Source: Pedobacter sp. UBA4863 (GTDB lineage: Bacteria; Bacteroidota; Bacteroidia; Sphingobacteriales; Sphingobacteriaceae). Taken from it: DNA of 64,000 bases. This document shows, one piece after another, positions 1-64,000 of the stretch. The stretch spans positions 66,091 through 130,090 of the forward strand of contig NZ_DHDZ01000036.1 of assembly GCF_002399615.1 (NCBI RefSeq). The letters run 5' to 3'. Within the stretch, counting starts at the first letter, position 1. Every line of letters starts with the position of its first letter. The notes under the pieces are model-generated. The model was given only the letters and a program-made list of their open reading frames with translations. It was not told where the DNA came from and did not search any database. The position numbers and the translations under genes were made by a program.

Positions 1-1
1 T

Positions 2-958
2 TCGTTCGATCAATTAACAAAAGGTATTGAAGATGTTTCTTGGGAACAAAAAATGGATGATATTGCCTTTGTAGATAAAGTGCGTTTTTCTAGTCTGCCT
101 TCCTCACAAGCTAAAAGTAAAACTTCAAAAGGTTATAACAATCCGCTAACCATATATTCTTATGTATTTATTCCTAAAAGTCTAGATCAGAATAAAAAAT
201 ACCCGTTAATGGTTTTGGTACATGGTGGGGTGCATGGCAATTTTGGTTTGTCTAATATTCACATTGTTAAAGAATTGGTGGCACAAGGTTATGTAGTAGC
301 CGCTCCAGAGTACAGAGGTAGCACAGGTTACGGTCGTAAATTTCAACGAGAAATAGATTATGGCGGCCGCGAGATAGACGACACCAAGCACACCAGAGAT
401 TACATGGTGAAAAACTACGATTTTGTAGATAAAAACAGAGTAGGTGTAATGGGCTGGAGCCATGGCGGTATGCATGCCCTGATGAACCTGTTTCAATTTC
501 CAGAAAGTTATGCGGTAGGTTTTGCAGGTGTGCCTGTAAGCGATTTAATTATGCGATTAGGATATATGGATGATGCCTATAGAAAATTATTTTCTGCTGA
601 TTACCATATTGGAAAAGAAGTGCACCAAAACGTAAAAGAATACCGTAAACGCTCACCAGCTTTTAATGCCGATAAACTTAAATCGCCATTGTTGATACAT
701 GCCAATACTAACGATGATGATGTATTGATAGAAGAAGTAGAACACTTAATTAGTGCATTAAAGGCGAACAATAAAAAATTCGATTATAAAATTTATCAGG
801 ATGCCCCTGGCGGCCATCATTTTGATAGGATAGATAATTACGAATCTAAAGAAGCACGTTTAGTAGTCTATAAATTCTTAGAAAAATACTTAAAACCTAG
901 CGCTCCTTTTGCGTCGGTAGAAGCGATGACCAAAGCAGCTTATTATCCAGTTAAATAA
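2..958 (+). CDS. S9 family (prolyl oligopeptidase-like) serine peptidase, 5'-truncated by window edge
   Basis: Frame is open from base 2 (SFDQLTKGIEDVSWEQKM...). Motifs HGGVHG, EYRGSTGYG, nucleophile elbow GWSHGG, DDDV acid and GGHHF His. Confidence 0.85.
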   Translation, partial: SFDQLTKGIEDVSWEQKMDDIAFVDKVRFSSLPSSQAKSKTSKGYNNPLTIYSYVFIPKSLDQNKKYPLMVLVHGGVHGNFGLSNIHIVKELVAQGYVVAAPEYRGSTGYGRKFQREIDYGGREIDDTKHTRDYMVKNYDFVDKNRVGVMGWSHGGMHALMNLFQFPESYAVGFAGVPVSDLIMRLGYMDDAYRKLFSADYHIGKEVHQNVKEYRKRSPAFNADKLKSPLLIHANTNDDDVLIEEVEHLISALKANNKKFDYKIYQDAPGGHHFDRIDNYESKEARLVVYKFLEKYLKPSAPFASVEAMTKAAYYPVK

Positions 959-1025
959 ACCAACCAATGGCTTAAGGAGTAGGGCTAGTTTAATAAAATC
1001 TGCTCCATTACCTAAAACAAATACA

Positions 1026-3290
1026 ATGATGAAAATTTTTACAAAACTTTTAACATTAATAGCGCTAAGCCTACTAACTACAGAAGCTATGGCACAAATT
1101 TTTGTAGATGCCAGTAAAACCAGTGGAGGTAATAATGGAACATCTTGGACTGATGCCTACACAGATTTACAGTTAGCTTTAGATGACCCAAACCTCATCA
1201 CTATCGGCCAAATTTGGGTGGCTAAGGGAATTTACAAACCATCTAAAACTTTTGGAGGGGCGGTAGAAAGTCCCGTTTCTAGAGACGCTACGTTTGTACT
1301 TCCACAAGGGGTAAGAATTTACGGTGGTTTTGCTGGAACCGAAGGTTTTCTTTCACAAAGAGATGCTCTTAAGGTACATACGGATAATAAAACAACGCTA
1401 AGTGGAGATTTTAATGAGGATGATGGGGTATCTACAGATGCAAAGGGTATAGTTACAGGCATTACAAATAATGGAGAAAACGCTTATCACGTAGTAGTTT
1501 CGTACAATAATACCGCTACTACAGTTTTAGACGGTTTTACTATTAGTGGAGGTAATGCAGATGGTGCGGGGAGCATCACACCCGAAAGTGGTTACGCAGT
1601 TCCTAAAAACCAAGGTGGGGGTATTTTCCTTCGTAAGAGTAGCCCTGTGTTAAACAATCTAATTGTTAAAAATAATAATGCTACAGCGGCTCAAGCCGGC
1701 TCTGGAATGTATATTCATGGAGGAAAACAAAACTTAAATCCTATTTCAACAGATTTAATTTCTATTACGCAAACTACGTTTTTAAATAACCATGCTCCAA
1801 ATGCTGTGCATGCAAACACCTATAATCATGGAGCAGGAGCTGGTGTTTTCATCGCTGCTGAGAGCGCAACTTATATTGCTAATGTTGCTATTTCAGATTG
1901 TACATTTTCAGGAAATTTTTCAAAAGGTATTGGAGCATTAAGACCTGGTGGAAATGTTAATCTAACTGTTAGTGGTTCCACATTTTATCGAAATAGAGCT
2001 ACTTATGGAGGTGCTGTTTACTTACAAAGTAATCAAACTACACCAATAAAAATTAAAAACTGTTCTTTCATCGAAAATGAAGGAACAAGCCAAGGAGGCG
2101 CAATTAATTCAAATACGAATGGTAATTTAGAGGTATATAACTCTAAGTTTATCCGTAACGAAAGCACTTCCGGAGGAGGTATTTTTACTACAGGTAGTTT
2201 TCAGACTTTAGCAGTAAGTACCTTGTTTTATAAGAACGTAAGTACAGGAACAGGAGGAGGAATTACCATTTCAGGTGCCTCAGGTAGAGTTGTAAATTGT
2301 GTTTTTTTTGAAAATGAATCAGCTACAAACGGAGGGGCCCTACGACTTGCAACTAGCGGTACGTTGACAGTTCAAAATACAATTATCTTAGGTAATACTT
2401 CTACAGCTGGAGCTATAGATATATCAAGAAGCGGTACCGCCGTAATTAACGTATCTAACTCTTTTGCTCAAGCAGCAGCAGAAACGGGTATTACCTACAA
2501 CGCTGGAGTTAGAACAGATGTAGTTGCTAATGATATCTTCGTTAATACTACAAATGCTAATCATGATGACTTTTTAAAACTAATAGAGATTAATACAAAT
2601 CCCGCAATTGATGCTGGTCTTGATGCAGACTATGATGAAGTTACTTTGGGCGATAAAGATATAAGAGGTTACAATCGTAAATATAATTTTAAAGGTAACT
2701 CTGTAAACCAAATTGATTTAGGTGTTTACGAGATTATTCCCTTAGCCGTAGTGTTGCCAGTTAAATTATCTGCTGCCTTGTCTGCAAAATCAAACGGCAG
2801 TTCAATAATCGTAACTTGGGTTACCGAAACAGAAACCAACAACAGCCACTTCGTATTAGAGAAAAGTACCGATGGTGTAACCTTTGTAACCATCGCTACA
2901 CCTGTATCCAAAGGCAATGGCGCCAATTATAGCCATACCGATTATAGTCCGTTAGCTGGAACAAGTTATTACCGACTTAGCCAAGTAGATAAAGATGGCA
3001 CCAAGGTAACTTTCGATCCGGTGGTAGTAAACTTTTCTTTACAAGATAAGGCTTCGGTAAATGTTTATCCAAACCCCGCGGTTGGCGGTAAAATAACCAT
3101 CAACTTGGCAGGAAATAAATTTACCAAATTGCAGTTGGTTAACCTACAGGGACAAAGTTTGCAATCATTAAAAATTGCTGCAAACGAAACCGAGAAAACA
3201 GTAGATATTTCAAATTACCCTAGTGGAACTTATTTTATTGTACTTAGCAACGGTGCAGAGAAGACCATTAAAAAAATATTGAAACCATAA
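1026..3290 (+). CDS. T9SS cargo protein: signal peptide, right-handed beta-helix with GGA(I/V)/FxxN (PMP-like) repeats, Ig-like domain, type A CTD
   Basis: N-terminal signal (…AMAQ); repeated GGAV/GGAI/GGGI and FxxN motifs; C-terminal VYPNP…G.Y…KKILK type A sorting domain. Confidence 0.85.
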   Translation: MMKIFTKLLTLIALSLLTTEAMAQIFVDASKTSGGNNGTSWTDAYTDLQLALDDPNLITIGQIWVAKGIYKPSKTFGGAVESPVSRDATFVLPQGVRIYGGFAGTEGFLSQRDALKVHTDNKTTLSGDFNEDDGVSTDAKGIVTGITNNGENAYHVVVSYNNTATTVLDGFTISGGNADGAGSITPESGYAVPKNQGGGIFLRKSSPVLNNLIVKNNNATAAQAGSGMYIHGGKQNLNPISTDLISITQTTFLNNHAPNAVHANTYNHGAGAGVFIAAESATYIANVAISDCTFSGNFSKGIGALRPGGNVNLTVSGSTFYRNRATYGGAVYLQSNQTTPIKIKNCSFIENEGTSQGGAINSNTNGNLEVYNSKFIRNESTSGGGIFTTGSFQTLAVSTLFYKNVSTGTGGGITISGASGRVVNCVFFENESATNGGALRLATSGTLTVQNTIILGNTSTAGAIDISRSGTAVINVSNSFAQAAAETGITYNAGVRTDVVANDIFVNTTNANHDDFLKLIEINTNPAIDAGLDADYDEVTLGDKDIRGYNRKYNFKGNSVNQIDLGVYEIIPLAVVLPVKLSAALSAKSNGSSIIVTWVTETETNNSHFVLEKSTDGVTFVTIATPVSKGNGANYSHTDYSPLAGTSYYRLSQVDKDGTKVTFDPVVVNFSLQDKASVNVYPNPAVGGKITINLAGNKFTKLQLVNLQGQSLQSLKIAANETEKTVDISNYPSGTYFIVLSNGAEKTIKKILKP
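3056..3239 (+). repeat. 184-bp exact direct repeat, copy 1 (encodes T9SS CTD)
   Basis: By-eye comparison: ggtaaatgtttatccaaacccc…ggaacttattttatt is identical to 5909..6092. Confidence 0.9.
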
Positions 3291-3443
3291 ACAATGGTTT
3301 TTAAAATTTCATTGCAAACTTATTATTGTTTTTCGTGGCAGCATGGCTTTCTATGCTGCTATAGAAAAGCAATAGTAAATTAAACTAATTCTGGTCAAGA
3401 GTTATTCTTGATAAATAATTGATCATCAACTAAAACCAAAACT

Positions 3444-6143
3444 ATGATGAAAATTTTTACTAAACTTTTAATGTTATGCGCTTTTTGTTTGTTTGCTAAC
3501 AGCGCAAAAGCTCAAATCTATGTTGACGCAAGCAAAACCAGCGGCGCCAACAATGGTACTTCTTGGACCAACGCCTATGTTAATTTGCAGGATGCTTTAA
3601 ATGCGGCGACTACTGGCGATCAAATTTGGGTAGCAAAAGGAACTTACTATCCCACTGCAAAATTAGACCCTGCAGGAACCGACAGGGATAAAACCTTTAT
3701 CCTTAAAGAAGGAGTGAAAGTTTATGGCGGTTTTACAGGCGCTGGCACAGAAACCTCTGTTAATGATAGAGTTAACATTAGTACTACTAATGAAACCATT
3801 TTAAGTGGCGATTTTAATAATGATGATGTAACAACTTTAGATCCCAACGGAACTATTGAAAGCATTACTGGCAACACTGAAAACGCCCACCACGTAGTAA
3901 TTTCTTATAATCATAGCACAGCTACTGTTTTAGATGGTTTTACCATTAAAGGCGGTAATGCAGATGGAACAGGTAACATTACTGTTGATGCCGATTACGA
4001 TTTTGCAAGAAATTCTGGAGGGGGAGTTTATGCTAGATATAGCAGCCCTATATTGAATAATTTGGTTATAAAGAACAATCATGCTCTACTAAATGGAGCA
4101 GGTATTTATATCAGTAGTGCTAGAAAAATTGAGAGTCCTAAATCAGGCGAAGACTTAGTGATTAGTAATAGCTTGCTTGAATACAACTGGGGCTCTAATG
4201 TAGGCACTTCTTTTACTGGAAGTGCGGGGGCAGGTATAGCGGTTACCGGTACATCTGGCTATATATATAAAGCTAGCTTCTCTAATCTTATTTTTAATGG
4301 CAACTGGGGTGGTGGCATGGCAGGAGCTTTGCGTGTATTTGCTAATCTTAATGCAGAAGTTTCTAATTGCACATTTACTAAGAATAAATCAAGACACGGA
4401 GGGGCAGTTTACGTGCAGTCTAATCCCTTAACCCCACTAAAAATTATAGGTTGCACCTTCACTAAAAATTTTGGGTCTAACGGAGGAGCAATAGAGGGAA
4501 ATAACTCAACAAATTTAGTTCTTGAGAATACCGTTTTCAATGAAAACAATGCTACCAATGGAGGTGGGATATATATATTGGGTGGTGATGGTGCTAGATC
4601 TGTCCTTAATGTTACTGGAGGAGAGTTTAATGAGAATATTGCTACAACTGGAGGTGGAATAAGAGTTAGCCAATCTGTAGAGTTAAACATTGATGGTACA
4701 AATTTTATAAAAAATACCGGAGGGGCTATTAACCTTTTAGGAGTTGCAGACTTACCATCTAATGCAATCATAAGTAATGCTAGTTTTATTGAAAATAGTT
4801 TTACAGAAGGTGGTGCAATTAGAACAAGTACCAACTCTACATTAAATTTGGTAAACTCTAACTTTAAAAAAAACACAGCCACTGTAAACGGTGGCGCTAT
4901 TTTTATGACAGGTCTGGCGGCTCCAAATATTAGTGTTGTAAATATTAGTGGAGGTGTTTTTGAAGAAAACTATACAGATGGAATGGGCGGAGCTTTATAT
5001 AGGGCAACCAACAGCAAACTTAGTATAAATAATGCTCAGTTTCTTCGTAATGCACCAAAAGGTAGCGGAGCCGCTATCTATGTGAGTGGTGATAATGGGG
5101 CTGAAGATTCATATAATAACATTTTGTTTTATCAGAACAATTCAACTACCAGTTCTGGCGGAGGAATAACCATAGCAGGAGCTGCTAAGGCTAAGTTAGT
5201 TGGTGCCACTTTTTATGGAAATGGAGGCACTGTCGGGGGAGCAATCAGAATGACAAGTACAAGTGGTAGTCTTAAATTGTATAATTCTATCATATATAAT
5301 AATACAGCAAGAACCGATAATACTCATGACATTTCCGATGCAGGAGCTACTGTAGATATTAAGAACACCTTGACCCAAGTTTATGGTAATGATGGGATTA
5401 ACGGGGTTAAAGTAGGAGCAACACCATTGTTTATGAGTACAACTTATGGAGAGCCGCTTTTCTTGAGACCATCAGCGGGAGTGTCAAATCCAATTCTTGA
5501 TGCCGGAGATAATTTACTGATACCAGCAAGTATTTCAATAGATTTAGCGGGTCTTAACCGTATTGGTGGTAGCGGAACGGTAGATATGGGTGCTTATGAG
5601 TATCATACCGTACTACCTATAAAACTATTAGATTTTTCAACTAAAGCCAATAACAATTCGATAGTGATAAATTGGACTACAGCTTCAGAGACTAATAACA
5701 GTCATTTTGTATTAGAGAGAAGTGCTGATGGGGTAAACTTTGTAACCATCACTACACCTATATCCAAAGGTAATGGCGCCAATTATAGCCATACAGATTT
5801 TTCACCGGTCAGCGGCAATAATTACTATAAGCTAACACAGGTAGATAATGATGGTACTAAAGTAACTTACGAAACAATAGTAGTTAACTTCTCGTTAAAA
5901 GCAAATGAGGTAAATGTTTATCCAAACCCCGCGGTTGGCGGTAAAATAACCATCAACTTGGCAGGAAATAAATTTACCAAATTGCAGTTGGTTAACCTAC
6001 AGGGACAAAGTTTGCAATCATTAAAAATTGCTGCAAACGAAACCGAGAAAACAGTAGATATTTCAAATTACCCTAGTGGAACTTATTTTATTTTCCTGTC
6101 CGACGGAACAAATATCACTACTAAAAAAGTAATTAAACCTTAA
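3444..6143 (+). CDS. T9SS cargo protein, paralog of 1026..3290 with more beta-helix repeats
   Basis: Same architecture and N-terminus (MMKIFTKLL…IYVDASKTSG.NNGTSWT.AY); DMGAYEY, LPIKLL and VYPNP CTD. Confidence 0.85.
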   Translation: MMKIFTKLLMLCAFCLFANSAKAQIYVDASKTSGANNGTSWTNAYVNLQDALNAATTGDQIWVAKGTYYPTAKLDPAGTDRDKTFILKEGVKVYGGFTGAGTETSVNDRVNISTTNETILSGDFNNDDVTTLDPNGTIESITGNTENAHHVVISYNHSTATVLDGFTIKGGNADGTGNITVDADYDFARNSGGGVYARYSSPILNNLVIKNNHALLNGAGIYISSARKIESPKSGEDLVISNSLLEYNWGSNVGTSFTGSAGAGIAVTGTSGYIYKASFSNLIFNGNWGGGMAGALRVFANLNAEVSNCTFTKNKSRHGGAVYVQSNPLTPLKIIGCTFTKNFGSNGGAIEGNNSTNLVLENTVFNENNATNGGGIYILGGDGARSVLNVTGGEFNENIATTGGGIRVSQSVELNIDGTNFIKNTGGAINLLGVADLPSNAIISNASFIENSFTEGGAIRTSTNSTLNLVNSNFKKNTATVNGGAIFMTGLAAPNISVVNISGGVFEENYTDGMGGALYRATNSKLSINNAQFLRNAPKGSGAAIYVSGDNGAEDSYNNILFYQNNSTTSSGGGITIAGAAKAKLVGATFYGNGGTVGGAIRMTSTSGSLKLYNSIIYNNTARTDNTHDISDAGATVDIKNTLTQVYGNDGINGVKVGATPLFMSTTYGEPLFLRPSAGVSNPILDAGDNLLIPASISIDLAGLNRIGGSGTVDMGAYEYHTVLPIKLLDFSTKANNNSIVINWTTASETNNSHFVLERSADGVNFVTITTPISKGNGANYSHTDFSPVSGNNYYKLTQVDNDGTKVTYETIVVNFSLKANEVNVYPNPAVGGKITINLAGNKFTKLQLVNLQGQSLQSLKIAANETEKTVDISNYPSGTYFIFLSDGTNITTKKVIKP
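5909..6092 (+). repeat. 184-bp exact direct repeat, copy 2
   Basis: Identical to 3056..3239. Confidence 0.9.
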
Positions 6144-6177
6144 AACATTAAAAAACCAATAAACTATTTCATGAGAG

Positions 6178-6206
6178 GGTCAGCTAAAATTTAGCTGGCC
6201 TTTTTT
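6178..6206 (+). terminator. Intrinsic terminator after T9SS cargo genes
   Basis: ggtcagctaa-aat-ttagctggcc followed by tttttt. Confidence 0.75.
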
Positions 6207-6224
6207 GTGCATTAAGGTGGCTGG

Positions 6225-6638
6225 TCAAGAATTTTTTCTAAAAAATAACCCACCAATAATATTCCAAAACCACCTATTTGTATCGGTTTTAGCCTCACCA
6301 CAATCTATTATCCCACTTCTAAAAGCCACAAAATTGGCCATTCTTTCTATAAAAGAGAACTTGACATTTCTTTTTGTCCAAAGCGCAATACGATAAGCCA
6401 CTAAATGCCCCCAAATTTCTGCAACGAACGACGCATTATTGATAGCTAAAGCTTGTTGATAGTACTTTTGATAATCGGTTTTGATAAGATTAACCAAATG
6501 GCTACAATTTTTATAAATTTCTTTGATACCTTTATTAGAAGTATATGCAGTAAGGTCGATACTCACTAAAGTTAACCTAAAATTTACTTTTATTGACTTT
6601 TGGCAAATGAGGTAAGTGTTTGTAATTAGCGTATCCAT
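6225..6638 (-). CDS. Hypothetical protein (137 aa)
   Basis: ORF fills the gap between the terminator and the LacI-type sites; no family recognised. Confidence 0.6.
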   Translation of the reverse strand: MDTLITNTYLICQKSIKVNFRLTLVSIDLTAYTSNKGIKEIYKNCSHLVNLIKTDYQKYYQQALAINNASFVAEIWGHLVAYRIALWTKRNVKFSFIERMANFVAFRSGIIDCGEAKTDTNRWFWNIIGGLFFRKNS

Positions 6639-6670
6639 TTAATGTTAAAATAGAAAAATCATACCGGTTA

Positions 6671-6682
6671 TCAAACGTTTGC
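6671..6682. promoter_or_regulatory. LacI-family-type operator, copy 1 (tCAAACGTTTGc)
   Basis: 10-bp palindrome CAAACGTTTG with central CG, ~33 bp upstream of the 6638 start. Confidence 0.6.
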
Positions 6683-6846
6683 ACACATATTTGTTTAGTA
6701 AGCCGTTATAATAAGGCATTTGCATGTATTTTAAGAAGAATACAATATAATGCTCTTGCCCTACATTTATAAAATTAAAATAGCTGAAGGCATATCATAT
6801 CGGTAATTCTAAAATTATATAAATTGTTAAGCATGGGCTAGTATTA

Positions 6847-6858
6847 GCAAACGTTTGC
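6847..6858. promoter_or_regulatory. LacI-family-type operator, copy 2 (GCAAACGTTTGC)
   Basis: Perfect 12-bp palindrome with the LacI-type AAnCG core, ~100 bp upstream of the GH109-like gene; a LacI gene lies nearby. Confidence 0.7.
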
Positions 6859-6955
6859 GCTATTAAAAGGAGTGTTATAATTGCTAACTAAGTTATCTTT
6901 TTAATTAATTTAACCTCAATTACAAAAAAAACACACAACCTGATCATAAAATTAT

Positions 6956-8302
6956 ATGGAAAGAAGAGATTTTATAAAAAATGGAGCGATGGCTGCGGCC
7001 GGAATTACTATTTTGCCAACTGGATCTTTATTCGCGAAAGATACTAAAAAGGTACGGTTAGGGTACATTGGAGTTGGTGCACGCGGCATGAACCACATTA
7101 GAGAAGGGCTTTTAAGAGACGATGTAGAAATCGTAGCTTTTTGCGATACTCAAGAATGGGCATTAAGCAATTGTAGAAAAGCAATCGCAAAAGCGGGCAA
7201 ACCCACTGCCAAAGAGTACACCGGATCTTTAGATGCCTACAAAGCAATGGTCGATAGAAAAGATATTGATGCAATTATTATTTCTACGCCTTGGCAATTT
7301 CACCACGAGCAGGCCATTTACGCGATGACTGCAGGAAAATATGTGGGCTGTGAAGTAATTGCTGGCTTAACGGTTAAAGAACATTGGGACATTGTACGCA
7401 CCTCTGAAAAAACGGGAATGCCATACATGACCTTAGAGAATGTATGCTACCGTAGAGATGTAATGGCAGCCCTAAACATGGTAAGACAAGGTTTATTTGG
7501 TGAGTTGTTACACTTAGAAGGTGGCTACCAGCACGATTTAAGAGAAGTGCTATTTAATGATGGAAAAAGATATTATGGCGGAGGGGTAGAATTTGGCCCC
7601 AAAGCAATGAGCGAAGCACAGTGGCGTACGCAATTTAATATTGATGTCGATGGTGATTTATATCCTACCCATGGTGCAGGCCCAATTATGCAGTACATTG
7701 ATATCAATAGAGGCAACCGCTTTACCAATTTAGTTTCTTTTAGCTCTAAAGCTAGAGGACTGGCCGATTACGTAGAAAAAAAATCTCCAGGACATCCAAA
7801 TGCAAAAATTAATTATAAAAATGGCGATATCACTACCACTTTATTAAACTGTGCAAATGGCGAAACAGTAATGTTAACACACGATACGCATTTACCTCGC
7901 CCCTATTCATTAGGCTTTAGGGTGCAAGGAACCGATGGTTTGTGGATGGATGTGAACAAGTCTGTGCACATTGAGGGTGTTTCTAAGCCACATGCTTGGG
8001 ATAAGGCCGAAGAGTGGTTTAAAAAATATGACCATCCGCTATGGAAAAAATATGAAGCTACTGCTGCCGGTGCGGGTCATGGGGGTATGGATTGGTTTGT
8101 TTTTAACGCTTTTATTCTTGCAGTAAAAGATAAAAAGCAAACGCCAATAGACGTTTACGATTCGGTAACCATGAGCGTAATCACACCGTTATCTACCAAA
8201 TCGCTTAAAGAAGGAAATAAACCTCAGGAATTTCCAGATTTTACCCAAGGAAAATGGAAAACCAAGAAAAACACATTTGCGCTAGACGATAGCGGATACT
8301 AA
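6956..8302 (+). CDS. Tat-exported Gfo/Idh/MocA oxidoreductase-fold glycosidase, GH109-like (alpha-N-acetylgalactosaminidase-like)
   Basis: Twin-arginine signal MERRDFIK; GYIGVGARG Rossmann motif; ENVCY, LYPTHG and GHGGMD motifs typical of GH109. Confidence 0.8.
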   Translation: MERRDFIKNGAMAAAGITILPTGSLFAKDTKKVRLGYIGVGARGMNHIREGLLRDDVEIVAFCDTQEWALSNCRKAIAKAGKPTAKEYTGSLDAYKAMVDRKDIDAIIISTPWQFHHEQAIYAMTAGKYVGCEVIAGLTVKEHWDIVRTSEKTGMPYMTLENVCYRRDVMAALNMVRQGLFGELLHLEGGYQHDLREVLFNDGKRYYGGGVEFGPKAMSEAQWRTQFNIDVDGDLYPTHGAGPIMQYIDINRGNRFTNLVSFSSKARGLADYVEKKSPGHPNAKINYKNGDITTTLLNCANGETVMLTHDTHLPRPYSLGFRVQGTDGLWMDVNKSVHIEGVSKPHAWDKAEEWFKKYDHPLWKKYEATAAGAGHGGMDWFVFNAFILAVKDKKQTPIDVYDSVTMSVITPLSTKSLKEGNKPQEFPDFTQGKWKTKKNTFALDDSGY

Positions 8303-8308
8303 ACTAAC

Positions 8309-8337
8309 AAAAGTGCCATCGTAAAGATGGCATTTTT
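8309..8337. terminator. Bidirectional terminator between convergent GH109 and LacI genes
   Basis: aaaagtgccatc-gtaaa-gatggcattttt. Confidence 0.75.
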
Positions 8338-8338
8338 G

Positions 8339-9364
8339 TTAACTCAGTGTTTTTACATTCTCCATCAGCTCCGATTCGATCACTATTTTGTAGAAGGCCT
8401 GTTCTTCGCCATTATCATCGTTTTTAATGATGTCTAAGAGCGTATCAATAGCTTTTTGGCCTTGTATGGCGGGGAACTGTTCTACCGAAGCTAGCGGCGG
8501 AAATTCCATGTATTCTGTAATGGGAGAATTTGCGAAACTTACAAACTCTATTTCTTCATTTATTTTAATGCCCATTTTTAAGGCATGCTTAATTGCAAAG
8601 GCCGATACATAATCATTAAAAGATACAATTGCAGTTAGTTTACGCTTATGTTTAAGCAGTGTTTCTAAGGCAGCGTTACTTCCCTCTTTGGTTAAATCGC
8701 AATTAACAATAAAAGATGGGTCATATTTCAGTCGGTTTCTTTGAAGCGCTTTAATATAGCCTTCCTTTCTTTGTCCGCTGGCAATTAAAGAAGTAGGGCC
8801 ATTTATTAATCCAATGTTTCTATGCCCGCGTTTTAGCAAATAATGTACTGCCGCTATACTGCCAGTTTCTATGTTACACGCCACATAGTGGATATTTTTG
8901 AGCGGCGGAATTCTATCAAAGAAAACGATAGGTATGCCATATTTTTTTAATTGCTCAAAGTGCTCGAAATTAGACGTGTCTTTGGCTACCGATACTAATA
9001 ATCCATCAATTCGGTGAGCTTTTAATTTCTCTACCAACAGTTTTTCACGTTCTTCATCATCATGAGATTGCGCTAACAAAACCGTATAGTTTCTCTTATA
9101 GGCAATATCTTCGATCGCACTAATGGCAGCAGCAAAAAAGGCCTCGGCCAATTCTGGTAAAATAACGCCAATGGTAAAAGTTTTGCCCTTTTGAAAAAAA
9201 ATGGCAGTTTGGTTGGGCTCATAGCCCATTTGGTCGGCGGTTTGCTTTACCCTTTGCTGGGTTAATAAGCTAATACTGGGGTGTCCGTGTAAAGCCCTCG
9301 AAACCGTCGAAAAAGATAAATCAAGCTTTTTTGCAATTTCTTTAATGGTTACGGGTTTTTTCAT
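8339..9364 (-). CDS. LacI family transcriptional regulator
   Basis: VTIKEIAKKLDLSFSTVSRAL HTH followed by a periplasmic-binding-like sugar domain (IPIVFFDR). Confidence 0.92.
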   Translation of the reverse strand: MKKPVTIKEIAKKLDLSFSTVSRALHGHPSISLLTQQRVKQTADQMGYEPNQTAIFFQKGKTFTIGVILPELAEAFFAAAISAIEDIAYKRNYTVLLAQSHDDEEREKLLVEKLKAHRIDGLLVSVAKDTSNFEHFEQLKKYGIPIVFFDRIPPLKNIHYVACNIETGSIAAVHYLLKRGHRNIGLINGPTSLIASGQRKEGYIKALQRNRLKYDPSFIVNCDLTKEGSNAALETLLKHKRKLTAIVSFNDYVSAFAIKHALKMGIKINEEIEFVSFANSPITEYMEFPPLASVEQFPAIQGQKAIDTLLDIIKNDDNGEEQAFYKIVIESELMENVKTLS

Positions 9365-9435
9365 AGCTTTTACAGTATGTACAAAGATATGGTTTTACCC
9401 GATAAGTTGTTGTTCAGCGTTTTGAGCAGGAAACC

Positions 9436-9783
9436 CTAATGAAATATTTCCTGTTCATCTCTATCTACTGTATTTATCTTTTTCAAGAAATCTGCAAAGG
9501 CAGCACCGTCATTATCAGAATAGGCGCCATAGGCATCTAAAATATATCCAATATTTTTATCTGTATCTTCTACCATATATAGCACCGAGCTGTCTGCCGG
9601 ATCAGACATGCCTTCGAACCTGTAAGTTTTAATAATGTCTAGGTCTTCTGGTGTGTAAATCCTATTCAGTTCTTTTGATTGCATTTTACCATGATCGGTC
9701 ATTTTTAACTCGTTATCTATTCCCTTCAATCTTAATTTTTCTAAAATCTGGCTTAGGGTGTTCATTTCAATTGGATGTTCCAT
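9436..9783 (-). CDS. Conserved hypothetical protein
   Basis: YRFEGMSDPADSSVLY…G.I.DAYG pattern recalled from conserved Bacteroidota small proteins; function unknown. Confidence 0.7.
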   Translation of the reverse strand: MEHPIEMNTLSQILEKLRLKGIDNELKMTDHGKMQSKELNRIYTPEDLDIIKTYRFEGMSDPADSSVLYMVEDTDKNIGYILDAYGAYSDNDGAAFADFLKKINTVDRDEQEIFH

Positions 9784-10030
9784 AATTTCTAAGTTTACCT
9801 ATCTTTAAACAGCCCTGCTGGCTAAAGGTTTTATAAAACCAAACTAATCTCTTAAACTAACACAGAATCAAGTTAATTTAAAGTTGGCAACCACAACCAA
9901 TAAATAGGGTTGTTTATAGGTTGTATTCCTATTTCAATCACTATAAAACCAAAAGCGCTAAACTTTGTTTTACTATCGTCTAATTAAATAATGGTTCTTT
10001 AAAAATCTTAATCAACTTAATTCATGAATT

Positions 10031-10561
10031 ATGAAACACTACATGTTATACCTGGCACTAGGCCTAGCAACTATTTTTGCTTCGTGTACAGCTAAAAAAG
10101 AAAAAGAAGTGGCTATGGCTACTTTAAATTCAACCGCTAACAGCCAGTCTATTGGCTTAGCCAAGTTTTACCAATTGGCAAATGGCGAAATAAAGATGAA
10201 TTTGGAGATAACTATGCCAGAGCGAGCAGATAGTACGGTAGCAGTTCATTTTCACGAACACGGCGATTGTGGCAACATGGGTGAAAATACACATGGCCAC
10301 TGGAATCCAACGAATGAACCTCACGGAAAATGGGATTCGGATGCCTATCACTCTGGTGATATTGGCAACATTGCATTAGATAACAAGGGCTATGCAAAAA
10401 TTTCGGTAAGCACTTTACGCTGGACAGCGGGAGATGGTGATGTTAAAGATATTATTGGCAGAGGAATAATTGTACATGGCGGAACCGATGATTACCAAAC
10501 ACAGCCAACCGGTAATTCTGGGCCAAGAATAGGCTGTGGGGTAATTACAGCAGTGAAGTAG
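10031..10561 (+). CDS. sodC: Cu/Zn superoxide dismutase family lipoprotein
   Basis: Lipobox FASC; HFHEHGDC, HWNP, HGKW, HSGDIGNI, IIVHGG.DD, GNSGPRIGCG metal-ligand motifs. Confidence 0.9.
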   Translation: MKHYMLYLALGLATIFASCTAKKEKEVAMATLNSTANSQSIGLAKFYQLANGEIKMNLEITMPERADSTVAVHFHEHGDCGNMGENTHGHWNPTNEPHGKWDSDAYHSGDIGNIALDNKGYAKISVSTLRWTAGDGDVKDIIGRGIIVHGGTDDYQTQPTGNSGPRIGCGVITAVK

Positions 10562-10566
10562 GATTT

Positions 10567-10597
10567 AAAAGGCAGTTAAAGTTTTAATTGCCTTTTT
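10567..10597 (+). terminator. Intrinsic terminator after sodC
   Basis: aaaaggcagttaaa…tttaattgccttttt. Confidence 0.6.
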
Positions 10598-10646
10598 ATG
10601 GAAATCTTAGTTGGGCCATCATCTTGTTAAAAACTAAATTAAAGAT

Positions 10647-11183
10647 ATGGCCACACTAAACATTCCTCAAAGCGGCAAGGCCGTAAGAGGAAGCGCACGA
10701 AAACCTATACCTGGAGTGGATTTAACCGCCATGGTAGATTTGGCATTTTTGCTGATCACGTTCTTTATGCTCACTACCTCGTTAACCAAAATGAGCGCAA
10801 TGGATATTGCAAAACCTGTACCAGTTGATGATGTAACTCAACTACAACCTTACCCTGCCTCAAAAACCATGACCATTTTGTTGGGCAAAAACCATAAAGT
10901 AGCTTACTTTTTGGGCGAGGCCGAGATAGGCAAGATGCAGCTAGTTAATCTTGAAGAAATTAGGAAGGTAATATTAGACAGCAAAAAGATGGTCGCTAAA
11001 ACCCATTCGTCTTTTGATGATAGAGAGATGTATATCATTGTTAAGCCTACTAATACTGCTGTATTTAAAGATTTTGTAGATGTTATTGACGAAATTCGAA
11101 TTAACAAGGTAAATGTCTATGCCGTAGATGATAAATACCTATTGGATGAGGAAATTAGCTTTATGAAAAATAAAGGAATATAG
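10647..11183 (+). CDS. exbD: ExbD/TolR family protein (stand-alone)
   Basis: VDLTAMVDLAFLLITFFMLTTSL transmembrane motif with the conserved Asp. Confidence 0.85.
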   Translation: MATLNIPQSGKAVRGSARKPIPGVDLTAMVDLAFLLITFFMLTTSLTKMSAMDIAKPVPVDDVTQLQPYPASKTMTILLGKNHKVAYFLGEAEIGKMQLVNLEEIRKVILDSKKMVAKTHSSFDDREMYIIVKPTNTAVFKDFVDVIDEIRINKVNVYAVDDKYLLDEEISFMKNKGI

Positions 11184-11209
11184 AGTTCCTTAGGTTTTTA
11201 CACTAAAAA

Positions 11210-11254
11210 GCCACAGCTACACAAAATGTTTTAAGTCATTTATGTAGCTGTGGC
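11210..11254. repeat. REP-like inverted repeat (GCCACAG family), may also act as terminator
   Basis: gccacagctaca…tgtagctgtggc, 12-bp arms, between convergent genes. Confidence 0.65.
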
Positions 11255-11290
11255 TAAAGATAACCCGCTATGTAATAGGGTTGTAAAATG

Positions 11291-12541
11291 CTATAAACCG
11301 AAAGCGGCTTTAACTTGAGCTACAAAATCTAGTTTTTCCCAAGTAAACAGTTCTACTGTTACTGTTTTCTCCTCACCATTTGGAGATTTAAAGGTTTTGG
11401 TCACCGTTTCGGGTTTACGGCCCATGTGCCCGTAAGCTGCAGTTTCGCTATAAATTGGGTTTCTTAATTTTAAGCGTTGCTCAATAAAGTAAGGGCGCAT
11501 ATCAAAAATACCCTCTACAATTTTAGCAATCTCGCCATCCGTTTTATCAACTTTGCTAGTGCCATAAGTATTAATGTAAATACCCATTGGTTTTGCTACG
11601 CCAATGGCGTAAGAAACTTGAACTAAAATTTCGTCGGCTATGCCTGCAGCAACCAAGTTTTTAGCGATATGGCGTGTAGCATAAGCCGCACTTCTATCTA
11701 CCTTACTTGGGTCTTTTCCAGAGAAAGCACCACCACCATGTGCTCCTTTGCCGCCGTAAGTATCTACAATGATTTTTCTTCCTGTTAAACCAGTATCGCC
11801 ATGTGGGCCACCAATTACGAATTTACCGGTTGGGTTAATATGGTATTGAATTTTATCGTTAAACAAGTGCGCATATTGCGGATTGTTCTTGATAATCCTA
11901 GGAATAAGAATTTTTACCAAGTCTTCCTTAATTTTAGCCAACATTGTTGCTTCTTCAGCAAAATCATCATGTTGGGTAGAAATTACAATGGCATCAATAC
12001 GAACTGGTTTATTGTTGTTGTCATATTCTAAAGTTACTTGAGATTTTGCGTCGGGACGTAAATAAGTAATCTCTTTGTTTTCTCGTCTAAGTACAGCTAA
12101 TTCTTGTAATAGCTTATGAGAAAGATTCAAGGCCAAAGGCATATAATCCTCGGTTTCGCTAGTCGCATAACCAAACATCATTCCTTGGTCGCCAGCACCT
12201 TGCTCTTCTTTATTGCTTCGATCTACACCTTGGTTAATATCTTGAGATTGCTCGTGTATTGCCGAAAGTACGCCGCAAGAATTGGCCTCGAACATATATT
12301 CGCTTTTGGTATAGCCAATTTTTTTGATAACGTCTCTGGTAATTTGCTGAACGTCTAAGTAAGTTTTAGACTTTACTTCTCCCGCTAAAATAACCTGACC
12401 AGTGGTCACCAATGTTTCGCAAGCTACCTTAGATTCTGCATCGAAAGCTAAGAAATTGTCAATTAAAGCATCCGAAATTTGGTCTGCAATTTTATCTGGA
12501 TGACCTTCAGATACAGATTCTGATGTAAATAAATACGACAT
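11291..12541 (-). CDS. metK: S-adenosylmethionine synthetase
   Basis: [42 protein letters not shown] motifs. Confidence 0.98.
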
Positions 12542-12621
12542 TTAAATTTTTTGTTAAAATTTGAAACAATAAAAGTTAAAATGGAAAAGCCTTTTTACAG
12601 GTTGTAAATAGAAGTGTAGAA

Positions 12622-12694
12622 ATACATTAGCACTTTTTTTTACGTGGTTGCAATCAGTCCCAATTAATCGGTATTAGCAAATCAGTCCACTCTA
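12622..12694 (-). ncRNA. SAM-II-type riboswitch (probably the long-loop variant) upstream of metK
   Basis: Minus strand reads GTGG-aCTGATTTG…TTGCAA-CCAC-gtAAAAAAAAgt-GCTAA: P1 GTGG/CCAC, conserved UGAUUU, UUGCAA and GCUAA elements, just downstream of a TAATTTTG promoter. Confidence 0.75.
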
Positions 12695-12700
12695 ACGCTG

Positions 12701-12708
12701 CAAAATTA
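12701..12708 (-). promoter_or_regulatory. Bacteroidota sigma-A -7 element for metK
   Basis: Reverse complement TAATTTTG(C) matches TAnnTTTG. Confidence 0.65.
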
Positions 12709-12763
12709 CTACAATAAATTTTAATACTCAAAAATTATCGATTATTTTGTGTACTAAATATTT

Positions 12764-13648
12764 ATGTCGATAAATAAATCTAATATCCTTTTTATTATTA
12801 ACCCAATTTCTGGCGGAAAAAAGAAATCGAGTTTACCTGCGCTGATAGATGAACATCTTGATAAGGAGAAGTTTGTTCCGGTCTATACCTTTACCGAATA
12901 TATTGGCCATGCCTCGGAATTAGCCGAAGAAGCCGAAAAAAAAGATTACGATATTATTGTTGCAGTAGGTGGCGATGGAACCATTAACGAAGTAGCCAGT
13001 AAGCTAGTGCATAGCGATAAGATTCTGGCCGTTATCCCTTTTGGCTCTGGCAACGGATTGGCAAGGTTCTTAAATGTTCCGCTGAATGCAAAAAAGGCAA
13101 TAGCTTTAATAAATACAGCAACATACCAAGTAATAGACACGGCCGAGTTAAATGGTAAAAAATTCTTTAATATGGCAGGGATGGGCTTTGATGCCCATTT
13201 AAGCGCTGTGTTTGCCGGAAACAAAAAACGTGGACTAAGAAGTTATGTAGAATTGGGTTTTAAGGAAATTACAACTTACAAAGCACAGGGCTACCAGATA
13301 GAGATTGATGGCGAAAGTTATGATGGAGATGCTTTTGCAATTAGTATTGCCAACTCATCGCAATATGGCAACAACGTTTATATCTCTCCAAAATCTTCTT
13401 TAACAGATGGCTATTTAGATGTTTGTATTATACATCCTATTTCTTTGGTAAAGTTACCCGTATTGGCCTTTCAAATGATTATGGCAAAAACACATCGATC
13501 TAGTTTGGTGAAAATTATTAGAGGAAAACACATCAAGATTACAAGAAATGCCCCAGGTGCGGTACATTTAGATGGCGAACCTTTACAGTTGGCCGAGCAA
13601 TTAGAAATAAAAATCATTCCGGCATCGTTAAAAATATTAAGTAACTAA
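12764..13648 (+). CDS. Diacylglycerol kinase family (YegS/DagK-like) lipid kinase
   Basis: IINPISG, VGGDGTINEV, PFGSGNGLA, NSSQYG, HLDGE motifs. Confidence 0.9.
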   Translation: MSINKSNILFIINPISGGKKKSSLPALIDEHLDKEKFVPVYTFTEYIGHASELAEEAEKKDYDIIVAVGGDGTINEVASKLVHSDKILAVIPFGSGNGLARFLNVPLNAKKAIALINTATYQVIDTAELNGKKFFNMAGMGFDAHLSAVFAGNKKRGLRSYVELGFKEITTYKAQGYQIEIDGESYDGDAFAISIANSSQYGNNVYISPKSSLTDGYLDVCIIHPISLVKLPVLAFQMIMAKTHRSSLVKIIRGKHIKITRNAPGAVHLDGEPLQLAEQLEIKIIPASLKILSN

Positions 13649-13690
13649 GGCTGTAACCTACCCAACTACTTTTCGTAAATCCTTATAGAA

Positions 13691-14047
13691 ATGAGCAAGC
13701 AAAAGAAAAACGTATTTAATGATTTTAGTGGAATCATGTTTTCTACTGACCCTGAGTTTGTTTATGAAAGTGCTGAGGCAGAAGAACAAGAAACCTTGCC
13801 CAATGAAAAGCAAGATTTAAGAGTAATGCTAGACCGAAAAAATAGAGGTGGAAAAACGGTAACACTAATAACAGGGTTTATAGGAAAGGAGACCGATTTG
13901 GAACTGCTTGCCAAAACTTTGAAGACAAAGTGTGGCGTTGGGGGGGCGGCAAAAGGCGGCGAAATTATTCTTCAGGGAGATTTTAAAGAAAAAGTGTTTT
14001 TATTTCTGCAAAAAGAGCACTATAAAGTGAAGAAGTCTGGAGGTTGA
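13691..14047 (+). CDS. SUI1/YciH family translation initiation factor
   Basis: RKNRGGKTVT…LKTKCGVGG…IILQGD pattern. Confidence 0.88.
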   Translation: MSKQKKNVFNDFSGIMFSTDPEFVYESAEAEEQETLPNEKQDLRVMLDRKNRGGKTVTLITGFIGKETDLELLAKTLKTKCGVGGAAKGGEIILQGDFKEKVFLFLQKEHYKVKKSGG

Positions 14048-14153
14048 GTTTTTGTTTTTAATTGCCTGTTTTGCAGTTAATTATATCTTAGTGTAGTTGG
14101 CACAATAAGTGAAATTTTATTTAAAATCGGCCATTTTTGGATAAATAACTCCT

Positions 14154-14161
14154 TAGCTTTG
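14154..14161 (+). promoter_or_regulatory. -7 promoter element for pckA
   Basis: TAGCTTTG 21 bp upstream of the ATG. Confidence 0.55.
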
Positions 14162-14182
14162 GGGCGTATTTAAACCGAAAAT

Positions 14183-15787
14183 ATGACCAAATATAGTACT
14201 CAAAAACCTCAGTTAGATTATCTGGGTTTGGCTTCGCTGCAGTTTAAATATCAGCTTAGCATACCCGAATTAGTTGAAGAAGCCTTAAAAAACGGCGAGG
14301 GAACCTTGGCCGATTCTGGAGCACTGGCTATAGATACAGGGAAATTTAAAGGGCGATCGCCCAAAGATAGATTTGTGGTAGCTGATAATGTTACCAACGA
14401 AACCGTTTGGTGGGGCGATATTAATATTAAACTAAGTACAGCACATTTTGATTCTATTTATCAGAAAATGTTGGCTTATTTAAAAGATAAACACGCCTAT
14501 GTAAGAGATGCCTATGCTTGTGCCGATAAAAATTACCGTACTTCTATTAGGGTAATAACAGAGCATGCTTTTCAAAATATATTTGCCAATAACCTTTTCC
14601 TAAGATACGATAATGAAGAATTGCCGCAGCAACCAGAATGGACAATTATTGCCATTCCTTCATTTTTGGCCAACCCACAAACCGATGGTACAAGACAGGA
14701 AAACTTCTCTATCTTAAATTTTTCGAAAAAAATTATCTTAATAGGTGGCACAGCTTACACTGGCGAAATAAAAAAAGGTATTTTCTCTGTACTTAATTTT
14801 GTGTTGCCTAAAGAGCGTAATACCTTGTCTATGCACTGCTCTGCAAATGTGGGCAAAGATGGCGATACGGCCGTGTTCTTTGGCTTGTCGGGCACGGGTA
14901 AAACCACGCTTTCTGCCGATCCGGAAAGAGCATTAGTAGGTGATGATGAGCATGGTTGGGGCGAGGATAATGTTTTTAACTTTGAGGGAGGCTGCTATGC
15001 CAAATGCGTAGATTTAACCGCAGAGAAAGAGCCCCAGATATTTAATGCTATAAAATTTGGAGCTTTATTAGAGAACATTAATTATTTCCCGAACACTAGA
15101 GCGGTAGATTTTGCTAATATAGAAAAAACCGAAAATACCCGGGTAGCTTACCCATTACACCATATTAGTAATGCTGTAGAGCCTTCGGTAGCACCAGTGC
15201 CCAAAAATATTTTCTTTTTAACTGCCGATGCCTTTGGCGTACTTCCGCCAATATCAAAGTTAACGCCAGGTCAAGCAATGTTTCATTTTATTTCTGGCTA
15301 TACCGCAAAGGTTGCCGGTACCGAAACGGGCATAACCGAGCCACAGCTAACTTTTTCGGCCTGTTTTGGGAAAGCTTTCTTACCTCTGCACCCTACATCC
15401 TATGCCAAATTATTGGGCGAAAAAATGAAAAAGCACCAAGTAAATGTGTGGTTGGTTAATACCGGATGGAGCGGCGGACCTTATGGCGTTGGTAATAGAA
15501 TGAAATTAAACTATACCAGGGCAATGATTACAGCAGCGCTTAACGGAGAATTAGAAAATGCCAATTTTAAAGAACATGCCATCTTCGGATTAGCCATGCC
15601 TACCACCTGTAGCCAAGTGCCATCAGAAATTTTAGACCCTCGAAACACCTGGGAAAACCCCGAAGTATATGACCTTAAGGCGAACGAATTGGCGAAAGCT
15701 TTTTTAGCTAATTTTAAAGAGTTCGAAGCGTTTGCCGACGATGAATTGAAAAAAGGTATGCCTAAAATGAATGAAATTGCGGTTTAA
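14183..15787 (+). CDS. pckA: Phosphoenolpyruvate carboxykinase (ATP)
   Basis: GRSPKD, YTGEIKK, GLSGTGKTTLS, GDDEHGW, NFEGGCYAK motifs. Confidence 0.97.
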   Translation: MTKYSTQKPQLDYLGLASLQFKYQLSIPELVEEALKNGEGTLADSGALAIDTGKFKGRSPKDRFVVADNVTNETVWWGDINIKLSTAHFDSIYQKMLAYLKDKHAYVRDAYACADKNYRTSIRVITEHAFQNIFANNLFLRYDNEELPQQPEWTIIAIPSFLANPQTDGTRQENFSILNFSKKIILIGGTAYTGEIKKGIFSVLNFVLPKERNTLSMHCSANVGKDGDTAVFFGLSGTGKTTLSADPERALVGDDEHGWGEDNVFNFEGGCYAKCVDLTAEKEPQIFNAIKFGALLENINYFPNTRAVDFANIEKTENTRVAYPLHHISNAVEPSVAPVPKNIFFLTADAFGVLPPISKLTPGQAMFHFISGYTAKVAGTETGITEPQLTFSACFGKAFLPLHPTSYAKLLGEKMKKHQVNVWLVNTGWSGGPYGVGNRMKLNYTRAMITAALNGELENANFKEHAIFGLAMPTTCSQVPSEILDPRNTWENPEVYDLKANELAKAFLANFKEFEAFADDELKKGMPKMNEIAV

Positions 15788-15842
15788 TGCATTTTTTCGA
15801 TCAAAAATTTGCTTTTGATTAAATTTTTAGTTTTAATTGCGG

Positions 15843-15871
15843 AAAGATTGCCTCCCAAGGCAATCTTTTTT
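15843..15871 (+). terminator. Intrinsic terminator after pckA
   Basis: aaagattgcct-ccca-aggcaatctttttt. Confidence 0.75.
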
Positions 15872-15947
15872 AGTTAAGAGCACTTTCGGCTTAAGTAACG
15901 AATTAATTGTGTATCGAATATTTAATTTGTAATTTAAATCAAAATTA

Positions 15948-15955
15948 TAAATTTG
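15948..15955 (+). promoter_or_regulatory. -7 promoter element for exbB cluster
   Basis: TAAATTTG(C), with TTTG at 15926..15929 as a possible -33. Confidence 0.6.
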
Positions 15956-16051
15956 CTTCCGCAACAATTCAGACTAAGGTCACGTTGTGTGTATTAACTT
16001 ATATTTAAGAAATTTTAAAAAACAAGTACTAAACTAAAAAATTCAAAAAAA

Positions 16052-16882
16052 ATGGCAAACGCACCAAAACCTACAGCAGCTAAAAACGAGGGAAGCTCGT
16101 CGGCATCAAACTTATTTGCAACATTGGTTATCCCTATCTGTATTATTATAGGTATTTCAATTTTTAAATTTGTGTTAGGTGACGCAAACAACTTTATCGA
16201 CAACAACGTTGAAAACTTACCTAAACAAGGAAACTATGCAGGTATGGCATACAAGGGAGGTCCAATTGTGGCAATCTTAATTGGTTTGTTACTAATGGTA
16301 ATCGTTTTCTCAGTAGAGCGTATGATTGTGATTGGAAAAGCAACAGGTAAAGGAAGCTTACAATCTTTCGTTACTAAAATTCAAGGTTTCTTGAAATCGA
16401 ACAATATTTCTGCTGCTATTGCAGAGTGTGATAAACAACAAGGTTCAGTAGCTAACGTAATCAAGTCTGGCTTGAAAAAATATAGCGAAGTAGAAACCGA
16501 CTCAAGATTAGATGTAGAACAATCTGTATTGGCTATCCAAAAAGATATCGAAGAAGCAACTACATTAGAAATGCCAATGTTAGAGCAAAACTTAACTGTA
16601 ATTGCAACCTTAGTATCAATTGGTACATTAACAGGTTTATTAGGTACAGTAACAGGTATGATCAAGGCCTTCGCCGGTTTGGCAAACTCTGGTGCACCAG
16701 ATCAAGCAGCATTAGCGGTAGGTATTTCTGAGGCCTTAATGTGTACAGCTACAGGTATCGGTACTTCTACTATTGCAATTATCATGTATAACATCTTAAC
16801 TTCTAAAATTGATAAATTAACTTATGCAATTGACGAAGCTGGATTTAGCATTGTTCAAACTTACGCAAGTACCCATAAATAA
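16052..16882 (+). CDS. exbB: MotA/TolQ/ExbB proton channel protein
   Basis: GLLGTVTGMIKAF…GISEAL..TA.G motif; three TM segments. Confidence 0.93.
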   Translation: MANAPKPTAAKNEGSSSASNLFATLVIPICIIIGISIFKFVLGDANNFIDNNVENLPKQGNYAGMAYKGGPIVAILIGLLLMVIVFSVERMIVIGKATGKGSLQSFVTKIQGFLKSNNISAAIAECDKQQGSVANVIKSGLKKYSEVETDSRLDVEQSVLAIQKDIEEATTLEMPMLEQNLTVIATLVSIGTLTGLLGTVTGMIKAFAGLANSGAPDQAALAVGISEALMCTATGIGTSTIAIIMYNILTSKIDKLTYAIDEAGFSIVQTYASTHK

Positions 16883-16966
16883 GAATTATTAAAAATCTTT
16901 TGCCGGCTTTATGGAAAACCGGTACAATTAACATCATTAATAAAAAGATTGAAATAATTTATAATT

Positions 16967-17584
16967 ATGGCTAAAGCAAAAGTAAAAAGAAGCAGTACTT
17001 CGATCGATATGACCGCCATGTGCGATGTGTCGTTCTTATTACTTACCTTCTTTATTTTAACGGCCACGGCTCGTCAGCCAGACCCGTTAGAGATTGCCAC
17101 GCCTTCATCTACGGTACAATATAAATTGCCAGATAAAGGAGTGGTAGTAGTGAGCATAGGTAAAGGAAGAGTGTTCCTAGACATTGTTGGTCAAGACGTA
17201 AAAAAGGCAACTTTACAACGTATGGGCTCGGTTTACGGCGTAACCTTTACAGATGAGGAAGTTAAGCGTTTTCAAGTTGTACAAGCATTTGGTGTGCCTT
17301 TTGGCAGCTTAAAGCAGTTTTTGGCAATGGACGCAACACAACGTGAAAAATCAGGTATTCAATCAGGTATTCCGTTAGATTCTACCAAAAACAACGAGTT
17401 GTATAACTGGTTAAAAGAAGCTCGCCAAGCTAACGCAGAGATTTACGGTATCGATTTGAATGCTGCTATTAAAGGTGATTCGAAAACAGAATACCCTGCA
17501 ATTCGTAAGGTTATCGATGTTTTTCAAAGCCAAAAAATTAACAAATTTAGTTTAATTACATCGTCGGAAGGCGTAGAAAAATAA
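16967..17584 (+). CDS. exbD: ExbD/TolR family protein
   Basis: IDMTAMCDVSFLLLTFFIL motif. Confidence 0.9.
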   Translation: MAKAKVKRSSTSIDMTAMCDVSFLLLTFFILTATARQPDPLEIATPSSTVQYKLPDKGVVVVSIGKGRVFLDIVGQDVKKATLQRMGSVYGVTFTDEEVKRFQVVQAFGVPFGSLKQFLAMDATQREKSGIQSGIPLDSTKNNELYNWLKEARQANAEIYGIDLNAAIKGDSKTEYPAIRKVIDVFQSQKINKFSLITSSEGVEK

Positions 17585-17592
17585 GATAAGCT

Positions 17593-18138
17593 ATGGCAGA
17601 ATTAGACACCTCCTCCGGCGGAGGTAAAAAAGGCGGCAAAGTAAGAACCAAGAAACAAGCCACCAAAGTAGATTTAACTGCGATGGTTGATTTAGCCTTC
17701 TTACTAATTACCTTCTTCATGTTAACCACATCTTTATCTAAGCCAGCAGCTATGGAAATAGCAAAGCCTGATAAAGATGCTAAAGATGAGAACAGACTGG
17801 AGTTGAGAGAATCGCAAACAATGACTATTTTACTTGGAAAAAATGATAAAATAGCATGGTACATGGGCCAGGCTGGAAAAACTGCTCCAACCATTGAAGG
17901 ATTTGACGACATTACGTCAACACTGTTGGCCAACAAAAAGAAAGTTAAAGAATCCACAGGACGTGATATTGTAATTATTGTGAAACCTACCGATGGATCT
18001 ACATACAAAAACTTTGTAGATATCATGGATGAGATTGCAATCACAAAAACTAATATTAATGCACCTGCAGTAGATGATGATCCTAATCATATCTTAGATA
18101 GCGAGAAAGAGTTCATGAAATCTAAAGGGATTTTTTAA
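17593..18138 (+). CDS. exbD: ExbD/TolR family protein (second copy)
   Basis: VDLTAMVDLAFLLITFFML motif. Confidence 0.9.
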   Translation: MAELDTSSGGGKKGGKVRTKKQATKVDLTAMVDLAFLLITFFMLTTSLSKPAAMEIAKPDKDAKDENRLELRESQTMTILLGKNDKIAWYMGQAGKTAPTIEGFDDITSTLLANKKKVKESTGRDIVIIVKPTDGSTYKNFVDIMDEIAITKTNINAPAVDDDPNHILDSEKEFMKSKGIF

Positions 18139-18166
18139 GAAGTGATCATAAATAAAAAATTGAACA

Positions 18167-18982
18167 ATGTCTAAAATAGATTTATTTAATAAGAAGTGGA
18201 TCGATGTTGTGTTCGAAGACAAGAACAAAAGTTACGGGGCTTACCAGCTGCGTCAACAAAATTCTTGGAATACTACTAAATCATTACTTCTTGCTGGTTC
18301 GGTTTTCGTTTTCCTTTTCTTTGTACCGAAAATTTATTCGATGATAAAAGGAATGGCGCCACAAGAAGCAGAAGAGACAGTAACCGAGGTGATTATGCAA
18401 CCACCTCCGCCAATTAACCCAGAGGTTAAAACACCTCCTCCGGTAGAGCCACCTCCACCAAAGCAGGATCAGGTGAAATTTCCTCCGCCAATTGTAAAAC
18501 CAGATAACGAAGTGCGTGACGAGAAACCACCAACCGTGGAAGACTTGAAAAAAGCTGATCCGGGACAAAAAACAATGGAAGGTGACCCAACTGCAGACGT
18601 AGTTGCCATCGGACCTGTAGGTGAAGGACCTAAGCAAGCAGTGGTTGTAGAAGACAACACGGTTTACAGCTTTGTAAGTATGGAAAATCCTCCTGCTTAT
18701 CCGGGCGGTATAGAGAAGTTCTACAAGTTTTTGGGAGATAACATTAAATACCCACCAATGGCTGCAGAAAACAACATACAAGGTAATGTGTTCGTGTCAT
18801 TTACTGTAGAAAAAGACGGAGCTTTAACCGATATTAAAATCGACAGAAAGCTAGGCTACGGCACCGACGAAGAAGCAGTACGTGTTTTGAAACTGAGCAA
18901 ACGTTGGAACCCAGGTATGCAAAACGGGAAACCTGTACGTGTGAAGTATAACATCCCAATTAAATTTAGCTTACAACAATAG
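18167..18982 (+). CDS. tonB: Energy transducer TonB
   Basis: KSYGAY.LR, single TM, Pro-rich linker, TonB C-terminal domain (IKYP…QG.VFVSF.VEKDG…W.PG..NGKPVRV). Confidence 0.93.
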   Translation: MSKIDLFNKKWIDVVFEDKNKSYGAYQLRQQNSWNTTKSLLLAGSVFVFLFFVPKIYSMIKGMAPQEAEETVTEVIMQPPPPINPEVKTPPPVEPPPPKQDQVKFPPPIVKPDNEVRDEKPPTVEDLKKADPGQKTMEGDPTADVVAIGPVGEGPKQAVVVEDNTVYSFVSMENPPAYPGGIEKFYKFLGDNIKYPPMAAENNIQGNVFVSFTVEKDGALTDIKIDRKLGYGTDEEAVRVLKLSKRWNPGMQNGKPVRVKYNIPIKFSLQQ

Positions 18983-18988
18983 TTAAGC

Positions 18989-19228
18989 ATGTTTAATTTG
19001 AATTTTTTCAAACAGAAATCGCCTCAACAGCGATTTCTGTTTATTTTAGGACTTGCCATGATGATTATCTATCTTGGCATAAGCGTAGTGATTATTTTCT
19101 TTCACGAGCTATTAAGATTAGACCCTAATAAGTTTCCGAGAAATTACCAAATAGCCTTTGCAGTAGTTTTAATAATCTATGCATTCATCAGGTTTTTTAG
19201 GATCTTAAGAGATAACAAAGTAGAATGA
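18989..19228 (+). CDS. Small two-TM membrane protein
   Basis: Two hydrophobic segments; tightly packed in the operon (TGA/ATG overlap with the next gene). Confidence 0.7.
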   Translation: MFNLNFFKQKSPQQRFLFILGLAMMIIYLGISVVIIFFHELLRLDPNKFPRNYQIAFAVVLIIYAFIRFFRILRDNKVE

Positions 19229-20148
19229 GAAACGTACCGATTTTAACGCTTATCACGATGCTAATGTTCATCTGTTTTTCATGTAATAGAAAGACAAATG
19301 AAGAGCATGTTGGAGAGAAGCGGACTTCTGGAACTACAACCATATTGGTTGATGAAACCTACGCTAATATCTTAGATCAGCAAATAGAAGTATTTGAGGC
19401 CGATTATACTGCGGCCAAGGTAAAAACGGTAATAGGTAACGAAAGTGAAATTATGCCCAAGTTTAGAAATGGCGACGTAAAAATGCTAGTCGTTTCTAGA
19501 ATGTTAAAACCAACTGACGAGAAATTTTATAAAGAGCGCAAAAGCCCAATTTATGTAGATAGATTTGCCATAGACGGCTTGGCCCTTATTGTAAATAAAG
19601 CAAATACAGACAGTACCATTACGGTAACAGCAGCGTTTGATATCATGAGGGGAACAGCTAAGAGCGGTAAAAAATTGGTTTTTGATAATGCTTACTCTAG
19701 TACTATCAGGTATTTTATAGATTCGGCCGGAATTAAAGAATTACCTAAGCAAGGTGTTTATACCTTAAAAACAACTAACGACGTTATTAAATATGTAGCA
19801 GAAAATAACGACTATATTGGTGTTATTGGCGTTAATTGGTTGTTAAAAAATGTTAAAGAATCTTCAACATACCTTTCTAAAATTAAAACCTTGGGTGTTA
19901 AAGATACGCGTAAAAAAGACGGCGGAGAAGCCTACTACAAGCCAACACAAGAGAATTTGATCAATGGGAAATATCCTTTTTTGCGAAATGTTTACATTAT
20001 TAACGCAGAAGGGACTAATGGTTTAGGCACGGGATTTGCAAATTGGTTAACCAGCCCTAGGGGGCAGCTAATAGTACTAAAATCCGGGTTAGGTCCGCAC
20101 GAAGTAGCAGAAAGACAATTTAATTTAAAAACTAATAATAAAAACTAA
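19225..20148 (+). CDS. PstS-like periplasmic binding lipoprotein (PBP domain)
   Basis: Lipobox CFSC; SGTTTILVDET, A.DGLALIVN, YP..RNVYIIN motifs. Confidence 0.82.
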   Translation: MRNVPILTLITMLMFICFSCNRKTNEEHVGEKRTSGTTTILVDETYANILDQQIEVFEADYTAAKVKTVIGNESEIMPKFRNGDVKMLVVSRMLKPTDEKFYKERKSPIYVDRFAIDGLALIVNKANTDSTITVTAAFDIMRGTAKSGKKLVFDNAYSSTIRYFIDSAGIKELPKQGVYTLKTTNDVIKYVAENNDYIGVIGVNWLLKNVKESSTYLSKIKTLGVKDTRKKDGGEAYYKPTQENLINGKYPFLRNVYIINAEGTNGLGTGFANWLTSPRGQLIVLKSGLGPHEVAERQFNLKTNNKN

Positions 20149-20220
20149 TTATTCAACTTAGAGAAATATTCAGTACTGTACATACAGTGATAAGTTATTT
20201 CAAATTTACAAATAGAGACA

Positions 20221-21942
20221 ATGAAAATGATTAAGAAGAACATAGCCTTGGCCACAGGTTTATTATTGATGGGTAGCACTGCCTCATTTGCGCAAAGTTT
20301 AGCTGATGCTAAGAAAGCGATTGATGCTGAACAATATCAAAAAGCAACATCGATGCTAAAAACATTGGTGGCAAACCAACCTAAAGTAGGAGATAACTAT
20401 TTTAATTTAGGTAAAGTTTATTTATTAACAGATGATATCGACTCTGCAAGAGCAGCTTTTACCAACGGAACTACTGCCGAGCCTAAAAATGCTTTGAACT
20501 ATGTAGGTTTAGGCCAAGCAGATTTAATTGATAATAATGCAACCAATGCTAAAACAAATTTTGATAAAGCGATTAGCTTTAAAGCAAAAGATTATGCAAC
20601 TTATTTAGCCATTGGTAGAGCTTATATAGATCAAAAAAATGTTGATTATGCACAAGCATTGCCAAATTTACAAAAGGCAGACGAGTTAGATTCTAAAGAT
20701 AAAGATCCTGAAACTTTCTTGGCCTTGGCAGATTTTTATGCCATGCAAAGAAAAAATACAGAGGCGTATCCTATGTACCTGAGAGCTTTAGATATTAACC
20801 CTAATTTATATAGAGCTAACGTACAAATTGGCAAGATGTATAAAGACGCTTTTGCTTTTCCAGAGGCAGAAGCTGAAATTAAGAAAGTAATTGCTGCAGA
20901 CCCGAATTACGGCCCTGCTTACAGAGAGTTGGCAGAAACTCAAATGCAGTGGTCTTTTGCCGATCCTAAAAATGGTGAGGCTAAAAGAACCGAAGCTTTA
21001 GAGAACATGAGAAAATATCTAGACTTAACCGATAAGTCTTTTGACTCTCGTTTACGTTACGCCCAGTTTTTGGTATATGCCAGTGATTTTGCAACTTTAG
21101 AGAAAGAAGTTGCTACCTTAAATGCACCAGATGCCAATAATCCTAAAACCTTTGTGGTAATTAGAATGAGAGGTTATTCTGCCGTTGAGAACAAAAACTA
21201 CGAGCAAGGTATCAAATACATGAACGAGCTATTTGGTAGAACTCAAGATGCTGCTCGTATCATCGGTTCAGATTACTTGTACTTGGGTAGAGCGCAGCAA
21301 AATTTAGGGCAAGATAGCTTAGCGTTTATTAATATAGCTAAAGCAGTTAAATTAGATTCTACTAAAGTAGATGCACTTGCCGAAATAGGAAAGAAATTTT
21401 ATGAAGCAAAGAACTTTCCTAAATCTGCGGAGGTTTATAGCAAAGTAGTAAATGCTAACTCTAAAGATCCTAATATTGCAATGAACTACTATTATTTAGG
21501 TGCATCTCACTATTTTGCTTATGCTTTTGATGTTAGGGATAATAAAAATCCGACTAAAGATGCATTAGTAAAAGCAGATACAGCATTCTCAAATTTAATT
21601 AGATTAGCTCCAGACTATGAGACAGCTCATTTATTTAGAGCACGCATAAACAAAAATTTAGACAATGCTGAGACACCAATAGGACTAGCAGTGCCATTTT
21701 ACAGTAAATACATCGAGTTGGTTACAGTATCTAAGCCAGAAAAAGCTGCAGCAAGCAAAACAGGTCTGGTAGAAGCTTATAATTATTTAGGAGCATTTTA
21801 TGCAAATACAGATAAAGAAAAAGCAAAAGAGTTTTTTAATAAAACTTTAGCACTTGATCCTCAAAACGCATTAGCGTTAGATAACTTAAAATATCTAGCA
21901 GGCCCGGCCACGCCAGCAAAGAAAACACCTATTAAGAAGTAA
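20221..21942 (+). CDS. Secreted tetratricopeptide repeat protein
   Basis: Signal peptide (SFAQ); many TPR-like helical repeats. Confidence 0.85.
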   Translation: MKMIKKNIALATGLLLMGSTASFAQSLADAKKAIDAEQYQKATSMLKTLVANQPKVGDNYFNLGKVYLLTDDIDSARAAFTNGTTAEPKNALNYVGLGQADLIDNNATNAKTNFDKAISFKAKDYATYLAIGRAYIDQKNVDYAQALPNLQKADELDSKDKDPETFLALADFYAMQRKNTEAYPMYLRALDINPNLYRANVQIGKMYKDAFAFPEAEAEIKKVIAADPNYGPAYRELAETQMQWSFADPKNGEAKRTEALENMRKYLDLTDKSFDSRLRYAQFLVYASDFATLEKEVATLNAPDANNPKTFVVIRMRGYSAVENKNYEQGIKYMNELFGRTQDAARIIGSDYLYLGRAQQNLGQDSLAFINIAKAVKLDSTKVDALAEIGKKFYEAKNFPKSAEVYSKVVNANSKDPNIAMNYYYLGASHYFAYAFDVRDNKNPTKDALVKADTAFSNLIRLAPDYETAHLFRARINKNLDNAETPIGLAVPFYSKYIELVTVSKPEKAAASKTGLVEAYNYLGAFYANTDKEKAKEFFNKTLALDPQNALALDNLKYLAGPATPAKKTPIKK

Positions 21943-21960
21943 TTTTTATAAGTAATTAAA

Positions 21961-22068
21961 GAGGCTGTCCAAAAAGTTCGGACAGCCTCTAATTTATACA
22001 GGGTGCCTAATGGAGAAAATTTTCATACATCCGACTATGGAATAGACTTTCCTTTTTTGGACAGTCTC
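21961..22068. repeat. Inverted-repeat element/terminator (GAGGCTGTCCAAAAAG … CTTTTTTGGACAGTCTC)
   Basis: Hairpin gaggctgtcc…ggacagcctc at 21961..21989, plus a second complementary arm at 22052..22068. Confidence 0.55.
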
Positions 22069-22092
22069 CTTTATATAGAAATAAATTGTTCT

Positions 22093-22536
22093 TTAATGCA
22101 GCTTACCGGATAGAAGTTTTTTTAATTCTTCAATTTTCTTGTTTTTTCTGCAAATTTTTTCTTCGAGTTCAGTAATTCTGTGTTCTTGTTGTTGTAAAAT
22201 CGTTTGTATTAAATCATACTCACTTTGAGCAATGCTAATAGTTTTATAATGGGTGCTACTATTTGAATTATTGAAAAAAACATCAATTGGTTTTTTTAAA
22301 ATAGAGGCAATTTGCTTTAAGCGGTCTATAGAAACTTTGACAGTTCCGTTTTCAATTTTATGATAAGCACTTTGACCAATGCCCAATTGGTTAGCCATGT
22401 ACTCTTGAGTTAAGCATTTTTCATCGCGATATCTTCTTATATCCTCTAATGAAAAGTTATTGTTTCCACCCCAAATCTTTTTTAATTGTTCTCGGGATAC
22501 AGGTTCCGCATTTACAATGATTTTTTTTAACTCCAT
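22093..22536 (-). CDS. XRE-family HTH regulator with N-terminal double-glycine leader-like peptide and C-terminal coiled coil
   Basis: ATG at 22536 gives MELKKIIVNAEPVSREQLKKIWGG, then the Cro/C1-type HTH (IRRYRDEKCLTQEYMANQLGIGQSAYHKIENG…LKQIASIL) and a heptad-rich tail. Confidence 0.85.
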   Translation of the reverse strand: MELKKIIVNAEPVSREQLKKIWGGNNNFSLEDIRRYRDEKCLTQEYMANQLGIGQSAYHKIENGTVKVSIDRLKQIASILKKPIDVFFNNSNSSTHYKTISIAQSEYDLIQTILQQQEHRITELEEKICRKNKKIEELKKLLSGKLH

Positions 22537-22654
22537 TTGATTTTGCTTTATCACCTTAAAGTTAGATAAGATATATTAAAACTGTAGGAATGAATTTATT
22601 CCTGTGGCTACTTAATTCATTACAGTATAATTTTCTATCAAATGTTTTTTCGAA

Positions 22655-22662
22655 TACATTTG
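22655..22662 (+). promoter_or_regulatory. -7 promoter element for the precursor peptide gene, embedded in an 8-bp inverted repeat
   Basis: TACATTTG; TCAAATGT(22638..22645)-N10-ACATTTGA(22656..22663). Confidence 0.55.
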
Positions 22663-22736
22663 AATATGTCAGTCTATATGACATCGCCAAAGCAGTCAAG
22701 CGTGATTGAATGTATAGAGTTTATTAACTATTCAAA

Positions 22737-22988
22737 ATGTTTAAAATGAGAAAACTAACATTAAACAAGATTAACTTTTCGGGAGCCACAGAACTGACTC
22801 GCGAGCAATTGAAAAAGGTTATGGGTGGCTACACAATGATTGGTGCTGGAGGATGTAGTAGTGATAGTGACTGTGCAACTGGTCAATCATGTTGTCCTGA
22901 TAATCAAGGTGGAGGTTATATTTGCCAGTATTCAGGTATTGTTGAATTACCAAGTGGAGGCTCAGCTGTTTTGCCTTGTCAGAATTAG
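22737..22988 (+). CDS. Double-glycine-leader (Bacteroidota natural-product-precursor type) peptide with six-Cys core
   Basis: Leader …KINFSGATELTREQLKKVMGG; core with C-x5-C-x5-CC-x9-C-x17-C. Start may be the ATG at 22746. Confidence 0.8.
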   Translation: MFKMRKLTLNKINFSGATELTREQLKKVMGGYTMIGAGGCSSDSDCATGQSCCPDNQGGGYICQYSGIVELPSGGSAVLPCQN

Positions 22989-23001
22989 TTGCATAATTAG
23001 C

Positions 23002-23030
23002 AAAGGCAGGATTTGTAATCCTGCCTTTTT
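23002..23030 (+). terminator. Intrinsic terminator after precursor peptide gene
   Basis: aaaggcaggatt-tgt-aatcctgccttttt. Confidence 0.85.
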
Positions 23031-23034
23031 ATTT

Positions 23035-23042
23035 TAATTTTG
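23035..23042 (+). promoter_or_regulatory. -7 promoter element for nuoA
   Basis: TAATTTTG(CC) directly after the terminator; implies the ORF-track TTG start at 23040 is wrong. Confidence 0.6.
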
Positions 23043-23060
23043 CCACAAATCATTACAGTT

Positions 23061-23432
23061 ATGCAAGCACAAAGTACAGCGCAAGATTTTATTCCTATTA
23101 TATTTCAGGTTATTGTAGCGCTAGGTTTCGTAGTCGTTACATTGCTAGCTACTCACCTTTTAGGGCCAAAGCGAAAAACAAAAGATAAATTAACCACTTT
23201 CGAGTCGGGGGTTAAGGTAATAGGTAATGCCCGTCAGCCATTTTCTATCAAGTATTTTTTGGTGGCCATATTATTTGTGCTTTTTGATATAGAAGTGATC
23301 TTTATGTACCCTTGGGCGGTCAATTTTAGAGAGCTAGGCTGGAATGGGATTATAGAGATGTTTATCTTCATGGGAACGCTTTTATTAGGTTTCATTTACG
23401 TGCTAAAAAAGAAAGCATTAGACTGGAATTAA
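23061..23432 (+). CDS. nuoA: NADH-quinone oxidoreductase subunit A
   Basis: FESG…FSIKYFLVAILFVLFDIEVIFMYPWA motif; ATG at 23061 preferred. Confidence 0.95.
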   Translation: MQAQSTAQDFIPIIFQVIVALGFVVVTLLATHLLGPKRKTKDKLTTFESGVKVIGNARQPFSIKYFLVAILFVLFDIEVIFMYPWAVNFRELGWNGIIEMFIFMGTLLLGFIYVLKKKALDWN

Positions 23433-23555
23433 CAGGTTTGAAGCGCTTTATTTAGATTGTTTCTAAATGATGATGATAGCCTCCAATTCCTGCTAAATAT
23501 TGTAAATTTGCTGCTTGTCCTAAGTATATTCGGGCAAGCATTTTTGTTTATAAGC

Positions 23556-24098
23556 ATGAGTGATATCAAAATAGTTGAAGCGCCTCCAGGCATAGAAGGA
23601 AATGGTTTTTTTGCTACTTCCTTAGATAAAGCAATTGGCTTGGCACGTTCACATTCATTATGGCCATTGCCATTTGCCACTTCTTGTTGTGGTATAGAGT
23701 TTATGGCTACCATGGGGTCTCATTATGATTTTGGGCGTTTCGGTTCAGAAAGATTGAGTTTCTCGCCCCGACAAGCAGATGTATTGATGGTGATGGGAAC
23801 TATTGCTAAAAAAATGGGGCCGGTATTAAAACAAGTTTACCTGCAAATGGCCGAACCACGTTGGGTAATGGCAGTAGGTGCTTGTGCATCTAGCGGTGGT
23901 ATTTTCGATACTTATTCGGTATTGCAAGGTATAGACGAGATTATTCCTGTAGATGTTTATGTGCCAGGTTGTCCGCCAAGACCCGAGGCTATTTTAGATG
24001 GCTTTCAGCGCATACAAGATTTAGTGAAAAACGAATCGGGTAGAAAAAGACATTCTCCAGAATATAAAGAACTGTTGGCGAGTTACGGAATACAATAA
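23556..24098 (+). CDS. nuoB: NADH-quinone oxidoreductase subunit B
   Basis: [32 protein letters not shown]; likely start MSDIKIV at 23556, downstream of TAAATTTG at 23503..23510. Confidence 0.96.
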
Positions 24099-24598
24099 TG
24101 GCTAAAGCAACAAATACAGAGTTAATTGAGCTGCTGGGCGAAAAATTCGGTGAGCAGCTTTTTGATGTGACAGAGCCATATGGCTTTTTAACTTTCTCTA
24201 CTCATAAAGATAAAGTAATAGAGGTGTTATCTTTCCTTAAAGATAATGGGAAAATCAACTTTAATTTCCTTACTGATATTACAGCGGTGCACTATCCAGA
24301 AAAAGGACAAATAGCGGTTGTATATCACCTACATAGCATGGTAAGCGGTATTAGAGCAAGGTTAAAAGTTTTTTTACACGAGAACGATCCAAGAATTGCT
24401 TCGGCAACTGTTTTGTGGAACGGTGCAAACTGGATGGAAAGAGAAACCTACGATTTCTTTGGGGTTAAGTTCGAAGGACATCCAGATTTGAGAAGGATAT
24501 TGAATATGGACGACCTAGGTGTTCATCCAATGCTAAAACAATACCCGTTAGAAGACCCTAACAGAGTAGATAAAAAAGACGAATATTTTGGTAGATAA
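24098..24598 (+). CDS. nuoC: NADH-quinone oxidoreductase subunit C
   Basis: ANWMERETYDFFGVKFEGHPDLRRIL motif. Confidence 0.96.
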   Translation: MAKATNTELIELLGEKFGEQLFDVTEPYGFLTFSTHKDKVIEVLSFLKDNGKINFNFLTDITAVHYPEKGQIAVVYHLHSMVSGIRARLKVFLHENDPRIASATVLWNGANWMERETYDFFGVKFEGHPDLRRILNMDDLGVHPMLKQYPLEDPNRVDKKDEYFGR

Positions 24599-24599
24599 A

Positions 24600-24692
24600 C
24601 CCCCTTACCCCCTAAAGGGGGAGTTGGGCATAACATATAGAGTAATATAATTTAAAAATATGAAAGGAAGTCCCCTTTAGGGGAGTTAGGGG
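24600..24692. repeat. REP-like element with CCCCTAAAGGGG arms
   Basis: Left cccccttaccccctaaagggggag; right tcccctttaggggagttagggg (imperfect inverted repeats) around an AT-rich core. Confidence 0.7.
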
Positions 24693-24693
24693 T

Positions 24694-25908
24694 ATGAGTA
24701 ACAATCAACCAGTATATACAGATAACGATCCGCAAGATGGCTTGGTAACCTTAAACTTAGGGCCAACGCACCCTGCAACACACGGGGTGTTTCAAAACAT
24801 CTTACAAATGGATGGCGAACGAATTGTAAGTGGCGTATCTACCATCGGATATATCCATAGGGCTTTCGAAAAAATTGCCGAACATCGTCCATTCTATCAA
24901 ATTACGCCATTAACAGATCGCTTAAACTACTGTTCGTCGCCTATTAATAATATGGGCTGGCACATGACGGTAGAAAAACTTTTAAATATTCAAATCCCTA
25001 AAAGGGTAGATTATTTAAGGGTCATCATTATGGAGCTTTCTCGTATTGCCGATCATATTATCTGTAATACCATTATTGCCCAGGATACAGGTGCAACAAC
25101 CACTTTCCTTTACCTTTTTCAGTACAGAGAGCATATTTACGAGATTTTTGAAGAAATCTGCGGTGCTCGTTTAACCACTAACATTGGCCGTATTGGCGGT
25201 TTAGAAAGAGATTTTAATGAGGTAGCTTTTGCTAAAATCAATAAATTCTTAAAGGAATTTCCAGTTGCGCTAAAAGAGTTTGAAAGCTTGTTGAACCGTA
25301 ACCGTATTTTTATAGACCGTACCAAAGGCGTTGCCGAAGTAACCGCAGAAAATGCATTGAGCTACAGTTGGACGGGCCCATTGTTGCGTGCTACAGGAAT
25401 TGATTACGATGTTCGTGTAAGCGAGCCTTATTCTTCATATCAAGATTTTGATTTTGAAATTCCGGTAGGTACCACAGGCGATGTTTTTGATAGGTACTTG
25501 GTGCGTAATGAGGAGATGTGGCAAAGTGTTCGTATTATCGAGCAAGCTTTAGAAAAGCTAAAATCAGAGCCAAAAGGAATATTCCATGCAGACGTTCCAG
25601 ATTTTTATTTACCAGGAAAAGAGCAGGTTTATAATAACATGGAAGCATTAATCTATCACTTTAAGATTGTGATGGGCGAAATTGATGCGCCAAAAGCAGA
25701 AGTTTACCATGCTGTAGAAGGTGGTAATGGTGAACTTGGGTTCTATTTAATTAATGATGGGGGCAGAAGTCCTTATCGTTTACATTTTAGAAGACCTAGT
25801 TTTATTAACTATCAAATGTATGCTAAAATGAGCGAAGGCATGTTGTTGTCCGACGCCATTATCAACATGAGTAGTTTGAACATTATTGCAGGAGAATTAG
25901 ATGCTTAA
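24694..25908 (+). CDS. nuoD: NADH-quinone oxidoreductase subunit D
   Basis: NLGPTHPATHGV, GYIHRAFEK, DRLNY, GELG, GELDA. Confidence 0.97.
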   Translation: MSNNQPVYTDNDPQDGLVTLNLGPTHPATHGVFQNILQMDGERIVSGVSTIGYIHRAFEKIAEHRPFYQITPLTDRLNYCSSPINNMGWHMTVEKLLNIQIPKRVDYLRVIIMELSRIADHIICNTIIAQDTGATTTFLYLFQYREHIYEIFEEICGARLTTNIGRIGGLERDFNEVAFAKINKFLKEFPVALKEFESLLNRNRIFIDRTKGVAEVTAENALSYSWTGPLLRATGIDYDVRVSEPYSSYQDFDFEIPVGTTGDVFDRYLVRNEEMWQSVRIIEQALEKLKSEPKGIFHADVPDFYLPGKEQVYNNMEALIYHFKIVMGEIDAPKAEVYHAVEGGNGELGFYLINDGGRSPYRLHFRRPSFINYQMYAKMSEGMLLSDAIINMSSLNIIAGELDA

Positions 25909-26425
25909 AGTAGAAGAAACACAACCTGTAGAATTTTCATCAGCTTTGCTAGCTAAGTTTGATGAAGTGGTAAAACGCTATCCAGAAGGAAAGCAAAAAT
26001 CGGCTTTGCTACCCTTATTACACTTGGTGCAAGCAGAATTTGGTTGGACAAGCGTGCCTGCAATGGATAAAGTTGCCGAGTACCTAAAAATTCAGCCAAT
26101 TGAAGTATATGAGGTAGCAAGTTTTTACACCATGTATTTTTTACAGCCCAAAGGAAAATATGTTTTGGAGGTTTGCCGTACTGGGCCTTGTTGCTTAGTG
26201 GGTGCCGAAAAAATAATGGATCATATAGCGCAAAAGCTAGGCGTTAAGGAAGGCGAAGTTACGGCTGATGGTTTATTTAGCTGGAGAGGTGTAGAGTGCT
26301 TGGCAGCTTGTGGTTTTGGCCCGGTTTTACAAATTGGCCCAGAATATACTTTCTACGAAAATTTAACCGAGCAATCGGTAGATCAATTAATTGACGATTT
26401 AAAAAATAAAGATTTGCGACAATAG
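25901..26425 (+). CDS. nuoE: NADH-quinone oxidoreductase subunit E
   Basis: VASFYTMY, VCRTGPC, ECLAACGFGP 2Fe-2S motifs. Confidence 0.96.
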   Translation: MLKVEETQPVEFSSALLAKFDEVVKRYPEGKQKSALLPLLHLVQAEFGWTSVPAMDKVAEYLKIQPIEVYEVASFYTMYFLQPKGKYVLEVCRTGPCCLVGAEKIMDHIAQKLGVKEGEVTADGLFSWRGVECLAACGFGPVLQIGPEYTFYENLTEQSVDQLIDDLKNKDLRQ

Positions 26426-26486
26426 ATTTGAGTATTGAGATTGAACTTTTAGTTTCATATCTCACATCTCACATCTCATATCTAAC
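26425..26486. repeat. Inverted heptamer tandem arrays with no gene between them
   Basis: gatttga-gtattga-gattga … tcatatc-tcacatc-tcacatc-tcatatc. Confidence 0.7.
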
Positions 26487-26489
26487 AAA

Positions 26490-27863
26490 ATGGGACGTAA
26501 ACTATTATTAGAACATATCAATGTGCCGGGCATCAATACGCTAGCGGTTTATCGCGAAAAGGGCGGTTACCGTGCGGTTGAGAAGGCATTGAAGACCCTG
26601 ACTCCAGAAGATATCGTTGAAGAGGTAAAGAAATCAGGGTTAAGAGGTCGCGGTGGTGCTGGTTTTCCTACTGGGATGAAATGGAGCTTTTTGGCTAAGC
26701 CCGAAGGAGTACCACGTTATTTAGTATGTAACGGTGACGAGTCTGAACCGGGTACGTTTAAAGATAGATTCTTAATGACACACATTCCTCATGCTTTAAT
26801 TGAAGGAATGATTGTTTCGAGCTATGCCTTGGGTGCAAACACCTCTTATATTTATGTAAGGGGCGAAATGATGCCTCAAATTAGAATACTAGAAAAAGCA
26901 ATTGAAGAAGCTAAAGCTGCTGGGTTTTTAGGTAAAAATATTTTAGGAACGGGATACGATCTGGAACTTTATGTTCAACCTGGAGGAGGAGCCTACATTT
27001 GTGGTGAAGAGACGGCACTTTTAGAATCATTAGAAGGCAAAAGAGGTAATCCGCGTATTAAACCTCCATTTCCTGCTATTGCTGGTTTGTATGGCTGCCC
27101 AACGGTGGTTAACAACGTAGAATCTATTGCAGCTGTAGTGCCAATTGTAAATGATGGCGGCGATGAATATGCTAAAATCGGTATTGGCAGAAGTACAGGA
27201 ACAAAATTAATATCAGCTTCTGGAAATTTAGTAAAACCAGGAGTTTACGAAATAGAATTAGGCTTACCAGTAGAAGAATTTATCTATTCTGATGAATATT
27301 GCGGTGGTATTGCTAATGGTAAAAGACTAAAGGCAACAGTTGCGGGAGGTTCTTCGGTGCCTATTTTGCCTGCTAACCTAACCTTAAAATTAGCCAATGG
27401 CGAGCCTCGTTTAATGAGTTACGAGTCGTTGTCGGAAGGTGGTTTTGCAACGGGAACCATGTTGGGATCGGGTGGTTTCATCGCTTTTGATGAAGACCAA
27501 TGTATTGTTCGCAATACATGGAACTTTTCTAGTTTCTATCATCACGAAAGTTGCGGACAATGTTCGCCTTGTAGAGAAGGAACGGGATGGATGGAGAAAA
27601 TTCTTCATAAAATTGAACACGGACACGGAACTATGGAAGACATCGATCTTTTATGGGATGTACAGCGTAAAATAGAAGGTAACACCATCTGTCCGTTGGG
27701 CGATGCAGCAGCTTGGCCGGTGGCCGCAGCTATTCGTCATTTTAGAGACGAGTTTGAGTGGCACGTGAAAGAGCCTATGAAGAGCCAAAGCACCAATTAT
27801 GGTTTAGCGAACTATGCTAATCCGATTGAAAAGGCTCCGGAAGAAGTAAAAAGTCAAAATTAA
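26490..27863 (+). CDS. nuoF: NADH-quinone oxidoreductase subunit F
   Basis: [54 protein letters not shown]. Confidence 0.97.
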
Positions 27864-27873
27864 AAAGTAAAAA
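27846..27873 (+). repeat. Heptamer tandem array upstream of four-helix-bundle gene
   Basis: gtaaaaa-gtcaaaa-ttaaaaa-gtaaaaa, overlapping the nuoF 3' end. Confidence 0.7.
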
Positions 27874-28239
27874 ATGTCTGAAGAAAAGGCATATGATATT
27901 AAAATAAGGGCTTACCATTTTTCGAAAGCCATTATCAATCTAATATCTAAAACCAAAATTGAAAGACTATACTTTTCAATTGTTGATCAGTTAATAAGAA
28001 GTGCAACTTCAATAGGTGCCAATGTAGTGGAAGCTAAGGCGGGAAGTTCGAGAAAAGATTTTAGGAATTTTTATACTATAGCCCTAAAATCTGCAAACGA
28101 AACTAAATATTGGCTCTGCTTAATTAGAGATACAGAGGTAGTTGGAGTTGACAAAGAGATAATAAAAGAATTATTAAAAGAAGTTGATGAAATATCAAAA
28201 ATAATCGCTTCGATAATAATCAATATAAATAAAGAATAG
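27874..28239 (+). CDS. Four-helix-bundle protein (23S rRNA IVS-encoded / Avd-like family)
   Basis: DQLIRSATSIGANVVEA…R.DF..F..IALKSANETKYWL signature. Confidence 0.9.
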   Translation: MSEEKAYDIKIRAYHFSKAIINLISKTKIERLYFSIVDQLIRSATSIGANVVEAKAGSSRKDFRNFYTIALKSANETKYWLCLIRDTEVVGVDKEIIKELLKEVDEISKIIASIIININKE

Positions 28240-28257
28240 GTTAAAAGCTAGTGATTG

Positions 28258-28285
28258 TTTTTAATTTTTAATTTTCACTTTTGAC
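28258..28285 (+). repeat. Heptamer tandem array downstream of four-helix-bundle gene, inverted relative to the upstream array
   Basis: tttttaa-tttttaa-ttttcac-ttttgac; units are reverse complements of the upstream units. Confidence 0.7.
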
Positions 28286-28292
28286 TTGAAGA

Positions 28293-29303
28293 ATGAGTGA
28301 TTTAGTTAAAGTAACCATAGACGGAATAACAGTAGAGGTAGAAAATGGTACCACCATTTTAAACGCTGCCCGCCAAATTGGGGGAGACATTGTGCCTCCT
28401 GCAATGTGCTATTATTCTAAATTGAAAGGTAGTGGAGGTAAATGTCGTACCTGCATTGTGAAAGTGAGCAAAGGTTCTGAAAAAGATCCTAGACCAATGC
28501 CAAAATTAGTAGCGTCTTGCCGCACTACGGTAATGGATGGCATGGAAGTGCTAAACATTACTTCGCCTGAGGTATTAGAAGCCCGTGCAGGTGTGGTAGA
28601 AATCTTGTTGATTAACCACCCATTAGATTGCCCTGTTTGCGACCAAGCTGGTGAGTGCGATTTGCAGAATTTAAGCTACGAGCACGGTTTACAGAAAACA
28701 AGATATGAGTTTGATCGCCGTACGTTCGATAGGATAGATATTGGTGACAAGATTCAATTACACATGAACCGTTGCATTTTATGTTACCGTTGCGTGTTTA
28801 CTGCCGATCAAATCACCAACAAACGTGTTCATGGTATTTTAAATCGTGGAGATCAATCAGAAATTTCAACTTACATACAAACAGCTGTTGATAATGATTT
28901 CTCTGGAAACGTAATTGATGTTTGCCCAGTTGGAGCTTTAACCGATAAAACTTTCCGTTTTAAAAACCGTGTTTGGTTTACAAAGCCGGTTGATGCACAT
29001 AGAAACTGTAGCCATGAGAAATGCAATGGTAAAGTAACCTTATGGTACAAAGGCGAAGATGTTTTACGTGTTACCGCCAGAAAAGACCAGTTTGGAGAAG
29101 TAGAAGAGTTTATCTGTAACGAATGTCGTTTCGATAAAAAGAAAACTACCGATTGGACTTTAGAACAGCCAGCAGTTATTTCTGATACTTCGGTAATCTC
29201 GTCAAACCACTACCAGACCTTTAAGCCGCTTCCGGTAATTAAGGAAAACTTGGCACTACAAGAAGCTAATAAACGCGAACTAGAAAAAACCTTTAAAATC
29301 TAA
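28293..29303 (+). CDS. nuoG: NADH-quinone oxidoreductase subunit G (short form, Fe-S domains only)
   Basis: MCYY…GKCRTCIV, NHPLDCPVCDQAGECDLQ, RCILCYRCV, DVCPVGAL. Confidence 0.93.
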   Translation: MSDLVKVTIDGITVEVENGTTILNAARQIGGDIVPPAMCYYSKLKGSGGKCRTCIVKVSKGSEKDPRPMPKLVASCRTTVMDGMEVLNITSPEVLEARAGVVEILLINHPLDCPVCDQAGECDLQNLSYEHGLQKTRYEFDRRTFDRIDIGDKIQLHMNRCILCYRCVFTADQITNKRVHGILNRGDQSEISTYIQTAVDNDFSGNVIDVCPVGALTDKTFRFKNRVWFTKPVDAHRNCSHEKCNGKVTLWYKGEDVLRVTARKDQFGEVEEFICNECRFDKKKTTDWTLEQPAVISDTSVISSNHYQTFKPLPVIKENLALQEANKRELEKTFKI

Positions 29304-30340
29304 TGGAAATCGATTTCGTTATAGAGAAATTTATATTGGTTACAGCAATATTTGCGATTAGTTTGCTAATAGCCATGTATTCTACCTACGCCGAGCGTAA
29401 GGTTGCCGCTTTTTTACAAGATAGGCTTGGTCCAGATAGAGCTGGCCCCTTTGGTATTTTACAACCTTTGGCCGATGGTGTAAAGATGTTCATGAAAGAG
29501 GAGATTATTCCTGCCAATGCCAATAAATGGTTATTCATGATTGGTCCTGGTTTAGCTATGCTTTGTGCTTGTATTGGTACGGCAGTTATTCCGTGGGGTC
29601 AAGATATGATGGTTGGAGATAGGTTAGTAAAATTACAAGTAGCCGATGTTAACGTTGGTTTACTGTATATTTTTGGTGTAATCTCTTTGGGTGTTTATGG
29701 CGTAATGATTGGCGGTTGGGCATCTAACAATAAATATTCATTACTAAGCTCTATCCGTGCTGCTTCGCAAAATATCAGCTACGAAATTGCGATGGGCCTT
29801 TCCATCATCGCTTTGTTATTGGTAACCAACTCGCTTAGTTTAAGAGAAATTGTAGCACAACAGCATGGCTGGCAATGGAATGTGCTTTATCAGCCTTTAG
29901 GTTTTATCATTTTTATGGTATGTGCCTTTGCCGAAACTAATCGTGCACCTTTCGATTTACCAGAGTGTGAGGCCGAGCTAAATGGAGGATATACCATTGA
30001 GTACTCATCAATGAAATTAGGCTTCTATTTATTTGCAGAATACATCAACATGTTTGTGTCTTCAACCATAATGGCCGCACTATACTTTGGGGGTTACAAC
30101 TATCCAGGAATGGATTACATGGCTACTTTATTGGGACCAACTTGGGGACCGCTATTTGGCACTTTTATCTTTTTCCTAAAAATATTTGCGTTTATCTTCT
30201 TCTTCATGTGGGTACGGTGGACCATCCCTCGTTTCCGCTACGATCAGTTGATGAACTTGGGATGGAAAGGTTTAATTCCTTTAGCTATCGCGAATATCAT
30301 TGTTACGGGTATTGTTATAGCTATTGTAAATAAATTTTAA
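29303..30340 (+). CDS. nuoH: NADH-quinone oxidoreductase subunit H
   Basis: ERKVAAFLQDRLGP, AETNRAPFDLPE, RFRYDQLM. Confidence 0.97.
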   Translation: MEIDFVIEKFILVTAIFAISLLIAMYSTYAERKVAAFLQDRLGPDRAGPFGILQPLADGVKMFMKEEIIPANANKWLFMIGPGLAMLCACIGTAVIPWGQDMMVGDRLVKLQVADVNVGLLYIFGVISLGVYGVMIGGWASNNKYSLLSSIRAASQNISYEIAMGLSIIALLLVTNSLSLREIVAQQHGWQWNVLYQPLGFIIFMVCAFAETNRAPFDLPECEAELNGGYTIEYSSMKLGFYLFAEYINMFVSSTIMAALYFGGYNYPGMDYMATLLGPTWGPLFGTFIFFLKIFAFIFFFMWVRWTIPRFRYDQLMNLGWKGLIPLAIANIIVTGIVIAIVNKF

Positions 30341-30345
30341 TAGAC

Positions 30346-30843
30346 ATGGAATCATTAAGCAATAAGAAAAAAGTATTGGTTTCAAAGCCACTTAATTTTG
30401 CCGAGAGAATGTATCTTCCGGCTATTGCGAGTGGTATGGCTACTACTATTGGTCACTTTTTTAAAAAGCCAGCTACAATAAAATATCCAGAGCAGGTACG
30501 AGAGTTTTCTATCAACTGGAGGGGAATGCACTCTTTAAAGAGAGACGAGGAAGGCAGAGAACGCTGTACGGCTTGCGGTTTGTGTGCTTTGTCTTGTCCG
30601 GCAGAGGCAATTACCATGATTGCAGCCGAACGCAAGAACGATGAGAAACACTTGTACCGTGAAGAGAAATACGCATCTGTTTACGAAATTAATATGTTAC
30701 GTTGCATTTTCTGCGGTTTATGTGAAGAGGCTTGCCCTAAAGAGGCCATATACCTAGACGGACCAATTGTACCAGCAGACTATTTGCGTAAAGACTTTAT
30801 TTATGGCAAAGATAAATTGGTAGAAGCTCCATTAGAGAAATAA
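30346..30843 (+). CDS. nuoI: NADH-quinone oxidoreductase subunit I
   Basis: Two CxxCxxCxxxCP ferredoxin motifs. Confidence 0.97.
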   Translation: MESLSNKKKVLVSKPLNFAERMYLPAIASGMATTIGHFFKKPATIKYPEQVREFSINWRGMHSLKRDEEGRERCTACGLCALSCPAEAITMIAAERKNDEKHLYREEKYASVYEINMLRCIFCGLCEEACPKEAIYLDGPIVPADYLRKDFIYGKDKLVEAPLEK

Positions 30844-30847
30844 TTTA

Positions 30848-30894
30848 GCCACAGATGCACAGATACTATTATTTATAATTTGTGCATCTGTGGC
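30848..30894. repeat. REP-like inverted repeat (GCCACAGATGCACA family)
   Basis: gccacagatgcacagat…atttgtgcatctgtggc. Confidence 0.75.
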
Positions 30895-30921
30895 CAACAA
30901 ATAACAACTAAATAAAAATTA

Positions 30922-31428
30922 ATGGGTACATCGGTATTCTATTTTGTAGCAACATTAAGCATTATATCTGCACTGATGGTGGTTTTTGCAAAAAACCCAA
31001 TTCATAGTGTGCTATACTTAATTCTAACGTTTTTTACGTTTACAATTCATTATGTGCTATTAAACGCACAATTCTTAGCGGTAGTTAACTTCATTGTGTA
31101 TATGGGTGCCATTATGGTACTTTTCCTATTTGTACTGATGTTGCTTAATCTCAATAAAGAAAATGAGCCCAACAAATCCGTTTTGCTAAGAATAATTGGT
31201 GTAATTGCTGGTGGATGCTTGGTAGTAACCTTAATTGGTTCGCTAAAATCGGCAGTAATAAATACCCCTTTAGAATTGAAAGACCAGAATTTAGGTTTGG
31301 TAGAGAACTTAGGCAAAGAGTTATTTGGGCAATTTATGTTACCATTCGAATTATCGTCGTTGCTATTGTTAAGTGCAATGGTAGGGGCCATACTTTTAAC
31401 CAAAAAGGAGGAAAAAACTAATGGGTAG
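30922..31428 (+). CDS. nuoJ: NADH-quinone oxidoreductase subunit J
   Basis: NPIHSVLYL, VYMGAIMVLFLFV, LPFE motifs. Confidence 0.95.
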   Translation: MGTSVFYFVATLSIISALMVVFAKNPIHSVLYLILTFFTFTIHYVLLNAQFLAVVNFIVYMGAIMVLFLFVLMLLNLNKENEPNKSVLLRIIGVIAGGCLVVTLIGSLKSAVINTPLELKDQNLGLVENLGKELFGQFMLPFELSSLLLLSAMVGAILLTKKEEKTNG

Positions 31429-31750
31429 TTTGTTCGAAAATATGCAGGCAGTGCCGTTAAGCCATTACATTTGGTTTTGTGCCATTATCTTCACTATTGG
31501 TGTAGTTGGCGTATTGGTACGCAGAAATGCCATTATCATTTTTATGTCGGTAGAATTAATGTTAAATGCGGTAAACCTGCTTTTAGCCGCATTCTCGGTA
31601 CATCATAACGATCCATCGGGACAAGTTTTTGTGTTCTTTATTATGGCACTAGCCGCGGCAGAAGTTGCCGTTGGCTTAAGTATCATCGTAATGGTTTACC
31701 GTAACACACAATCAATAGATATTAATGTATTAAATCGCCTTAAGTGGTAA
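31421..31750 (+). CDS. nuoK: NADH-quinone oxidoreductase subunit K
   Basis: MSVELMLNAVN, AAAEVAVGL. Confidence 0.96.
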   Translation: MGSLFENMQAVPLSHYIWFCAIIFTIGVVGVLVRRNAIIIFMSVELMLNAVNLLLAAFSVHHNDPSGQVFVFFIMALAAAEVAVGLSIIVMVYRNTQSIDINVLNRLKW

Positions 31751-31765
31751 TTCTAATAAAATAAG

Positions 31766-33667
31766 ATGATTACAAGTTTACTTTGGTTAATTCCAGTTCT
31801 TCCGCTTTTAGGCTTCTTGATTAATGGTTTAGGCCGTAATACATTGAGCAAAGGTGCTGTTGGCCTTATTGGCAGCGGAGTGGTTTTAACTTCATTTATT
31901 CTTAGCGTTTGCTTTTTCTTCGAGCTAAGTGCTAGCACAGATAAGCAATTTTACGTTAATTATTTCGATTGGATTAGTGTTGGAGATTTGAAAATTCCTT
32001 TGTCGTTTTTGTACGACCCATTAAGTGCAATTATGCTCTTAGTGATTACAGGAATTGGCTTTTTAATCCATATCTATTCTACAGCTTACATGCACGAAGA
32101 TGCCGGCTTTAGTAAATTCTTCGCCTATTTAAACCTATTTATCTTCTTCATGTTGATTTTGGTTTTAGGTTCAAATTACATCGTGATGTTTATTGGCTGG
32201 GAAGGTGTAGGCTTATGTTCATACCTATTAATTGGCTTTTGGTTTACCAACAACAGCTATGCAAGTGCGGCTAAAAAAGCATTTGTTATTAACCGCATTG
32301 GCGATTTAGGTTTCCTTTTAGGAGCATTCTTAATGTTCCAGTTTTTCGGAAGCCTAGAGTTTGCAAAAGTATTTCCTCAGGCTGCTAATATGTTGCCAGG
32401 AAACGAAACCATTACCATTATCGCTATATTGTTATTTATTGGTGCCTGTGGTAAATCGGCACAGTTACCACTATTTACATGGTTGCCAGATGCGATGGCG
32501 GGACCAACTCCGGTTTCTGCATTAATCCACGCAGCAACGATGGTAACTGCAGGTATTTATATGATTGCTCGTTCAAGCGTGGTATTCGACTTGGCGCCAA
32601 TTGCACAAAATATCATTGCTATTGTCGGTGCAGCGACTGCTTTAGTTGCCGCTTTAATTGCCTTGACACAAACAGACATCAAAAAAGTATTGGCTTATTC
32701 AACCGTATCTCAATTGGGATATATGTTCTTAGGCTTAGGCGTTGGTGCTTATACCGGTTCTTTCTTCCACGTATTAACCCACGCTTTCTTTAAAGCATTG
32801 TTGTTCTTAGGTGCTGGTGCGGTAATTCATTCTTTACACCACGAGCAAGATATGCGCCACATGGGTGGATTGAAAGCTAAATTGAAAACTACTTTCGCTA
32901 CCATGATGGTGGGCACCATTGCAATTGCTGGTTTACCTCCTTTTTCGGGTTTCTTTTCGAAGGATGAAATTTTAGCACATGCTTACCAATTTAGTCCGGT
33001 ACTTTGGGGAGTAGGTGTGTTGACAGCATTTTTAACTGCATTTTATATGTTCCGTATGATGTTCTTAACCTTTTACGGTAAATTCAGAGGTACGCATCAT
33101 ACCGAAGAGCATATTCACGAATCGCCAAAAGCGATGACTATCCCTTTGGTGGTTTTAGCAATTTTGGCAATAATTGGTGGTGCAATTAACTTCCCTCATA
33201 TTTTTGGTGGTAATGCTTGGTTATCGCAGTGGTTAACTGGCGCAAAGGTTACTCAAAACCATTTAGAATTAAGCCATAGCACAGAGTTTATGCTAATGGG
33301 AATTTCGGTATTGGCGGCAGTGGTAGCTATACTGTTTGCTTATAGCAAATACGTTAAAAAAGCAGAAGTACCTGTGTCAGACGAAGCACCTAGAACTGCA
33401 TTAGAAAAATTATCGTACAATAAATTCTACTTAGATGAAATTTACGATGCCATCATTAGAAAACCTTTGGATACATTCTCTAACTTCTTCTATAAAATTA
33501 TCGATAATAAAGTAATTGATGGTTTGGTGAACGGCCTAGGCTGGACAGCAAACGAAGGAAGTAAGAACTTACGATTGTTACAATCGGGTAATGTGGGTTA
33601 TTATATCATTATGATGGTTGTTGGTATTGTGGCATTATTGCTCTATACTTATTTGTTTATTGCTTAA
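31766..33667 (+). CDS. nuoL: NADH-quinone oxidoreductase subunit L
   Basis: GWEGVGLCSYLLIGFW, GKSAQLPLFTWLPDAMAGPTPVSALIHAATMV. Confidence 0.97.
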   Translation: MITSLLWLIPVLPLLGFLINGLGRNTLSKGAVGLIGSGVVLTSFILSVCFFFELSASTDKQFYVNYFDWISVGDLKIPLSFLYDPLSAIMLLVITGIGFLIHIYSTAYMHEDAGFSKFFAYLNLFIFFMLILVLGSNYIVMFIGWEGVGLCSYLLIGFWFTNNSYASAAKKAFVINRIGDLGFLLGAFLMFQFFGSLEFAKVFPQAANMLPGNETITIIAILLFIGACGKSAQLPLFTWLPDAMAGPTPVSALIHAATMVTAGIYMIARSSVVFDLAPIAQNIIAIVGAATALVAALIALTQTDIKKVLAYSTVSQLGYMFLGLGVGAYTGSFFHVLTHAFFKALLFLGAGAVIHSLHHEQDMRHMGGLKAKLKTTFATMMVGTIAIAGLPPFSGFFSKDEILAHAYQFSPVLWGVGVLTAFLTAFYMFRMMFLTFYGKFRGTHHTEEHIHESPKAMTIPLVVLAILAIIGGAINFPHIFGGNAWLSQWLTGAKVTQNHLELSHSTEFMLMGISVLAAVVAILFAYSKYVKKAEVPVSDEAPRTALEKLSYNKFYLDEIYDAIIRKPLDTFSNFFYKIIDNKVIDGLVNGLGWTANEGSKNLRLLQSGNVGYYIIMMVVGIVALLLYTYLFIA

Positions 33668-33686
33668 AGTTAGTTCAAAATTATAA

Positions 33687-35153
33687 ATGGAACTTTTAAT
33701 ACTCATATTTCTACCTTTAGTTGGCGCAATTGCCACGGCTTTATTTGTTAAGCAAACCACAGCTAAGGTAGTAGCATTTGCTTTTTCAATATTATCAATG
33801 GTTGTAGCGGTTACACTGTTAAGCAAGTTTACACCCGATGCAAGCACCCAGTTTATAGTTAATTTCCCGTGGATACAACAATTAGGAATTAACTTCCATG
33901 CTGGTATAGATGGTATTAGCATGATCACGGTTTTGTTAACTAATGTTTTAACACCGTTGATTATACTAGCTAGTTTTAAACACGAATATAAAAACGCCAA
34001 TGCTTTTTATGCTTTAGTATTATTCATGCAAACAGGTTTATTGTTAGTGTTTACCGCTTTAGATGCTTTCTTGTTTTACATTGGATGGGAAGCCGCTTTA
34101 ATCCCGATTTACTTTATCTGCGCTAATTGGGGAGGTAAAGACCGCATTAAGGTAAACATGAAATTCTTCGTTTACACCATTGCAGGTTCTTTATTTATGC
34201 TTTTGGGTATTATTTATTTGTACCTACAAAACCCGGCTAATAACTTCGAGCTAGCTCAATTTTATAAATTACAATTAGACGCTTCTCAGCAGGGCTGGAT
34301 TTTTTGGGCGTTCTTTATTGCTTTTGCTATTAAAATGCCAATTTTTCCTTTTCACACTTGGCAACCAGACACCTATACCACAGCACCAGCTCCAGGCACC
34401 ATGTTGTTGGCAGGAATTATGCTAAAAATGGGTATTTATGGTGTTATTAAATGGTTATTGCCAATTGTACCACACGGTGTTCAAGATTGGAGCGCTGTAG
34501 TAATGGGATTAGCAATTGTTGGTGTAGTTTACGCGGCAATTATTGCATTCATGCAGAAAGATGCCAAACGTTTAATAGCTTATTCTTCCATTAGTCACGT
34601 GGGTTTAATAGCTGCTGGTATTTTCACTTTAAGTCACCAAGGTTTACAAGGCAGCATGATCCAAATGTTAAGTCATGGTATCAATGTAATAGGTTTGTTT
34701 TTTGTCTTGGATATTATAAATTCGCGTTTAGCAACCAACAAATTTGATGAATTAGGTGGATTAGCGAAAGTGGCGCCACAGTTAGCAATTACTTTCTTAA
34801 TTATCCTTTTAGGAACAATAGCCTTACCTGGAACTAATGGATTTATTGGTGAGTTTTTATTGCTGATGAGCGTTTATAACTATAATGCGTGGTTAGGAGC
34901 AATTGCGGGTTTAACAATTATCTTCGGGGCGGTTTATATGTTCAGAAGTTATCAGAAAATTATGCTAGGCGAAACTAATGCGCTTACCGCTAGCTTTAAA
35001 GATATTAACGGAACGGAAAAAGTAGTATTGTACACCATTTGTGCCTTGGTTATTGTAATTGGCGTTTATCCAAAACCATTATTGCAAATATCAGAGGCAT
35101 CAGTACAACATTTATTAGAACAGATTAATCATAAATTAACAGGGATTAACTAA
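33687..35153 (+). CDS. nuoM: NADH-quinone oxidoreductase subunit M
   Basis: AIKMPIFPFHTWQPD, LKMGIYG, AYSSISH. Confidence 0.97.
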   Translation: MELLILIFLPLVGAIATALFVKQTTAKVVAFAFSILSMVVAVTLLSKFTPDASTQFIVNFPWIQQLGINFHAGIDGISMITVLLTNVLTPLIILASFKHEYKNANAFYALVLFMQTGLLLVFTALDAFLFYIGWEAALIPIYFICANWGGKDRIKVNMKFFVYTIAGSLFMLLGIIYLYLQNPANNFELAQFYKLQLDASQQGWIFWAFFIAFAIKMPIFPFHTWQPDTYTTAPAPGTMLLAGIMLKMGIYGVIKWLLPIVPHGVQDWSAVVMGLAIVGVVYAAIIAFMQKDAKRLIAYSSISHVGLIAAGIFTLSHQGLQGSMIQMLSHGINVIGLFFVLDIINSRLATNKFDELGGLAKVAPQLAITFLIILLGTIALPGTNGFIGEFLLLMSVYNYNAWLGAIAGLTIIFGAVYMFRSYQKIMLGETNALTASFKDINGTEKVVLYTICALVIVIGVYPKPLLQISEASVQHLLEQINHKLTGIN

Positions 35154-35155
35154 GC

Positions 35156-36529
35156 ATGAATATTATTATAACCATTGCCGTAACGGCTTTAGTAGTTCTT
35201 TATACAGGTTTATTTAAAGCCAAGAAAGCTTTATTACCTATCACTTTGCTTGGTCTTGTAGTTGCTTTGGGTTTTACCATCTGTTCTTGGAACCAACCAA
35301 CGGTACATTTTGGAATGATGCAAATTGATAATTTTGCATTGGCTTTTGCCGCAATTTCAATTATAGGAACACTATTGATTTTCTTGTTAACGCAACGTTA
35401 CTTTGCCGAAAACAGTCCGAACATAGCCGAATATTTTACCTTGATACTTTTTGCTTTGTGCGGAATTATCATCATGGTTTCTTATAAAAACCTGTCAATG
35501 TTGTTTATCGGGGTAGAAATAATGTCGGTCTGTTTGTATATTTTAGCAGGCATCAGAAAGCAAAACTTTGCTTCAAACGAAGCTTCGCTGAAGTACTTTT
35601 TAATGGGTGCTTTCTCTACAGGTTTCTTGTTGTTTGGTATTGCCTTAATTTACGGCGCTACAGGCTCATTTGATATCGATGCTATTCAAGCTAATTTGGT
35701 AAACAACGTTACTCATGTGTCGCCTTTATTTTATCCAGGCATTATTTTAGTGATGGTAGGCTTGTGTTTTAAAGTGGGTGCCGCACCTTTCCATTTCTGG
35801 ACCCCAGATGTGTACGAAGGCGCTCCGTCTTTAATTACAACCTTTATGGCTACCGTAGTTAAAACTGGAGGCTTTGCAGCTTTCTTAAGATTGTTTGCCG
35901 GCGCTTTTGAACCTCTGCACGATTTTTGGATGCCAGCCCTAATGGCCATCGTCATCATCACCTTGTGTTTGGGAAATATTACCGCTTTATACCAAAAGAA
36001 CTTTAAGCGTATGTTGGCTTACTCAAGTATCTCTCATGCAGGTTATTTATTGTTCTCTTTAATTGTTTTAACAGCTAATTCGGCAAGCAATGTGCTGGTT
36101 TATGCGGCAGCCTATACTTTTGCTACTATTGTTGCCTTTGCAGTAATGATTAATGTAAAGCAAAAAACAGGTAGCGATGATATAGAAAGTTTCAATGGCT
36201 TGGCAAAGCGTAATCCTATGGCGGCATTGGCCTTAACTATTTCCATGTTGTCATTGGCTGGTATTCCGTTAACGGCTGGTTTTATCGGTAAATATGTAAT
36301 GTTCTTAAATGTTTTAGAAAATTACCAGATCATTTTAGTAGTTATTGCTATTTTAAATGCCTTAGTAGGTTTCTATTATTATTTCAGGGTAATTATTGCA
36401 GTTTATTTTAAAGAAGGAAAAGAAATAGAATTAGATACCCCAATGCAGTACAAAGTAGTACTGGTTGTTTCAACAATAGTAATCTTAGTTTTAGGGATTT
36501 ATCCTTCGCTTATTTTAAACCTGATATAG
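35156..36529 (+). CDS. nuoN: NADH-quinone oxidoreductase subunit N
   Basis: EASLKYF, FKVGAAPFHFWTPDVYEG, KRMLAYSSISHAG. Confidence 0.97.
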   Translation: MNIIITIAVTALVVLYTGLFKAKKALLPITLLGLVVALGFTICSWNQPTVHFGMMQIDNFALAFAAISIIGTLLIFLLTQRYFAENSPNIAEYFTLILFALCGIIIMVSYKNLSMLFIGVEIMSVCLYILAGIRKQNFASNEASLKYFLMGAFSTGFLLFGIALIYGATGSFDIDAIQANLVNNVTHVSPLFYPGIILVMVGLCFKVGAAPFHFWTPDVYEGAPSLITTFMATVVKTGGFAAFLRLFAGAFEPLHDFWMPALMAIVIITLCLGNITALYQKNFKRMLAYSSISHAGYLLFSLIVLTANSASNVLVYAAAYTFATIVAFAVMINVKQKTGSDDIESFNGLAKRNPMAALALTISMLSLAGIPLTAGFIGKYVMFLNVLENYQIILVVIAILNALVGFYYYFRVIIAVYFKEGKEIELDTPMQYKVVLVVSTIVILVLGIYPSLILNLI

Positions 36530-36576
36530 CATAACGATTTAGAGTTTTATTTGTAGTTTTACGAATAATCGCAATT

Positions 36577-37245
36577 ATGCAACAATTCTGGACTTACCTA
36601 CAGCATCTTATAGATCCTGAGAAACTTTTACATCAAGGAGGTTTCTATTTAGTTGTATTTGTTATTTTCGCCGAAACGGGATTGTTTTTTGGTTTCTTTT
36701 TGCCAGGAGATTACCTTTTGTTTTTAGCGGGCATGTTTGTAGCTACAGGTAAATTAGATGTCAATATATATACCTTGGTACTTGCATTAATGGCAGCCGC
36801 TATTTCCGGAAATTTTGTGGGCTATTGGTTCGGTAAAAAAACAGGGCCAGTATTGCATACCAGAAAAGACACCTTTTTCTTTAAAAAGAAGTTTCTTAAA
36901 ACAGCCGAAGAATATTATCGTAAACAAGGCGCTTTTGCGTTAATTATGGGCAGGTTTGTGCCAATAGTTAGAACATTTGCCCCAATAGTGGCAGGCCTCA
37001 TTAAAATGGATTTTAGAAAATTTGTGGTCTATAATGTAGCCGGTGCATTATTATGGATTTGTTCCTTAACTTTGTTGGGTTATTTTTTAGGTAAAAGCTT
37101 TGCAAAACAAATAGAAGAATATCTAGCTTATATCATTTTTGGGTTTATTTTAATTACAACAATCCCTTTAGTGATTACCTTTGTGAAAAATAAAATACAG
37201 AATACTAATTTAGAAGATAGAGAGATTAAACAAGAAGATGATTAA
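36577..37245 (+). CDS. DedA family membrane protein
   Basis: FAETGL..GFFLPGD, GRFVPIVRTFAP. Confidence 0.92.
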   Translation: MQQFWTYLQHLIDPEKLLHQGGFYLVVFVIFAETGLFFGFFLPGDYLLFLAGMFVATGKLDVNIYTLVLALMAAAISGNFVGYWFGKKTGPVLHTRKDTFFFKKKFLKTAEEYYRKQGAFALIMGRFVPIVRTFAPIVAGLIKMDFRKFVVYNVAGALLWICSLTLLGYFLGKSFAKQIEEYLAYIIFGFILITTIPLVITFVKNKIQNTNLEDREIKQEDD

Positions 37246-37780
37246 AGACAACAGCCATCCATGGCACAGCGTATCTCCGGGCGAAAATTTGCCTGAAACA
37301 GTAAATGCAATTATAGAAATTCCTAAAGGATCAAAAGCAAAATACGAAATAGACAAAGACTCTAATTTAATTAAGTTAGACCGCGTACTGTTTTCATCAG
37401 TAATGTACCCCGCTAATTATGGTTTTATTCCGCAAACTTATTGCGATGATAAAGATCCATTAGATATTTTGGTTTTATGTTCGGTAGATGTTTACCCCAT
37501 GACCATTATTGAGGCTAAAGTAATTGGTGTAATGCACATGATTGATAATGGCGAACAAGACGATAAAATTATTGCCGTGGCTAAAAACGATCCATCGGTA
37601 AATTATATTAACGATTTGGGAGAATTGCCTCCGCATACCATGAAAGAAATAGTGAAGTTCTTTCAAGATTACAAAGCGTTAGAAAACAAACAAGTAACTA
37701 TCGAGCATCTTTTAGGTGTAAGGTATGCCCATAAGGTAATCAACGAGAGCATTGAGCTCTATAATAGTACATTTAGGTAA
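37238..37780 (+). CDS. ppa: Inorganic pyrophosphatase (family I)
   Basis: YPANYGFIPQT..DDKDPLD, DDKII. Confidence 0.95.
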   Translation: MIKDNSHPWHSVSPGENLPETVNAIIEIPKGSKAKYEIDKDSNLIKLDRVLFSSVMYPANYGFIPQTYCDDKDPLDILVLCSVDVYPMTIIEAKVIGVMHMIDNGEQDDKIIAVAKNDPSVNYINDLGELPPHTMKEIVKFFQDYKALENKQVTIEHLLGVRYAHKVINESIELYNSTFR

Positions 37781-37786
37781 TTTTTA

Positions 37787-39202
37787 ATGATTTTTCCCGT
37801 CAGTACCACATTGCTAGCATTTTTTAATGCATTTATCCCAACGCCGGTTTTAGCTGTAGCTATAACGCCAGAAACAGAGGGTAGTTCTATAGGTTGGCGC
37901 CTATTATTTGCGTTGTTTTTGGTTTTTTTAAACGGTTTCTTTGTGGCCGCCGAGTTTGCAATCGTTAAAGTTCGAGCTTCGCAAATAGAAATCAAGGCAA
38001 AAACAGGAAGCAGAGTTGGTAAAATGGCTAAAAATATTCTTCATCATTTAGATGGATATTTGGCAGCCACGCAATTGGGTATTACTTTAGCGTCTCTTGG
38101 TCTAGGTGTGGTAGGAGAGCGAGTAATGCACGAGATTATCCACGATTCGTTGGCTAGTTTTGGTGTTGGCGAAGCATTAATAACAACAATATCTACAATA
38201 GTAGCGTTTTCAATCATCACCATTATGCACATTGTTTTTGGCGAACTGGCTCCAAAATCATTGGCAATTCAGCGTCCGGTTGCAACAACACTATTTGTAG
38301 CTATACCACTTCAAGCTTTTTATATTTTGTTTAGGCCGGCTATTTGGTTATTAAATGGTTTTGCTACCATTATTTTAAAACCATTTGGCATTGATACAAG
38401 TGCTGGCCACGAAGCATTGCATAGTAACGAAGAATTACAGTACCTGTTAGATCAAGGTAAAGAAAGTGGCGCCCTAGAAGATAGCGAACACGAGCTCATT
38501 AAGAACGTATTTGATTTTAATGAGCGTGTGGTTAAAAACATCATGGTGCCGCGTACCAAAATTTCTGGTGTAGAGTTAACAGCTACCAACGAAGAAGTGG
38601 TAGAAATGATTATTAAAGAAGGGTATTCTAGGTTGCCAGTTTACGATGATATCATCGATAAAATTATTGGAATTATACACGCAAAGGATGTGTTGCCCTT
38701 ACTAGCAAGTCAAAAAGAGTGGTCGCTAAAAGACATTATAAGAAAACCTTATTTTGTTCCCGAAACCAAGAAAATTAATGATCTATTAGGCGAGCTGCAA
38801 CAAAAGCGTTTGCAAATAGCAATTGTATTAGACGAGTTTGGTGGTACTGCAGGTATGGTAACTTTAGAAGACATTGTAGAGGAGATTGTGGGCGAAATAC
38901 AAGATGAATACGATGAAGAAAAGCCAATGGTAGAAAAAGTTACGGATACCGAATTTATAGTAAATGCCTACGCAACGGTATATGACGTTAACGAATACCT
39001 ACCTCACGATTTGCCAGAAGACGAAGATTTTGATACTGTTGGAGGCTTAGTTTCGCATGCTTTTGGAAAAATTCCGGAAGTGGGCGATAGCGAAGAATGT
39101 TACGGCTACCTATTTACCATCCTTAAAAAAACCGAGCAAAATATTGAAACTGTAAAACTAGAGGCTGTTATTAACAAGAGCAATATGGTAGATTTGCATT
39201 AA
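37787..39202 (+). CDS. Hemolysin-family CNNM/CBS/CorC transporter-associated protein
   Basis: NGFFVAAEFA, GELAPK, CBS pair, LDEFGGTAGMVTLED, CorC-HlyC C-terminus. Confidence 0.92.
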   Translation: MIFPVSTTLLAFFNAFIPTPVLAVAITPETEGSSIGWRLLFALFLVFLNGFFVAAEFAIVKVRASQIEIKAKTGSRVGKMAKNILHHLDGYLAATQLGITLASLGLGVVGERVMHEIIHDSLASFGVGEALITTISTIVAFSIITIMHIVFGELAPKSLAIQRPVATTLFVAIPLQAFYILFRPAIWLLNGFATIILKPFGIDTSAGHEALHSNEELQYLLDQGKESGALEDSEHELIKNVFDFNERVVKNIMVPRTKISGVELTATNEEVVEMIIKEGYSRLPVYDDIIDKIIGIIHAKDVLPLLASQKEWSLKDIIRKPYFVPETKKINDLLGELQQKRLQIAIVLDEFGGTAGMVTLEDIVEEIVGEIQDEYDEEKPMVEKVTDTEFIVNAYATVYDVNEYLPHDLPEDEDFDTVGGLVSHAFGKIPEVGDSEECYGYLFTILKKTEQNIETVKLEAVINKSNMVDLH

Positions 39203-39296
39203 ATTAAGCTTAAAATCGTTTAAATGGGTAGTTTAATGCTGTTGGTTTCTGTTTAATGCTTTTCTGCTTTTTCAATTTTGACCTTTAACTTTAAAG

Positions 39297-40004
39297 ATGC
39301 ACTTATTCTACACTCCTGATATTAACGCTAATACCTATACCCTAAACGAGGAAGAAAGTAACCACTGTAATAAAGTGTTGCGCCTAAAGCAGGGAGATAA
39401 GGTTTGTTTAATTGATGGTGTAGGAGGGCTATATACAGCCGAAATTGCCGAAGCAACAAAAAAGGCAGTGCACCTGCATATTCTACATAAACAAATCGAA
39501 TTTGGAAAGCGTAATCATTACCTCCATATCGCCATTGCACCTACCAAAAATATCGACAGGCTAGAATGGTTTTTAGAAAAGGCTACCGAAATTGGTATTG
39601 ATGAAATTACGCCTCTTATTTGTGATCGCTCTGAACGAAAAGTGGTGAAAGAAGAACGCTTAGAAAAAGTAATTACTTCGGCAGTTAAACAATCGCTTAC
39701 GGCGTATCATCCTGTACTAAACACTGCAATAACTTTTAAAGATTTTATTAAGCAATACAAAGCCGACACCAAACTAATAGCTCACTGTATTAATGACGAC
39801 GATAAGACGGTAATTTCTTCCATCGTTAAGCCACATCAAAATTACCTAATTTTAATTGGTCCAGAAGGAGATTTTACCCCCGCAGAAATTGAACTGGCTT
39901 TGCAAAACAAATATAAACCAGTAACTTTAGGTAATACCCGCCTTCGCACAGAAACTGCTGGCTTGGCGGCTTGCTTTGAAGTCAATTTTTTAAATAGGGA
40001 GTAA
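39297..40004 (+). CDS. rsmE: 16S rRNA m3U1498 methyltransferase
   Basis: H..KVLRL, EKATEIG, IGPEGDF, LG..RLRTETA. Confidence 0.95.
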   Translation: MHLFYTPDINANTYTLNEEESNHCNKVLRLKQGDKVCLIDGVGGLYTAEIAEATKKAVHLHILHKQIEFGKRNHYLHIAIAPTKNIDRLEWFLEKATEIGIDEITPLICDRSERKVVKEERLEKVITSAVKQSLTAYHPVLNTAITFKDFIKQYKADTKLIAHCINDDDKTVISSIVKPHQNYLILIGPEGDFTPAEIELALQNKYKPVTLGNTRLRTETAGLAACFEVNFLNRE

Positions 40005-40729
40005 TGAAGCGGGTTACGAATTTAGATTTACGATTTACGATTTCCCAAAGGGCAAAATACTTAAAAGCTTACACGCTTCGCTTTCTACTTTTTACTTTTA
40101 CCTTTTTACTTTTTACAGCTTTTACCATTCCCCCAACCTACAAAATGGGCAAATTAAAGTATGCAGGTGGTGGCGACTGGTATGCCAATAGAACCGCTTT
40201 GCCAAATTTGATTGCTTTTTGCAACAAGAATATTGCCACCAATTTTGTAGCAGATGAAGGGATTGTAGAAGTAGGGAGTGCCGAGTTGTTTGATTATCCT
40301 TTTGTGTACATGACCGGGCATGGAAACGTTACTTTTAACGCCCAAGAAGCATTTAATTTGCGTAAATATCTTATTGGTGGTGGTTTTTTACACATAGACG
40401 ATAATTATGGCCTAGATAAATTTATTCGTCCGCAAATGAAAAAGGTTTTTCCGGAACTTGATTTTGTGGAGTTGCCAGCTAACCATAAAATATACCACCA
40501 AAAATTTAAGTTTACCAACGGCCTACCGAAAATACACGAACACGATAATAAGCGTCCTCAAGGATTTGCGCTTATTTATAAAGGGAGAATAGTATGTTTT
40601 TATACCTACGAATGCGATTTAGGTAATGGTTGGGAAGATTTTGGTACTTATCCTTCCGACAGCCAAGAAAGTAGAAATAACGCTCTTAAAATGGGCGCAA
40701 ACCTAGTGCAATATGCCTTAACCAATTAA
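40004..40729 (+). CDS. DUF4159-like exported protein
   Basis: KY.GGGDWY, YMTGHG, LRKYLIGGGFLHIDDNYG, YECDLGNGWED. Confidence 0.8.
   Translation: MKRVTNLDLRFTISQRAKYLKAYTLRFLLFTFTFLLFTAFTIPPTYKMGKLKYAGGGDWYANRTALPNLIAFCNKNIATNFVADEGIVEVGSAELFDYPFVYMTGHGNVTFNAQEAFNLRKYLIGGGFLHIDDNYGLDKFIRPQMKKVFPELDFVELPANHKIYHQKFKFTNGLPKIHEHDNKRPQGFALIYKGRIVCFYTYECDLGNGWEDFGTYPSDSQESRNNALKMGANLVQYALTN
40011..40116 (+). repeat. Heptamer tandem arrays inside the 5' end of the DUF4159-like CDS
   Basis: gggttac-gaattta-gatttac-gatttac-gatttcc (40011..40045) and tttctac-tttttac-ttttac-c-tttttac-tttttac (40082..40116). Confidence 0.7.
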
Positions 40730-40733
40730 GCTT

Positions 40734-41234
40734 ATGAATAAAGTTACGGTGAATAATCGTTATCAGTTTGAAGTGGATGTGCTAAATGGAGCTTTGAAGG
40801 TTAACCATCAAGACCTCCATCTTGATGTATTGACCTTGACAGCAGCATCCAGTCATATCATTCATGATAATAAGTCTTACAATATAGAGGTTGTTGACTT
40901 TGATAAAGAAGAAAAGCAGGCTAATATTAAAGTTAATGGACACGTTTATAAAGTGCAAATCACTACACAATTAGATATGCTGCTACAACAACTTGGCATG
41001 GATAGCTTAGCTAACAACAAAGTATTAGCGTTAAAGGCACCAATGCCCGGCCTGGTGTTAAACGTATTGGTAACAGTTGGAGACGAGGTGAAAAAAGGAG
41101 ATAACCTGCTGGTGTTGGAGGCCATGAAAATGGAAAATATTATCAAATCTCCAGCCGATGCCGTTATTAAAAAAATAGGGGTAAAACAGGGAGATAAAAT
41201 TGAAAAGAATACGGTGTTGATAGAATTTGTTTAA
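40734..41234 (+). CDS. Biotin carboxyl carrier (acyl-CoA carboxylase biotin-lipoyl subunit)
   Basis: APMPGLV…EAMKMEN biotinylation motif. Confidence 0.9.
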   Translation: MNKVTVNNRYQFEVDVLNGALKVNHQDLHLDVLTLTAASSHIIHDNKSYNIEVVDFDKEEKQANIKVNGHVYKVQITTQLDMLLQQLGMDSLANNKVLALKAPMPGLVLNVLVTVGDEVKKGDNLLVLEAMKMENIIKSPADAVIKKIGVKQGDKIEKNTVLIEFV

Positions 41235-41250
41235 GTTGTTCTTTCTCCCC

Positions 41251-41290
41251 AAAAGTAAAGGCTCTGCAATATTGCAGAGCCTTTACTTTT
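41251..41290. terminator. Perfect 40-bp palindrome, bidirectional terminator
   Basis: aaaagtaaaggctctgcaat|attgcagagcctttactttt between convergent genes. Confidence 0.85.
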
Positions 41291-41307
41291 CTATATTGTT
41301 AAGGTTG

Positions 41308-42915
41308 TTATTTCACCTTAAATGGTTTTGTAGGTTTGTTTCTAAACTGAGGTTTGCCAGCCGATTTAACCTCCGATGCACCTAACATGGTCATTGCACA
41401 ACGGAAACCTATATCAGCAGCAGATTCGTCTTCTTGCATAAACCTTCTTGCTGCAGGATTTAACCACATAGCCTGATCGTTCCAAGAACCGCCTTTAAAA
41501 ACTCTAGATTTATCGTTTACTAAAGTTATTACGCCGTATAAGTTCGTTTGTTCGTCTCTATAACCTCTTTGGTCGGCTCTGTAGTTAGAGTCTGGTAACT
41601 GACCAGCCTGAAGCTGGGCCCAAGTTTGCTTAACGCCAGTTTTAGCAGCGGTCATTACTGGGGTACCTCTACTGTCTTTTTTCAGCTCACTTGTTTTGGC
41701 ATCTCTTTCTTTATCTTGATATTCGTTACCTCTAAAAGGGTTTAGTCCTTCTGTAGCTTCAAATGTACTTGGACGGTAAACATCGGCAACCCATTCGCTT
41801 ACATTTCCAGCCATATTGTATAGGCCAAAATCATTAGGCACAAAACTTTTAACAGACGAAGTGATACTTCCCTTATCATTTAATGAACCACCAACACCCA
41901 TATAATCGCCTTTTCCACGTTTAAAGTTGGCTAAAATCATTCCCCGTGTAGATTTTCTTGGCGAAGTAATGCCCAGGCCATTCCATGGATAGATTTTCTT
42001 TTCGTTAATGTTAGCATATTGCGTATTACCAATTAAGCCCAAAGCAGCATATTCCCATTCTGCCTCTGTTGGTAAGCGGTAAGGCTGTAAAATCTCTCCA
42101 TCTTCCAATCTTACGTTTCTTTGTGGTGCTTTACCTTTACCTGTTGCTTTTGCACCAGCACTTAGATCAATAGGCGCTTTTTTGCCCAAGTCTTTGTTCT
42201 GGCCATTTAAATAAAGTTCGGTATTAAAAGGCGTAGTAGAACCAGCGGCAGCGGTTGTGGTTGTAGTGGTTGCCGCACCTTTGCCCGAAGCAGGCTTGCC
42301 TAAATCTCTGAAAGTGGTCATAATGCCTTTTTGCCTCAAGATAAACTCATTCACCCTGTCTGTACGCCATTCGCAATAATCAGCAGCTTGTACCCAACTT
42401 ACTCCTACAACTGGGTAATCTTGATAAGCCGGGTGTCTCAAATAGTTGTTTACGTAAGGCTCATTATAAGACAAAGGTCTTCTCCAAACCAAAGTATCTG
42501 GCAACGAACTGTAATAATACTCTGCATTTTCAGCACTAGCTCCCGTCGGAAAGTTGGTCTTTATCCAGTGCAAGTATTCCAGCCAGTCGGTATTAGAAAC
42601 CTCTGTTTCGTCCATATAAAATGAACTAACGGTTACTTGTCTTTTGTAATTATAACTGCTTAAATCTTGCCCCGGAGTTTCAACGGCACTACCGCCCATG
42701 ATAAACTCACCGCCTTCAATTTCTATTAGGCCAGGCCCTGGGCCTCTTTTGAAGTTCTTTTTAACTTCAAAACCGCCGTTTTCTTTCTTGTTATAAGCAT
42801 AGCCCGTTTTTTCAGAAACAGCGCTTCCTTTTTTAGAACCGCCACAAGAGCTTAATATTCCAATACCAAATACTGCTATTAAGGTATTTAAGTAAAATCT
42901 ATTCATATTTTGCAA
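41308..42915 (-). CDS. gldJ: Gliding motility/T9SS lipoprotein GldJ (FGE-sulfatase domain)
   Basis: Lipobox LSSC; GPGL..IEGGEFIMG, YMDETEVSN, YPVVGVSW, RLPTEAEWEYAA, FRCAM; divergent from porV. Confidence 0.85.
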   Translation of the reverse strand: MQNMNRFYLNTLIAVFGIGILSSCGGSKKGSAVSEKTGYAYNKKENGGFEVKKNFKRGPGPGLIEIEGGEFIMGGSAVETPGQDLSSYNYKRQVTVSSFYMDETEVSNTDWLEYLHWIKTNFPTGASAENAEYYYSSLPDTLVWRRPLSYNEPYVNNYLRHPAYQDYPVVGVSWVQAADYCEWRTDRVNEFILRQKGIMTTFRDLGKPASGKGAATTTTTTAAAGSTTPFNTELYLNGQNKDLGKKAPIDLSAGAKATGKGKAPQRNVRLEDGEILQPYRLPTEAEWEYAALGLIGNTQYANINEKKIYPWNGLGITSPRKSTRGMILANFKRGKGDYMGVGGSLNDKGSITSSVKSFVPNDFGLYNMAGNVSEWVADVYRPSTFEATEGLNPFRGNEYQDKERDAKTSELKKDSRGTPVMTAAKTGVKQTWAQLQAGQLPDSNYRADQRGYRDEQTNLYGVITLVNDKSRVFKGGSWNDQAMWLNPAARRFMQEDESAADIGFRCAMTMLGASEVKSAGKPQFRNKPTKPFKVK

Positions 42916-43386
42916 ATTGCACTTTGGGTGTTAAAAATACACAAAAAAGTACGAGAAAATAAAAAATCTTATTCATTTGTCATTTTTTTGTTATCTACCA
43001 TAGTACTTTAGACAATAGAAAAAGCATTGGAAAGTCCTCGTTTTTAGTAGGTAAACGTAAAAAACAGCAACATATTGTTAGTATCTTTTTCTTCTTGTTT
43101 AGCTTTGGAAAATTTTTCTCATCATGAGGATTTTTGAGGTCTGTAATAGTGTTGGTATAAAATAAAAGTTGCCATACGTTTGTGCAGATGTACTTATGAC
43201 AATCTGTGTTGCTTGCGCATTTAAGCCAAATACTATTCGCAATAGCTATTGGTAAAAAACTATATTTATTAGCGGCGCAATAATGAGAAAAGGTTTACGT
43301 TCTCAAAGTTCATAACCAAACTCCATAGAGGTCTAAAACTTTGAAATTACCAAACTCTATGTTAAATTGCGCAGATTAACTATTTT

Positions 43387-44553
43387 ATGATGAGATTTTA
43401 CTATTTGGGCATTGCCTTAATGTTTTTATGGGTGAGCACGGTACAAAAAGTGGTCGCACAGCAAACTACGGGAAGCAATACAAGCCAAACTAACGGTGTG
43501 TATCCGGCGGTGCCATTTTTGCTAATTACCCCCGATGCTAGGGCAGGTGCCATGGGCGAAGCTGGTGTAGCAATAACGCCTGATGGAAATGCAATGAGCA
43601 TAAACCCCGCTAAGCTTGCCTTCTTAGAAAGACCGTATGGCGTAAGTTTATCTTATAGTCCGTGGCTTAAAAGCTTAGTTCCCGATATTAATTTAGCCTA
43701 TTTAAGTGGGTTTTTTCAGGTAGATGACAAAACTGTTATCGGAGGTTCGTTAAGATATTTTTCGTTGGGTGAGATTGCCTTAACCAATGAGAACGGTGGC
43801 CAAGAAGGTATATTTAGCCCTAACGAATTAGCATTTGATGCAACCTATTCTCGCAAATTTGGAGAGAATTTCTCTTTAGGTACATCTGCTAGATTTATTC
43901 GCTCTAACCTAACCTCAGGACAAGTGAGTGGTAGCCAACAAAAGGCAGGTAATGCATTAGCGGTAGATGTTTCGGCCTTTTTTAAAAAGCCAACCGTTCT
44001 TTTTGGTAAAGACGCTATTCTTTCTGCTGGTTTAAACTTGTCTAACATTGGTACTAAAATGAGCTTTAGCGATACAGGAGAAAAACTTTTTTTGCCTGCC
44101 AATATGAAACTGGGCGGCGCATCAACTTTTATTATTGATGATTACAGCCAGTTTGTATTTGCCCTCGATTTTAACAAACTAATGGTGCCAACTCAACCCA
44201 TTGTAGATGGTAATGGTAAAATTGTTGCCGGAAAAGATCCAAATCGTTCTGTGCCAGCAGGTATTATTGGTTCATTTGGCGATGCTCCGGGAGGTTTTAG
44301 CGAAGAATTAAAAGAAGTTGGAATTTCTACAGGTGTAGAGTACATTTATAACCAACAGTTTGCGGTACGTGCGGGTTATTTCTACGAAAGCCCTGAAAAA
44401 GGAGACAGAAGATATTTTACCGTTGGCGGAGGCTTAAAGTACAATATGTTTAATTTAGATTTTTCATATCTTATTGCGAATGCGCAAAACAGCCCGTTGG
44501 CAAATACCTTGCGATTTAGTTTGGCCTTAAATTTCGATAAAGTTAGTAAGTAA
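43387..44553 (+). CDS. porV: T9SS outer membrane shuttle PorV
   Basis: FLLITPDARAGAMGE, YSPWL, LRYFSLGEI, PANMKLG, NTLRFSL. Confidence 0.92.
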   Translation: MMRFYYLGIALMFLWVSTVQKVVAQQTTGSNTSQTNGVYPAVPFLLITPDARAGAMGEAGVAITPDGNAMSINPAKLAFLERPYGVSLSYSPWLKSLVPDINLAYLSGFFQVDDKTVIGGSLRYFSLGEIALTNENGGQEGIFSPNELAFDATYSRKFGENFSLGTSARFIRSNLTSGQVSGSQQKAGNALAVDVSAFFKKPTVLFGKDAILSAGLNLSNIGTKMSFSDTGEKLFLPANMKLGGASTFIIDDYSQFVFALDFNKLMVPTQPIVDGNGKIVAGKDPNRSVPAGIIGSFGDAPGGFSEELKEVGISTGVEYIYNQQFAVRAGYFYESPEKGDRRYFTVGGGLKYNMFNLDFSYLIANAQNSPLANTLRFSLALNFDKVSK

Positions 44554-45035
44554 TGCGTATTAAAGTAGGTTTTGGTTTCGATGTTCACCAACTCAAAGAA
44601 AATCATCCTTTTGTAGTTGGCGGTGTAACTTTGGAGCATCATAAAGGTGCTTTTGGGCATTCTGATGCAGATGTGCTTTTGCACGCTATCTGCGATGCAT
44701 TATTGGGTGCGGTAAACTTGCGTGATATAGGTTTCCATTTTAAAAATACAGACCCTCAGTGGAAAGGTATCAGCAGCGTTATTTTACTGCAAGAATCGGT
44801 GAAGTTGTTAAGAGAGAAAGGCTATGAGGTGGGTAACATTGATGCAATGCTATGTTTAGAAGCACCAAAAATTAATCCTTACATTCCTCAAATGCAAGAA
44901 AATATTGCAGCGGCCATAGGAATTTCGGTAGATGATATTTCTATTAAAGCTACCACGGGCGAACAAATGGGTTTTGTTGGCAGAGAAGAAGGTGTGGTTG
45001 CCTACGCCGTTTGTTTAATAGAGAAAATTAGCTAG
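44553..45035 (+). CDS. ispF: 2-C-methyl-D-erythritol 2,4-cyclodiphosphate synthase
   Basis: GFDVH, GHSDADVLLHAICDALLGA, KATTGE. Confidence 0.97.
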   Translation: MRIKVGFGFDVHQLKENHPFVVGGVTLEHHKGAFGHSDADVLLHAICDALLGAVNLRDIGFHFKNTDPQWKGISSVILLQESVKLLREKGYEVGNIDAMLCLEAPKINPYIPQMQENIAAAIGISVDDISIKATTGEQMGFVGREEGVVAYAVCLIEKIS

Positions 45036-45043
45036 CAATTATA

Positions 45044-45087
45044 AAGTTGCGAGTTACAGGCTAAAAAGCACCTATAGCTCGCAACTT
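45044..45087. terminator. Inverted repeat between convergent ispF and pirin genes
   Basis: aagttgcgag…ctcgcaactt. Confidence 0.55.
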
Positions 45088-45096
45088 GTAAGGTGA

Positions 45097-46005
45097 TTAT
45101 TCTTCCAAATAACCAAATTTTCCAGTGTTATAATCTTCAATTGCTTGTTGTAATTCTTCGGGTTTGTTCATTAAGAACGGCCCATACTGCGCAATTGGTT
45201 CATTAATTGGTTCTCCAGAGAGAAACAACACTACCGAATTTTCATTAGTCTCAATTTCAATTTCACTACCCTCATGCGCAAAATGTACCATCTGATTGGT
45301 TGCTGCATGCCCTGTTCCGTTTACCGTAATATTACCTTCTATTACAATTAAGGCAGTGTTGTAGTGCGAATTACTACTTAAAGTAGCCTTTGCACCAGCA
45401 TTTAACCTAAGGTTATACATTTCGATAGGTGTAAAAGTAGAGGCACTACCCTTAACGCCTTTGTAGTTGCCTGCAATTACTTCTATCGTTCCTTTTTGGT
45501 CTGGTAGCTCAAAACTCGCAATTTGGCTATGTGCAATGGCCTGGTATTTTGGGGTGCTCATTTTGTACTTAGCCGGTAGGTTTACCCAAAGCTGCACCAT
45601 TTGAAATGGCCCACCTTTTTTACTGAAATTTTCTTCGTGATATTCTTTGTGCAAAATACCACTTGCGGCGGTCATCCACTGCACATCTCCTGGATATATT
45701 ACGCCACTATTGCCCGCACTATCGTGGTGCGCTACAGCACCTTGGTAGGCAATGGTTACGGTTTCAAACCCACGATGCGGGTGTACACCAACACCCTTTG
45801 GGCTATTTGTTGGAGAAAACTCGATTTTTGCATTATAATCGAGCAAGTAAAACGGATCCATTTTAATTTTGTATCCGCTTGGGAAGAAATTGTGTACCCT
45901 AAACCCATCGCCAACCATGTGGGGCGCTGGTGGGTTTAAAATAGCAGCAACTTTTTTTAGCGTATGCATAATTGCTTCCTTTCTAAATTTAAGCTTGTTT
46001 AACAA
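45097..46005 (-). CDS. Pirin family protein
   Basis: HPHRGFETVT, DVQWMTAASGILHKE, QLWVNLP, YGPFLMN. Confidence 0.93.
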   Translation of the reverse strand: MLNKLKFRKEAIMHTLKKVAAILNPPAPHMVGDGFRVHNFFPSGYKIKMDPFYLLDYNAKIEFSPTNSPKGVGVHPHRGFETVTIAYQGAVAHHDSAGNSGVIYPGDVQWMTAASGILHKEYHEENFSKKGGPFQMVQLWVNLPAKYKMSTPKYQAIAHSQIASFELPDQKGTIEVIAGNYKGVKGSASTFTPIEMYNLRLNAGAKATLSSNSHYNTALIVIEGNITVNGTGHAATNQMVHFAHEGSEIEIETNENSVVLFLSGEPINEPIAQYGPFLMNKPEELQQAIEDYNTGKFGYLEE

Positions 46006-46519
46006 ACTGTAGTTCGCCTAATATTTTTACGTCTTCGCTTACCATTACACCACCAGTTTCTAAAGCGGCATTCCAAGTTAAGCCAAACGCTGTACGGTTA
46101 ATTTTACCGCTTAAAGTAAAACCTGCCTTGGTATTTCCCCAAGGGTCGGTGGCCATACCGCCAAACTCTGCATTTAGTTTTACAGCTTTAGTTACATCTT
46201 TAATGGTTAAATCACCTTTAACAAGATAATCGCTGCCGTCTTTTTCTACGCTGGTAGATTTAAAAGAAAGGGTAGGGTATTTCTCTGCATCAAAGAAATC
46301 GCCACTTTTTAAGTGCGCATCTCTATCGCCATTGCCTGTATCGATAGAGTTAATGTCGCCAGAAAAAGAAATGTCGGCATTGGTAAAGTCATCGCCTTCC
46401 GAAGTTAGTTCAGCACCGAAAGATTTAATGTTTCCGGTTACGGTGGTAATCATTAAATGTTTTACCTTAAACTGTAAGTCACTGTGGGTTGGGTCTAACG
46501 CCCATTTAGTTGTTGCCAT
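45989..46519 (-). CDS. YceI family protein
   Basis: W.LDPTHS…F.VKH, RDAHLKS.DFFD, G.LTIKDVTK, INRTAFGLTWN. Confidence 0.93.
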   Translation of the reverse strand: MATTKWALDPTHSDLQFKVKHLMITTVTGNIKSFGAELTSEGDDFTNADISFSGDINSIDTGNGDRDAHLKSGDFFDAEKYPTLSFKSTSVEKDGSDYLVKGDLTIKDVTKAVKLNAEFGGMATDPWGNTKAGFTLSGKINRTAFGLTWNAALETGGVMVSEDVKILGELQFVKQA

Positions 46520-46555
46520 AATATTTTATTTTTGTGTTCTTTAAATTTGATAACA

Positions 46556-46599
46556 CAAAGTTATGGCGGCAGGTTTAGTTAAACGTTGATGTATGTTAA
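46556..46599 (-). promoter_or_regulatory. yceI-pirin promoter with FNR/CRP-like box
   Basis: -7 TAACTTTG (minus, 46556..46563) and TTGAT-gtat-GTTAA at 46586..46599. Confidence 0.6.
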
Positions 46600-46660
46600 G
46601 TAATTAATTGGTTCATTAGCTCAATAGTTCATTTGCTTATTGCCCAATCAGTTAACATAA

Positions 46661-47248
46661 TTATCTAAAATGCCTTTTAGCGAGGTCTTTACGTACTCGG
46701 CTTAACGATTCTGGTGTAATACCCAAGTAAGAAGCAATCATCCATTGGGGCACACGTAAAGTAAGGTTAGGGTATAACTTAATAAAGTCTAGGTAGCGTT
46801 CTTCGGCGGTAGCACTAAGGAGCATATTGATGCGTTGTTGCATAAACCTGATAGAGTTATGCAGCATTTTAATGTTAAGCTCTAAAATATGGGGCAGTAG
46901 TTTTTGTATATCAGCAAAGAAATGATTAGGCACAATTAGCACTTCGGTATTTTCTATGGTGTCGATATAAAATACAGACGGTTCGTTAAAAACAGCGCTG
47001 TTACGATCAGAAATCATCCAGTTTTCTGGTGCAAACTGAATAATATGCTCCTTGCCCTTTTCGTCTATAGAAAAAGAACGTAAAAGCCCTTCGTTAATAA
47101 AGTAGTTGTCCGATCTTAAATCGCCGGGGCTAAGTAAAATTGTCCCCTTTTTGAAGGTTTTACTTTTTAAACAGCTAGTAGCTTCTTTGGCTTGCTCATC
47201 AGTAATGGCAAGTCTTTCTTTTAAGTAGGATTGGAAATTTTCTAGCAT
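46661..47248 (-). CDS. Crp/Fnr family transcriptional regulator
   Basis: cNMP-binding-like domain (GLLRSF…GKEHIIQF..E) and HTH (MIASYLGITPESLSRVR). Confidence 0.92.
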   Translation of the reverse strand: MLENFQSYLKERLAITDEQAKEATSCLKSKTFKKGTILLSPGDLRSDNYFINEGLLRSFSIDEKGKEHIIQFAPENWMISDRNSAVFNEPSVFYIDTIENTEVLIVPNHFFADIQKLLPHILELNIKMLHNSIRFMQQRINMLLSATAEERYLDFIKLYPNLTLRVPQWMIASYLGITPESLSRVRKDLAKRHFR

Positions 47249-47251
47249 GTA

Positions 47252-47413
47252 TTACGATTTGGTATCGGGTACTTTACTGAAATCTGCACCACACTTGCCA
47301 CAGCCTGTAGCACATTGCCCTTTCTTGGGCGAAATGTTGCGATAGACGATTCGTGCTACATAAAATAATGCGGCAACGAAAATGACCATCATTAATATAA
47401 ACTGAATGTCCAT
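47252..47413 (-). CDS. Small FeoB-associated-type Cys-rich membrane protein (53 aa; absent from ORF track)
   Basis: MDIQFILMMVIFVAALFYVARIVYRNISPKKGQCATGCGKCGADFSKVPDTKS*: TM helix then CxxxCxxC; stop is 3 bp before the Crp/Fnr ATG. Confidence 0.75.
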   Translation of the reverse strand: MDIQFILMMVIFVAALFYVARIVYRNISPKKGQCATGCGKCGADFSKVPDTKS

Positions 47414-47524
47414 GGTTACAAAGATAAGCTAATTGTATAAAGCTAAATTGTTTAATTGTTGGAAGAGTGTAAAAAGCCGCGCTTCTGGAGAGCGACAGTA
47501 CTAAATGTTACCAAAACACAACTG

Positions 47525-48721
47525 TTAATAGGGCGAGCCGTTCATCAACCCTACGGTACCGCCCACCCAATCAAAATCTGCGTTGTAGCGCACGCCAATC
47601 ATTTTACCACGGCTTAAGCGTGCCAAGTTAATGCAGAGCTGTGGTTCTTCATGATCTGGCCAAAGGTACATTAAGCGCAACTCTGCTTTTACGCCGCCAC
47701 TAGGCGATTCTACAACAGGTTCGTAATTTACTTTACGTTGCAAAATCCAATTTTCTGGATCTTTAATTGAGGTGATGTCGCTTTTTTTTACATCAATAAT
47801 TACCCCCATGCCAGCAAAAGAAAACAAGGGTTTTAAAACGTAGTTTTCTAAATCTGATGGGATGCTTTTTACCTCGTGTAAAAATTGGGTTTCGGGAACA
47901 AACTTGCTTTTTAAAAAGGGCATGGTGTATTTGCTGATACGATAAAACCAATTTGGATGCGTTATCCATTCTAGGTCTAGTTCTTCACGCGGATCGAAAC
48001 TATTTTCAAAAACAGCAGTGTTGTCTGCAATTTCATCAAAAATTAAACGGTTGTAAATTCTCTTGATTTGAATTTTTTCGCTGCCTTTTAGGTAAAAAAG
48101 CTTTTTGCCTTCTCTTTTAATGTCATCTAAAGAAAGCACTTTAATGCCAATTTTATCGGCAGTTATATAGAAATCGATAACCGTTTTTTGATTAGGGGCA
48201 TCAATGTCCATCAAAACTACTTCATGTGGTTGATGCTTGCCAACAACTACTTTTTTCAGTAAATCGAAATAGGCTTCTTCGGTTAATCCGTTAAAAAAGG
48301 GGGTAAGCTGTTGGTTTAAATGGTAGGCAGATTTATAGGTGTTTGCCAAATGAGCTTGAAAACCATATAATGAAGGAAAGCCTTGCATCTCAATGAGCAT
48401 TGGTGCGATAGTTCCATTATCAGCTTTGCAAAGTGCAAAATCGAAGGTTAAAAAATGTGGATGATCGTTTTCATTTGGCACCATCCATTTTGGTGGGATG
48501 GCGCTTTGGGTAAGTTGCTTAAAATTATCTTGCTTAATTAAAGTAATGATTTCGTTGCCGGCGACAATTAGTTGCTGCTTTAATTCTTCGGAGATGAATA
48601 TAGGCGATTCTGCTACCCTAAAAGTAATTTCGGGATAACCTTGGCCCAGTTGTTTTAGAAAAGATTGATACTTCTCTTCACTGAAGTTGGCATTAAAGGT
48701 TTGTCGGTAATTTTTTATCAT
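47525..48721 (-). CDS. Circularly permuted ATP-grasp / glutathionylspermidine-synthase-like amide ligase
   Basis: DFAL…LIEMQGFPS, IKRIYNRL, YVLKPLFSFAGMGV, WILQRKV; start MIKNYRQ at 48721 preferred. Confidence 0.65.
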   Translation of the reverse strand: MIKNYRQTFNANFSEEKYQSFLKQLGQGYPEITFRVAESPIFISEELKQQLIVAGNEIITLIKQDNFKQLTQSAIPPKWMVPNENDHPHFLTFDFALCKADNGTIAPMLIEMQGFPSLYGFQAHLANTYKSAYHLNQQLTPFFNGLTEEAYFDLLKKVVVGKHQPHEVVLMDIDAPNQKTVIDFYITADKIGIKVLSLDDIKREGKKLFYLKGSEKIQIKRIYNRLIFDEIADNTAVFENSFDPREELDLEWITHPNWFYRISKYTMPFLKSKFVPETQFLHEVKSIPSDLENYVLKPLFSFAGMGVIIDVKKSDITSIKDPENWILQRKVNYEPVVESPSGGVKAELRLMYLWPDHEEPQLCINLARLSRGKMIGVRYNADFDWVGGTVGLMNGSPY

Positions 48722-48764
48722 GGTAGTGCTATCTTTTTCATACTCCGCCATAACGATTAGGTGC

Positions 48765-49592
48765 CTAAACTGCTTGTAAGGCATGGATAGCCTCGTCCAA
48801 GAAATTAGGCAAAATAATACTTTGTGTAATCATAATTCGTTTTGGGTTTTCTAAACTATCAATCATATCGTGGTATTTTTCCTCACCGTAATTTTTGATG
48901 ATAATGTTCTTTTTTTCTTCTAATGAAAGATACGTTTTCATGCCAACCGGATCGGCCTCTGGATGGAATTGGGTGCCTGCTACATAAGGAGAAAAGCGAA
49001 TGGCCATCATACATCGTTCTAAATCTACGTGTGGGCGCTCTTTCTCTATGGCTAATAATTTTGCACCCATTTTATCGAAAGCACTTTGGTTTGGCATTAT
49101 TACTTGCCAATCTCTGCTATCAACAGCAAAAAATGGGTTGGGTAAGTTTCTAAAAATTGGTTCGTTTTCACCCTGTTCGGTTAATGAAATTGGAAAAATA
49201 CCAAAGGAGTTAGACTTGCGTTGTGTTACCTGCCCCAAATTATATTTTATACAGGCTAACTGAAAAGAATGGCAAATTAAAAACACATACTTTTTGTGAT
49301 TGTTAACCAAGTTAAAGTCGTCAATGCTATCTAATAGGTTAAAAAAATTACGTTCCCATTGCTGTCCCTCGCTTTCATGAGGGCTACCGGGGCCACCACT
49401 TGAAATGTAAATGTGATAACTCAAATCTGGCACTTCGCCTTTCTGCCTAATGTCAAAAATAGTGACGCTTAGGTTAAGTTGGTTATAAGTTTTGTATCGG
49501 TGTAAAATTTCTAATATTCCTCTTAATCCCTGGTTAGGGAATCCGTTATTCATGTCTATAACGGCCACCTTAAATGTATTAATATTGTTCAT
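48765..49592 (-). CDS. Class I glutamine amidotransferase-like protein
   Basis: SGGPGSP oxyanion strand, ICHSFQ nucleophile Cys, QFHPE His-Glu. Confidence 0.85.
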   Translation of the reverse strand: MNNINTFKVAVIDMNNGFPNQGLRGILEILHRYKTYNQLNLSVTIFDIRQKGEVPDLSYHIYISSGGPGSPHESEGQQWERNFFNLLDSIDDFNLVNNHKKYVFLICHSFQLACIKYNLGQVTQRKSNSFGIFPISLTEQGENEPIFRNLPNPFFAVDSRDWQVIMPNQSAFDKMGAKLLAIEKERPHVDLERCMMAIRFSPYVAGTQFHPEADPVGMKTYLSLEEKKNIIIKNYGEEKYHDMIDSLENPKRIMITQSIILPNFLDEAIHALQAV

Positions 49593-49595
49593 TTC

Positions 49596-50693
49596 TTACG
49601 TGCCGATTAATGTTTGTGAGGTAACGTAGTCCACTACAGACTGGTAACTTTTTGTTTGTTCGTAAATTGCCAGTTGGCGGTCGGCACCTGTGCCATTGGC
49701 GAGTATGGTTTGTACGTATTCTATTTCCTTTCTGCTGCCCAGTTCGTCCACTACGTCATCTACAAAATCTAATAATTCGAGCACCAAATTTCGGCAATTT
49801 ACTTCCATTTCTTTGCCAAAGTCTATCAAATTTCCGTCAATTCCGTAGCGGGCGGCCCGCCATTTGTTTTCGTTAATGAGCGCCCTGCTGTATGAAATAA
49901 AGTTTAAGTTTTGTAAACGTAGCTTATACAGTTTAGCGCATAATGCCTGAAATAATGCCGTAAAAGCCATGGTTTCGTCTATAAGCATGGGGCAATCGCA
50001 TACCCTAAATTCAATGGTTTGAAAGAAAGGGTGTACCCTAATGTCCCACCATATTTTTTTTGCATTATCAATGCAATTAGTTTTAATTAGCAGGTTTACA
50101 TAATTATCATAATCTTCAATGCTGTTAAAAATATCAGGAATTCCGGTACGGGGAAATTTATCGAAAATTTTTGTGCGATAAGATTTATAGCCTGTGTTTC
50201 TTCCTTCCCAAAAAGGAGAATTGGTAGAAAGTGCAAAAACATGCGGTAAAAAATAACGCACTTGGTTAGCAATATGTATGGCCAGTTCCCTAGATTGGAA
50301 ACCTACATGAACGTGCAAGCCAAAAATTAAGTTAGATCTGGCCGCTTCCTGTAGTTCGTTTATAATTTCGCTATACCTGGGGTGCTCGGTAATTAACTGT
50401 TTTTCCCAATGCGAAAAAGGATGTGTACCAGCGGCTCCAATGCGTAAGCCTTGTTCGCCTGCTAATTCTGCTACGGTTCTTCGCAATTGCGATATTTCTT
50501 GTCGGGCTTGTTCGGTATTCCTACAAATTCCGGTTCCAACCTCTACTACCGCCTGGTGCATTTCTGCCTTTACTTGGTCTTTGTGTATTTTCTGTGCAGC
50601 TTCTACAATTTTCTGCTCGTGAGAGGTAAGTTCCCGGGTTACAGGATCAACAATCATGTATTCTTCTTCTATCCCTAAGGTAAACTCGTTCAT
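49596..50693 (-). CDS. Carboxylate-amine ligase (YbdK/GCS2 glutamate-cysteine ligase family)
   Basis: TLGIEEEY, E.H.AVVEVGT, GLHVHVG, LSTNSPFW, WWDIR, TIEFRVCD. Confidence 0.9.
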   Translation of the reverse strand: MNEFTLGIEEEYMIVDPVTRELTSHEQKIVEAAQKIHKDQVKAEMHQAVVEVGTGICRNTEQARQEISQLRRTVAELAGEQGLRIGAAGTHPFSHWEKQLITEHPRYSEIINELQEAARSNLIFGLHVHVGFQSRELAIHIANQVRYFLPHVFALSTNSPFWEGRNTGYKSYRTKIFDKFPRTGIPDIFNSIEDYDNYVNLLIKTNCIDNAKKIWWDIRVHPFFQTIEFRVCDCPMLIDETMAFTALFQALCAKLYKLRLQNLNFISYSRALINENKWRAARYGIDGNLIDFGKEMEVNCRNLVLELLDFVDDVVDELGSRKEIEYVQTILANGTGADRQLAIYEQTKSYQSVVDYVTSQTLIGT

Positions 50694-50701
50694 AGATGGG
50701 T

Positions 50702-51733
50702 TTATTTGGTTGGTTTTTTAGCAGTGGTTTTTTGTTTGACCGTAGGTTTGGCTTTTGTTGCGGGTTTGGTGGCGCCAGCTACAAGTGCTGTGCCGGTGGC
50801 ACTGATTTTTATATAGCTGCCCCAAGTTAAATTGTCTTTGCCAAACTCTTGTGCCAATGCTTTCTCGATGGCGTAGTTGGCGGCGGTTTCTATTACCCAT
50901 TCAAAATTCTCGGCACCTACACTTTCTAAGCTGGCATCTGGTGCCGGATTGCAAAAATCTATGGCTATGGGTACACCGTTGCGCACAGCAAATTCTACAG
51001 TATTAAAATCGTAACCTAAATATTGATTTAACTTTAACGTATATTTTTCAATGGTTTTTAATAGTGCTGCACTAGGTTTTGGCCCATCAACTATATAGCG
51101 CAGGTGCTGCGGGTTGTGAGGCTCGTATGGCATAATTCGTACATGTTTGCCGCCAATACAATAACATCTAAAGTATTCTTCAAAAACGATTTCTTCTTGC
51201 AGCATCATCACCGTTTGTTGGGTTTCGCTGTGTTTTTCGAAAAACTCTTCTTTGCTGCGTAGTTTGTAAACGTCTTTCCAGCCACCTCCATCAAAAGGTT
51301 TCATGTAAGCAGGGAAGCCGGTATAGTCAAATATGGCATCCCAGTCAAATGGCATGATTAAATTACTGAATGAATTTTCGTTGGTATCGTTGGGGTGCTC
51401 TCTCGACGGAATTAAGGCTGTTTTGGGTACTGGAACACCAATGTTTTCGGCAAGCGCATTATTAAAGAACTTTTCATCAGCACTCCACCAAAAAGGGTTA
51501 TTAATTACCGCAGTTCCTCCCATAGCTGCATTTTTTAAGTAAGCCCTATAAAAAGGTACATTTTGCGAAATCCGATCAATAATTACCGCATATACTGGGC
51601 TTTCTGCTTGAAAAACTTTATCAATTTTTACAAATTCTGCCCTAACTCCTTTTACTGCCTTTTGGTTTACCCTATCTACAAAAGCTTGCGGAAAAGAGCG
51701 CTCTTGTCCAAATAAAATCCCTATCTTCTTCAT
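50702..51733 (-). CDS. RimK/GshB-like ATP-grasp ligase with Lys/Thr/Ala-rich tail
   Basis: IIDRIS, VINNPF, GVPVPKT, FPAYMKPFDGGGWKDV, LQEEI, EFAV…IDF.NP.PD. Confidence 0.8.
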   Translation of the reverse strand: MKKIGILFGQERSFPQAFVDRVNQKAVKGVRAEFVKIDKVFQAESPVYAVIIDRISQNVPFYRAYLKNAAMGGTAVINNPFWWSADEKFFNNALAENIGVPVPKTALIPSREHPNDTNENSFSNLIMPFDWDAIFDYTGFPAYMKPFDGGGWKDVYKLRSKEEFFEKHSETQQTVMMLQEEIVFEEYFRCYCIGGKHVRIMPYEPHNPQHLRYIVDGPKPSAALLKTIEKYTLKLNQYLGYDFNTVEFAVRNGVPIAIDFCNPAPDASLESVGAENFEWVIETAANYAIEKALAQEFGKDNLTWGSYIKISATGTALVAGATKPATKAKPTVKQKTTAKKPTK

Positions 51734-51761
51734 TCAGCTTGCGTGTTTTTTAAGTAAAAAG

Positions 51762-52466
51762 TTATAGTTGGTAAATGTATTCCGCAAACATATCCCTCCA
51801 TATTGGCCAATCGTGGTCTGCATTGGCTCTTAGGTCTAACCAATGGTTAATGTTTTTTTGGAGCAAAATTTCAGATAGTCTTTCGTTGTCTGCCCGGCAT
51901 ATATCTCGATCGCCAGTTCCCAAAACTATTTTCAATTGCCAAAGTTCGGGATTAATATTGTTAGGCAGGTAATCTACGGGGTTGTTAAAGTAAACATCGT
52001 TGTTATAAAAACCATCTAACCGGTTTTTAATGTCGAAAGCACCACTCATGCTAAATAAATGGCTTACTGCCCATGGGTGGCGAAAGGTAAAGTTTGCTGC
52101 ATGGTAACCGCCAAAGCTACAGCCTGCCATAATTACTTTAGCTTTTCCGGTTTCTTTTTGGACCAAGGGCAATAGCTCCTCTAACAAAAACTTATCGTAA
52201 CAAATGTGGTTTTTAACTCTTTCTGCCGGATGAATGTTTTTGTTGTACCAACTCCAAGCATCTATACTATCAGGGCAATAAATCTTTACTTTACCTTCGT
52301 TAATAAAATTTTGTGCCGCATCAATAAGTTTAAAATCTTTGTTTTCATAATAACGCCCCATACTTGTGGGAAAAAGGATAATGGGCTGGCCATCATGTCC
52401 AAAAACCAGCGTTTCCATATCCCTTCCTAAGGCAGTGCTATGCCATTTTTGTAATTCTTCTTTCAT
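51762..52466 (-). CDS. Alpha/beta-hydrolase (esterase family)
   Basis: GCSFGGYHA elbow, SGAFD, HDW; start MKEELQKW at 52466, downstream of TATTTTTG (minus, 52514..52521). Confidence 0.85.
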   Translation of the reverse strand: MKEELQKWHSTALGRDMETLVFGHDGQPIILFPTSMGRYYENKDFKLIDAAQNFINEGKVKIYCPDSIDAWSWYNKNIHPAERVKNHICYDKFLLEELLPLVQKETGKAKVIMAGCSFGGYHAANFTFRHPWAVSHLFSMSGAFDIKNRLDGFYNNDVYFNNPVDYLPNNINPELWQLKIVLGTGDRDICRADNERLSEILLQKNINHWLDLRANADHDWPIWRDMFAEYIYQL

Positions 52467-52598
52467 GGGCCAAATACTTAGATGCTTTAAGATAAGTAAA
52501 TCATTTTCAACCGCAAAAATATCGCTGATTTTTTTTGACGAGCAAATGAAGTTTAATGGTTGTCTATTTTTGAGATAGTGATATCTTTGCCCCGAATT

Positions 52599-53426
52599 TT
52601 GCAACGCAAAAGACTACTTTCCCCATTACTTTTTATCCCTATTGTTATTAGAACTATCCATCAAATAAACTCGAAATCACTTCAGCGTTCGGTTGAGGTA
52701 ACGCTGTACCTCCCAGAAAATCTGTTGGGCAACCAAACCATACATTTACTTTTGGTAAACGATGGCCAAGATTTAACCCAAATGAATGTGGAGGGGCATC
52801 TTTATAACTTTTATGCAAAGCAAAAAGCAACAACAATAATTACCGTTGGTATAAAAGCAGGCGAAGAGCGTTTATTGGAATATGGCGTGGCCAACAGGCC
52901 CGATTTTAAAGATAGGGGAAGTAAGGCAAATTTGCATACGGCTTTTGTTTTACAAGAGCTATTGCCTTTTGTAGCACAACATACCGGCTTAAAGATTAAC
53001 GGTAAAAAAGCTATTGCGGGTTTTTCTTTAGGTGGACTAACGGCTTTTGACATTGCCTGGCACCATAGCCATGTTTTTGATTTGGTGGGTGTTTTTTCGG
53101 GTTCATTTTGGTGGCGTAAAAAAGATTTAGCCGATGGTTATAGCGATGATGACCGTATTTTACATGCCATGATAGCCCAAACCGTCGAAAAGCCGAACCT
53201 TAAATTTTGGCTGATGACTGGTACTGAAGATGAAAAAGCAGACCGGAACCATAATTTTATCATCGATTCTATTGACGATACCATTGATGTGGTGAAGGAA
53301 TTGCTGAAGAAAGGCTATAAGCGCCCTGAAGATATTTTCTACTACGAAATGGTTGGCGGAAGGCACGATGTGCCTACTTGGGATAAAGCATTTCCGAAGT
53401 TTTTAGAATGGGCGTTTGCGAAATAA
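52599..53426 (+). CDS. Alpha/beta-hydrolase (esterase family), divergent
   Basis: LLVNDGQD, GFSLGG elbow, FSGSFWW, GGRHD; TATCTTTG promoter at 52582..52589 suggests a TTG start at 52599 (start uncertain). Confidence 0.8.
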   Translation: MQRKRLLSPLLFIPIVIRTIHQINSKSLQRSVEVTLYLPENLLGNQTIHLLLVNDGQDLTQMNVEGHLYNFYAKQKATTIITVGIKAGEERLLEYGVANRPDFKDRGSKANLHTAFVLQELLPFVAQHTGLKINGKKAIAGFSLGGLTAFDIAWHHSHVFDLVGVFSGSFWWRKKDLADGYSDDDRILHAMIAQTVEKPNLKFWLMTGTEDEKADRNHNFIIDSIDDTIDVVKELLKKGYKRPEDIFYYEMVGGRHDVPTWDKAFPKFLEWAFAK

Positions 53427-53553
53427 GTGCAGCTGCTGTTGCAGAATTAGCAGGTATAATCGCTATGCCGATTTTAAAGCACAAAAAAATAAAGTCGTAC
53501 ACAATAAACTAAAAGTTCGGGAGTTTATATTACTGAGAGCGTTAATTTAGATG

Positions 53554-53592
53554 GCGGGGACAAGGTGGTATGCCGAGTCCCCGTTTCTTTTT
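53554..53592 (+). terminator. Intrinsic terminator downstream of esterase
   Basis: gcggggac…gtccccgt followed by ttctttttt. Confidence 0.65.
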
Positions 53593-53967
53593 TATATTAA
53601 AAAGCAGGATACAAACGCCCATTCCATAGCGGTCTATTCCAATTGTTTTTTATAATTCTTGCTCTTTTTCCCACATTATAGCGGCCTTATAGCGACTTTA
53701 TTCCGAGTCTAGTTCGAGTGTGCTTCGCCTTAACTGGCAGTATAAAGGCTAACCTCTTGCACAAGCAATGCCAATAGCTAGTTAAAATTGGGTGTTTTGC
53801 CGAACAAACTACCAAGCACATCCAGCAAAGGCTAAAAATAGCACTTGCAACGGCAAAAGAGAGTAGTCAAAAGCGGGGCTAAGCTAACCGAATGGCAATG
53901 CAATTGATTTACAAAAGCTTAACATTTTTTTAGACTGGTTTTTACATTAATTTTCAGCTTTTTTTGC

Positions 53968-53975
53968 TACCTTTG
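53968..53975 (+). promoter_or_regulatory. -7 promoter element for typA
   Basis: TACCTTTG(C) 25 bp upstream of the ATG. Confidence 0.65.
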
Positions 53976-54000
53976 CGCCCTAAAATACAATTCGCATTAT

Positions 54001-55809
54001 ATGCAAAAGATAAGAAATATAGCTATTATAGCCCACGTAGATCATGGTAAAACCACCACGGTTGACAAAATTTTACATGCCTGTTCTATTTTTCGTGATA
54101 ACGAACAGTCTGGAGATTTAATTCTAGATAACAATGATTTAGAACGTGAACGAGGTATTACCATCGTGTCTAAAAACGTTTCGGTAAAATACAAGGATGT
54201 TAAAATTAACATTATTGATACGCCTGGTCACGCCGATTTTGGTGGCGAGGTAGAACGTGTGTTAAAAATGGCTGATGGCGTACTTTTGCTATGCGATGCT
54301 TTTGAAGGCGCCATGCCTCAAACGCGTTTTGTAACACAAAAGGCTTTGGCCTTAGGTTTAAAACCAATTGTGGTGGTAAACAAAGTTGATAAAGAAAACT
54401 GCCGCCCAGAAGAAGTTTACGAGCAAATTTTTGAGCTGTTCTTTAACTTAGAAGCTACAGAAGAGCAATTAGACTTTCCGGTAATTTACGGTTCGTCTAA
54501 AAACGGTTGGATGAGTACCGATTATACCAAACCAACGGATAATTTTTTCCCATTATTAGATGCCATTGTAGAACACATTCCTGCTGCACCTATTAACGAG
54601 GGTACCTTGCAAATGCAGATCACTTCATTAGATTACTCTTCTTTTGTAGGCCGTATTGCCATTGGCCGCGTACACCGTGGTACAATTAAAGAGAACCAAC
54701 CGATAACGTTAATTAAACGCGACGGTAAATTGGTAAAATCTAGAGTAAAAGAACTATATACTTTCGAAGGTTTAGGTAAAGTTAGAACCACAGAAGTTAG
54801 CTCTGGCGATATTTGTGCGGTTGTAGGTATCGATGGTTTTGATATTGGTGATACTATCGCTGATTTTGAAGCACCAGAACAACTACCGGTAATTAGCATT
54901 GATGAGCCAACAATGAACATGTTGTTCACCATCAATAACTCACCTTTCTTCGGTAAAGAAGGTAAATTGGTTACCTCTCAACGTATCAAAGATCGTTTGA
55001 TGAAGGAAATGGAAAAAAACCTGGCCTTAAAAGTGGTAGAAACCGAAGGTGCAGATTCGTGGTTAGTGTATGGTCGTGGTATTCTCCATTTATCAGTATT
55101 GATCGAAACCATGCGTCGTGAAGGTTACGAGCTACAAGTAGGGCAGCCGCAGGTAATTGTTAAAGAAATTGATGGTAAAAAGCACGAGCCAATAGAAACT
55201 TTAATTGTTGATGTACCGGGCGATGTTGCAGGTAAAGTAATAGAGTTGGTAACACAACGTAAGGGCGAGTTGTTAATTATGGAACCAAAAGGCGATTTAC
55301 AGCACTTAGAGTTTGAAATCCCTTCGCGTGGTATTATCGGTTTGCGTAACAACGTATTAACCGCTACCGCTGGCGAGGCCATTATGGCACACCGTTTCAA
55401 AGCTTACGAGCCTTGGAAAGGCACCATTCCTGGTCGTTTAAATGGTGTATTAATTTCTATGGATAAAGGAATGACTACCGCTTATTCTATTGATAAATTG
55501 CAAGATAGAGGTCGTTTCTTTGTAGATCCAGGCGTAGATATTTACGAAGGACAAATTTTAGGAGAGCATATCCGCGATAACGATTTGGTAATTAACGTTG
55601 TTAAAGGAAAAGCATTAACCAACATGCGTGCTTCTGGATCTGATGATAACGTTCGTATTGCACCAGCGATTAAATTTTCATTAGAAGAGGCTATGGAATA
55701 TATCCAAGCAGATGAATATATTGAGGTAACTCCTGCGAGTATGCGTTTACGTAAAATCTATTTAACAGAGAACGAACGTAAAGTAAAAGGTAAAGCTTTT
55801 CAGTCGTAA
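54001..55809 (+). CDS. typA: Translational GTPase TypA/BipA
   Basis: IAHVDHGKTT, ERERGITI, DTPGHADFGGEVER, GRGILHL, SLEEAME…VTP..MRLRK. Confidence 0.98.
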   Translation: MQKIRNIAIIAHVDHGKTTTVDKILHACSIFRDNEQSGDLILDNNDLERERGITIVSKNVSVKYKDVKINIIDTPGHADFGGEVERVLKMADGVLLLCDAFEGAMPQTRFVTQKALALGLKPIVVVNKVDKENCRPEEVYEQIFELFFNLEATEEQLDFPVIYGSSKNGWMSTDYTKPTDNFFPLLDAIVEHIPAAPINEGTLQMQITSLDYSSFVGRIAIGRVHRGTIKENQPITLIKRDGKLVKSRVKELYTFEGLGKVRTTEVSSGDICAVVGIDGFDIGDTIADFEAPEQLPVISIDEPTMNMLFTINNSPFFGKEGKLVTSQRIKDRLMKEMEKNLALKVVETEGADSWLVYGRGILHLSVLIETMRREGYELQVGQPQVIVKEIDGKKHEPIETLIVDVPGDVAGKVIELVTQRKGELLIMEPKGDLQHLEFEIPSRGIIGLRNNVLTATAGEAIMAHRFKAYEPWKGTIPGRLNGVLISMDKGMTTAYSIDKLQDRGRFFVDPGVDIYEGQILGEHIRDNDLVINVVKGKALTNMRASGSDDNVRIAPAIKFSLEEAMEYIQADEYIEVTPASMRLRKIYLTENERKVKGKAFQS

Positions 55810-55891
55810 TTGATTGTATGCTAGCATAGTAAATTCGGAAAATTGAAATTAATTGTTTAACTTTAATTGTCCGAGACAAAGGAGAATTTAC

Positions 55892-55928
55892 AAAGCCCTC
55901 CCGATATAAAAAAATCGGGAGGGCTTTT
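55892..55928. terminator. Bidirectional terminator
   Basis: aaagccctcccgat…atcgggagggctttt. Confidence 0.85.
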
Positions 55929-55933
55929 GTTTT

Positions 55934-57091
55934 TTAAGGGTTAAACTTTACTGTAATTGTGAGCTGTGTTCTTGTTGGAATTCCATTTTCCATACCGGGG
56001 TTCCAACGCTTAAGCTTAGACACAACTCTTAGTGCCTCTTTCTTGGTGCCATAGCCTAAGTCATCTACAGCTTTTAATTGACTTAAACTACCGTCCATTT
56101 CTACTACAGCATTAATTACAATTGTACCCTTAATGTGCTTATTGGTCAAATTAGCATAATTGATATTATCCGTGATAAACTGATTTAACTTTTCTTCTCC
56201 ACCCGGATAGACAGGTGGATACTTCAATTCTTTTTTCTGATATATTTTTATTGGCTCCGGGTTTTTAAAAGGATGTTCTGGGCGAAATGAAATAGGGATT
56301 CGATAATCCGTTCTTACAGGTTTGCCATTTTCGATACCTGGTTTCCATTTGGGGCTTAAATTTAAAACTCTGATGGCTTCCTCATCCGTACCATAACCTA
56401 AACCTCGTTCAACTTTTGCACTACTTAAACGACCGTCTTTTTCAATTACGAAAGATACATATACCTCACCTTGTACTTGGTTTTTAATTGCCGCTTTAAG
56501 ATAGGTAACATTAGCTTTAATAAATTTGATAAAGCCCCTGTAATCGTCATTCGGATAAACGGGAGGGTTTCTCATGTAAATCCAATGGTGCAAAGTGTTT
56601 TCTTCGCAATATTTGTGCGGGGCAGATGGGTCACAAAGTGCGGGATCTCCAGCATAAATTCCTAACTCTGGCAAATCGATGTAACTAGAATGTACCGTAA
56701 CTTCAGGATTGATAATTGTCGTCACCACATTATGGATACGAAAATGAATAGGCAAACCATAAAATCCATTTTTTAAATCTTTGGTCTCAAAGCCTTTAAA
56801 GGCTCTTATAATCTCACTTTTAAAATCGATATTAAGTTTTGGCGCAATGGAAAGCAAAGTGATTTTGCTATTGTTCACCTTAAAATAAGCAATGGTATTT
56901 CCTTGAATATAGGAGCGCTCTGCTTTGTCTGGGTATTTAATTGTGGTAAAAAGATGTCGCTGCAGGTCTATTGCATATGGGTCTCCTGGCTTTATACGGA
57001 TATTTCTAGGACGCTGGGCAAAAGTATCTACTCCTAATACTAAAGCTACAATAGTTAGAAGAAGTAGTTTATGGCACAAGGAGTTTATCAT
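55934..57091 (-). CDS. Signal-peptide protein with about three TonB C-terminal domains
   Basis: Signal …DTFAQ; IKYP…IQG repeat (degenerate), QGEVYVSFVIEKDG…LGYGTDEEA…WKPG, and PPVYPGG…WNPG. Confidence 0.8.
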   Translation of the reverse strand: MINSLCHKLLLLTIVALVLGVDTFAQRPRNIRIKPGDPYAIDLQRHLFTTIKYPDKAERSYIQGNTIAYFKVNNSKITLLSIAPKLNIDFKSEIIRAFKGFETKDLKNGFYGLPIHFRIHNVVTTIINPEVTVHSSYIDLPELGIYAGDPALCDPSAPHKYCEENTLHHWIYMRNPPVYPNDDYRGFIKFIKANVTYLKAAIKNQVQGEVYVSFVIEKDGRLSSAKVERGLGYGTDEEAIRVLNLSPKWKPGIENGKPVRTDYRIPISFRPEHPFKNPEPIKIYQKKELKYPPVYPGGEEKLNQFITDNINYANLTNKHIKGTIVINAVVEMDGSLSQLKAVDDLGYGTKKEALRVVSKLKRWNPGMENGIPTRTQLTITVKFNP

Positions 57092-57150
57092 TAGTAATTT
57101 CTCTAGAAGATGTAAGCCCCTACATTATTCCATAAACTATCCGTAAGTTA

Positions 57151-57573
57151 TTACTTACGAATAGTTAAAAGGCTGTTAAGGCTAAACTTAATAGGAATAT
57201 TATAGCTTACCCTAACGGCCTTATTATCTAAAACTCCTGGTTCCCATTTTGGACTGAGCTTTAAAACTCGCTCTGCTTCTTCGTTAGTTCCAAAACCTAA
57301 TCCCCTAACTGTTTTAACATTGTTTACTGATCCATCTTCTTCTATTGTAAAAGATACAAAAACGGTTCCTTGTATATTTTCCTTTTTAGCTTGCTCTGGA
57401 TATTTGATATTCTCTGTCAGAAATTTATATAATTGAGGCATACCTCCCGGAAATTTTGGAGGATTTTTCATAGAAACAAAAGAATAGATTTTATTTTCAT
57501 CTGTAGTTTGCTGAGCTTTGCTTACGCTAAAACTTAGTAGGGTAACCAAGATGGTTAGTAGGCGTGTTTTCAT
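57151..57573 (-). CDS. Signal-peptide protein consisting of one TonB C-terminal domain
   Basis: Signal …SKAQ; PPKFPGG…IKYP…QGTVFVSF…WEPG…VRV.YNIPIKF; no Pro-rich linker. Confidence 0.85.
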   Translation of the reverse strand: MKTRLLTILVTLLSFSVSKAQQTTDENKIYSFVSMKNPPKFPGGMPQLYKFLTENIKYPEQAKKENIQGTVFVSFTIEEDGSVNNVKTVRGLGFGTNEEAERVLKLSPKWEPGVLDNKAVRVSYNIPIKFSLNSLLTIRK

Positions 57574-57581
57574 GCTAAGTT

Positions 57582-59525
57582 TTAATTTTCTTTTTGTTTT
57601 ACCACCACCTCTTTTAAGCCACGTTTGGTAGTAATTTCTATAACACCATTTTTTGCTTTTTCGCTGTACTTTTTCACCAAAGAAAGTTCTTTCAGCACAC
57701 GAATAGATTCTATGTCTGACGGGTCGATGTCTTTTAGTTCGTCATTTTCTAAAACTTTTCCGTCCAAAACATAAAGAGGCGCTTTTTCGGGGTCGTATTC
57801 AACTCCGCTAAGAGATAATGATAAACCTTTTTTAGGTTTCAATGTTAAGGTGTTGTTTGTGGCTTTGTTTAAGGCAAATTTGATAGGGAGGTTGTATTTC
57901 ACTCGAACAGGTTTTTCTAAGTGTAATCCTGGGTTCCATCTTCTGCTTAATTTTAGCACACGTACAGCCTCTTCGTCTGTACCAAAACCTAGTTTTCTAT
58001 CCACTTTAATGTCTGATATTGAGCCATCTTTTTCTACCACAAATGATACAAATACATGACCTTGTATTTGTTGTTTAGCAGCTTCCTCTGGGTATTTAAT
58101 AGTTGCGCCTAGAAATTTATAAAATTCAGCTATACCTCCCGGATAGGTTGGGGGAGTTTCTAAAGAAACAAAACTATATATTTTATCTTCTTCATTAACT
58201 TTAGCGTAGCCCATAATGGTAATAGGGTTTAAGCCATTGTAGCCTGGTTTTACCGTGCCGGTAGCATTTTCGTTTAAAACCCGTGTGTACGATCCACTAA
58301 GCCTAAATTCAAATTTCATGCTGTACTTGCCATCGGCTAAGCCACCTTGGTTGTATTTGGTTAGTACGGCAGAAACTTCTTCATCGGCTCCATAACCCAA
58401 TTTTGGCTCAATAGTAATGTTTTTTAATAATTTGTTTTCTACTGTAAAATAGGCCACTAAATTACCTTGTACGTTACTGTTCGAAGCATTAATAGGATAT
58501 TTGATGTTGTTGCCTAAAAATTTATAGAAGGGCTCGGTGTCTGTGCTCGTTTCTATTGTTGTTTTTGGAGTTATAAATTTAACTTTGGTTTCAACGGATT
58601 TAGCTTCGGTTTTCTTTTCTTTAGGGGCTTCTAGCACTTCGGCTACTACATCTTTTATCTCTTCAATTTGTATTTTTTCTGAGGCTGCCAAAAGCTGGTT
58701 GTTCTTTTTTATTGTTGCCGATGATAACATTAATGCAGCAGCAAAAAGTGGTACGAAAATGCCATATTTTAGAATGGCCGTTTTCCTTGATCTTTCTTTG
58801 TATAACATGAAAATTCTTTTTTTGATCATCGATTTTTTAAAGAAACCATTAGTAAGTGTATTGGTGTTTACACCAAATGCTTGGTTAAGCAATAACATCG
58901 AATAAGCTTCCTTATCGCCTTGGAATTTAGCGGCGGCTTCGTCGGCCAAATATTCGTGGATGTTTTTTACCGTTTCCTTGTATAAATAGATGATGGGGTT
59001 AAACCATGTAATAATTCCGATGAGCTCAAAAAAAATGATGTCGGCCGTGTGCAATTGCTTGATATGGATATCTTCATGATGGTTTACGGTAGCTGCTTCG
59101 GGCAAATGCGGGCTTACAACTTTCTTGTTCCAAAACGAAAAAGCTAGGCCACTTTTAATGCCCTTAAATAGCTTTTTTACTTTTAGCAATTGCATTGCAA
59201 AGCGGATTAAAAAGAATGTTGCACCCGCTACATAAAGCAACGCTATAAAGGTACCCCAATGCCATTGTTGTTCAACTTCTGGCATTACAACGGTACTTAT
59301 CATTTCGTTAATTTGCCCTACCTGTACGTAAATTTGCTGACTGATTTCTTGCTTGCTGAACCAATCTATTTGCATAAACGGAATGGCAAGTGAAAAAATA
59401 CCCGAACAGATTAAATATATCCTGTTTAGCACAAAATAGGTTTCTTGGGAAAGCAAAAGCCTATAAAAGGCATAGAAAACTACCAAGTAGATATTTACCT
59501 GCAATAAATAATGCGACCAACTCAT
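57582..59525 (-). CDS. BlaR1/MecR1-type M56 peptidase fused to two TonB C-terminal domains and a TBDT plug-like domain
   Basis: HEDIH (HExxH), WFNP, HEYLAD, KKRI; two IKYP/QG repeats; C-terminal PLYVLDG…DIESIRVLK…KNGVIEITTK. Confidence 0.85.
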   Translation of the reverse strand: MSWSHYLLQVNIYLVVFYAFYRLLLSQETYFVLNRIYLICSGIFSLAIPFMQIDWFSKQEISQQIYVQVGQINEMISTVVMPEVEQQWHWGTFIALLYVAGATFFLIRFAMQLLKVKKLFKGIKSGLAFSFWNKKVVSPHLPEAATVNHHEDIHIKQLHTADIIFFELIGIITWFNPIIYLYKETVKNIHEYLADEAAAKFQGDKEAYSMLLLNQAFGVNTNTLTNGFFKKSMIKKRIFMLYKERSRKTAILKYGIFVPLFAAALMLSSATIKKNNQLLAASEKIQIEEIKDVVAEVLEAPKEKKTEAKSVETKVKFITPKTTIETSTDTEPFYKFLGNNIKYPINASNSNVQGNLVAYFTVENKLLKNITIEPKLGYGADEEVSAVLTKYNQGGLADGKYSMKFEFRLSGSYTRVLNENATGTVKPGYNGLNPITIMGYAKVNEEDKIYSFVSLETPPTYPGGIAEFYKFLGATIKYPEEAAKQQIQGHVFVSFVVEKDGSISDIKVDRKLGFGTDEEAVRVLKLSRRWNPGLHLEKPVRVKYNLPIKFALNKATNNTLTLKPKKGLSLSLSGVEYDPEKAPLYVLDGKVLENDELKDIDPSDIESIRVLKELSLVKKYSEKAKNGVIEITTKRGLKEVVVKQKEN

Positions 59526-59899
59526 TTCGGTTTGTTTTTAAATTTGTTAATCATTTTTAAGATCTCATCAACATCACTTAGGTCGAGTTTTTCTTCTTTT
59601 ACGAAGAAGGAGAACATGCTCTCTACCGAGTTTTCGAAATAGTTGCCTAGCAGTTTTTCGGTAGCATGTCTTTTGTACGCTTCCTTAGAAATTAAAGGAT
59701 GATATTTGTGCGACTTGCCAAAGGCCTCGTGACCAATAAAGCTCTTCACTTCCAAAATTCGGATGATGGTAGAAACGGTATTGTAGGCTGGTTTAGGTTC
59801 GGGCAAACAATCGATAACTTCTTTTACAAAAGCGCTCTCCAATTGCCATAAAACTTGCATTATTTGCTCTTCTGCTCTAGTTAAATCTTTAATTTCCAT
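59522..59899 (-). CDS. BlaI/MecI/CopY family repressor
   Basis: LTRAEEQIMQVLW, AYNTVSTIIRILE.K, Y.PLISKE. Confidence 0.95.
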   Translation of the reverse strand: MEIKDLTRAEEQIMQVLWQLESAFVKEVIDCLPEPKPAYNTVSTIIRILEVKSFIGHEAFGKSHKYHPLISKEAYKRHATEKLLGNYFENSVESMFSFFVKEEKLDLSDVDEILKMINKFKNKPK

Positions 59900-59942
59900 T
59901 GTAATGTTTTTAAATTTAGGCTTTGCAACGCCTTATTGTATG

Positions 59943-59981
59943 TTAGATATCTAAATCTAATATATAACTAATTATTTAGTT
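59943..59981. promoter_or_regulatory. Candidate BlaI-family operator palindromes
   Basis: TTAGATATCTAA (59943..59954) and AACTAA-ttat-TTAGTT (59966..59981) upstream of the repressor. Confidence 0.5.
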
Positions 59982-60120
59982 TTAAAAATATTTAATGATT
60001 TTTTTCAATGAGCCATAGTGCTTATCCTGATTAGGAGATACACCGATTTATTGCCAATAATCAAAATACCAATAAACAATTAACCAAAGTTTTCGCTATC
60101 ATTGGGTAAATAATCTGTAT

Positions 60121-61521
60121 ATGAAAATAGCTTTTCACGGTGCGGCAAGAAATGTAACGGGCAGTAAACATTTGCTTACGCTTAATAATGGAACTAAAAT
60201 TTTGTTAGATTGTGGCATGTTCCAAGGTATGGGGCAGGAAACAGAAGAACTGAACGAAAACTTTGGATTTAACGCATCGGAAGTTGATATTTTGGTGCTT
60301 TCTCATGCGCATATCGATCATAGCGGGCTAATTCCGCGTTTGGTGGCACAGGGCTTTAAAGGCAAAATTTACAGCACAGCAGCTACAAAAGAGCTGGCTA
60401 AAATCTTATTGTTAGATTCGGCTAAAATTCAGGCAGGCGATTTAAAGTACAAAAACAAAAAACTGGCAAAAAGAGGGCTGCCCTTAGAAAAGGCCCTGTA
60501 TGAAGACGGAGATGTGCTAACAGCAATGTCGTTTTTTGAAGTGATAGCTTATGAAAAGGAAGTAAGTATTGCCAACGGCGTTACTTTACAGTTTATAGAT
60601 GCGGGGCATATTATTGGCAGTGCTTCGGTACATCTTTGCATCAACGAAAACGGAAAAACAACTCGGTTAAGCTTTAGTGGTGATGTGGGCCAGTATGGTG
60701 ATTTGTTATTGCGGCCGCCACAGCCGTTTATGCAAGCTGATTATGTTTTGCTGGAATCTACTTATGGTGATAAATTGCACCAGGATGCACAGCCTACCGA
60801 ACAGGCTTTGCTAGATATAGTGATTAGAACTTGTGTAGAGAAGAAAGGTAAAGTAATTATTCCTGCATTTAGCGTAGGCAGAACACAAGAGATTTTGTAT
60901 GTGCTCAACAATTTAGATTTAGAAGGGCGTTTGCCAAAAGTGAACGTATATGTAGATAGCCCGCTTTCTGCAAAGGCTACGCAAATTGTAGAGAACCATG
61001 CCGAAGGGTTTAATAATGACGTTTTGGATATCATGAAAATAGATGATAATCCGTTTGATTTTAATAGACTGCATTATGTAGAAAGTGCAGAAGAATCGAT
61101 GGCACTCAATGCGCACCCAGCCCCTTGTATCATTATTTCGGCATCGGGAATGGCCGAAGCCGGCAGGGTGAAGCACCACATTAAAAATTGCATTGGCGAT
61201 GCGAAACATACTATTCTATTGGTGGGTTACTGCGAGCCTAATTCGTTAGGCGGAAGGTTAAAAAACGGAGCAAAAGAGGTGAGTATTTTTGGCGATAGAT
61301 TTACCGTTCATGCAGAAGTAGCTAGCATACAATCTATGAGCGCACATGGCGACTATAACGATTTGTTACAGTTTTTATCCTGCCAAGATGCTGCTAAGGT
61401 AAAAAAACTATTTTTGGTACACGGAGAATATGAGGTGCAATTAAATTTTAGGGAAAAACTAAATGCTGCTGGTTTTGCAAATGTAGAAATTCCAAGTAGG
61501 CACCAGTCTTTTGATTTATAA
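60121..61521 (+). CDS. MBL-fold metallo-hydrolase with beta-CASP/RNA-specificity domain
   Basis: VTGS, LDCG, LSHAHIDHSG, AGHIIGS, FSGD, ESTYG, SAHGD, LVHGE. Confidence 0.92.
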   Translation: MKIAFHGAARNVTGSKHLLTLNNGTKILLDCGMFQGMGQETEELNENFGFNASEVDILVLSHAHIDHSGLIPRLVAQGFKGKIYSTAATKELAKILLLDSAKIQAGDLKYKNKKLAKRGLPLEKALYEDGDVLTAMSFFEVIAYEKEVSIANGVTLQFIDAGHIIGSASVHLCINENGKTTRLSFSGDVGQYGDLLLRPPQPFMQADYVLLESTYGDKLHQDAQPTEQALLDIVIRTCVEKKGKVIIPAFSVGRTQEILYVLNNLDLEGRLPKVNVYVDSPLSAKATQIVENHAEGFNNDVLDIMKIDDNPFDFNRLHYVESAEESMALNAHPAPCIIISASGMAEAGRVKHHIKNCIGDAKHTILLVGYCEPNSLGGRLKNGAKEVSIFGDRFTVHAEVASIQSMSAHGDYNDLLQFLSCQDAAKVKKLFLVHGEYEVQLNFREKLNAAGFANVEIPSRHQSFDL

Positions 61522-61560
61522 TTTAAGAATTAGGGCAGTTGTTTTGTGCTAATAAATAAA

Positions 61561-61606
61561 AAACCAACTAAAACAACCTAGATTTATTGGGTGTTTTAGT
61601 TGGTTT
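61561..61606. terminator. Bidirectional terminator
   Basis: aaaccaactaaaaca…tgttttagttggttt. Confidence 0.75.
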
Positions 61607-61627
61607 AAAGTAGATTTTACTTATTTA

Positions 61628-63199
61628 TTAGTTTCTCGGAGCAACTGGTTTGGGTAGCTCTTTACGAGGGATTTTCTCTGTACGCTCTGAAGTGTGATAT
61701 ACAAATGAAGCAATGATGGTCGCTGATTTTTTTAGGTCATCTTCTACCAATCTATCGTAGGTGTCTTGGTTGGTGTGGTGCGTACGGGTATTGTAATCCA
61801 TTGGGTCTTGGATGAACTGGAAGCCAGGTAAACCTACTGCATCGTAAGCTTGGTGGTCTGTACCGCCAGTGTTATTCATGGTTACCGTTTTAGCGCCTAA
61901 ATCTGCAAATGGGTTTAACCAAGATTGAAAAATATCTTTTGCACCAGCGTTGCCTTGTAAATAAATACCACGAACAGCGCCTGTACCATTATCAAGGTTA
62001 TAATAAGCGCTTAACTTGCCATGCTCTGGCAACAGTTCCATTTTAGCAGGGTCTGCAAAGTGCTGCTTTACATAACCTCTAGAGCCGTGTAAACCTTGCT
62101 CTTCGGCATCCCAAAGTGCAATTCTAATGGTTCTTTTTGGTTTAAAATCAATAGCTTTTAGAATACGCATTACCTCAATCATTACAATAGAGCCAGCAGC
62201 GTTATCTGTAGCCCCAGTGCCCGAGTGCCACGAATCGAAGTGCCCGCCAATCATTACAATTTCTTCTTTTAGCTTTTTATCGGTACCCGGAATTTCGGCA
62301 ATTACGTTATAGCCTTTAGGATCTTGGTCGTAAAAAGTAGTTTTCACTTCTGCTTCTACTTCTACTTTTTGGCCACCACGTAACAAACGTAAAATGTGCA
62401 AGAAATCTTCGGCAGATACTTCTAGTTCTGGTGCTACGGGTTTTGCATCCATAGCGTAAGAAGCGCCATTGCTAGTAAAGAAAGTGCCGTAATTGCCCCG
62501 TGCGTAGGTTAAAATTAGGCCAACTTTTTCTTGTAACAGCATTTCGTTAATGGCAGCTCTGTTTTGACGCATACGCATCATCATTGCCATTTGGTTGTTG
62601 CCACCACGTCCACCTGGGCGTCCTTGTCTTGGTGCGGCAGGGGCAGCATCAGCCATCTCTGCTAACTTCTCATCTGTATAACGAACTACATCTGGCGTAT
62701 AAGAGTTTTTTAAAGGTTGCACCATTACCGATTCTATCACTACTATTTTGCCAGTTAACTTACCTTTGTATTTATCTAAATCGGTTACCGTATCGGCCTT
62801 AATTAATACCACTTCAGATTTGATAGGGCCGTTGGTGCCTGGGGTCCAAGCTTTCGGATAACCAATTATTGGTCTGTAAAAAGGGACTGTAGTAGCGGCA
62901 TAATACCTTTCTACAGACCAGCCCTTGCCAAAATTGCCCCAACTTTCTTGCTTTACATTTTTAAGCCCCATATCGGTTAGGTACTTCACAGCCCAATCTC
63001 TGCCGCGTTTTATGCCTGGCGAGTTTGCCAAACGAGGGCCAATTACATCGGTAATTTGAAAGGCGTGCTGCATTACTTTAGAGTTTTCCAAGCCTTCTTT
63101 TCTAATTTTTTGAACTGCATCGGCATTAACGGGTTCTTGTGCAAAGGCACTAAAAGAAAACGCCAACGCTAATGCGCCAATGGTAAATTTCTTTATCAT
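61628..63199 (-). CDS. Secreted M28-family metallopeptidase (carboxypeptidase Q-like, PA domain)
   Basis: Signal peptide; GGHFDSW, GATDNAAG, WDAEEQG, NLDNG, HHTNQDT. Confidence 0.88.
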   Translation of the reverse strand: MIKKFTIGALALAFSFSAFAQEPVNADAVQKIRKEGLENSKVMQHAFQITDVIGPRLANSPGIKRGRDWAVKYLTDMGLKNVKQESWGNFGKGWSVERYYAATTVPFYRPIIGYPKAWTPGTNGPIKSEVVLIKADTVTDLDKYKGKLTGKIVVIESVMVQPLKNSYTPDVVRYTDEKLAEMADAAPAAPRQGRPGGRGGNNQMAMMMRMRQNRAAINEMLLQEKVGLILTYARGNYGTFFTSNGASYAMDAKPVAPELEVSAEDFLHILRLLRGGQKVEVEAEVKTTFYDQDPKGYNVIAEIPGTDKKLKEEIVMIGGHFDSWHSGTGATDNAAGSIVMIEVMRILKAIDFKPKRTIRIALWDAEEQGLHGSRGYVKQHFADPAKMELLPEHGKLSAYYNLDNGTGAVRGIYLQGNAGAKDIFQSWLNPFADLGAKTVTMNNTGGTDHQAYDAVGLPGFQFIQDPMDYNTRTHHTNQDTYDRLVEDDLKKSATIIASFVYHTSERTEKIPRKELPKPVAPRN

Positions 63200-63344
63200 A
63201 AATAATTTATTTGGGTTTAATAATATTATTTGAATTTACCTTTAAAGATAAATAGTTGTAGCTATATATTCAGAATTTTACAAGCGAAACAACATAAAAA
63301 AAAGACGGTAACTAGCCGCCTTCTTTAAATGAACTAAATAGATT

Positions 63345-63998
63345 TTATTTAATGTTTCTTTTTAATAGGATAAAGTAGCCTATGATAAATAGGGCAACCG
63401 CAAAAATTAAACTTACCCAAACTTCTTGTGTAAAAATAGGCAAGTCCTCTGGTCGGGTGTTTTTGGTGCCTTTTGCTGCTCTTAATGCTAGGGCTGGGTC
63501 GCAGTAAGGAATTAAATAGGCGTATTTCCATCCTACGTTTGCGGTAATCATACCTGCTATGGTACCTATAAAGCCTATTCCCATGGGCTTTAAGAAATCT
63601 GCCCAAATTAGGCTTAATACAAATTGTATAGAAAGTATGCCCATTGATGCTAAAAATAGCTTGCCGTAAAATCTACTCAGTAAAACGACCGGACTGTAAT
63701 CGTTAAACGTATATTTTGGAATTAATACTTGTAACAAGTGCCCGCTAACATAGGTGAGCAAAGGAAAAAGCAGGACGCATATTAGCAAGAGCATTACTGC
63801 ATAAAGATATTTTGCGGCATAAATAGCAAATTTGTTTAATGGCTGCGAGAATAAGGTTTTCCATGTATCGTTCTTATGTTCGATATTGTTTACCGAAAAA
63901 GCCATAAACATAACGTAGAAAGGCAAAATTAGCATGCCCATTACATTAAGCGAAGCACTGCTGTACCGATACCAAAGCATCATACCGGCATAGTTGTA
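63345..63998 (-). CDS. ABC-2 type permease (antimicrobial peptide immunity/export-like), 5'-truncated by window edge
   Basis: Frame is open to the edge (YNYAGMML…); EHKNDTWKTLF.QP…KY motif; about five TM segments visible. Confidence 0.75.
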   Translation of the reverse strand, partial: YNYAGMMLWYRYSSASLNVMGMLILPFYVMFMAFSVNNIEHKNDTWKTLFSQPLNKFAIYAAKYLYAVMLLLICVLLFPLLTYVSGHLLQVLIPKYTFNDYSPVVLLSRFYGKLFLASMGILSIQFVLSLIWADFLKPMGIGFIGTIAGMITANVGWKYAYLIPYCDPALALRAAKGTKNTRPEDLPIFTQEVWVSLIFAVALFIIGYFILLKRNIK

Positions 63999-64000
63999 TT

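Follow-up and report, generated by a model that had tools for sequence, protein, structure and literature searches.

The window, as we call the whole 64,000-nucleotide stretch analysed here, carries a small two-gene locus from a Pedobacter genome in which a gene for a helix-turn-helix (HTH) regulator and a gene for a GG-leader peptide precursor are divergently oriented, with their open reading frames 200 bp apart. The source of the regulator gene is a soil Pedobacter. The features of the locus are as follows.

21957-23001, no strand: two-gene accessory cassette (regulator and precursor), a 1,045-bp insertion with respect to the closest relative
21961-21989, no strand: GC-rich hairpin GAGGCTGTCC-N8-GGACAGCCTC, just 3' of the regulator gene (sequence reading)
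22093-22536, minus strand: leader-HTH regulator gene, 147 aa (ORF, Pfam HTH_3, homolog family)
22102-22227, minus strand: C-terminal long helix or coiled coil, regulator residues 104-145 (AF2, Pfam, family conservation)
22276-22440, minus strand: XRE-type HTH_3 DNA-binding domain, residues 33-87 (PF01381)
22444-22464, minus strand: linker NNNFSLE from the GG to helix 1, residues 25-31 (alignment)
22465-22536, minus strand: leader-like segment MELKKIIVNAEPVSREQLKKIWGG, residues 1-24 (motif and profile census; family conservation)
22586-22603, no strand: candidate operator O1, palindrome AGGAAT-N6-ATTCCT, 50-67 bp upstream of the regulator ATG
22608-22623, no strand: candidate O2, an imperfect, half-site-like second copy (sequence reading)
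22655-22662, plus strand: candidate Bacteroidota-type -7 box TACATTTG of the precursor gene (sequence reading against TAnnTTTG)
22666-22712, plus strand: conserved 5'-leader element of the precursor mRNA (DNA profile; covarying stems)
22737-22988, plus strand: GG-leader precursor, 83 aa (ORF; leader profile E 1.2e-5)
23002-23035, plus strand: intrinsic terminator hairpin and T-run (sequence; identical element in the closest relative)

Comparison with the closest relative sampled (G038) delimits the cassette, because the homologs of window positions 21300-21956 and 23002-23698 lie there only 5 bp apart, with the TPR-protein gene and the nuoA-side terminator almost adjoining and the intervening 1,045 bp missing. 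The inserted segment comprises a terminator hairpin, the regulator, the intergenic region and the precursor. The terminator at 23002-23035, which produced only terminator-like matches in Rfam, is present in the empty site and thus predates the insertion, and it is predicted to serve the precursor gene now. From its sequence, the hairpin at 21961-21989 is likely to be a terminator that arrived with the cassette.

The regulator is built of three parts: a GG-leader-like segment (residues 1-24), an XRE HTH_3 domain (residues 33-87) and a long C-terminal coiled coil. Its translation (ORF 22093-22536, minus strand) begins MELKKIIVNAEPVSREQLKKIWGG|NNNFSLEDIRRYRDEKC..., which by segment reads as MELKKIIVNAEPVSREQLKKIWGG, the linker NNNFSLE and DIRRYRDEKCLTQEYMANQLGIGQSAYHKIENG.... 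The central domain belongs to HTH_3 (PF01381; 48.8 bits, cutoff 23; E 7.2e-13; all 55 profile positions covered), and among solved structures SinR and C.BclI come closest, with similarity over the HTH only. The protein is not a member of the RstR family of phage repressors (NF041951), since its score of 41.9 bits falls below the cutoff of 80. The C-terminal part gives a weak coiled-coil match in Pfam (PKcGMP_CC, E 4.9e-5), and its helix is a probable oligomerisation module. In an AF2 model built on 16 family members (mean pLDDT 73), this part forms a single long helix over residues 104-145 (block-mean pLDDT 84-98), joined by a disordered linker (residues 90-99) to the HTH (pLDDT 64-80). The model places a short, low-confidence helix at residues 15-22 (block pLDDT ~50-57) and disorder at residues 23-27 (pLDDT < 50), and the leader segment is predicted not to pack on the HTH.

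The likely start of the precursor is its second ATG, at 22746, and its N-terminus, M(FKM)RKLTLNKINFSGATELTREQLKKVMGG, precedes a six-Cys core; the leader spans 22737-22829 and the core 22830-22985. The initial annotation had noticed that the regulator starts much like the leader of this divergent precursor (...ATELTREQLKKVMGG|, followed by the core), and our comparisons bear this out. The 12-residue leader cores, VSREQLKKIWGG in the regulator and LTREQLKKVMGG in the precursor, share 8 of 12 residues, and VSREQLKKIWGG shows the GG-leader pattern, with V at -12, E at -8, L at -7, I at -4 and the GG. In a six-frame translation of the 3.68-Mb genome, the strict leader motif occurs only four times: in two Cys-rich precursors on another contig (C8), in the window precursor and in the window regulator. 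Likewise, a leader HMM trained solely on 23 precursor leaders from other genomes ranked the regulator ORF 4th among 52,896 ORF segments (E 0.019; next E 7.4), just behind the three true precursors. The curated leader models NF033383 (14.3 bits, cutoff 35, E 0.038) and NF047798 (9.8 bits, cutoff 23.5, E 0.93) matched the regulator only below their cutoffs. The resemblance of the regulator N-terminus to a leader exceeds chance.

It had also been noted that there is no ATG, GTG or TTG between the GG and helix 1, so that the leader must be translated for the HTH to be complete. This is correct: the first in-frame start after Met1 is M47, inside the HTH, and an alternative GTG at 22554 would only lengthen the protein by six residues. 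A rival reading is translation from a downstream start, with the leader-like codons as untranslated 5' sequence. In its favour, many homologs have at -7 a Met (ATG) or a TTG Leu that could be used as a start, and Bacteroidota do not have strong Shine-Dalgarno signals, so their starts are hard to call. Nevertheless, the -7 Leu codon of the window regulator is TTA; the L at -12, S/T at -11, R/K at -10 and E at -8 are kept as amino acids despite codon turnover; and the frame is open from an upstream ATG in all the intact loci read except L015. We consider a wrong start extremely unlikely.

Searches for homologs showed that the leader on the regulator is not a one-off fusion. In a first search, all ten homologs retrieved (50-55% identity; Pedobacter and metagenomes) carried L[ST][RK]xE[ML]Kx[IV]xxx directly before DIRKYRDEKC, the start of helix 1. 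There are about 20 homologous cassettes, nearly all of them in Pedobacter, and an exhaustive profile search added ~17 metagenomic clusters (50% identity) with a leader-like N-terminus before helix 1. Matches to the regulator family occur in 15 of the 151 Pedobacter genomes sampled, a count that includes three stop-interrupted copies and several matches that cover the N-terminus partly or were not read. In reference genomes from elsewhere in the order and class we found only leaderless relatives and no leader-bearing member; these more distant HTH and coiled-coil relatives begin at helix 1. The window regulator is unusual in combining an intact GG with a seven-residue linker. The NNNFSLE linker is exclusive to it among the sequences read, while most homologs have the GG position immediately before helix 1, for which it doubles as the N-cap, and a few have a different insert of 4-6 residues.

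The family is also syntenic with GG-leader precursors. A divergent precursor lies 112-317 bp upstream of the regulator in 19 cassettes; in L005 the start of the upstream precursor is cut by the contig end, and no upstream GG-leader precursor was seen in L007, L014 and L027. Different cassettes encode unrelated peptide cores, and genome G349 contains two tandem cassettes with different cores. Our results indicate that the regulator and the precursor form a 1-kb mobile cassette, mostly distant from any exporter.

The regulator leader follows that of its own partner. Identity between the two averages 5.28 of 9 positions for partners and 4.42 for non-partners (p = 2e-4 in a permutation test that ignores shared descent). 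The leaders fall into two classes, a long one of ~26-28 residues with LTRxQL and a short one of 18 residues with LS[KR]xEM, and in 17 of 18 cassettes regulator and partner belong to the same one. The classes are interspersed on a tree of the HTH and coiled coil, which is itself weakly resolved (10 of 23 forks open); for instance, the long-leader L023 and L034 group with the short-leader L011 and L014 (support 93/90). In G349 the match reaches further upstream, with FEGAKELTRAEQKNVYG in the regulator and FADAKELTRAEMKNVMGG in the precursor. Recent gene conversion of the leader was ruled out, as 66 of the 122 residues common to regulator and partner leaders use different codons, including switches between TCN and AGY Ser and between CGN and AGR Arg. 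What the two genes have in common is thus maintained as a peptide sequence, which points to selection on the leader peptide and not on the DNA.

These data bear on whether the leader is an evolutionary leftover, that is, a neutral tail without a present role that the regulator acquired with a precursor 5' end. Such an origin would agree with the leaderless function of the more distant relatives, with the erosion of the GG (see below), with the stop found just upstream of the leader in L015 and with the decayed regulator that stands beside an intact precursor in L013/L025. A neutral tail, however, would hardly keep five leader positions at 83-94% in proteins ~50% identical overall, nor an amino acid match to the partner through saturated synonymous change (66/122 codons differ), nor a leader class that tracks the partner across the HTH tree. 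We thus regard a leftover as very improbable; the leader on the regulator is a real, conserved and selected family trait.

The initial annotation had made conservation of the leader and its GG among homologs decisive for its proposal, and only half of this held: the leader helix is kept, but the full GG is not. A position-wise comparison of 18 cassette regulators with their 18 partner precursors gave the following conservation.

-12, L: 15/18 regulators, 18/18 precursors
-8, E (E/Q in precursors): 15/18 regulators, 18/18 precursors
-7, M/L: 17/18 regulators, 18/18 precursors
-6, K: 17/18 regulators, 18/18 precursors
-4, I/V (V in precursors): 16/18 regulators, 18/18 precursors
-2, G: 12/18 regulators, 18/18 precursors
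-1, G: 9/18 regulators, 18/18 precursors

Each of the positions -12, -8, -7, -6 and -4 is kept in 83-94% of the regulators. The full GG is present in 6 of 18 regulators vs 18 of 18 partner precursors, and in 6 of the ~17 metagenomic regulator clusters; the other regulators end in GE, GD, GN, GH, GQ, GS, HG, SG, LG, AE, SE or CN. Position -3 is aromatic in 9 of 18 regulators, where the precursors have Met, a systematic difference that may bear on docking. The cryo-EM structure of the peptidase-containing ABC transporter PCAT1 with its substrate CtA gives a meaning to this pattern: leader residues -10 to -4 form a helix that docks on the peptidase domain, with -7 and -12 as a hydrophobic knot needed for affinity and -4 setting specificity (PMC6959990). 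PCAT1 takes its substrate specificity from the leader alone and does not recognise the cargo (PMC6959990). A second, non-translocating substrate is bound and kinked at the GG, and remains uncleaved (PMC6959990). Since the docking residues are kept and the GG is relaxed, the regulators retain the docking determinants and relax those for cleavage.

An alternative is that the C39 peptidase cleaves the regulator after the GG and exports or destroys it, in the manner of the secretion-coupled regulators FlgM and ExsE, so that exporter activity would remove a repressor. The window regulator itself speaks for this, because its intact GG and the flexible seven-residue linker, exclusive to it, would let the site reach the narrow active-site cleft; the GG is also kept in a third of the cassette regulators and in several metagenomic clusters, the exporter of this genome has the QxxxxDCG Cys motif and a strong C39 match, and PCATs accept unrelated cargo behind a leader (PMC6959990). 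On the other hand, 12 of 18 regulators have lost the full GG that every partner precursor keeps, the narrow cleft of PCAT1 accounts for a strict GG requirement (PMC6959990), and the GG position abuts helix 1 in most homologs. Cleavage by PCAT1 is moreover coupled to cargo insertion (PMC6959990), and the cargo here would be a folded HTH and coiled coil of 123 residues, about twice the 66 residues of CtA, which at 9,000 cubic angstroms take up most of a cavity of 15,000 cubic angstroms (PMC6959990). With the full GG in 6/18 regulators against 18/18 precursors, cleavage and export are unlikely as a conserved mechanism, and we consider this the less likely of the leader-dependent readings, and in itself unlikely. 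Gly at -2 (12/18) and -1 (9/18) is still far above random in the regulators, and some members, including the window regulator, may therefore show residual cleavage; the latter may be a good candidate, if any family member is cleaved.

A C39-ABC exporter, which the initial annotation had suggested looking for, is present in the genome as a single copy. It lies on contig C8, away from the cassette contig, and consists of 732 aa with C39, ABC_membrane and ABC_tran domains; it has an N-terminal QPDQMDCGPTCL motif, with the QxxxxDCG cysteine, and a strong C39 match, and it looks active. The same contig carries HlyD, two TlpA-like thioredoxin-fold proteins, the two Cys-rich GG-leader precursors, a plain 86-aa HTH protein and a 527-aa protein that joins a C39-like domain to VKOR and Thioredoxin_4. 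This C39-like domain (30.5 bits) is probably non-catalytic. Pedobacter sp. MR2016-19 (L004/L009) has the only locus where an exporter and HlyD adjoin the cassette, and this exporter shares 82% identity with the one on contig C8. C39 domains were found in 14 of 15 cassette genomes, but the co-occurrence of cassette and exporter is uninformative because they were also found in 200 of the 235 genomes of the genus. The exception, the 99%-complete G320, has an intact cassette and neither a C39 domain nor a C39-like protein in a Pfam search.

The suggestion that a RiPP maturase binds the leader found no support. The window precursor scores 19.4 bits with TIGR04149 (rSAM-modified RiPP precursors; cutoff 25), and there is no maturase, radical-SAM or other, in the cassette or in the contig C8 locus. 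The peptides look like unmodified, disulfide-bonded, class-II-like bacteriocins and not strict RiPPs, apparently serviced by thiol-disulfide oxidoreductases.

The intergenic region shows the elements expected of a regulated divergent pair. A 16-bp palindrome, GGAATAA-N2-TTATTCC or variants of it (GTGAATAA..TTATTCAC and CGCATAA..TTATGCG), lies 30-60 bp upstream of the regulator ATG in 19/19 cassettes, and also upstream of the HTH gene in the precursor-less locus L014. A second, weaker copy often occurs 21 bp away on the precursor side, as in L009 (7897/7918) and L014 (7889/7910), and in the window the centre of O2 is 21 bp from that of O1, on the precursor side. With up to one mismatch allowed, the 3.68-Mb genome contains a single copy of the palindrome, in the intergenic region of the cassette, and none was found in the exporter locus, so the regulon would most likely be the cassette alone. 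An operator-like site in L009 (14314) was rejected as an operator of the exporter locus, as it falls within a coding gene and matches no better than expected by chance. The arrangement looks like the classic autoregulated divergent XRE switch. The Bacteroidota -7 consensus is TAnnTTTG, and the box at 22655-22662 is a candidate for the precursor promoter; the promoter positions are guesses, and so, in consequence, is the sign of regulation.

The 5' element of the precursor mRNA consists of hairpin P1 (22666-22684), CGCC (22685-22688) and hairpin P2 (22693-22712) with a GCGTGA loop, and its stems covary. A DNA profile search located it upstream of the three GG-leader precursors of the genome and nowhere else, and Rfam returned no family for it, with terminator-like chance matches only.

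Together, the data lead us to a tentative proposal, held with somewhat less than even confidence, that the leader-mimic regulator docks on the exporter and thereby ties local transcription to free export capacity. The leader segment would be a flexible tether that docks, usually uncleaved, in the groove where the exporter binds leaders on its cytoplasmic side. As long as the exporter has free sites, it would titrate the regulator off O1/O2 and derepress the cassette; when the exporter is absent or saturated with precursor, the regulator would stay on the DNA and shut off both the precursor and itself. Precursor and regulator would compete for one groove, so synthesis would be adjusted to the export capacity left over. 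The regulator is taken as a repressor, and not an activator, from the position of the operator. Stated for the whole family, that its leader-mimic sensor competes for the C39-ABC groove and that the 1-kb cassette is on only in those hosts and at those times in which a compatible exporter has capacity to spare, the proposal is slightly more tentative still. Docking would let the mobile cassette work with a distant exporter, and match the synthesis of the toxin peptide to the free export capacity of any new host. Of the leader-sensing circuit of the initial annotation, which allowed for cleavage, export or sequestration, it is sequestration that fits best, while conserved cleavage or export is poorly supported (GG in 6/18).

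The intact cassette of G320, which is without a C39 domain, counts against docking and favours a leader that acts independently of the exporter, by binding the C39-like VKOR/thioredoxin protein or by pairing with the amphipathic leader of precursor that has not been exported, in which case the regulator would sense cytoplasmic build-up of the precursor directly. The second, probably non-catalytic C39-like domain offers such a partner, and partner-specific matching of the leaders is also predicted by direct leader-leader contact. Against this, no case of leader-leader pairing is known to us, and G320 is also without a C39-like protein in the same search. In addition, the residues through which leaders touch the peptidase groove in solved complexes are precisely the ones that the regulators conserve (PMC6959990). 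We hold an exporter-independent role to be decidedly unlikely and retain docking on the exporter as the preferred reading.

If docking is true, control would reside in one protein and be very economical, because the groove that selects the cargo would also set the level of free regulator, and it would explain how scattered orphan toxin cassettes are coordinated with a single distant exporter. In practical terms, the regulator could be used as a portable transcriptional switch addressed through leaders, and as a genetic reporter of leader-exporter recognition.

Comparison with known systems places the regulator close to PCAT substrates. CtA-PCAT1, ComC-ComA and LahA-LahT share with the regulator N-terminus the pattern L(-12)...E(-8)[LM](-7)K...[IV](-4)xGG, a cognate-type exporter with HlyD is also present in this genome, and the predicted regulator helix spans -10 to -3, as in the solved PCAT1-CtA complex. 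The differences are that PCAT substrates are small peptides, whereas the putative cargo here would be a folded DNA-binding protein, and that the regulator family does not conserve the glycines of the cleavage site. Bacteroidetocin-type loci (Coyne et al. 2019) encode GG-leader, Cys-containing, unmodified peptides of Bacteroidota (PMC6671954), like the apparently unmodified peptides here, and no regulator or helix-turn-helix protein is mentioned for those loci (PMC6671954). The PCAT HetC of Nostoc has been hypothesised to process a regulatory protein or peptide (PMC10986499); that hypothesis has no identified substrate and involves no leader-bearing DNA-binding protein (PMC10986499). Our literature search, which included work on graspetides, Flavobacterium columnare and bacteroidetocins, retrieved no description of a GG leader on a DNA-binding regulator. 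Leader and HTH make up a new domain combination, with a plausible putative role in sensing. The Firmicutes-type three-component pheromone circuit is not seen here and, to our knowledge, little is established about the control of GG-leader peptide production in Gram-negative and Bacteroidota bacteria.

As a DNA-binding protein the regulator resembles SinR, the RstR family (NF041951) and C.BclI, with which it shares HTH_3 and a C-terminal helical oligomerisation part, as well as palindromic operators, paired at a distance of two helical turns, in the divergent promoter region of its own gene; those proteins are without a leader-like N-terminal extension. FlgM, with sigma-28 in flagellar export, and ExsE, in Pseudomonas type III secretion, are secretion-coupled regulators that make transcription responsive to the condition of the secretion apparatus. 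Our regulator likewise bears a leader-like N-terminus that matches the cognate substrates, that is, it carries the secretion signal of the apparatus that exports its targets. However, FlgM and ExsE act as anti-sigma or partner-switching proteins, and type III systems physically export them, while here the signal is on the DNA-binding protein itself and is that of an ABC peptide exporter, and the evidence favours docking over export; if true, the principle of a machine that controls the genes for its own substrates would extend to ABC peptide exporters.

The proposed logic, with the occupancy of a transporter setting the level of free regulator, is that of Mlc-PtsG and MalT-MalK, in which regulators are held at idle transporters, and of flux sensing by BceAB-BceS. 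These systems use dedicated protein surfaces, whereas the handle proposed here is a copy of the substrate tag, so that substrate and regulator would compete for a single site.

In the genome of Pedobacter sp. UBA4863, a DNA profile places a conserved element of ca. 100 nt upstream of exactly three genes, which are its GG-leader precursors, with E values of 2e-13, 1e-11 and 9e-5 for these copies and of 0.24 for the next match.

Copies of the 5' element and their promoter-like part
Window 22655-22712: element copy ahead of the window precursor
Contig C8, L003 9971-10090 and 11629-11750, minus strand: two element copies (DNA profile)
L003 10060-10095 and 11725-11760, minus strand: sigma-54-like start of the full-length element (consensus match)

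The element consists of two hairpins with covarying stems, and a CGCC stretch within it could pair with a GCG in the loop of the second hairpin, a pairing in which CGC:GCG covaries with TGC:GCA. At the start of the full-length element stands GGGGCAGCACTATTGCA, which fits the sigma-54 -24/-12 promoter consensus in its GG-N10-GC pattern and is enclosed by a covarying inverted repeat, GGGGCAG...CTGCCCC; this part is also present in loci L015, L036, L006 and L016, and the genome encodes rpoN and three enhancer-binding proteins. The window copy lacks the sigma-54-like part and carries in its place a candidate -7 box, TACATTTG, as if the promoter of this orphan cassette had been swapped from a sigma-54-like to a -7 box type.

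The cassette in the window, comprising the leader-HTH regulator and its divergent precursor, contains no transposase or integrase gene. Its borders share a short TAATTA-like string (ataagtaattaa and cataattag), which may represent a short target duplication, and an empty site at the same place reads aaataatatc.

Borders of the window insertion
Window 21940-21960 and 22989-23002: AT-rich

Genome G349 contains two leader-HTH/precursor cassettes in tandem, 2.7 kb apart and with different peptide cores. The 3' end of each of their regulator genes carries an extra copy of the element in antisense orientation, which is not followed by a precursor ORF.

Extra sigma-54-like/5'-UTR element copies in G349
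L023 1908-1993 and L034 1904-1990, minus strand

In L013/L025 (genome G290) and in L015 the regulators are decaying next to intact precursors: the former is interrupted by several in-frame stops and no longer has a leader, and in the latter a stop codon directly precedes a leader that is otherwise perfect, GKTLSREELKTVFGG, the sole start left being a TTG at -7. The cassette of genome G320 (L029) is intact, with a regulator containing ...LSKREMKTIFGS and a precursor containing ...LSRDEMKNVMGG; no C39 peptidase domain was detected in this 99%-complete, two-contig genome.

In the export locus of Pedobacter sp. UBA4863, HlyD is encoded together with a C39-ABC exporter. Two genes for TlpA-like thioredoxin-fold proteins each have a Cys-rich GG-leader precursor gene after them, and the locus further encodes a protein that fuses C39-like, VKOR and thioredoxin parts, as well as a plain HTH protein of 86 aa without leader. 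Elsewhere, the same genome encodes a leaderless paralog with the HTH and coiled-coil architecture of the leader-HTH regulator.

Export locus and leaderless paralog
Contig C8, L003 5060-13867: bacteriocin export locus
Contig C57 7496-7834 (L040): leaderless HTH and coiled-coil paralog (MQTAGRKIKKFRELRNF...)

Position -3 differs systematically between the regulator mimic and the precursor substrate, being aromatic (Y, F or W) in nine of 18 regulator leaders, whereas 12 of 18 precursor leaders have Met. As for the element preceding the precursors, no Rfam family matches it, and it appears to be a so far undescribed 5'-UTR element in Pedobacter bacteriocin precursor mRNAs.

Follow-up and report, generated by a model that had tools for sequence, protein, structure and literature searches.

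The analysed window is a 64,000-nt stretch of the genome of Pedobacter sp. UBA4863 (3.68 Mb, 37 % GC, 99.83 % complete). On its forward strand, an open reading frame of 83 codons (22737–22988) had been described in the first-pass annotation as the precursor of a double-glycine (GG) leader peptide; the frame is present in the sequence and its translation is identical to the one quoted there. Two in-frame ATG codons are found, at 22737 (83 aa) and at 22746 (80 aa). Because the N-termini of the relatives read MKKLTLNK... and the 80-aa and 83-aa forms are both on record in the protein collection, the ATG at 22746 is likely the start codon, which gives a product of 80 aa. The leader carries hydrophobic residues at positions -4 (Val), -7 (Leu) and -12 (Leu). 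The features of the locus are listed in Table 1.

Table 1. Features of the peptide locus in the window and of the export locus on contig C8.
Feature	Position	Strand	Basis or remark
Precursor gene, likely 80 aa plus stop	22746..22988	+	Alternative in-frame ATG 22737 gives 83 aa
Double-glycine leader MRKLTLNKINFSGATELTREQLKKVMGG, 28 aa, ending REQLKKVMGG	22746..22829	+	Leader HMM match
Predicted mature core YTMIG...LPCQN, 52 aa, six Cys	22830..22985	+	Conserved Cys, WAP-like score, AF2
Intrinsic terminator: 12-bp stem (23002-23028), 3-nt loop, T run	23002..23038	+	Hairpin scan
Candidate Bacteroidota -7 box TACATTTG, perfect	22655-22662	+	Motif match only; within inverted repeat 22638-22663
Divergent XRE-family HTH regulator, 147 aa	22093..22536	-	Pfam HTH_3, E 8e-13
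Leader-like N-terminus of regulator, residues 1-24, MELKKIIVNAEPVSREQLKKIWGG	22465-22536	-	Directly before HTH domain
Palindrome AGGAATGAA/TTTATTCCT	22586..22603		Predicted operator of XRE regulator
Sole PCAT locus of the genome	contig C8:21060-29371 (= L006 5060-13371)		Gene order in the text

The gene had also been credited with a promoter and a terminator of its own, and these two claims fared differently. The terminator, with its 12-bp stem and T run, is the sole such site between 22000 and 23200, compared with a mean of 0.5 in shuffled sequence. A sigma-70 scan, in contrast, returned six sites against 4.9 expected from shuffled sequence, and the Bacteroidota consensus differs from that of sigma-70. 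The candidate -7 box is located 83 nt 5' of the ATG at 22746; an exact TAnnTTTG box is present in the window only and was not found upstream of the peptide genes of the relatives. A promoter is not established, because the sigma-70 scan is close to the shuffled expectation and the exact box is without counterpart in the relatives.

The peptide gene is flanked by a TPR gene, the divergent XRE regulator and nuoA-F. The NuoD protein groups with named Pedobacter proteins at an identity of 90 % or above. None of the flanking ORFs encodes a transporter or a modifying enzyme adjoining the peptide gene. An immunity gene is likewise absent beside the peptide, the regulator being the only other ORF between the TPR gene and nuoA. 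The Rfam search of 21900–23300 gave nothing above threshold. A long hairpin (21961–22068) separates the TPR gene from the regulator gene, which converge there; it has sub-threshold, miRNA-like Rfam matches on both strands and is probably a bidirectional terminator. A 121-aa ORF (27874–28239, +) interrupts the nuo operon between nuoF and the remaining genes.

Matching of the leader relates the peptide gene to a locus on another contig, C8. A leader HMM was built from 33 other peptides, with the window gene left out, and was used to search every ORF of 40 aa or more in the genome, 30,012 in number. The window gene ranked first (E 1e-13, 51.7 bits), followed by two small genes on C8 (E 1e-12 and E 8e-7) and by the neighbouring XRE regulator (E 0.003); the next ORF, at E 1.1, is noise. 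The leaders of the C8 peptides end in ...SRAEMKKVMGG, compared with ...TREQLKKVMGG in the window peptide. The C39 peptidase domain was matched only twice in the genome, both times on C8 (PCAT, 119.6 bits, and a VKOR fusion). The genome search for same-leader precursors and for C39 genes, which the first-pass annotation had proposed as a check, thus yielded two more GG peptides and two C39 matches, all of them on C8.

The first three genes of the C8 locus encode an HlyD-type adaptor (428 aa), the PCAT (732 aa) and a TlpA-like thiol-disulfide oxidoreductase. These are followed by a 75-aa six-Cys GG peptide, a second TlpA-like oxidoreductase and a 76-aa six-Cys GG peptide, and the last genes encode a 527-aa C39-like/VKOR/thioredoxin fusion and a plain XRE regulator. 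VKOR occurs in one copy in the genome, within this fusion. In the BLAST-aligned C39 stretch, a Gln of the fusion is aligned with the His in the ILHW motif of the PCAT, which is consistent with a non-catalytic, leader-docking role of its C39-like domain. The nearest relative of the window peptide by leader, P0002 (MKKLTLNKINFVGTTKLTREQLKKVMGG...), is located inside an orthologous PCAT/VKOR/Trx cluster of another genome, and this cluster has the same dnaK and methyltransferase flanks as the C8 locus. Regulator-peptide cassettes of the same type as that in the window adjoin HlyD and PCAT genes in two loci (L019 and L025).

The pairing of peptide and exporter spans contigs, with the PCAT on C8 and the peptide gene elsewhere. 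By adjacency, the gene is the orphan that it had been called; genome-wide it is not, as the matching PCAT/HlyD locus is found on C8. Given the similarity of the leaders and the status of this PCAT as the only one in the genome, the exporter and oxidases of C8 most likely act on the window peptide. The earlier description, in which a GG-leader precursor yields a disulfide-rich and probably secreted peptide, is supported, the PCAT/HlyD exporter and the thiol-oxidising enzymes being encoded in the same genome. An apparently orphan precursor can in this way be assigned, via leader matching, to export and oxidation machinery elsewhere in its genome. The co-occurrence of peptide and PCAT was discarded as evidence for this pairing: the figure of 57 out of 58 genomes hardly discriminates, because C39 is nearly ubiquitous in the genus (176 of the 201 Pedobacter genomes), and related genomes are not independent samples.

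The predicted core is acidic (pI 4.05, net charge approximately -4), with a computed monoisotopic mass of 5114.05 Da with three disulfides and 5120.10 Da when reduced. Its cysteines are spaced C-x5-C-x5-CC-x9-C-x17-C (loops of 5, 5, 0, 9 and 17 residues), exactly as had been stated. Relatives of this core are few. A word-indexed search of 5.8 billion clusters matched only the window peptide and P0002, the core of which is unrelated to the window core. When 1.84 billion representatives were searched exhaustively with HMMER, 35 proteins matched at E <= 0.001; most of them have the leader alone in common, and four (P0014–P0017) share the core as well. A profile search brought five further members (P0047–P0051), so that the core family comprises at least 10 members, and the six cysteines are kept in 10 out of 10. 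Among the 201 Pedobacter genomes sampled, 58 had a match to the leader or the peptide, and only about seven had a match spanning the core.

The nine relatives, all with six cysteines, are 24–43 % identical to the window core. In the alignment of the 10 members, five Cys columns are strictly invariant, and the first Cys is offset by one residue in one sequence. The family spacing is 4–6, 5, 0, 9–19 and 14–17, and the last loop has 17 residues in eight of the 10 members. Three motifs, C[ST][ST]D[SN]xC, G[QE]xCCP and LPxG, are conserved, and every member is acidic (pI approximately 4.1, net charge -2 to -8). The first-pass annotation had staked its reading on the conservation of the Cys positions among homologues, and this conservation holds throughout the 10 members. 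Because nine relatives keep the six cysteines and a leader HMM built without the gene ranks it first, the small gene is real beyond chance and, to judge from its sequence, is the tagged precursor of a 52-residue acidic six-Cys peptide. No similarity to the tested bacteriocins was detectable in the core. The core most likely represents a peptide family that is new, in a bacteriocin-like system of a known kind, and neither a knottin nor a modified RiPP. With only about 10 matching sequences among the billions searched, this acidic, six-Cys, WAP-like arrangement is a rare new scaffold, and it extends a barely studied class, the PCAT-exported, disulfide-bonded peptides of environmental Bacteroidota.

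The core had been called knottin-like. In knottins, the cysteines are connected I-IV, II-V and III-VI, with one disulfide threading a ring. All 10 family members have the six cysteines in the order C-C-CC-C-C with the vicinal CC pair that is shared with knottins, and a predicted small, β-rich fold is a further likeness. The consensus for inhibitor cystine knots attributed to Norton and Pallaghy (1998) is reportedly about CX3-7CX3-6CX0-5CX1-4CX4-13C; loops 1 to 3 of the family fit this consensus, whereas loop 4 (9–19 residues against 1–4) and loop 5 (14–17 against 4–13) are too long for it. The AF2 model of the core, obtained with the 10-sequence alignment, is moderately confident (pLDDT 74.9) and contains four short strands that form two β-hairpins. 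With a model of this pLDDT, the Foldseek search of the PDB returned nothing at E < 1, and neither a knottin nor a WAP structure was among the 50 matches listed, which is a weak negative for the knottin fold. The sole low-rmsd matches listed were the Cys-rich domains of Dkk1 and Dkk4 (Dickkopf; rmsd 1.4–1.9 Å over 27–30 columns, E 3–6).

Pfam, by comparison, scores the core as WAP. The WAP profile (PF00095) gave 22.6 bits, which exceeds its gathering cut-off (20.8), aligned over profile positions 16–39 of 41, and eight of the 10 family members match it at E <= 0.1 (best 1.5e-5). The core shares with the WAP domain the central C-x5-C-x5-CC spacing and the CxxDxxC and GxxCCP motifs. It differs in that it covers approximately 60 % of the profile, with a partial alignment, has six cysteines instead of the eight of a WAP domain, and has much longer fourth and fifth loops; the WAP disulfide map therefore cannot be kept. 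The window peptide is, moreover, bacterial and carries a leader, and no structural match to WAP was found. A profile search of the PDB sequences gave nothing significant, with the WAP protein nawaprin at only E 7.8. The earlier label thus stands for the order of the cysteines and not for the loops, the Foldseek result or the Pfam score. Cysteine order alone carries the name 'knottin', and 'knottin' and 'WAP-derived' are both hypotheses about the fold.

The site upstream of nuoA is shared between species. The loci of P0014, P0015 and P0016 have the order exbB-exbD-exbD-tonB-PBP-TPR, XRE (-), one or two peptides (+) and nuoA, which is the arrangement in the window, and orthologues occupy the HTH/peptide/nuoA site in L027–L031 and in the genus genomes G089, G074 and G101. 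In G074, three tandem peptides are located at this site. Pairwise amino-acid identities across four syntenic loci are 67–88 % for TPR, 87–95 % for NuoA and 89–99 % for NuoB, compared with 35–47 % for the XRE regulator and 30–44 % for the peptide core. A constant slot with a fast-diverging or exchanged cargo and fixed cysteines is as expected for secreted, interaction-driven peptides. In L031, a 36-codon leader-only stub (MIKLILNKVNLEGAEPLSREQLKKAMGRNGSEWERG and a stop codon; 7577–7687) lies beside intact genes. In one genome (L035, 691–1689), three tandem, mutually unrelated GG peptides are located behind a single regulator.

The divergent regulator itself begins with a leader-like stretch. 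An N-terminal extension is present in all 12 of the regulator family members examined, and the pattern L-[ST]-[RK]-x-E-[LM]-K-x-[IV]-x-x-G is found at the same position in eleven homologues (47–58 % identity) and three syntenic orthologues. A true GG is found in only some of these tags; the pair is often degenerate (GS, SG, HG or AG). The alignment of the leader profile with the regulator N-termini by hhalign has a probability of 95.4 % and an E value of 1.6e-8 over 18 columns. In the window, four of the eight residues shared between tag and peptide leader are encoded by different synonymous codons; the likeness is therefore not the result of recent gene conversion and is kept at the protein level. 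In the AF2 model of the regulator, the tag extends flexibly at the N-terminus: residues 1–14 and 17–28 have a pLDDT below 50, a short helix is formed by residues 15–21, and the long C-terminal helix (104–145, pLDDT > 90) looks like a dimerising coiled coil. Tagged regulators are encoded in the window and in L019, L021–L025, L028, L029, L031, L035 and L038, each divergent to a GG-leader Cys-rich peptide gene. A scan of the genome contigs with the regulator found only distant XRE proteins, and the one match to include the N-terminus, in L054 (Flavobacterium), starts without a leader-like tag.

The intergenic region contains a palindrome, and a degenerate second copy of it (AATGAATT / AATTCATT, 22589–22621) is located approximately 20 bp away. 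The 16-bp motif of this palindrome, GGAATnAATTTATTCC, recurs just 5' of the regulator genes of L019, L021, L022, L023, L025 and L031, in one to three copies approximately 21 bp apart. In L028 and L029, its place is taken by a differing palindrome that is built alike, GCATAnnnnTATGC. The conserved palindrome is the probable operator of the regulator, and the exchange of GGAATnAATTTATTCC for GCATAnnnnTATGC in L028 and L029 suggests that the specificities of operator and regulator change together.

Taken together, we favour, with reasonable confidence, the reading that the gene encodes the 80-residue precursor of a secreted peptide that has disulfides as its sole modification, is cut, exported and oxidised via the C8 locus, and resembles bacteroidetocins and class II microcins. 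In the sequence, a 28-residue double-glycine leader of the Bacteroidota type precedes an acidic core of 52 residues, the six cysteines of which are invariant. The C39 domain of the sole PCAT (C8, 732 aa) would recognise the leader and cut after Gly28, and the core would be exported via the PCAT, the adjacent HlyD-type adaptor and a putative outer-membrane channel. Its three disulfides would be formed by the oxidising enzymes of C8, namely the C39-like/VKOR/thioredoxin fusion and the two TlpA-like oxidoreductases; the catalytically degenerate C39-like domain of the fusion could dock the leader. The C8 locus offers an exporter and a disulfide system and no other chemistry, and the peptide is therefore read as a disulfide-only product. 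Transcription would start from a divergent control region that is shared with the XRE repressor, which would bind the conserved palindrome. The mature product is predicted to adopt a compact fold of two β-hairpins that resembles a truncated WAP domain.

Bacteroidetocins are proposed class IIf bacteriocins of Bacteroidota, of which 19 have been described (Coyne et al. 2019, PMC6671954). Their loci encode a PCAT and a 5-TM protein along with the GG peptide and a thiol oxidoreductase. Experiments have demonstrated processing at the GG as well as a change in mobility upon reduction, the latter consistent with disulfide bonds (PMC6671954). Their leader has 15 aa and their core approximately 42 aa, with four cysteines in bacteroidetocins A and B (PMC6671954), and their target is BamA (PMC8546649). 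Class II microcins are GG-leader peptides that are exported by PCAT, MFP and TolC (Parker et al. 2025, PMC12219008). The window peptide shares with the bacteroidetocins the nature of a multi-Cys GG-leader peptide of Bacteroidota without obvious immunity gene. A PCAT, a dedicated thiol oxidoreductase and a multi-TM protein encoded with the exporter would be common to both, and the combination of GG-leader peptide, PCAT and thiol oxidoreductase is present in this genome, but in trans on contig C8. According to their description, bacteroidetocins differ in leader length (15 aa against 28 in the window peptide) and core (42 aa and four cysteines against an acidic core of 52 aa and six cysteines), and the window gene is located away from the exporter and paired with its own XRE regulator.

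Class II microcins of Gram-negative bacteria, for example MccV and MccL, resemble the window peptide in the small GG-leader precursor, in the predicted export by PCAT and HlyD-type adaptor, in the anionic, Gly/Ser-rich disulfide core and in the rapid divergence of the core behind a conserved signal. The small GG-leader precursor, PCAT and MFP of the class II microcins are found here, but the adjacent immunity gene is not, and phylum and leader type are different. The three predicted disulfides of the window peptide would further be formed via a dedicated VKOR/Trx enzyme and not via DsbA/B. By analogy, the window peptide would work like these two groups, and its role would most likely be the antagonism of related bacteria via a surface receptor. 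Protease inhibition and signalling are possible alternative roles.

As a cell-to-cell signal, the peptide would leave the cell via the PCAT, and the divergent XRE regulator would sense it, either directly or through intermediates. Divergent pairs of regulator and peptide are known from the streptococcal Rgg/SHP and ComR/XIP systems, and the divergent pairing with an XRE regulator is conserved here in at least nine loci; the lack of an adjacent immunity gene and an acidic core that is atypical of an antimicrobial peptide point in the same direction. We regard this role as unlikely, however, since the regulator consists of an HTH and a coiled coil only, with no TPR or other peptide-binding domain, and the import of a ligand with 52 residues and three disulfides is improbable. 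The core also diverges much faster than the HTH domain of the regulator, and one to three unrelated peptides are found behind a single regulator. Similarly improbable is a role as a secreted WAP-type protease inhibitor, by which the producer would be protected or the exoproteases of competitors blocked. Elafin and SLPI are inhibitors of this type, and the Pfam score above the cut-off, the matches of eight of the 10 members at E <= 0.1 and the CxxDxxC-x5-CC spacing, identical to the central WAP motif, all favour it. Against these stand the restriction of the match to profile positions 16–39, the loss of the WAP disulfide map with six cysteines instead of eight, the absence of a WAP structure from the Foldseek matches listed and the E value of nawaprin; the Pfam match may go back to nothing more than a common Cys pattern.

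Two further explanations concern the gene product and the gene itself. In another option of the first-pass annotation, the peptide would be a modified RiPP, acted on by a remote enzyme of the radical-SAM/SPASM or lanthipeptide type. This is now highly improbable: searches of the 99.83 %-complete genome for SPASM, LanC-like and LanB-N domains gave no match, the LanB null being the weakest, as that model found nothing in the control genomes. Ser, Thr and Cys are abundant in the core, and the leader weakly resembles class I lanthipeptide leaders (E 0.1–0.2) and TIGR04149 (GG_sam_targ_CFB, a radical-SAM-target family), the latter at 19.4 bits, which is below the cut-off of 25, and with no partner SPASM in the genome. 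The leader family, in contrast, co-localises with VKOR/thioredoxin enzymes and not with radical-SAM enzymes. It is very unlikely that the cassette is a relic, silent or in decay, without current function. Peptide genes do turn over at the site, as with the stub in L031, and the cassette is far from the exporter, but the frame is intact, the six cysteines, leader and terminator are all present, the cysteines do not vary among approximately 10 diverged members, and the location is shared between species. The disulfide-bonded, PCAT-exported peptide continues to be the reading that we prefer.

The tag on the regulator raises an additional, tentative possibility that goes beyond this reading. The XRE repressor may carry a decoy export leader, onto which the PCAT or the C39-like domain would dock, with cleavage or expulsion of the repressor, and the cassette would then be portable and exporter-gated. 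If the repressor is docked, cut or expelled by the exporter or the C39-like oxidase, detached precursor genes would stay off unless the cell has export machinery that suits them and is unoccupied. Such an exporter-gated cassette would be, by a similarly speculative analogy, a FlgM-like checkpoint applied to type I/PCAT secretion. No paper that describes a leader-tagged regulator was found in the literature, and the tag is the part of the system that could be truly new. If the tag is functional, gene expression would be coupled to a type I secretion system in a manner that is new, and the leader-tagged repressor family is a more consequential lead than the peptide. The regulator-peptide cassette is found in at least four genomic contexts, among them beside HlyD/PCAT (L019 and L025) and upstream of nuoA.
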